From an uncultured Armatimonadaceae bacterium (GTDB taxonomy: Bacteria > Armatimonadota > Armatimonadia > Armatimonadales > Armatimonadaceae), in contig CAXTBP010000120.1 in assembly GCA_964241985.1 (NCBI GenBank), positions 1 to 14,804 of the forward strand: a DNA stretch of 14,804 nt. The letters are read 5' to 3'. Positions 1 to 14,804 of the stretch are shown piece after piece; within the stretch, counting starts at the first letter, position 1; every line of letters begins with the position of its first letter. The position numbers and the translations under genes are program-made. The notes under the pieces were generated by a model, which did no database searches, had not been told where the DNA came from, and was given only the letters and a program-made list of their open reading frames with translations.

Positions 1-309
1 CCACGTAATCATGATGCGGGCGATCCATTTACGCGCGCCGACTCGCTCCATGATTAAGTTGCTGGGAACTTCAAACAAAAAGTAGCCGACGAAAAACAAG
101 CCCGCGCCGATGCCATAAATGGTATCGCTGAACTTGAGATCGTCCTTCATCGTGAGGGCGGCGATACTCAAATTGCCCCGGTCAAGCAGGCAAAACACGT
201 ACAAAAGGGCCAGAAACGGAATGAGTTTCCCCATCAGTTTGCGCAGATAACTGCGCTCGATTTCCGCGTTTTCGGTCGTCTCCGCCGTTGGGGACAAGGG
301 GACTGTCAT
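1..309 (-). CDS. MFS-type transporter (ACS/hexuronate-phthalate permease-like), N-terminal 103 aa; partial, continues past the left edge
   Basis: Reverse-complement of 1..309 reads without a stop as MTVPLSPTAETTENAEIERSYLRKLMGKLIPFLALLYVFCLLDRGNLSIAALTMKDDLKFSDTIYGIGAGLFFVGYFLFEVPSNLIMERVGARKWIARIMITW. It has a hydrophobic TM1, a 'DRGNLS' motif and a 'G-x-x-R-x-G-x-R' loop typical of MFS N-termini. ATG at 307..309 is preceded on the minus strand by AGGAG with a 6-nt spacer. The ORF track omits it because the frame runs off the window. Confidence 0.6.
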   Translation of the reverse strand, partial: MTVPLSPTAETTENAEIERSYLRKLMGKLIPFLALLYVFCLLDRGNLSIAALTMKDDLKFSDTIYGIGAGLFFVGYFLFEVPSNLIMERVGARKWIARIMITW

Positions 310-330
310 AGTTGCTCCTGCGCTTGGTTC

Positions 331-350
331 TGCGGCATTGTAGCACAAAC
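331..350 (-). promoter_or_regulatory. Putative sigma70-type extended -10 promoter (TGCTACAAT) for the MFS gene
   Basis: The minus strand reads ...TTTGTGCTACAATGCCGCAGAACCAAGCGCAGGAGCAACTATG. TGnTACAAT lies about 27 nt upstream of the ATG, with the AGGAG SD between. The -35 is poor, but an extended -10 can compensate. Confidence 0.35.
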
Positions 351-355
351 CAAAT

Positions 356-395
356 GGAAAAAGCGCGGGCCACTCCCGATTGGGGCGGCCCGCGC
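356..395 (-). terminator. Rho-independent terminator of the hydrolase gene (minus strand)
   Basis: Perfect 9-bp inverted repeat GCGCGGGCC...GGCCCGCGC (363..371 / 387..395) with an inner CCC/GGG pair in the loop. On the minus strand it is followed by TTTTT (complement of AAAAA at 358..362). It lies 25 nt downstream of the hydrolase stop. Confidence 0.6.
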
Positions 396-420
396 TTTCA
401 AATCATCTTGCGCTGTAACG

Positions 421-1245
421 CTACGCGGATTGGAGGAACGCCAAAAGGTCGGCGGTTAGGCGTTCTTTTTGCGTGGCGAAAACGCCGTGCGGTTCGCCGT
501 CGTACTCGATGAGTTTGGCGGACGGAATGGCTTTAGCGACTTCGCGGGCGGTCGTGTCAATCGGCACGGTTTTGTCATCTGTGCCGTGGATGACGAGCAG
601 GGGCACATTAAACGAGGCCAAATCGGGGCGGAAGTCGGTCGTGGCAAACGCTTTGGCGCAGTCGAGCGTGGATTTGAGGCTCGCCATCAGGGCGATGTCG
701 GTTGCGTTATCGACGACTTCCTGACTGACCTTTTTTTCGATCAAGCCGTTACCGAAAAAGTCTTTGAAGAAACCGGCGAAGAACTGGGCGCGGTCTTTTT
801 TCATGCCTGCCGTCATTTGGTCGAAAACCGCTTGATCTACGCCGTTCGGGTTGTCGGGCGTTTTCAGCATATACGGCACGACGGACGAAACGAGGGCGGC
901 CTGCGTGACGTTCTTGCCGCCATAGCGGGACATATAGCGGGCGACTTCGCCGCCTGCCATTGAAAAACCGACAAGGGCGGCGTTGGTCGCACCGGTCGCT
1001 TCGATGAGGTCGGCCAAATCGTCGGTCAGTGTGTCGTAGTTGTAACCGTTCCACGGTTGTTCCGACCGACCAAACCCGCGTCGGTCGTAGGCAATCGTGC
1101 GGAAGCCCGCTTCGACAAGGGGAATAGCGATGTCGTCCCAGCCGTCGGCGTTCAGAGGCCAACCGTGAATGAGAATCACGGGGCGTCCCGTGCCCCAATC
1201 CTTATAGTAAAGTTGCGTTTTGTCGCGGGTTGTCAAATAGGCCAT
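421..1245 (-). CDS. Alpha/beta-hydrolase of the non-haem haloperoxidase / arylesterase family
   Basis: The translation MAYLTTRDKTQLYYKDWGTGRPVILIHGWPLNADGWD...GFSMAGGEVARY...IHGTDDKTVP...GEPHGVF aligns end to end with Pseudomonas fluorescens arylesterase / bacterial non-haem chloroperoxidases. It has a GxSxG nucleophile (GFSMAG), an Asp (HGTDD) and a His (PHG) triad. The track ORF starts 14 codons earlier (1287), but the family N-terminus is M-x-x-(F/L)-x-x-x-D, so I place the start at the internal ATG (1243..1245). Confidence 0.9.
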   Translation of the reverse strand: MAYLTTRDKTQLYYKDWGTGRPVILIHGWPLNADGWDDIAIPLVEAGFRTIAYDRRGFGRSEQPWNGYNYDTLTDDLADLIEATGATNAALVGFSMAGGEVARYMSRYGGKNVTQAALVSSVVPYMLKTPDNPNGVDQAVFDQMTAGMKKDRAQFFAGFFKDFFGNGLIEKKVSQEVVDNATDIALMASLKSTLDCAKAFATTDFRPDLASFNVPLLVIHGTDDKTVPIDTTAREVAKAIPSAKLIEYDGEPHGVFATQKERLTADLLAFLQSA

Positions 1246-1475
1246 CGGTTTATTTTCTTTCGGGGTAAGGTTTCGGTACGGCAGCAAGCGCGTCGAACCG
1301 CGCCGAAACCGTTTCCTTTGCCGATTTACCCAAAGAGGCCATTCCTACCAACACGCGCTCCGATTTTTCCGTCACGGTGGGGTTTTGTGTCCGCGAAAAA
1401 TAATTTTTCTGCAAGGTGCAACCTGCTTGAAACGGGCCGTGTCCCATAAATAAGCGGCAAGGAAGACCGCTGGGC

Positions 1476-2261
1476 ATGGGCGAAATTGGTGGACACAACG
1501 CGGGCAGCAGCGGCCTTTCCGCGCTGCTTTCATGGCAGAATTTGGTGTTTTTGCTGCCGTTTGGCGCGTCGATATTTTTGCTGTTGCTGTCGTCGTTTCG
1601 TTTGGGCGGCGGGCATCGGCACGCGGGCGGCGGTTTCAAAGGGCACGCAGGCGGCGGACACGGGCGGCATCACCACAGCGGCGGGGTCGGCAAAGGGCAC
1701 GCGAAAACGGCGGCGGGCAAGGCGCATGGCAAGCCCGGCGCGAAGCATAACAACGGTTCGTCGAAAAATCACGTCACGCCGCTTGGCTTCGTTATAGCCC
1801 TTGTTGGCGCAAACCGCGCGCCGCTCCCGCTTTTGGCGCAGATATTCTGTTTGGCGTGGGGCGTCGGAGGGCTTGCCGCAGGACGATTGCTTCCCGGCGG
1901 TGAACCAAGCGGGGCGGGCGAAAGCAGTTTGCGCTTTTTGTTTTGCTTGCTCGCCGCATTCGCGTTCGGGTTTGTCGCGGCCCGCTTGGGCGCGGAACTG
2001 TTGGCCCGATTTATGCCGCAGGAAAGCACATCGGTGGTTTCGCGCGATGCCTTGTACGGATTGACCGGCAAGGTGATTTTCCCGGTTACCGCGAGCGCGG
2101 GCCGGGTGCGCGTGTACGACGAATGGAACACGCTCCACGACGAATCCTGCCGCAGAGCGGGCGCGAATAGCGACGATGACGCCGCGCCGATTGCCAAAGG
2201 CCGCACAGTGCGCATCGTTGACCGCGACGCCAAAGGGTGTTTGTTGGTCGAAGAAGCCTAA
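1476..2261 (+). CDS. NfeD-like (YqiJ-type) membrane protein, paralog 1, with a His/Gly-rich cationic loop
   Basis: N-terminal TM segment FLLPFGASIFLLLLSS, then a low-complexity GGGHRHAGGGFKGHAGGGHGRHHHSGG...KHNNG loop, then two further hydrophobic segments. The C-terminal ~70 aa (VSRDALYGLTGKVIFPVTASAGRVRVYDEWNTLHDESCR...VRIVDRDAKGCLLVEE) have the pattern of an NfeD/YuaF OB-fold beta-barrel domain. It lies upstream of an SPFH/flotillin gene, as is typical for NfeD. Possible GGAAG SD 9 nt upstream. The exact start is uncertain (in-frame TTG/GTG at about 1542/1545). Confidence 0.65.
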   Translation: MGEIGGHNAGSSGLSALLSWQNLVFLLPFGASIFLLLLSSFRLGGGHRHAGGGFKGHAGGGHGRHHHSGGVGKGHAKTAAGKAHGKPGAKHNNGSSKNHVTPLGFVIALVGANRAPLPLLAQIFCLAWGVGGLAAGRLLPGGEPSGAGESSLRFLFCLLAAFAFGFVAARLGAELLARFMPQESTSVVSRDALYGLTGKVIFPVTASAGRVRVYDEWNTLHDESCRRAGANSDDDAAPIAKGRTVRIVDRDAKGCLLVEEA

Positions 2262-2294
2262 AAAACAAAGGCCCAAAAGGGAAACTGCGACACG

Positions 2295-2987
2295 ATGATG
2301 GTGTTTTTACAGCCGCGCTATTTGATTTTCCTGCTGCCCCTCGGTGTTTCCATTTTCTTGCTTACGCTGTCCCTGTTGTTTTCGGGCGGCGACAGCGACA
2401 ATGACGGCACGGATGGCAGCGACGGCGGCGACGACGGCGGCGACGGCGAAAGCGGCGACGCGGATTTAGACGGCGGCGATGCCAATGGCGACAGTGACAC
2501 AAGCGGCGACGATACCGACGGCGACCAAACAAAAAGCCACGGCGCAAACCACAAAAGTACGGCCCCGCGCAGTTTGCTTATTAACGGATTCGCGTTGGCG
2601 TGGGGCGTTTTCGGAATCGGCGCGAACCAACTGCTTTTCCCCGACGCGCAGGAACCGGCCTTTTCCAAACTCTGGCCTGTTTTTCTGATCGCGCTTGTCG
2701 CCGGTTTGGCGGGCGCGCTTGTGATGCGGCAGTTCGCGCAACGGTTGATGCCCGGCGTAAAAACGCAAACCGTGTCGCGCGATGCCTTGTTCGGCTTAAC
2801 CGGAACCCTGCTTTTCGCCGCGACCGTAACCGGCGGGCGGGTGCGCGTGTACGACGAATTCAACACCTTTCACGACGAGCCGTGCCGCGTCGCAGTTGGC
2901 GCGGCCTCAATCGCAAAAAGGGCCAAAGTACGTATTGTTGACCGGGACGCGGTGTCCGGTCGTTTGATAGTGGAAGCCGTTCACTAA
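2295..2987 (+). CDS. NfeD-like (YqiJ-type) membrane protein, paralog 2, with an Asp/Gly-rich anionic loop
   Basis: Same architecture as 1476..2261: TM segment FLLPLGVSIFLLTLS, then the loop GGDSDNDGTDGSDGGDDGGDGESGDADLDGGDANGDSDTSGDDTDGDQ, two hydrophobic segments, and a C-terminal domain VSRDALFGLTGTLLFAATVTGGRVRVYDEFNTFHDEPCR...VRIVDRDAVSGRLIVEAV that is clearly homologous to paralog 1. Runs of 19-22 nt of DNA identity persist, for example CGGGTGCGCGTGTACGACGAAT. Confidence 0.65.
   Translation: MMVFLQPRYLIFLLPLGVSIFLLTLSLLFSGGDSDNDGTDGSDGGDDGGDGESGDADLDGGDANGDSDTSGDDTDGDQTKSHGANHKSTAPRSLLINGFALAWGVFGIGANQLLFPDAQEPAFSKLWPVFLIALVAGLAGALVMRQFAQRLMPGVKTQTVSRDALFGLTGTLLFAATVTGGRVRVYDEFNTFHDEPCRVAVGAASIAKRAKVRIVDRDAVSGRLIVEAVH
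2386..2530. repeat. Imperfect tandem GGCGAC / GACGGC hexamer repeats (encode the Asp/Gly-rich loop)
   Basis: The sequence ggcgacagcgacaatgacggcacggatggcagcgacggcggcgacgacggcggcgacggcgaaagcggcgac... is a simple-sequence repeat. It also generates the spurious poly-Arg ORF on the opposite strand (2362..2547). Confidence 0.5.
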
Positions 2988-3029
2988 ACGGCACATAGAA
3001 AAACGGAACGCTTTGGAGGAGCGTACCAC

Positions 3030-5129
3030 ATGGGATTTATTGTGATTGCGGCGGGGCTTGCGCTGATTGTTTTCGGCCTCTTGGGGCCAGCCCTCGGAGC
3101 GCCCATACAAACGTTGGCGGGCCTGCTCATTATGATTTGCGGCCTGCTCGTCACCCTCGTCGGACTGGGCTTGACGTTTATGGGCTTCTATCGGCGCACG
3201 AGCGCGGATCAAGCCTTTGTGCGCACAGGGCAGGGCGGCAAGCACGTCGTTTTGGATGGCGGTATTCCTGTCTATCCGCTCATTCATCGCATCATTGAGA
3301 TCAACCTCAAAACGATGAAATTAGGCGTTAACCCGCGCGGCGCGAACGCGCTCATTACACGGGATAATTTGCGGGCCAACGTCCTCGCACAGTTTTATAT
3401 TCGCGTACAGGCCGATACCGAGCATATCCTGAACGCCGCCCGCAGCTTGGGTGAAAACAGCATCAACGAACGGGCCGTCGAAGAATTAGTGTCGGAAAAA
3501 CTGACGAGCGCGCTCCGCGCTATCGCTTCGCAGATGGACTTGTTCGATATTCACACCCAGCGCGACCAGTTTGCTGAGCGGGTCAAGGAACACGTCAAGG
3601 ACGACTTGGAAGCCAACGGTTTGCTTTTGGAATCCGTCACGATTTCCGAACTCGACCAAACCGACCCGGCAGAGTTGTCGGACAACAACGTCTTCGATGC
3701 GCAGGGCAAGCGTAAAATCACCGAAATTACCGCCGCCGCGATGGTGGAGCGCAACAATTTGGAGCGCACCGCCGAACAAGCCCGCAAACTCAAGGACGTG
3801 GAAACGCGCCAGCAAATCTTAGGTTTGGAGCGGCAACAGGCTGAGGCCGAAGCGCAGCAGCAAACGGAAATCGCCAAAGTCCGCGCCGACAACGAGCGCG
3901 AATCTCAAGAAGCGGTTATTGTGCAGCAGCGGCAAATCGAACTTGCGCGGATCGAAAAAGAGAAGCAGGTGCAGGCGCAGGAAATCGCGCGACAGCAAGC
4001 CGTCGAAATCGCGCGAACCCAGCAGGAACAGGCCGTGCAGGCCGCGCAAATCGTGCGTGACCAAGCCCTGCAAACGGCGACGGTCGAGCGGGAAAAATCC
4101 GTCAGTGTCGCCGAGCGGCAAAAGCAAATCGCGGTTGCCCAGCAGGAAACCGCGCGCGCCAAAGCCGAAGAGGAAGCCCTGTCCGCGCAGGCCGACCGTG
4201 AAAAAGCGAGCCAGCAAGTCGTCACCGTGACGCAGCTTGCCGAAGCCGACCGCGACGCCAACAAAAAACTGATCGCGGCCCGGCAGGAAATCGAGCAGTC
4301 CAAACTTCGGCAACAAACCGGGGCCGACGTGGAAGCCTACACGCGCATTAAGCAGGCCGAGGCGGAGCGCGAATCTGCCGTTCAGCAGGCCGAAGCGCGT
4401 TTGCAGATGGCGGAAGCTGAAGCGCAGGCCCGCGAACTGGTCGCCCGTGGCGAAAAAGCGCAGCAAATGGTAGCCGTGGAAGTCAACCGCGAACAGGTTA
4501 CGGTGGACGAAGCGAAGGTCGCTGTCGAGCGGCAACAATTGGAAAACCGGCAACAGTTCGCCCAAGCCGGTATTCAGTTAGAAGTCCAGAAACTGACGAT
4601 TCAAGCCGACCGCGACGTGCAAATGGAGTTCGCCAAAGCGATGGCAAACTTCTTATCGTCGGGGCACATGACCTTGTACGGCACGCCCGAAACCGCCAAT
4701 ATGATGATCGACAATATGGCAAAAGGCTTCGGTCTGCGCTCAATGATCAACAGTTTCGTCAATGGCCCGGACGACGGCGCAAACGGAAACGGCGCGAACT
4801 TACCTGCCGTCCGCTCGACAAACGGCAATGGAAACGGAACCGACGCCGTGGGCGCGCTCTTATCGCAGGTCGGCGGTTTGCTTGGCCCCGCGCTCGCCAA
4901 AGTGACGGGCGGCGCAAACAGTAATTCGGCGCAAACGTCCGAGGACACGGAAGCCATCGCCCAGCGTTTGGCAAGCGATCCCAAACTGCTGGCCGCGCTC
5001 CGCGACGCCCTTGCCGCGCAGCCCACGCCCGCCGTTGTCGCCGCCGTGCCGGTTGTGACCGTCGTTCCTGCCGCAATCAACAACGGCAGCCCGGACGCTG
5101 CAACCGCCGCGAAACCTGCCGTCAAGTAG
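3030..5129 (+). CDS. Flotillin-like SPFH/band-7 protein (YqiK/FloT family)
   Basis: N-terminal TM hairpin (IVIAAGLALIVFGLLGPALG...LLIMICGLLVTLVGLGLTFMGF). The SPFH core reads AFVRTGQGGKHVVLDGGIPVYPLIHRIIEINLKTMKL...ALITRDNLRANVLAQFYIRVQ. It is followed by a long E/A/Q-rich coiled coil (the flotillin domain) and a Gly/Asn/Ala-rich C-terminal tail. Strong SD (GGAGGAG, 8-nt spacer). It is the third gene in the operon after the two NfeD-like genes. Confidence 0.85.
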   Translation: MGFIVIAAGLALIVFGLLGPALGAPIQTLAGLLIMICGLLVTLVGLGLTFMGFYRRTSADQAFVRTGQGGKHVVLDGGIPVYPLIHRIIEINLKTMKLGVNPRGANALITRDNLRANVLAQFYIRVQADTEHILNAARSLGENSINERAVEELVSEKLTSALRAIASQMDLFDIHTQRDQFAERVKEHVKDDLEANGLLLESVTISELDQTDPAELSDNNVFDAQGKRKITEITAAAMVERNNLERTAEQARKLKDVETRQQILGLERQQAEAEAQQQTEIAKVRADNERESQEAVIVQQRQIELARIEKEKQVQAQEIARQQAVEIARTQQEQAVQAAQIVRDQALQTATVEREKSVSVAERQKQIAVAQQETARAKAEEEALSAQADREKASQQVVTVTQLAEADRDANKKLIAARQEIEQSKLRQQTGADVEAYTRIKQAEAERESAVQQAEARLQMAEAEAQARELVARGEKAQQMVAVEVNREQVTVDEAKVAVERQQLENRQQFAQAGIQLEVQKLTIQADRDVQMEFAKAMANFLSSGHMTLYGTPETANMMIDNMAKGFGLRSMINSFVNGPDDGANGNGANLPAVRSTNGNGNGTDAVGALLSQVGGLLGPALAKVTGGANSNSAQTSEDTEAIAQRLASDPKLLAALRDALAAQPTPAVVAAVPVVTVVPAAINNGSPDAATAAKPAVK

Positions 5130-5199
5130 CGTTGAGCGAACCAAGAGAAAAGGGGATAGCGAATAGCCCGGCGCGTTTGCGCCGGGCTTTTTGTGTTTT
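5097..5199. repeat. Copy A of a duplicated 3'-end-plus-terminator module (last ~9 codons of the flotillin gene, then the terminator)
   Basis: The coding block gctgcaaccgccgcgaaacctgccgtcaagtagcg (..AATAAKPAVK*) and the terminator block agcccggcgcgtttgcgccgggctttttgtgtttt are separated by a 33-nt spacer. See copy B at 6284..6375. Confidence 0.6.
5165..5199 (+). terminator. Rho-independent terminator of the nfeD-nfeD-flotillin operon
   Basis: Perfect 9-bp stem GCCCGGCGC / GCGCCGGGC with a GTTT tetraloop, followed by TTTTTGTGTTTT. It lies 36 nt after the flotillin stop. Confidence 0.75.
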
Positions 5200-5278
5200 A
5201 TGCGACGGAAGGTGCCCGGTGGTACAGTAAAACCGATATGCGAGACTCTTTGAAGCCCGAACGGGCTATGGTTCGTCC

Positions 5279-6316
5279 GTGAAACTTCGCTTCAAACCGG
5301 ACTGGTTTCTTTCGGGCATGGTCATCGCCGTGGTGCTTGCGTGGCTTTTCCCGAGCGCCGGGGCGGAAGGCGGCTGGCTTCATCCCGAAATTCTGACCAA
5401 AGCGGGCGTCGCCCTGATTTTCTTTTTGCACGGCGTCGCGCTTTCGTTTGGCGATTTGAAGGCGGGAATGTTGCGCTGGCCTATCCATTTGCTCGTTCAG
5501 GGCTGCACGTTCCTCTTATTTCCCCTGCTGGGAATGGGGCTGCTTTTGCTGCCGGGCGTGCCGCTCGATTGGTGTCCGCCCGCGCTGAAACTGGGCCTAT
5601 TTTATTTGTGCGCCTTGCCATCGACGGTTTCATCGTCGGTTGCGATGACGGCGGCGGCTAAAGGCGACGTACCGATTGCCGTGTTCAACGCCACGATTTC
5701 CAGCCTCATCGGGGTATTCGCCACGCCGCTCTGGATTGGGGTAGCCCTAAAAACGCAGGGAACCGGCGGCGAAGCGCACGCGCTTCCGCTGGGTTCGGTC
5801 ATTTTGGATTTGATGCTGTGGCTCGTTTTGCCGCTCATTGTCGGGCAGATTTTCCGCCCGCTCTTAGGCGCATGGGTCAAAAAAAACAAAGCGTTCGTCA
5901 ATAAGGTGGATCGCTGTACGATTTTGCTGCTCGTGTACACCTCGTTTTGCGATTCGGTCAAGCGCGGCGTATGGACGGGGCACGGCATCGCCACACTTCT
6001 CGTCACGCTCGTTGCCTCACTCATTTTGTTTGGTGCGGTGTTTTTTGCAACGGGAACGGCGTGCGACCTTTTGAATGTGCCGCGCAAAGACCGTATCGCC
6101 GCCGTGTTTTGCGGATCGAAAAAATCACTGGCTTCGGGCGTCCCGATGGCGCAGCTAATTTTCGGGGCAAACCCCGGCATGGGTCTGATTCTGCTTCCGA
6201 TTATGATTTATCATCCGCTCCAGCTTTTCATCTGCTCCCTGCTCGCCGACCGCTGGGCACGCGAACCGCATACGGATGATAATGCCGCAACCGCTGCGAA
6301 ACCCGTCGCCAAATAG
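5279..6316 (+). CDS. Bile acid:sodium symporter (BASS/SBF-like, YfeH-type) family transporter
   Basis: The N-terminus MKLRFKPDWFLSGMVIAVVLAWLFPSAG matches the MKLFRILDPF...-type start of YfeH-like proteins. It is a polytopic membrane protein with ~10 hydrophobic segments, Pro/Gly-rich helix breaks (LLFPLLGMGLLLLPGVPLDW) and the CGSKKSLASGVPMAQ motif region. GTG start with no obvious SD. The C-terminal tail ...DNAATAAKPVAK is not typical of the family (see findings). Confidence 0.75.
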   Translation: MKLRFKPDWFLSGMVIAVVLAWLFPSAGAEGGWLHPEILTKAGVALIFFLHGVALSFGDLKAGMLRWPIHLLVQGCTFLLFPLLGMGLLLLPGVPLDWCPPALKLGLFYLCALPSTVSSSVAMTAAAKGDVPIAVFNATISSLIGVFATPLWIGVALKTQGTGGEAHALPLGSVILDLMLWLVLPLIVGQIFRPLLGAWVKKNKAFVNKVDRCTILLLVYTSFCDSVKRGVWTGHGIATLLVTLVASLILFGAVFFATGTACDLLNVPRKDRIAAVFCGSKKSLASGVPMAQLIFGANPGMGLILLPIMIYHPLQLFICSLLADRWAREPHTDDNAATAAKPVAK

Positions 6317-6375
6317 CGCATCGCAAAATCGCATAAAAAAGCCCGGCGCGTTTGCGTCGGGCTTTTTTGTGTTTT
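6284..6375. repeat. Copy B of the duplicated 3'-end-plus-terminator module (last ~9 codons of the BASS transporter, then the terminator)
   Basis: The coding block gccgcaaccgctgcgaaacccgtcgccaaatagcg matches 29 of 35 nt of copy A. The terminator agcccggcgcgtttgcgtcgggcttttttgtgtttt matches copy A apart from one substitution and one extra T. The spacer between the blocks is 21 nt and unrelated. Confidence 0.6.
6340..6375. terminator. Rho-independent, probably bidirectional, terminator between the convergent BASS transporter (+) and the Uma2 operon (-)
   Basis: Stem GCCCGGCGC / GCGTCGGGC (one G-U wobble) with a GTTT loop. It is flanked by AAAAAA upstream and TTTTTTGTGTTTT downstream, so it is U-rich on both strands. 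The Uma2 stop is 9 nt to the right. Confidence 0.7.
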
Positions 6376-6383
6376 GCGCTTGT

Positions 6384-6983
6384 CTATGCGGGCAGGAGCA
6401 TATCGGAAACCCGTAAAACGGACTGCGCCGCCGCGAGCGAAACGGTGTCGGTTTCTTCAAACGTGGCAAGATTTGCGTAGCCGTTGGGCGTCGGCTGAGA
6501 ATACACGCGCAGTTCGCGCCCGTTCAAATCCAGCACCCAGTATTCCACAACTCCGGCCCGCGCATACAGCGCGGCCTTGACGGATACATCGGTGCGGAGC
6601 GTGGTATCGGAAACTTCGACAAGAAGCCGCACGTCGCGGGCCGCCGGGTCGCCCGTATAATCGGAAACCGGGCGATGCAGAACGACGACATCCGGCTCCG
6701 GCAGGTTGTTGTCGTCAAGGGCGACCGGCCCTTGCGACTGCACGAACTCCGTGCCAAACACTCCCATCAGCAACGCCTGAACGCGCATACACGCCACCAA
6801 GTGCCTGCGTTTTTGCGGCATAACGGTAACAATTTCCCCTTCCAAAAGTTCGTAACGCGCCGCGCTACTTGCCGTGGAGCCGAGCCAGCCGCTGTCAAAT
6901 AAACGCGCGTACTCGTCGCGCGTCCAAGTTTTGCGCGGCATTTCTTGGCTGTTTGGCAAAATTACTTCTGCTGTTGCTGTCAT
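6384..6983 (-). CDS. Uma2-family (DUF820) PD-(D/E)xK putative restriction-endonuclease-like protein
   Basis: Characteristic Uma2 pattern: TRDEYARLFDSGWL...RYELLEGEIVTVMPQKRRH...PDVVVL...VRLLVEVSDTT...KAALYARAGVVEYWVLD...RVY. The true start may be the second Met (MPRKTWTRDEY..., about 6941), which fits the family N-terminus better. Confidence 0.8.
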   Translation of the reverse strand: MTATAEVILPNSQEMPRKTWTRDEYARLFDSGWLGSTASSAARYELLEGEIVTVMPQKRRHLVACMRVQALLMGVFGTEFVQSQGPVALDDNNLPEPDVVVLHRPVSDYTGDPAARDVRLLVEVSDTTLRTDVSVKAALYARAGVVEYWVLDLNGRELRVYSQPTPNGYANLATFEETDTVSLAAAQSVLRVSDMLLPA

Positions 6984-7019
6984 TGTTATTCAATCTACTG
7001 ATTTTCAAAACTAAGTTAT

Positions 7020-7292
7020 TTACACTGAGCGCGAAGCTGTATGCGACAAACGTACCATCAGCAAGTCGAAAGCATCGGCGGACAGAATGCCGTAATCGTT
7101 CAAAATACCGCGCGCCGCCGCAAGGTGATAGGCGCGTACCGGTTCGGAATCCGCAAGTTGGGGTAGGGGCAGCCGCGCACCGGTGGGATGGTCGAAAGTT
7201 CGTCCTCGTGTATCGACGGTTTCGACAAAGCCTTCGTGGCGCAATGCTTGCGCCAAATCCTGATAGGTTAAACCGCTTACTGTCGCTATCAT
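7020..7292 (-). CDS. HicA-like (YcfA family) small dsRBD-fold protein with a non-canonical catalytic motif
   Basis: LTYQDLAQALRHEGFVETVDTRGRTFDHPTGARLPLP...L.....GIL follows the HicA template (L..L...GW.....GSHR.F.HP....V..HP..L..GT...IL). It has RGRT where HicA has the catalytic G-S-H. There is a ~30-aa C-terminal extension. An AGGAG SD overlaps the stop codon of the upstream gene, indicating translational coupling. Confidence 0.45.
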   Translation of the reverse strand: MIATVSGLTYQDLAQALRHEGFVETVDTRGRTFDHPTGARLPLPQLADSEPVRAYHLAAARGILNDYGILSADAFDLLMVRLSHTASRSV

Positions 7293-7301
7293 AGGTTGCT
7301 C

Positions 7302-7748
7302 CTAAATGATGTGGTTCTTGCGCTGACGTAATAACTCAACTGCAGCCTCATCAAAATGCTGACTTACGGGAACGCGAAGCGTTGAGCGGGTTATGTCGCT
7401 TGCCGCGTCCTGAATGTGTAACCAGTAGGCAGTGTCGGCGGGAACATCATAAAGAACCAAAACGACCGGAACCCGTTCCTCGCGCCATGCCTGTAAATCG
7501 CCTTCCGCAACGCGCACGGAAACCGCGCGTCCGTTATCAACAAAGGTCGGTGCGTCCGTTGCTTTAAGTTGAATGTAGAAGAAGTCGCGCTCTATTTCGC
7601 CATTCGCGTCAAAAGTACGAACCGTCAAATCATAGCCGTAATCGAAGAAAATCCGGTCGGCAACATGGCCCGCGCGCAATATAAACCGCTCTACGTGATT
7701 GACGCTCAAATCCGCAATGACGTGTTCGCGGGTTCGCCGTTTCTTCAT
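7302..7748 (-). CDS. DUF4365-like PD-(D/E)xK nuclease-fold protein
   Basis: The N-terminal pattern RTREHVIADLSVNHVERFILRAGHVADRIFFDYGYDL....GEIERDFFYIQLKAT matches my recollection of the DUF4365 (PF14280) consensus (..E..s.n.ve...........DyGiD........vqvKat). A candidate active site is D(YGYD)...E...QLK. Its codon usage appears more AT-rich than its neighbours. Needs HMM confirmation. Confidence 0.5.
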   Translation of the reverse strand: MKKRRTREHVIADLSVNHVERFILRAGHVADRIFFDYGYDLTVRTFDANGEIERDFFYIQLKATDAPTFVDNGRAVSVRVAEGDLQAWREERVPVVLVLYDVPADTAYWLHIQDAASDITRSTLRVPVSQHFDEAAVELLRQRKNHII

Positions 7749-7790
7749 AGAAAATTATAGCACGCGGGGCACATTGCCGACCGAATTCTC
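7749..7790 (-). promoter_or_regulatory. Extended -10 promoter (TGCTATAAT) abutting the DUF4365-like start; near-leaderless transcript predicted
   Basis: The minus strand reads ...GTGCTATAATTTTCTATG. A perfect TGnTATAAT (plus-strand 7754..7762) ends 5 nt before the ATG, so the predicted TSS falls at or within 1-2 nt of the start codon. There is no SD. It sits in the 41-nt gap after the glgP stop. Confidence 0.45.
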
Positions 7791-10387
7791 TATTCCCACG
7801 CGATAAGTGGTAGTTCCTGCGGCAGAACGGCGTTTTTGTGGTAGGGCAAAACGCGCACGGTGAAGCCTTGCTGGCCGCTTTGCTCGGTGGGGAGCGGGCC
7901 GGAATAGCGGTAGGGGCCAGCGGGGGCGTCGGGATTTTCGCAGGTTAGCAAAACGGTGTGCGCGGTTTCCAGCGAGCGGTCGGCGTCAATTGGGCCGCCG
8001 TAGAATTGCACGGCGACATCGCTTGGCGTCAGCGTGCCCAGCGAAACGACGACGTGAACCTGTGCGGCTTGGTGGGAGGCCAAGTTGTCTTGCGCGTTTT
8101 GCACGCTCTCGGTGTTGGCAGTGGCCCAACTGGGCCGCGATTTCTTCTTCCACGAGACCAGCTCTTTGGCGACGGCGTAATCGTTGGCGGCAAGCACGGC
8201 TTCGCGGCGGGCGGCGGGCACGTAGTAAGTTTCGGCGTACTCTTTGACCATGCGGGCGGTTGTGAAAACCGGGGCCAATTTTTTCATCGACGCCTTGACT
8301 TTGCTTATCCACCCGTGCGGCAAGCCGTCGGTTCCCCGGTCGTAGAACAGCGGCACGATGGAACGCTCCAACGTTTCGTAGATGTCTTCGGCCTCGACGT
8401 GGTCTTGGTAGCCCTCGTCCTCGTAATCGTCGCCGCGTCCTATTTCCCAGCCAACGGCGGGGTCGTAGCCCTCGGCCCACCAGCCGTCGAGAATGGAAAA
8501 GTTGAGACCGCCGTTTGCGATGACTTTCATGCCGGACGTGCCCGACGCCTCGTGCGGGCGGCGCGGGTTGTTGAGCCACACGTCCACGCCCTCGACCAAA
8601 TACCGCGCCATCGCCATATCGTAGTCTTCCAAAAACACGATTTTACGCCGAACGTCCTCGCCTTTGGCGAAGTGAACGATATGGCGAATGAGTTCTTTGC
8701 CGGAATCGTCTTTTGGGTGCGCTTTGCCCGCGAACACGAACTGCACGGGCCGGTCGGTATTGTTCAAAATGCGCTTGATGCGCTCCACGTCGCGGAGCAA
8801 AAGGTCGCCGCGTTTGTAGGTGGCGAAGCGACGGGCGAAGCCAATCGTCAAAATTTTAGGGTCTAAAATTTCGCGGGCGTCCTGTATCTCGCGGTCGGAC
8901 GCGCCGCGCTTTTCCATGCGGGCTTCTTGATACTTGCGCGCCCACGTTACCAATTTTTCGCGGCGCAGTTCGTGGGTTTGCCACAGTTCCGCGTCGGGAA
9001 TGGTGTCCACTTTGGCCCAAAAATCCACACTTGCCAAGTTTTCCGCCGTCGCTTCGCCCAGATATTTGTCCTGCAAATCCGCCATTTCGCCCGACAAAAA
9101 TGAGCGCGTGTGGATACCATTCGTAACGCTGCCGACCGGCACTTCATCGAGCGGATAATCGGGCCAGTTGGGCTGTACCATTTTTCGTGTCACTTCGCCG
9201 TGCAGTTTGGAAACGCCGTTGATATAGCGGGCCTGCCGGAACGCGAGAACCGCCATATTGAATTTTTCGCTGGCGTCTCCCTGCGCTACGCGGCCCCGAT
9301 CCATCAAGTCGGCGAACGCGGGCAGTTTCACGTCGAAGGCATAGTCCGTGAAGTATTTCGCCATGAGTTCGGGCGGGAATTTATCGAATCCGGCGGGAAC
9401 CGGCGTGTGGGTGGTGAACAAATTGCCTGCCGCCGCCGCTTCGGATGCGTCCGCGAATGACAAGCCTTTTTCCTGAGCCAACCGCCGCACGCGCTCCAAA
9501 CTCAAAAACGCGGAATGACCCTCGTTCATGTGGCACACGGCGGGCTTGATGCCCATTGCGGCAAGGGCGTGGATGCCGCCGATACCCAAAATAATTTCCT
9601 GCTGGATGCGCGTTTCGTTGTCGCCGCCGTATAGGTTGCCCGCGATATGGCGGTCGGCCTCGCTGTTTTGCGGTAGATTCGTGTCCAAAAGAAAGAGCGG
9701 GATACGTCCGACCTGCGCTTTCCACACCTGAATATGGACTTGCCGACCGGGAAAATTGACATCAATCGTGAACGGATGATCGGTCAAATCGCCCTCGCGC
9801 TTTTCGCCGCCGGGCACGGGTTCGATGGGCAGCGAGTAAAAATCGGTCGTCGGGTAGTTTTCGATTTGCCAGCCGTCGCCGTTCAGCGATTGCCGGAAGT
9901 AGCCGTTTTGGTACAAAAAACCGACCCCGACAAGCGGCAAACCCAAGTCCGACGCGGATTTCAAATGGTCGCCCGCAAGCACCCCCAAGCCGCCCGAATA
10001 AATGGGCAAGCATTCCGTGATGCCAAACTCGGCGGAGAAATACGCGATGCGAAAGTTCGGGTCGGAAAACTCGGTTTTGTACGCGCCGTCCCACCACATC
10101 GGGCCGTCCATATACGCGCGGAACGCTTGGTACACGTCGCCCAACTGCGCCAAAAACGCGGCATCTTGGGCGGCGGCGTCCAGCCGCGCTTGGGGAACCA
10201 AGCCCAACAATTTGGCGGGATTGTGCCCCGACTGTTCCCACAGTGGGTCACCGCCCAGAGCGCGGAACAAACGAATGGAAGCGGCATCCCACGCCCAGCG
10301 TAGGTTGTAGGCGAGTTCCCGCAAATTTTGCAAAGCGGGCGGAAGCGACGGGGTAACGGTATAGGTGTGCAGCGTGCGCGGCGTCAT
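7790..10387 (-). CDS. glgP: Alpha-1,4-glucan (glycogen/maltodextrin) phosphorylase, GT35, long bacterial 'alpha-glucan family' type
   Basis: The N-terminal domain reads PSLPPALQNLRELAYNLRWAWD...LGGDPLWE (DUF3417-like). The PLP-site signature is EASGTSGMKVIANGGLNFSILDGWWAEGY, with TNGIHTRSF and GKAHPKD motifs. The track starts at TTG 10393. ATG at 10385..10387 (MTPRTL...) is more likely; an AAAGGA lies 11 nt upstream. Confidence 0.9.
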   Translation of the reverse strand: MTPRTLHTYTVTPSLPPALQNLRELAYNLRWAWDAASIRLFRALGGDPLWEQSGHNPAKLLGLVPQARLDAAAQDAAFLAQLGDVYQAFRAYMDGPMWWDGAYKTEFSDPNFRIAYFSAEFGITECLPIYSGGLGVLAGDHLKSASDLGLPLVGVGFLYQNGYFRQSLNGDGWQIENYPTTDFYSLPIEPVPGGEKREGDLTDHPFTIDVNFPGRQVHIQVWKAQVGRIPLFLLDTNLPQNSEADRHIAGNLYGGDNETRIQQEIILGIGGIHALAAMGIKPAVCHMNEGHSAFLSLERVRRLAQEKGLSFADASEAAAAGNLFTTHTPVPAGFDKFPPELMAKYFTDYAFDVKLPAFADLMDRGRVAQGDASEKFNMAVLAFRQARYINGVSKLHGEVTRKMVQPNWPDYPLDEVPVGSVTNGIHTRSFLSGEMADLQDKYLGEATAENLASVDFWAKVDTIPDAELWQTHELRREKLVTWARKYQEARMEKRGASDREIQDAREILDPKILTIGFARRFATYKRGDLLLRDVERIKRILNNTDRPVQFVFAGKAHPKDDSGKELIRHIVHFAKGEDVRRKIVFLEDYDMAMARYLVEGVDVWLNNPRRPHEASGTSGMKVIANGGLNFSILDGWWAEGYDPAVGWEIGRGDDYEDEGYQDHVEAEDIYETLERSIVPLFYDRGTDGLPHGWISKVKASMKKLAPVFTTARMVKEYAETYYVPAARREAVLAANDYAVAKELVSWKKKSRPSWATANTESVQNAQDNLASHQAAQVHVVVSLGTLTPSDVAVQFYGGPIDADRSLETAHTVLLTCENPDAPAGPYRYSGPLPTEQSGQQGFTVRVLPYHKNAVLPQELPLIAWE

Positions 10388-10542
10388 AAACAAGCAAATC
10401 CTTTAAGAAAAATGGTACGCCGGAATGCCGTAGGGCGCGATTGCTGCGGTGCGGCATCGCCTGCAACGCTTTTAGTATACCCAGTTCGCAAAAAGCAAAA
10501 GTTACGCAAAAAGCAGATGGTTTTGCGACCCGGTAAATCACA

Positions 10543-10556
10543 TGGGTTAAAACCCA
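10543..10556. promoter_or_regulatory. Palindrome TGGGTTaaAACCCA in the glgP/polA divergent intergenic region; candidate operator
   Basis: 6-bp arms with a 2-nt spacer, partially extendable (caCATGGGTTaaAACCCACGTca). A direct repeat CGCAAAAAGCA x2 (~10486..10515) lies upstream. No regulator is encoded nearby, so this is speculative. Confidence 0.2.
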
Positions 10557-10606
10557 CGTCACAGTTTTCCGAAACGATTCCTAAAAGCGCAGGGCAAGCG
10601 GAGTGA

Positions 10607-10645
10607 AAAAGGGAATAAACAAACAAAAGTACGTTTCCCTTTTAT
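10607..10645 (+). promoter_or_regulatory. Stem-loop immediately 5' of the polA start codon (AAAAGGGAA...TTCCCTTTT)
   Basis: Perfect 9-bp inverted repeat with a ~19-nt A-rich loop. The 3' arm ends 3-4 nt before the polA ATG and is followed by a U-run. polA has no recognisable SD. This could modulate translation or act as an attenuator. Confidence 0.3.
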
Positions 10646-10646
10646 T

Positions 10647-13547
10647 ATGCCTTCAACAAACACCAACCCAACCAAAAATCTCGTTCTTCTCGACGGCAAC
10701 TCGCTCCTGTACCGGGGCTTTTTCGCGATGCGCGCGCTCACGACGAGCGCGGGCCTGCACACAAACGCCGTGTTTTCGTTCACGATGATGCTGCTCACGC
10801 TCCTTGAAAAAGAAAAGCCCGACGTGATGCTGTGCGCGTGGGACACGTCGAAGCCAACGTTCCGGCACGAATTGACCAAGGCCTACAAAGGGCAACGCTC
10901 CAGTCCGCCGACCGAACTCACGCAGCAGGGGCCACTCGCCCGCGAACTCGTCAATGCGTTTCACGTTCCGACCGTGGAAGCGCCCGGTTTCGAGGCCGAC
11001 GACATTATCGGTACGCTGAGTAAGCAGGGCCGTGAGCAGGGCTACGAAATCCTGATCGTGACCGGCGATTTGGACGCCTTGCAGCTCGTCGCACCGGGCG
11101 TACAGGTCATGACAACGGTTAAGGGCGTGACGGATACGGTCGTGTACGACGAGGACGCCGTGCTAAAGCGGTACAATTTGCGCCCCGATCAGTTGGCGGA
11201 TTTCCGCGCCCTCAAAGGCGACACGAGCGACAACATTCCGGGTGTGCCCGGCGTCGGGGATAAAACGGCGGCAACCCTTTTGCAAAAATACGACCATGTG
11301 GAAAACTTGCTGCACCACATGGACGAGGTAACGCCCGCCAAATTGCAAGCCGCGCTCGTCGGCGCGACCGATCAAATTGTGCTGTCGAAAAAACTTGCCG
11401 TCATCGTCCGCGACGTGCCGCTTCCCGGCGTGGATTTGCCGGATTTGGCGACGGCGGAACACAAACCCGATTACGCCGCCGTGCGCGCCTTGTTCGAGCG
11501 GTTGGAGTTCCGCACCTTGCTTCGGCGATTGCCGGACGCGAAGGCAGTACCCGTTGGCTTCCGTGGCGGTATTGCAGACCAAAGCGAGGAAGGCTTTTTG
11601 TCGGAACCCCCCGTTATTGGGGGGCAGGGGGGCAAAACGGTTGACATCGAGGCCGAAGACTACGACCCGTTTGCCGACGATGCTCCCGACGCTGAACTGC
11701 CCGCGCCGAAAACGCCTGCCGTTGCGGTTGCGCCCGCCGATTTCCGCGACATTACCGAAGCGACGGATGCCAAAACTGTGGGCGAAATGGAAACGGCGGT
11801 TCGCGCGGCGCACCGTGTTTCCGTGCGCCTGCATTTATCGGGCGACGCCACAAACGCGAGCGACTTGCTGGACAGCAAACTCATCGGCGTCGCGCTCGGC
11901 ATCGGAAATGGAACCGTGTTTTACGTTTCGCCGCCCGAAAAAGCGGCGGGCCTCCTTGCCGATCCGAAAATCGCCAAAGTTACGCACGACGCCAAGCGTG
12001 ATATTGCCGCCATCGAAAAACACGGCTTGACGCTCGCCGGTATCGCGTTCGATACGGAACTTGCCGCGTACTTGCTGAATGCTGGGCGACGGTCAGGGTA
12101 TCCGCTCAACGAAGTCGCCGCCGATTACGCCGGGCACGAAATCGCGTTGCTGGACAAAAAAGAGCGCAAAACGGCGGAGCCGGACGCCATCGCGGCCCAC
12201 GACAGAACACAAGTCTTGCAGGAAGCCGACGCCATCTATGCCATCATGGGCGTACAGGAGCCGCGCCTTGCCGCCGACAAATTGACCAGCGTTTTGGAAA
12301 CCCTCGAACTTCCCGTCGCGCCTATTTTGGCGGAAATGGAACTCGCGGGCCTTCTCGTCGATGTGCCCGTTATGGATCGCATGGCCCGCGAAATGCAAAC
12401 GCAAATTACCGAACTGGAAGCGCAAATTTTCGCCATTGCGGGCGACCCGTTTTCCATCGGTTCGACCAAGCAGTTGCAGGAAGTCCTGTTCGACAAACTC
12501 AAAATCCCTTCGGGCAAAAAAACGAAAACCGGTTACTCGACCGGGGCCGACGTGTTGGAAGAACTCGCCCCCGATTATCCCATTGTGTCGCTCGTCATGA
12601 AGCACCGGGAATTCACCAAACTCAAAAACACCTATGCTGAAGCCATGCCGCTTCTCGTGAAAAGCGACGGGCGCATTCACACGACGCTCAATCAAACCGT
12701 GGCGGCAACGGGGCGTTTGAGTTCGTCGAACCCGAACCTGCAAAACATTCCGGTTCGCACCCCGATTGGTCGTGAAATCCGCCGCGCCTTTATCGCCGCG
12801 CCCGGCACGGTTTTGGTATCGGCGGACTATTCGCAGATCGAACTGCGCCTGTTCGCCCACGTCACCGGCGATAAAGAACTGGTCGCCGCGTTTGAAAGCG
12901 GGGAAGACATTCACACCTACACCGGCGCGAAAATGTACAACGTCGCCGTTGCCGACGTGACTGGCGATATGAGAAGGGCCGCGAAAACCGTGAACTACGC
13001 TGTCATTTATGGCATTTCCGAGTTTGCGCTGGCCCGTCGTTTGGGCATTTCGTTTGTCGCCGCCAAAGAGTTGAAAACCTCGTATTTCGCGCGTTTTCCC
13101 GGCGTTCGCACGTATTTGGACGAAACCGTCGCGTTCGCCCGCGCCCACGGCTACGTGCAAACCTTGTGGGGCCGCCGTCGCTATATACCCGATATTTCGA
13201 GCCGCGTGTTCACGTTCCGGCAGGCCGCCGAGCGCGCCGCCGCGAATATGCCCATTCAAGGCTCGTCGGCGGACATTATGAAACTCGCCATGATCGCCGT
13301 CCGCGATATGCTCCGCGACGAAGGCTTTCAATCGAAAATGCTGCTGCAAGTCCACGACGAACTCTTGTTTGAAACGCCGCCTGAAGAAGTTGCGCACCTT
13401 GCCGCCCGTGTCCGCGAGCGCATGACAAGCGTGTATCCGCTCCGCGTCGCTCTTGATGTGGAAGTCAAAACCGGCGCGACATGGGCCGACGTAACTCCGG
13501 TCGCCGACGCCAACGAAGAAGTCGTCAGCCTGATGAGCGGCGCATAG
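10647..13547 (+). CDS. polA: DNA polymerase I
   Basis: 5'-nuclease domain: LVLLDGNSLLYRGFFA...IVTGDLDALQL...GIGDKTA. A Pro/Ala/Asp-rich linker follows, then a 3'-5'-exo-like domain and the polymerase domain, with motif A DYSQIELR, motif B RRAAKTVNYAVIYG and motif C QVHDELLFE. Note the Tyr in motif B and the apparently degenerate Exo I motif (see findings). Confidence 0.95.
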   Translation: MPSTNTNPTKNLVLLDGNSLLYRGFFAMRALTTSAGLHTNAVFSFTMMLLTLLEKEKPDVMLCAWDTSKPTFRHELTKAYKGQRSSPPTELTQQGPLARELVNAFHVPTVEAPGFEADDIIGTLSKQGREQGYEILIVTGDLDALQLVAPGVQVMTTVKGVTDTVVYDEDAVLKRYNLRPDQLADFRALKGDTSDNIPGVPGVGDKTAATLLQKYDHVENLLHHMDEVTPAKLQAALVGATDQIVLSKKLAVIVRDVPLPGVDLPDLATAEHKPDYAAVRALFERLEFRTLLRRLPDAKAVPVGFRGGIADQSEEGFLSEPPVIGGQGGKTVDIEAEDYDPFADDAPDAELPAPKTPAVAVAPADFRDITEATDAKTVGEMETAVRAAHRVSVRLHLSGDATNASDLLDSKLIGVALGIGNGTVFYVSPPEKAAGLLADPKIAKVTHDAKRDIAAIEKHGLTLAGIAFDTELAAYLLNAGRRSGYPLNEVAADYAGHEIALLDKKERKTAEPDAIAAHDRTQVLQEADAIYAIMGVQEPRLAADKLTSVLETLELPVAPILAEMELAGLLVDVPVMDRMAREMQTQITELEAQIFAIAGDPFSIGSTKQLQEVLFDKLKIPSGKKTKTGYSTGADVLEELAPDYPIVSLVMKHREFTKLKNTYAEAMPLLVKSDGRIHTTLNQTVAATGRLSSSNPNLQNIPVRTPIGREIRRAFIAAPGTVLVSADYSQIELRLFAHVTGDKELVAAFESGEDIHTYTGAKMYNVAVADVTGDMRRAAKTVNYAVIYGISEFALARRLGISFVAAKELKTSYFARFPGVRTYLDETVAFARAHGYVQTLWGRRRYIPDISSRVFTFRQAAERAAANMPIQGSSADIMKLAMIAVRDMLRDEGFQSKMLLQVHDELLFETPPEEVAHLAARVRERMTSVYPLRVALDVEVKTGATWADVTPVADANEEVVSLMSGA

Positions 13548-13579
13548 AAAGGCCAATTTTCAAGTAGCGGCGATAAAAT

Positions 13580-13861
13580 ATGACCGAAAGGAAAACGGAA
13601 AAGACTATGGCACAAACATCCGCATTACTGGATAAAGAAGATTTGCTGACGGAGATAGAACGTATCAAATCGCTTTATCCGTCCGCGCCGCCTATCGGCA
13701 AAACCAATCCTGAACAAATAGAGCGTTCGTCGGGCCTTTTCGCAAATGACCCTTTGTTTGAGGCCGCCGTTCGTGCCGGGCAGGAATGGCGAAAAGCCGA
13801 ATCAACTGAAAACGAGCGGGAGCAGAACATAAAAGATGCCAGCGACGTTATATCTGCTTGA
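13580..13861 (+). CDS. Putative antitoxin partner of the downstream PIN toxin (VapB-like by position)
   Basis: A small acidic ORF ending 26 nt inside the PIN gene, the classic TA overlap. There is no recognisable AbrB/RHH/Phd motif, so the call is by context only. The start may be ATG 13607 (MAQTS...). Confidence 0.35.
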   Translation: MTERKTEKTMAQTSALLDKEDLLTEIERIKSLYPSAPPIGKTNPEQIERSSGLFANDPLFEAAVRAGQEWRKAESTENEREQNIKDASDVISA

Positions 13862-14273
13862 CACCGACCACATGACGGTTTGGGAGCGGGGCGGGTTGGA
13901 AAAAGTACGCCTCAAAGAACGTTTGGACAGCATTGCGCCCGATGACTACGGAACCACGATTATCAATTTCGAGGAACAAATGCGCGGCTGGCTTGCAGAA
14001 ATCGCAGGTACGGCTCAAAAGCCCGACGTGCAAACCCAACAGTATCAGCGATTAGGCGAACTGCTCCGATATTACCAATTCTTTTCGGTGTGGCAATACG
14101 ATGAACGTTCGGCGGCGATTTATCAAGTTTTGGTGAAGCAAAAAGTGCGCGTTGGAACCCAAGATTTGAAAATCGCATCCATCGCGCTGGCAAACGATGC
14201 GACGGTTTTAACGCGCAACACACGCGACTTCGGCAAAGTGCCGGGTTTGAAAGTAGAAGACTGGACGATATAG
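13836..14273 (+). CDS. vapC: PIN-domain ribonuclease toxin (VapC family)
   Basis: N-terminal LYLLDTD, a central Glu (NFEEQ), GTQDLKIASIALAN (third Asp) and C-terminal TRNTRDF: a canonical PIN acidic quartet. Confidence 0.8.
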   Translation: MPATLYLLDTDHMTVWERGGLEKVRLKERLDSIAPDDYGTTIINFEEQMRGWLAEIAGTAQKPDVQTQQYQRLGELLRYYQFFSVWQYDERSAAIYQVLVKQKVRVGTQDLKIASIALANDATVLTRNTRDFGKVPGLKVEDWTI

Positions 14274-14340
14274 CACACCAGTTTCAGGCAAGCGCGGGAG
14301 TACAACGCAGGCTAATGAACAGAACGGCGGGGAGCAAGAA

Positions 14341-14736
14341 ATGGAAAGAACATGGATCGTTGACAAAAACGGTGAACTGAATCTGATTCTGCGCTCAATT
14401 ACGTGGCGCGGCTGGGCGCGGCAAGCGGGCTGGCTGCTTTTTGCTTTCGTTTTCAAGGGTGCGATTGATTTGGCTTCCCAAAGGTTGGGCATTGGCCCGA
14501 AACCTGTCCATCCGATACAGCCTCTACCTTGGAAACAAGCGGGTGTTTTGTTGCTTGGTTACACGGTACTTGCCCTAACCATTCCGCTTATCGCTGCCGT
14601 TTTGCGGCAAATCTACCTGCGGGCTGAACGAATTATTACACGAACCGATAAACCCCACAGGGAAACGCGCGCTTTATGGTTCGTTACTTTTTGCGGCGCT
14701 TGTATCATTGCACTTGTTCTCATTTTTGATCATTAG
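14341..14736 (+). CDS. Hypothetical small membrane protein (3 predicted TM segments)
   Basis: GGGGAG SD 6 nt upstream of the ATG. Hydrophobic segments: AGWLLFAFVF, AGVLLLGYTVLALTIPLIAAVL and WFVTFCGACIIALVLIF. No family recognised. Confidence 0.45.
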   Translation: MERTWIVDKNGELNLILRSITWRGWARQAGWLLFAFVFKGAIDLASQRLGIGPKPVHPIQPLPWKQAGVLLLGYTVLALTIPLIAAVLRQIYLRAERIITRTDKPHRETRALWFVTFCGACIIALVLIFDH

Positions 14737-14804
14737 CGCGGCGTGTTAGCCATAGCCGAAAAGGAAGCGAACGCGGATTTGGCGAACGGTTGCTATTATG
14801 GCAA

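Follow-up and report, generated by a model that had tools for sequence, protein, structure and literature searches.

Tandem YqiJ-type genes with oppositely charged loops precede a YqiK-type flotillin gene in Armatimonadota

Results

Structure of the operon

The window, a stretch of 14,804 nucleotides from an Armatimonadota source (a soil-type bacterium), contained three ORFs at 1476-5129, all on the + strand. We conclude with high confidence that positions 1476-5198 form a single operon, consisting of a yqiJ-like gene with a basic loop (paralog 1), a yqiJ-like gene with an acidic loop (paralog 2), a yqiK-like flotillin gene and a terminator (Table 1). The operon type is already known, and here it contains a clade-specific duplication that pairs both of the loop flavours found in the family.

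Table 1. Positions of the operon features in the window.
Feature	Position	Strand	Evidence
Paralog 1, YqiJ/NfeD2-type, 261 aa, basic His/Gly/Lys loop	1476-2261	+	ORF, AF2, Foldseek
Paralog 1 cationic disordered loop, residues 44-101	1605-1778	+	AF2 pLDDT, composition
Paralog 1 C-terminal OB-fold (NfeD-like), contains 22-nt run 2103-2124	2043-2258	+	AF2, Foldseek
Paralog 2, YqiJ/NfeD2-type, 230 aa, acidic Asp/Gly loop	2295-2987	+	ORF, AF2, Foldseek
Paralog 2 polyanionic disordered loop, residues 32-91	2388-2567	+	AF2 pLDDT, composition
Paralog 2 C-terminal OB-fold, contains 22-nt run 2838-2859	2778-2984	+	AF2, Foldseek
YqiK-type flotillin (SPFH2), 699 aa	3030-5129	+	Pfam Band_7, YqiK homology
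Intrinsic terminator, end of three-gene operon	5165-5198	+	hairpin (5165-5188) then TTTTTGTGTTT

The gaps between the genes were 33 and 42 nt long, and neither held a hairpin comparable to the terminator, which had a stem of 10 bp (9 G-C pairs) and a loop of 4 nt followed by TTTTTGTGTTT. In two related tandem loci, L008 (974/971) and L016 (1706/1703), the end of the first copy (stop) overlapped the beginning of the second (start) by 4 nt, consistent with translational coupling of the two copies. The neighbours of the operon varied by locus, with the exception of a divergent alpha/beta hydrolase in the window lineage. No metal-related gene (transporter or regulator) was conserved beside the operon across the loci examined.

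Classification and topology of the small proteins

The two small proteins were 47% identical over 148 aa (BLASTP, E 4e-33), in a region covering TM2-TM3 and the C-terminal domain. Both AF2 models had a five-strand barrel (pLDDT >90) following three TM helices. In paralog 1 (pLDDT 79) TM1 spanned residues 20-43, a disordered segment 44-101, TM2 117-138, TM3 151-179 and the five-strand OB domain 197-260. The corresponding limits in paralog 2 (pLDDT 81) were 7-33, 34-91, 92-114, 123-151 and 169-228. The best PDB match of paralog 1 in Foldseek was the NfeD soluble domain 3CP0 (E 4.4e-4, rmsd 2.3, TMt 0.83, where TMt is TM normalised to the target). That of paralog 2 was 3WWV (E 1.5e-4, rmsd 2.0, TMt 0.83), followed by YbbJ in 8Z5G (E 2.2e-4), and its top three PDB matches were all NfeD proteins; it aligned to 3CP0 with rmsd 1.8 and TMt 0.85, and 3WWV, 3CP0 and 8Z5G each had a probability of 1.00. 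A family sequence profile searched against the PDB also ranked 3WWV first (E 0.026), with YuaF (2K14) as a weak match (E 0.46). Classification of both genes as NfeD-type by fold is supported by these matches of the predicted models to solved NfeD OB domains. The initial annotation, which had reported two paralogous NfeD-like genes 5′ of a flotillin gene, was thus upheld by the ORFs, the BLASTP alignment and the fold.

No Pfam threshold was reached by either of the window small proteins. Paralog 1 matched NfeD (PF01957) with 16.6 bits (E 0.009), below the cut-off of 29.1, paralog 2 did not match it, and neither matched YqiJ_N (PF21001) or YqiJ_OB (PF07290) at E <= 1. Among 17 clade members, NfeD matched weakly in six (best E 0.0083), YqiJ_N in seven (best E 1.5e-7) and YqiJ_OB in one (E 0.13). 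A family profile from which the loop was omitted aligned with E. coli YqiJ, the alignment covering TM2 through the C-terminus (hhalign, 91% probability, E 1e-6). Both proteins are very probably of the YqiJ/DUF1449 (NfeD2) type, with a YqiJ/YuaF architecture. One or two YqiJ-type genes were found directly 5′ of a flotillin gene on the same strand in the window and in loci L003-L005, L008-L017, L019 and L021.

The TM2-TM3 loop had no K/R and two D/E in each paralog. Both paralogs had a K/R cluster before TM2 and another after TM3, and the loop of paralog 1 had 10 K/R. Since the same K+R bias and three TM helices occur in both paralogs, both long loops are predicted to be cytoplasmic, alongside the OB domains, in agreement with an earlier proposal that they share a compartment. 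The predicted chain starts outside, crosses at TM1 into a disordered loop of 60-70 residues, returns through TM2 to a short outer loop and ends, after TM3, in a cytoplasmic OB domain.

The OB domains shared a 22-mer, CGGGTGCGCGTGTACGACGAAT, which had exactly two occurrences (2103 and 2838; 0 expected in shuffles). It lay within a 117-nt direct repeat with 77% identity and encoded the family-invariant peptide GRVRVYDE. DNA identity between these domains, pointed out in the initial annotation, was therefore real, but it was not a sign of recency. Nucleotide identity of the paralogs was no higher within the genome (56.8%) than across genomes (53.5-57.1%), so the run stems from a conserved motif combined with codon bias, and recent duplication or gene conversion was rejected as its source.

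The flotillin

The flotillin consisted of an N-terminal hydrophobic hairpin, a Band_7 domain (Pfam E 3e-21, 76.7 bits, cut-off 23.6), a long coiled coil and a low-complexity tail. Residues ~250-520, as read from the translation, were rich in E/A/Q/R. It shared 35% identity with E. coli YqiK over 431 aa (E 5e-65), in an alignment that reached query residue 463, and both proteins had the motif YRR(A/T)SA(E/D)QAFVRTG after the membrane anchor, with FYRRTS following the hydrophobic hairpin in the window flotillin as in YqiK. Its original designation as YqiK-type agrees with these matches. The nearest solved sequence was human flotillin-1 (E 7.5e-5), and the flotillins of related loci were 68-86% identical to that of the window. 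Against the FloT equivalog model (NCBIfam NF058507) it scored 46.9 bits, where the cut-off is 700; judged by this score it is a FloT relative and not a FloT equivalog.

Tandem and single-copy loci

The order basic copy, acidic copy, flotillin was found in six loci, namely the window, L003, L004, L008, L011 and L016, of which the five other than the window are metagenomic or MAG. A single His-rich copy with a flotillin was found in L009, L010, L013, L014, L015, L017, L019 and L021, and a single copy with a mixed His/Asp loop in L012, single-copy here referring to the ~10 kb examined per locus. Among related loci, single-copy arrangements thus numbered nine and tandem ones six. This tally and the literature, in which the partner gene is usually not doubled (Hinderhofer 2009, PMC2636767), bear out the initial premise that one NfeD gene is normal.

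The six tandem loci were monophyletic in a flotillin tree (simple NJ, 318 columns, bootstrap 71). In the small-protein tree the acidic copies were not recovered as a single clade, and in L008 and L011 the paralogs within a genome were 59-60% similar, no less than to any other. From these two results, independent duplications or gene conversion may lie behind the copies. On present sequences, the most likely history is a single, old tandem duplication in the ancestor of an Armatimonadota sub-clade, with the pair retained and its gene order unchanged in each of the six descendants sampled. Within Armatimonadota, the single His-rich copy is very probably ancestral and the acidic copy derived and added.

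The charged loops

The loop of paralog 1 was composed of 33% G, 19% H (11 His in 58 residues) and 12% K, with no D/E, and had a net charge of +9.7 at pH 7 and +14.3 at pH 6. That of paralog 2 contained 30% D and 25% G and had a net charge of -17 at pH 7. These compositions are as first described, cationic and His/Gly/Lys-rich in the one and polyanionic and Asp/Gly-rich in the other. AF2 confidence was low in both (pLDDT ~45 and 45-55, respectively). At the DNA level, the first loop included an imperfect 24-nt repeat (2.8 copies, 1605-1665) and the second a 9-nt repeat, GGCGGCGAC (5.1 copies, 2415-2460).

Among orthologs, the basic loops kept their basic, His-rich character (+5.6 to +9.7 at pH 7), and the acidic orthologs (P0002-P0005, P0010 and P0016) all had acidic loops, with a net charge of -12 to -22. 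In four genomes the acidic loop charge was -17.0, -17.0, -17.0 and -16.5, with lengths of 49-59 residues and unalignable sequences. Orthologs, which were 45-70% identical within their group, always agreed in loop charge class. Loop lengths ranged from 43 to 126 residues, again not alignable, and relatives had up to 21 His. No metal-binding motif or spacing was conserved among orthologs in either loop; DxDxDG, present in the paralog 2 loop, was rejected as a conserved motif as it was absent from the orthologs. The loops drift in sequence and length, partly through short-repeat slippage, while the charge class is held in each copy. Comparison with relatives had been proposed as a way to expose the loops as hypervariable junk, and in charge they were not: charge class was conserved and sequence was not. 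Neither this comparison nor the predicted topology refuted the electrostatic heteromer or the metal- or cation-responsive regulation that had been suggested, each of which is a hypothesis here.

For the wider family, a profile without the loop was searched against 1.84 billion representatives, yielding 1898 matches, the best 150 of which were inspected. The loop could be assessed in 121 of these 150, and was acidic in 87, basic with His in 21, His-rich in 13 and ordinary in none. The loops are thus not peculiar to the window pair, and their context is less unusual than at first supposed. HD/DxD-type repeats recurred across the loops of the YqiJ-like family. Judged by composition, this wider family is marked by ionisable low-complexity loops, with acidic and His-rich loops as its two standard flavours. 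Metal-handling proteins (CDF/ZnT transporters, HypB, SlyD and Hpn) also have His-rich cytoplasmic loops or tails, and to these disordered His/Gly-rich segments of membrane or chaperone proteins the window loops bear a resemblance only, with no homology and no shared motif.

Discussion

Comparison with known systems

YqiJ is the NfeD2 partner of SPFH2 (Hinderhofer 2009, PMC2636767). As in the window, E. coli yqiJ-yqiK consists of a gene for a small protein with three TM helices and an OB domain, followed by a flotillin gene. The TM1-TM2 loop of E. coli YqiJ also contains His and Asp, but it has ~30 residues, whereas the disordered window loops have 60-70, and E. coli has one yqiJ where the window has two copies with loops of opposite charge. 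In B. subtilis yuaF-floT and S. aureus nfeD-floA, a gene for a membrane-anchored NfeD-type OB protein likewise lies directly 5′ of the flotillin gene. Unlike the window, these have a single NfeD gene and no described long ionisable TM1-TM2 loop. S. aureus NfeD has its OB domain in the cytosol, where this domain attaches to the flotillin coiled coil and dimerises through OB-OB contacts (Ukleja 2024, PMC11222466). E. coli QmcA-YbbJ, according to the account of Tan 2024 cited in PMC13086221, forms 26 SPFH-NfeD heterodimers (1:1) in a cage that projects into the cytoplasm. QmcA-YbbJ (8Z5G) differs from the window in its stomatin-type (SPFH1) partner, where the window has a flotillin, in having only one kind of NfeD, and in lacking a charged disordered loop.

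The same architecture was seen in YqiJ_N (PF21001) proteins of Planctomycetota-type metagenome lineages (such as P0008, P0011 and P0083), which are encoded 5′ of a flotillin (L005) and whose long acidic loop, of D-A-D-A / H-D type, occupies the position of that in paralog 2. They were 24-36% identical to paralog 2, single-copy in the one locus checked (L005), and had the OB motif FGMxxVRD...QVPCRV where the window has GRVRVYDE...HDEPCR.

Possible role of the paired loops

By analogy with QmcA-YbbJ and FloA-NfeD, paralogs 1 and 2 may be co-translated and co-assembled with the flotillin oligomer. Many loops of about +10 (up to +14 on mild acidification) would then lie beside many loops of -17 on the cytoplasmic face of an enclosed membrane patch. 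The most likely role of such loops would be that of a polyelectrolyte layer in which the charges neutralise each other and His can be titrated; responding to pH and/or divalent metals, this layer would tune the assembly of the flotillin microdomain or access to it. This explanation, taken whole from operon and duplication to co-assembly and titratable layer, is tentative, and we hold it at slightly under an even chance. Of its parts, a complex that contains both paralogs is possible, our judgement leaning somewhat against it, and a pH- or metal-titratable role for the loops is rather unlikely. A more specific form, in which His-rich and Asp-rich loops alternate inside the flotillin cage as a membrane-tethered polyelectrolyte complex, with cytoplasmic pH (through protonation of His) or divalent metals as the switch for its cohesion, seems improbable. 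If it were true, the flotillin microdomain would gain a built-in ionic gate, and NfeD/YqiJ proteins a defined role as sensing element.

Basic function does not depend on charge pairing, since operons with a single flavour evidently work, whether His-rich (Armatimonadota) or acidic (Planctomycetota-type relatives, for instance L005). That one flavour is enough elsewhere (His-rich in L009, L013, L015, L017, L019 and L021, acidic in L005) would also suit paralogs that are alternative partners, forming separate homomeric rings with flotillin or serving different flotillin populations, their loops never touching. The cell would thereby possess two scaffolds tuned in different ways, suited for instance to differing pH or ionic conditions. 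In the window lineage, an extra acidic segment, ANSDDDAA, between strands 3 and 4 of the paralog 1 OB domain as compared with that of paralog 2 hints at diverged binding surfaces, S. aureus NfeD contacting FloA through its OB strand 3-4 loop (PMC11222466). However, co-transcription, short gaps and the 4-nt overlaps in L008 and L016 favour equimolar co-production, the operon has only one flotillin gene, and fixed order with joint retention in all six tandem loci fits a joint function better. We consider alternative partnering unlikely, though a credible option.

The loops might instead be mainly metal-binding, the His-rich one taking Zn, Ni, Cu or Co and the Asp-rich one Ca, Mg or Fe, with NfeD-like proteins acting as membrane-tethered metal buffers or chaperones in the flotillin domain and electrostatic pairing being secondary. 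The His content of paralog 1 and its relatives and the HD/DxD-type repeats fit this view. In Shewanella, free iron fell three-fold when the YqiK-type flotillin SO1377 was knocked out, and a metallochaperone role was put forward for the neighbouring DUF1449 protein SO1376 (PMC1468410), but the authors held the iron effect to be probably indirect, and the metallochaperone idea was speculative (PMC1468410). Searching the literature for NfeD combined with 'histidine-rich' returned no match. With neither a conserved binding motif or spacing nor a metal transporter or regulator conserved beside the operon, a mainly metal-binding function is fairly unlikely.

Neutral low-complexity spacers, produced by replication slippage in a GC-rich genome, would have their charge only incidentally, and the duplication would be redundant. 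The tandem repeats in both loops (GGCGGCGAC five times, and the 24-nt unit 2.8 times) and the wide range of lengths among unalignable sequences could be expected of such spacers, and as His (CAY) and Asp (GAY) are one base apart in the genetic code, a switch of flavour would be mutationally cheap. Nevertheless, all 121 assessable loops among the best 150 of 1898 matches to a loop-blind profile were acidic or His-rich, charge class did not vary within ortholog groups, the acidic net charge was nearly constant in four genomes, and a short His/Asp loop is retained in E. coli YqiJ. Neutrality therefore appears quite improbable.

A dual-topology (antiparallel) heterodimer, in which opposite charge bias inserts the two paralogs in opposite orientations, as it does in known antiparallel pairs such as some small multidrug-resistance paralogs, might be suspected from tandem paralogs whose first loops are of strongly opposite charge, but it is scarcely credible here: equivalent loops share the same K+R pattern with no opposite bias, both paralogs have three TM helices and a K/R-free acidic TM2-TM3 loop, and inversion of paralog 2 would leave ~7 flanking K/R and its OB domain outside, away from the cytoplasmic flotillin.

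Identity of the three genes and operon structure

The two small proteins encoded upstream of the flotillin (paralog 1, with a basic loop, and paralog 2, with an acidic loop) are paralogs, as the initial annotation had proposed, with 47% identity over 148 aa (E 4e-33). Neither was classified using Pfam or NCBIfam, paralog 1 having a sub-threshold NfeD match (E 0.009) and paralog 2 none. Weak Pfam matches to TrAA12, DUF1129, DUF1218 and DUF4131 were set aside as composition or TM artefacts. AlphaFold2 models of both proteins, built from a 121-sequence alignment, were confident except in the loops (mean pLDDT 81 and 79) and had a common plan, in which TM1 is followed by a disordered loop (pLDDT ~45) and TM2, and a short loop connects TM2 to a long TM3 that precedes a five-stranded barrel. 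When these models were compared with PDB using Foldseek, NfeD domains ranked first for both. The first match of paralog 1 was 3CP0, which was also recovered with paralog 2, along with 3WWV (P. horikoshii 1510-C; rmsd 2.0, TM 0.83 on target) and YbbJ in the cryo-EM structure of E. coli QmcA-YbbJ (8Z5G). A loop-less family profile had weak sequence matches in PDB to 3WWV and B. subtilis YuaF, and its alignment with E. coli YqiJ, at 91% probability, covered TM2 through the C-terminus. Pfam YqiJ_N was matched by seven out of 17 close relatives of the small proteins. The third protein possesses a Band_7 domain (Pfam, 3e-21) and aligns with E. coli YqiK at 35% identity across 431 aa (E 5e-65), sharing with it a YRRxSA(E/D)QAFVRTG motif downstream of the membrane anchor.

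Based on the fold and profile matches of the small proteins and the YqiK homology of the flotillin, the locus is a yqiJ-yqiK-type (NfeD2-SPFH2) operon, a type that Hinderhofer et al. (2009; PMC2636767) defined. Unlike the E. coli yqiJ-yqiK operon, which is of the same type, it has a doubled partner gene. SPFH gene duplications are listed in the available text of Hinderhofer et al., in which no NfeD gene duplications were found. NfeD/YqiJ proteins accompany many bacterial stomatin- or flotillin-type SPFH genes and, in two other studies (PMC11222466, PMC13086221), their role is given as unknown or as "stabilising oligomers".

The gaps within the three-gene unit are 33 and 42 nt long, and its sole strong terminator-like hairpin is located 3′ of the flotillin gene. 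The three genes therefore form one operon (1476-5188), and the hairpin nearly coincides with the downstream end that had been set for this feature from the sequence alone. No match to a sigma-70-type promoter was found upstream of the operon, a result that is uninformative for this phylum. In two related loci, L008 (971-974) and L016 (1703-1706), the 33-nt gap of the window is replaced by a 4-nt overlap between the stop codon of the basic gene and the start codon of the acidic one. This overlap of reading frames suggests translational coupling of the two copies in these loci.

Features of the window, with strand and supporting details
Feature	Position	Strand	Details
Paralog 1 gene	1476-2261	+	ORF, 261 aa
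Paralog 2 gene	2295-2987	+	ORF, 230 aa
Flotillin gene	3030-5129	+	ORF, 699 aa
Intrinsic-terminator-like hairpin	5165-5188		10-bp stem, 9 G-C pairs, then T-run
Uma2 putative endonuclease	within 6384-7748	-	PF05685, 8e-27
90-aa ORF	7020-7292	-	No Pfam match
DUF4365 gene	within 6384-7748	-	PF14280, 2e-22

Loop composition and membrane topology

The TM1-TM2 loop of paralog 1 (residues 44-101) is composed of 33% G, 19% H and 12% K, with 10 K/R, 11 histidines and no acidic residues, and its charge is +9.7 at pH 7 and +14.3 at pH 6. In paralog 2 the loop (residues 32-91) has 30% D and 25% G, and a charge of -17. These compositions agree with the initial annotation's description of the loops. Each paralog has 0-1 K/R in the N-terminus, no K/R and two acidic residues in the TM2-TM3 loop, and K/R next to the N-terminal end of TM2 and the C-terminal end of TM3. 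Given this distribution, both are predicted to be N-out, loop-in, C-in, and with three TM helices the loop and the C-terminal OB domain would share one side of the membrane. The OB domains of NfeD proteins are located in the cytosol and bind the flotillin there (PMC11222466), and the cage formed by QmcA-YbbJ extends into the cytoplasm (PMC13086221). Since the K/R bias and the cytosolic NfeD OB domains put both loops inside, they are predicted to lie in one compartment, as had been supposed, here the cytoplasmic side, and not to occupy opposite faces. An antiparallel "dual-topology" pair is unlikely, as both paralogs have the same K/R pattern and predicted orientation. The idea that the two OB domains carry complementary charges was rejected, since in the tandem locus L003 the sign is flipped.

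Paralog 1 has a mostly acidic insertion of 5-9 residues between OB strands 3 and 4 (window 2160-2190, residues about 229-238). It was found in the window and the related loci L003, L004 and L007 (ANSDDDAA, TLSEIEDDT, MVGEKETV and EIEA), and not in paralog 2 or other relatives. In S. aureus NfeD, the loop between OB strands 3 and 4 touches the flotillin coiled coil (PMC11222466).

Age and origin of the pair

The 22-nt run of identity between the paralog genes that had been pointed out earlier is present, with exactly two occurrences, at 2103 and 2838, within a repeat of 117 nt (77% identity). As the source of the run, a recent duplication or a gene conversion was rejected: within-genome paralogs had 56.8% nucleotide identity and 49% identical codons, not above the cross-genome values (53.5-57.1% and 36-52%). 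Since the codon-level comparison detected no within-genome excess, the run is best read as the conserved motif GRVRVYDE in a codon-biased genome. Judging from sequence comparison, the duplication is old in the window lineage.

The first 10,987 bases of the window (L001 among the loci) were identical to an ENA metagenome contig. Paralog 2 alone, as a query against GTDB contigs (one genome per species), detected no locus, and alignment A2, queried against the same set, detected seven, all in Armatimonadota. These relatives belong to Chthonomonadaceae and Capsulimonadaceae. A basic/His-rich copy followed by an acidic copy and then the flotillin was found in six loci (window, L003, L004, L008, L011 and L016), and a seventh tandem locus, with the gene upstream of P0026 (265 aa), is probable. 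The protein P0122, likewise 265 aa, belongs to a different, single-copy locus. A single copy beside the flotillin was found in nine loci, and was His-rich in eight (L009, L010, L013, L014, L015, L017, L019 and L021). The ninth, L012 (4962-5747, a Capsulimonadaceae MAG), had a mixed loop with 21 His, 9 Asp/Glu and 24 Gly (HGDHGDGHGADAGHGD...), which may resemble the state preceding separate His-rich and Asp-rich copies. The locus of the window is a genuine variant, conserved among relatives, of an operon type already known.

In a neighbour-joining (NJ) tree of the small proteins (168 columns), deep nodes were not separated and orthology of the acidic copies was not recovered. It is conceivable that gene conversion or repeated duplication produced the pairs, in line with this lack of deep resolution and with the paralogs of L008 and L011, which are as alike to each other as to any other sequence. 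The window lineage lacks a within-genome excess of similarity at codon level. The better conserved flotillin replaced the small proteins as the tree marker, and in its NJ tree the six tandem loci formed one clade (bootstrap 71), with the single-copy loci outside. One duplication, followed by retention of the pair throughout the clade, is the simplest reading of this tree.

Two further observations concern the related loci. In L014 (4794-7742 of OY969427.1, an uncultured Armatimonadetes chromosome) the flotillin is broken into three ORFs that overlap one another, and the YqiJ-like gene is truncated within the OB domain, at 225 aa; these breaks are either assembly frameshift errors or signs of a decaying operon. 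Upstream of its operon, the window has a divergent alpha/beta-hydrolase gene (421-1287, - strand). It is also found in L003, L004 and L007, with 72-91% identity across the four, and is missing from the remaining loci, tandem and single-copy alike.

The loop trait across the family

A first profile search recovered hundreds of YqiJ_N proteins with D-A-D-A or H-D loops, many of them from Phycisphaerae-type Planctomycetota. This survey was biased, as acidic-loop sequence was part of both the profile and the word index. A second survey, in which a loop-less profile was compared with 1.84 billion cluster representatives, yielded 1898 matches at E <= 1e-3. Among the best 150 of these, the loop could be assessed in 121: 87 loops were acidic (54 of them also His-rich), 21 basic and His-rich, 13 His-rich and none ordinary. 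The protein P0124 (4561 aa, 29 matched stretches) was a spurious match, a translated tandem repeat of ~50 aa (MF[AS]VLAQFL...VNDWG). The loop of E. coli YqiJ is a short version (...LDAHLDHYDSITTGH...). Since all 121 assessable loops among these best 150 matches are acidic or His-rich and E. coli YqiJ has its own version, an ionisable, Asp/His-rich disordered loop is a hallmark of the YqiJ-like family. No description of this trait was found in the papers searched on YqiJ, DUF1449 and histidine-rich NfeD.

The initial annotation described the loops accurately, but charged loops are a family-wide trait and not a novelty of this locus. Each flavour alone suffices in many genomes, and the window's clade stands out by having the two united in a single operon. 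A one-base change turns a His codon (CAY) into an Asp codon (GAY), and the L012 loop looks intermediate, so that switching of flavour after duplication would be mutationally easy.

Conservation of loop charge

Among relatives the loops were unalignable and ranged between 43 and 126 residues in length. Short DNA repeats occur inside both window loops, and slippage, to judge by sequence, clearly shapes them. Nevertheless, the charge class of each copy was kept in every ortholog while the sequence was not, and the loops differ in this from the hypervariable inserts that had been considered as an alternative. Basic copies ranged between +5.6 and +9.7 at pH 7, and the acidic loops of the window (2388-2567), L003, L004 and L008 had net charges of -17.0, -17.0, -17.0 and -16.5 at pH 7, with unalignable sequences of 49-59 residues. 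The Armatimonadota clade, with both flavours side by side at near-constant net charge, amounts to a natural experiment, and it suggests that the charge of the loop is under selection.

Possible function

By analogy with the complexes described for S. aureus and E. coli, both paralogs may co-assemble with the flotillin oligomer. Many disordered segments of charge +10 and -17 would then share the membrane-proximal space and neutralise each other, and the 11 histidines could let the loop layer respond to small pH shifts or divalent metals. A heteromer or a metal-responsive function, as proposed in the initial annotation, is a hypothesis. The paralogs might instead be alternative, not joint, partners of the flotillin. 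Alternatively, the loops could act purely in metal buffering or, less probably, be neutral spacers. In Shewanella a YqiK-type flotillin is tied to free-iron levels and its DUF1449 neighbour was speculated to be a metallochaperone, the link being indirect (PMC1468410). Neither a conserved metal-binding motif in the loops nor a conserved metal-related neighbour gene was found among the loci compared.

The family-wide trait and the clade with both flavours provide a concrete handle on the role of NfeD/YqiJ proteins. Should the loops act as pH or metal sensors, or form electrostatic pairs, flotillin microdomains would be linked to ionic homeostasis; if they do neither, the locus would represent a lineage-specific duplication in a well-known operon.

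Other genes in the window

Three small genes (Uma2, the 90-aa ORF and DUF4365) lie at 6384-7748 (- strand), between an SBF-like transporter (5279-6316) and a glycogen-phosphorylase-type gene (7790-10393), and look like a small accessory island. At 13580-14273 (+ strand), two ORFs of 93 and 145 aa have 26 nt in common. The 145-aa product has a weak PIN-domain match (E 3.3e-4, under the Pfam cut-off), and the two form a candidate VapBC-like toxin-antitoxin pair.

What the first reader, a model, noticed from the sequence alone, without database searches (positions are those of the whole stretch)
5097..6375. A roughly 100-bp module (last 9 codons plus rho-independent terminator) is duplicated and flanks the BASS transporter gene
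The flotillin gene ends ...DAATAAKPAVK* and the BASS transporter ends ...DNAATAAKPVAK*. The DNA is 29/35 identical over the coding block, including the stop and the following CG. The downstream hairpin terminators (GCCCGGCGC-GTTT-GCGYCGGGC followed by TTTTTGTGTTTT) differ by one substitution and one T. YfeH-type transporters do not normally carry such a tail. One gene therefore acquired its 3' end and terminator from the other. The direct repeats bracket the transporter gene, which is consistent with it having been inserted or captured between copies of a repeat, or with a small terminator-containing repeat element that donates a C-terminal peptide.
Basis: seen in the sequence. Interest (0 to 1): 0.5.

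Follow-up and report, generated by a model that had tools for sequence, protein, structure and literature searches.

The report
Transporter gene borrowed neighbour's tail and terminator
A roughly 100-base piece holding the last 11 codons, stop codon and transcription terminator of a flotillin-like gene was duplicated when a transporter gene came to lie next to it, so the transporter now ends with its neighbour's peptide tail and terminator; this is a neat but ordinary trace of genome rearrangement.

Summary
Copy c1 (5094-5199) ends the SPFH/flotillin-like gene and copy c2 (6281-6375) ends the BASS/YfeH-like transporter. The coding blocks match at 30/38 nt and 8/11 residues. The hairpin and T-tract differ by one substitution and one T. 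No shuffle of the window and none of about 28,000 unrelated tail pairs reaches this similarity.

The direction of transfer is flotillin to transporter. Flotillin orthologues at 95%, 87% and 86% identity carry the same tail (..AK(P)AVK*) and an orthologous hairpin. None of 240 BASS homologues has the tail.

The transporter follows the flotillin gene only here and in the 95% relative. It is absent there in 11 relatives at 71-87% identity, each with different downstream genes. In c2 the sixth stem pair is G.T, between ancestral A-T and the G-C of c1. That places the duplication before the split from the 95% relative.

Copy c1 acts as a one-way terminator. Copy c2 keeps the A-tract and serves the convergent transporter and Uma2 genes as a two-way terminator.

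I found no support for a multi-copy element that donates tails. The hairpin core is a generic terminator, with 56 hits in 185,579 genomes. The source genome could not be scanned, and how the duplication arose is unresolved. Interest is low to moderate.

The parts
3030..5129 (+). SPFH/Band-7 (YqiK/flotillin-like) gene, 699 aa; the donor of the module
   Evidence: Pfam Band_7 E=3e-21. Orthologues of 70-95% identity are named SPFH/YqiK/flotillin in Chthonomonadaceae MAGs.
5094..5131 (+). c1 coding block: the last 11 codons (DAATAAKPAVK), TAG and CG of the flotillin gene
   Evidence: It is orthologous to the tails of L003, L005 and L076.
5132..5164 (+). c1 spacer, purine-rich (GAGAAAAGGGGA), alignable with the spacers of L003 and L005
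5165..5199 (+). c1 intrinsic terminator: hairpin 5166-5187 (9-bp G+C stem, loop GTTT) and T-tract 5188-5199. It has no upstream A-tract, so it is one-way.
   Evidence: Terminator scan. RNA fold -29.7 kcal/mol, z -2.8.
5200..5278 (+). Leader of the transporter gene. GGTGGTACAGT (an extended -10-like motif, read by eye) and ATGGTTCGTCCGTGAAA are conserved in L003.
   Evidence: No Rfam family matches and there is no similarity to flotillin sequence. That this is a promoter is inferred.
5279..6316 (+). BASS / SBF_like (YfeH, SLC10A7-like) transporter gene, 345 aa, GTG start. The core is native up to ...RWARE; the last 11 codons derive from the flotillin gene.
   Evidence: Pfam SBF_like E=2e-101, covering residues 8-328. 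Homologues reach at most 69% identity and none has the tail.
6281..6318 (+). c2 coding block: the last 11 codons (NAATAAKPVAK), TAG and CG of the transporter gene
   Evidence: 30/38 nt and 8/11 aa identical to c1.
6319..6334 (+). c2 spacer, shorter than that of c1. Together with the A-tract it mirrors the downstream T-tract.
6335..6375 (.). c2 two-way intrinsic terminator: A-tract 6335-6340, hairpin 6341-6362 (the sixth stem pair is G.T) and T-tract 6363-6375. It lies between the convergent transporter and Uma2 genes.
   Evidence: RNA fold on the + strand -39.7 kcal/mol, z -8.4; on the - strand -24.7 kcal/mol, z -3.6. The simple terminator scan listed c1 but not c2. Gene layout.
6384..6983 (-). 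Uma2-family gene, convergent with the transporter; its transcript would end at c2
   Evidence: Pfam Uma2 E=9e-27; downstream sequence.

Best explanation
The two modules are paralogous copies of the native 3' end of the flotillin-like gene. Each holds its last 11 codons, the TAG stop, a short spacer and the Rho-independent terminator.

One local duplication of about 100 bp took place in the common ancestor of this organism and its 95% relative. It happened after that lineage split from the relatives whose flotillin is 86-87% identical. The duplication came together with, or soon after, the arrival of the BASS/YfeH-like transporter gene directly behind the flotillin operon. One copy now lies on each side of the transporter.

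The transporter's reading frame, complete through its conserved core (...RWARE), runs in frame into the second copy. The protein therefore ends with the flotillin decapeptide and uses the flotillin-type stop and terminator.

Today c1 insulates the flotillin operon from the transporter as a one-way terminator and has lost its A-tract. c2 kept or extended the A-tract and ends both the transporter transcript and the convergent Uma2 transcript.

The peptide tail on the transporter is most likely a passenger with no function of its own.

Shown: the homology of the copies, the direction of transfer, the relative date and the lineage-specific position of the transporter. Inferred: that duplication and insertion were a single event, how the duplication was made, and that the hairpins actually terminate transcription.
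For: 1. The copies are homologous beyond chance.

2. The tail and terminator are native to the flotillin gene. L003, L005 and L076 all end ..AK(P)A(V/A)K* and carry an orthologous hairpin at the same place. c2 shares the derived Pro codon with c1 and L003, so it nests inside the flotillin-tail clade.

3. BASS homologues lack the tail.

4. The transporter follows the flotillin gene only in the window/L004 and in L003. It is absent there in L005, L076 and nine JGI loci whose flotillin is 71-77% identical.

5. Fourfold-degenerate sites differ by 0.28 (flotillin) and 0.29 (transporter 5' part) between the window and L003. The transporter was therefore already present in their common ancestor. The same measure is 0.50-0.56 against L005 and L076. 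c1 and c2 differ at 3 of 6 fourfold sites, which falls between these values.

6. The sixth stem pair is A-T in L005 and L076, G.T in c2, and G-C in c1 and L003. This is the classic compensatory route through a wobble pair. It needs 2 changes if the duplication happened at the G.T stage and 3 otherwise.

7. c2 also keeps the A6 and T6 tracts seen in L005.

8. Both hairpins fold as strong terminators, c2 on both strands.

9. The GC3 of the transporter (0.685) matches its neighbours (about 0.70), so the insertion is old or came from within the lineage.
Against: - The spacers of c1 and c2 are not convincingly alignable. A single contiguous 100-bp duplication therefore requires a later deletion or remodelling in c2.
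- No relative shows an intermediate state or the 'empty' flotillin-Uma2 junction.
- The 3' end of the transporter in the 95% relative is off the contig, so the date rests on parsimony at a few sites.
- A 100-bp target duplication is not typical of any known insertion mechanism.
- The excess of synonymous differences in the tail (5 synonymous, 3 non-synonymous; p=0.02) hints that the peptide may not be a pure passenger.
Confidence: 0.7

Rival explanations
1. Two-step origin. The transporter first sat behind the flotillin terminator with its own tail and terminator. A short ectopic gene conversion or template switch then copied the flotillin 3' end onto it. The left end of the patch used a D-A-A-T-coding microhomology and the right end used a similar G+C-rich hairpin.
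For: A few distant BASS homologues have tails that begin with D-A-A-T-like strings just after RWA: P0037 EDDAATTPVVTVAGK and P0088 ADAATPHAKLAPVG. GCCCGGCGC-type hairpins recur independently in Armatimonadota, with 6 of the 56 hits, so a resident hairpin could have supplied homology. The unlike spacers would fit a patchy conversion tract.
Against: D-A-A strings are not rare in Ala-rich tails (7 of 222). The G.T state and the A6/T6 tracts of c2 are simply explained as ancestral flotillin states. This route needs an extra event. The end result is the same as in the best explanation.
Confidence: 0.18
2. The module is one member of a dispersed, possibly mobile, terminator-bearing repeat family. 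The family lands on gene 3' ends and supplies a stop codon, a short peptide and a terminator.
For: The module consists of two conserved blocks, each behind a gene. The hairpin core is found in many genomes and is enriched in Armatimonadota. The source genome could not be scanned.
Against: In the three related genome stretches (L005, L076, L075; about 65 kb) the only hairpin of this type is the orthologous one behind the flotillin gene. No genome among 185,579 has more than 3 copies of the core, and the flanks of those hits are unrelated. No other gene end in 634 kb of fetched loci carries the tail. The tail is vertically inherited in flotillin orthologues. The module has no terminal inverted repeats or target duplications of its own.
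Confidence: 0.04
3. The shared decapeptide is a functional C-terminal signal kept by selection on both proteins. It might, for example, direct both to one partner or to the flotillin microdomain. In that case the duplication was fixed because it tagged the transporter.
For: Between c1 and c2 there are 5 synonymous and 3 non-synonymous differences over about 9 and 24 sites (Fisher p=0.02). The changes fall mostly on third codon positions. 8 of 11 residues are kept although fourfold sites are about half diverged.
Against: On the c2 branch alone there are 3 non-synonymous and 2 synonymous changes, so there is no clear constraint. The flotillin tail itself varies freely among orthologues: 3 of 11 residues differ at 96% overall identity, and tails are unrelated beyond 80% identity. 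The tail is low-complexity (Ala, Lys, Pro, Val) with no known motif. The numbers are very small.
Confidence: 0.07
4. Artefact or chance. Either a misassembly duplicated the region, or two low-complexity tails and two generic terminators resemble each other by coincidence.
For: The contig has low coverage (5.7x). The hairpin core arises convergently in many phyla. Third codon positions of identical residues match in only 4 of 8 cases, so the DNA identity of the coding block adds nothing beyond the peptide identity.
Against: The copies differ at many positions and share at most 17 exact bases, so they would not collapse in an assembly graph. L004 and the diverged L003 reproduce the junctions. 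None of 27,963 unrelated tail pairs reaches 7/11 identity. There are 56 hairpin hits in 596 Gb, against two within 1.2 kb here. The two blocks lie in the same order behind adjacent genes.
Confidence: 0.01

Closest known systems
Duplicated gene 3' ends flanking integrated DNA (attL/attR): prophage e14 in icd leaving a 163-bp pseudo-icd', and DLP12 at argU with 47 bp of argU repeated at its far end (PMC6379469)
   Same: A stretch from the 3' end of the target gene, tens to about 160 bp long, is present on both sides of the inserted DNA as a direct repeat. The upstream gene stays intact.
   Different: Here the insert is a single transporter gene of 1.08 kb with no integrase or other recombinase in or near it. 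The second copy is not a dead remnant: it is fused in frame to the cargo gene and serves as its stop and terminator. The copies are old and diverged.
Homology-facilitated illegitimate recombination (PMC3240628), and microhomology-mediated template switching (my own knowledge)
   Same: Both are known routes by which a foreign or ectopic segment is joined using a short homologous anchor at one end and microhomology at the other. Both can produce chimeric gene ends and small duplications.
   Different: No donor molecule or intermediate is available here, so the mechanism cannot be assigned. These routes are named only as plausible.
Two-way (bidirectional) intrinsic terminators between convergent genes (hits, for example PMC12207403 and bioRxiv 10.1101/2022.10.23.513370, seen only as search results and not read; features are from my own knowledge)
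   Same: c2 is a G+C-rich hairpin flanked by an A-tract and a T-tract between convergent genes, and it folds on both strands.
   Different: Function is only predicted here. c1, its paralogue, has lost the A-tract and stands between co-directional genes.
Dispersed terminator-bearing repeats (REP/BIME, Correia-like elements, MITEs) and integron attC sites
   Same: All are a short palindromic module behind an ORF, present more than once.
   Different: There is no evidence of high copy number. There are no terminal inverted repeats beyond the hairpin itself and no target-site duplication. There is no integron integrase, and the attC core sites (GTTRRRY) are absent: the loop region reads GTTTGCG.

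Membership tests
Rho-independent (intrinsic) terminator | G+C-rich stem-loop directly followed by a U-tract, placed just after a stop codon | tested here: met
   c1 is listed by the terminator scan; c2 is not listed there. c1 folds at -29.7 kcal/mol and c2 at -39.7 kcal/mol with z -8.4. They lie 36 and 24 nt after the stop codons.
Rho-independent (intrinsic) terminator | Transcripts actually end there | not testable with these tools
   This needs Term-seq or 3' RACE on the organism or on a reporter.
Two-way intrinsic terminator | A-tract upstream and T-tract downstream of the hairpin, between convergent genes, forming a hairpin on both strands | tested here: met
   Met for c2: A6 at 6335-6340, T6 at 6363-6368, BASS (+) and Uma2 (-) converge, and the minus strand folds at -24.7 kcal/mol with z -3.6. 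Not met for c1, which reads GAATA upstream and lies between co-directional genes.
Dispersed repeat element (REP/BIME, MITE, Correia-like) | Many copies spread over the genome | tested here: inconclusive
   The source MAG is not among the 185,579 representative genomes. Three related genome stretches (about 65 kb) have the hairpin only behind the flotillin gene. There are at most 3 core copies in any genome, with unrelated flanks.
Dispersed repeat element (REP/BIME, MITE, Correia-like) | Terminal inverted repeats and a target-site duplication bounding each copy | tested here: not met
   The only inverted repeat is the terminator hairpin itself, and no short duplication bounds the modules.
Integron gene cassette / attC | IntI integrase nearby, and attC with R''/R' core sites (RYYYAAC ... 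GTTRRRY) | tested here: not met
   No integrase or recombinase domain is present in any ORF of the window. The hairpin has no GTTRRRY; GTTTGCG has T, G, C at the R positions.
Integrative element with att sites made from the target gene's 3' end (e14/icd type) | Direct repeats derived from the 3' end of the upstream gene flank the inserted DNA | tested here: met
   c1 and c2 flank 5200-6280, and both derive from the flotillin 3' end.
Integrative element with att sites made from the target gene's 3' end (e14/icd type) | Site-specific recombinase encoded in the insert | tested here: not met
   The insert contains only the transporter gene and its 79-nt leader.
Local segmental duplication creating a chimeric gene end | The copy nests phylogenetically within the donor's orthologues and is absent from the recipient's homologues | tested here: met
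   c2 shares the Pro codon and the G in the 5' stem arm with c1 and L003. It shares the T in the 3' stem arm and the A6/T6 tracts with L005 and L076. None of 240 BASS homologues has the tail.

The most novel reading that the evidence does not exclude
The decapeptide AATAAKP(A/V)(V/A)K-COOH is a functional C-terminal address or recognition tag of the flotillin-like protein. Its capture by the neighbouring transporter was selected because it couples the transporter to the flotillin scaffold or to a shared partner. This would be a bacterial, exon-shuffling-like transfer of a sorting signal together with its terminator.
Probability: 0.06. Interest if true: 0.55.

Novelty: new member of a known kind. 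Interest (0 to 1): 0.25.

Why it matters
This is a clean, datable example of how a newly placed bacterial gene can obtain a working 3' end (stop codon, C-terminal tail and terminator) by copying about 100 bp from its upstream neighbour.

It also catches a compensatory stem change in mid-course: A-T, then G.T, then G-C.

After the duplication the two copies specialised differently. One became a one-way terminator and the other stayed two-way.

The case is useful as an illustration and as a warning for annotation, since shared C-terminal peptides in adjacent unrelated proteins need not mean shared function. It does not reveal a new system.

Tried and rejected
1. Scan for a genome-wide repeat. 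The hairpin core was scanned against 185,579 species genomes. It gave 56 hits in many phyla with unrelated flanks, and the source MAG is not in the collection. This shows the core is a generic terminator but leaves the copy number in the source genome untested.

2. Search for the transporter's 3' end in the 95% relative. A third protein search with the C-terminal 145 residues found no fragment above 72% identity, so nothing was gained.

3. Exact cluster look-up for organism names. It gave no names but did yield P0363, and through it locus L076.

4. Rfam scan of the whole window. No family matched. A 3'-UTR-derived sRNA reading is also disfavoured, because most differences in the coding block fall on third codon positions.

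5. Remnants of a second flotillin copy. I searched the transporter leader (5200-5290) and the region upstream of the junction (6240-6290) and found only noise. A model of whole-gene tandem duplication followed by replacement therefore has no support.

6. Compositional sign of recent horizontal transfer. GC and GC3 of the transporter match the neighbourhood.

7. Integron attC, MITE and REP readings were rejected on their defining features (see the membership table).

8. The shared TAG stop was discarded as evidence, because TAG is the usual stop codon here.

9. Literature searches for an exact precedent, a terminator-plus-tail duplication flanking an inserted gene, found none. They returned only the general analogues cited.


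Full report
**Where the window comes from.** The window is the first 14.8 kb of a 16.3-kb metagenome contig (ENA ERZ1700621, NODE_2488, coverage 5.7). Named hits of 68-74% identity to its SPFH protein come from Chthonomonadaceae and Capsulimonadaceae MAGs. The organism is therefore an uncultured member of Armatimonadota.

The gene order is as follows:
- an alpha/beta hydrolase (-)
- two paralogous small membrane proteins (+), 1476-2261 and 2295-2987
- the SPFH/flotillin-like gene 3030-5129 (+)
- the SBF_like/BASS (YfeH-type) transporter 5279-6316 (+)
- Uma2 (-)
- a 90-aa ORF (-)
- DUF4365 (-)
- a glycogen phosphorylase-like gene (-)
- polA (+)
- three small low-GC genes (+)

**Checking the observation.** The flotillin-like protein ends DAATAAKPAVK* and the transporter ends NAATAAKPVAK*. 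Positions 5097-5131 and 6284-6318 match at 29/35 nt, and 5094-5131 and 6281-6318 at 30/38.

The hairpins at 5166-5187 and 6341-6362 differ by one C/T. The T-tracts that follow differ by one T. Between stop codon and hairpin lie 35 and 24 nt that do not align convincingly.

Only three 38-mer pairs in the window reach 30/38: these two blocks and a pair of paralogous genes. Twenty Markov shuffles never exceeded 28/38.

Both tails are Ala/Lys/Pro/Val-rich, so I also tested the peptide level. Among 27,963 pairs of C-terminal 11-mers from unrelated flotillin and BASS homologues, the maximum is 6 identities, against 8 here.

Third codon positions of the eight identical residues match in only four cases. 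The DNA identity of the coding block is therefore what the shared peptide alone would give. The evidence for homology is the peptide, its position at the very C-terminus, and the adjacent near-identical terminator. The shared TAG carries no information (9 of 13 stops are TAG).

Misassembly is unlikely. The copies share at most 17 exact bases. A Logan assembly (L004) is 100% identical over 3,113 nt. A diverged relative from another run (L003, 87.6% nt identity) shows the same flotillin-terminator-transporter junction.

**Direction of transfer.** Flotillin orthologues carry the tail:
- L003 (96% aa identity): ..SPDSAKTAKPAVK*
- L005 (87%): ..VKSAAKAVK*
- L076 (87.5%): ..VGAAAKAAK*

Each is followed, 30-45 nt later, by an A-tract, a GCCCGRCG...CGYCGGGC hairpin and a T-tract. 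More distant orthologues have unrelated tails.

In contrast, the 120 best full-length BASS homologues and 120 fragments end shortly after the conserved ...RWA(R/K) motif, with a median of 6 further residues. None has the tail except the identical protein P0001.

The transporter copy (c2) shares the Pro codon with c1 and L003, which L005 and L076 lack. It therefore nests inside the flotillin-tail lineage. The module is flotillin sequence that the transporter acquired.

**Position of the transporter.** The transporter follows the flotillin gene only in the window/L004 and in L003 (its first 125 residues are 93% identical). It is absent there in L005, L076 and nine JGI loci whose flotillin is 71-77% identical. 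The genes upstream (hydrolase, two paralogues, flotillin) stay collinear.

Downstream genes differ in every relative, and none has Uma2 there. The 3' flank of the operon is therefore a general break point, not a clean empty site.

The closest transporter homologues are only 61-69% identical. Those that carry names are from Verrucomicrobiota, Planctomycetota and Desulfuromonas. Even so, GC and GC3 of the gene match its neighbours. The placement is thus not recent, or the gene moved within the lineage.

**Dating.** Fourfold-degenerate sites differ by 0.28 (flotillin) and 0.29 (transporter) between the window and L003. Both genes have therefore diverged together since that split. The value is 0.50-0.56 against L005 and L076. 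c1 and c2 differ at 3 of 6 fourfold sites, which is consistent with an event between the two splits.

The sixth stem pair of the hairpin is A-T in L005 and L076, G.T in c2, and G-C in c1 and L003. The most parsimonious history has four steps:
1. A changed to G on the stem lineage.
2. The duplication happened at the G.T stage.
3. T changed to C in c1 before the window/L003 split.
4. c2 stayed frozen as the wobble intermediate.

This history needs 2 changes, against 3 for the alternative. c2 also retains the ancestral A6/T6 tracts seen in L005. At the tail positions where c1/c2 (AATAA) differ from L003 (SAKTA), L005 and L076 agree better with c1/c2. There is thus no sign of a later conversion between c1 and c2.

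**Anatomy and likely function.** Both hairpins fold as strong intrinsic terminators. c1 stands between co-directional genes and has lost the A-tract. A conserved leader follows it (5200-5278), containing an extended -10-like GGTGGTACAGT that is also present in L003. The transporter is therefore probably transcribed on its own; this is inferred.

c2 stands between the convergent transporter and Uma2 genes. Its upstream spacer (GCAAAATCGCATAAAAAA) mirrors the downstream TTTTTTGTGTTTTGC, giving a long palindrome that folds on both strands. That is the expected form of a two-way terminator. This remodelling may explain why the two spacers no longer align.

**Is it a repeat element?** The 22-nt core (R/Y at two positions) has 56 hits in 185,579 species genomes. 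The hits are scattered over Actinomycetota, Bacillota, Pseudomonadota, Chloroflexota and other phyla, almost all as terminators with unrelated flanks, and at most 3 per genome. Six of the 56 are in Armatimonadota.

The core is thus a convergent, favoured terminator shape, not a family of related elements. In about 65 kb from three related genomes it occurs only behind the flotillin gene. No other gene end in 634 kb of fetched loci carries the tail. The source MAG is not in the collection, so its own copy number remains untested.

**Is the tail selected?** c1 and c2 differ by 5 synonymous and 3 non-synonymous changes over about 9 and 24 sites (Fisher p=0.02). On the c2 branch alone the count is 3 non-synonymous to 2 synonymous. 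The flotillin tail itself varies among orthologues. I read this as weak constraint at most, and the tail on the transporter is probably a passenger.

**Mechanism of origin (inferred).** One duplication of about 100 bp linked to the placement of the transporter is the simplest account. I cannot say how it was made. The possibilities are:
- a long staggered break that was filled in
- a tandem duplication followed by insertion
- integration through a short homologous anchor
- a later conversion that used a D-A-A-T microhomology (P0037 and P0088 have such tails) and a similar resident hairpin

No remnant of further flotillin sequence lies next to the transporter.

**Comparison with known cases.** The closest analogue is the duplicated 3' end of a target gene on both sides of integrated DNA, as with e14 in icd (163 bp) and DLP12 at argU (47 bp) (PMC6379469). 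Here there is no recombinase, the cargo is a single gene, and the second copy is translated as the end of that gene. Homology-facilitated illegitimate recombination (PMC3240628) is a plausible route but is untested. Integron attC sites and REP/MITE elements fail their defining features.

**Verdict.** I add the direction (flotillin to transporter) and a relative date. It is an instructive but ordinary micro-duplication that made a chimeric gene end. I rate interest at 0.25 and class it as a new member of a known kind.

Noticed in passing
window 1476-2261 and 2295-2987 (repeat 2037-2153 vs 2772-2888; 9-nt tandem repeats 2408-2460): Two tandem paralogous membrane-protein genes lie directly upstream of the flotillin-like gene. 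They are 77% identical over 117 nt and are conserved upstream of the flotillin gene in all relatives. The first has a weak, sub-threshold NfeD C-terminal match, which fits an NfeD-like flotillin partner. The second contains GCGGCGACG-type 9-nt tandem repeats.
   Followed up: partly
window 7646-7681 and 7756-7791: A 36-nt inverted repeat (81% complementary, 74 nt apart) straddles the start of the DUF4365 gene and the end of the phosphorylase gene region.
   Followed up: no
window 7020-7748 and 13580-14736: These small genes have clearly lower GC3 (0.48-0.58) than the rest of the window (about 0.70). They are a 90-aa ORF plus DUF4365, and three small ORFs, one with a weak PIN-domain match. They are probably accessory or toxin-antitoxin-like genes.
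   Followed up: partly
L003 2625-2646 compared with window 5166-5187: The orthologous terminator in the 95% relative has the identical 9-bp stem, but its loop reads AAAC instead of GTTT. The loop (or the whole palindrome) is inverted.
   Followed up: no
Genome-contig hits L006-L061 (L006, L038, L058, L032, L052, L035 are Armatimonadota): The exact 22-nt hairpin GCCCGGCGCGTTTGCGCCGGGC recurs as a terminator in 56 places across many phyla. Six of the 56 are in Armatimonadota, which looks like an over-representation. L032 has two related hairpins 3.5 kb apart with unrelated flanks.
   Followed up: partly
L009 (Christensenellales MAG JAXGME010000010.1), matches at 2894-2915 and 4526-4547: Two copies of the same hairpin lie 1.6 kb apart. 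Their roughly 20-nt flanks are reverse complements of each other, while the loop reads GTTT in both. This is an inverted pair bracketing about 1.6 kb.
   Followed up: no
L075 10001-11005 (ENA ERZ25071721 contig_14) and P0088: Two distant BASS homologues have tails that begin with D-A-A-T-like strings: EDDAATTPVVTVAGK and ADAATPHAKLAPVG. These resemble the start of the window transporter's tail. This could be a native microhomology at the junction, or chance.
   Followed up: partly
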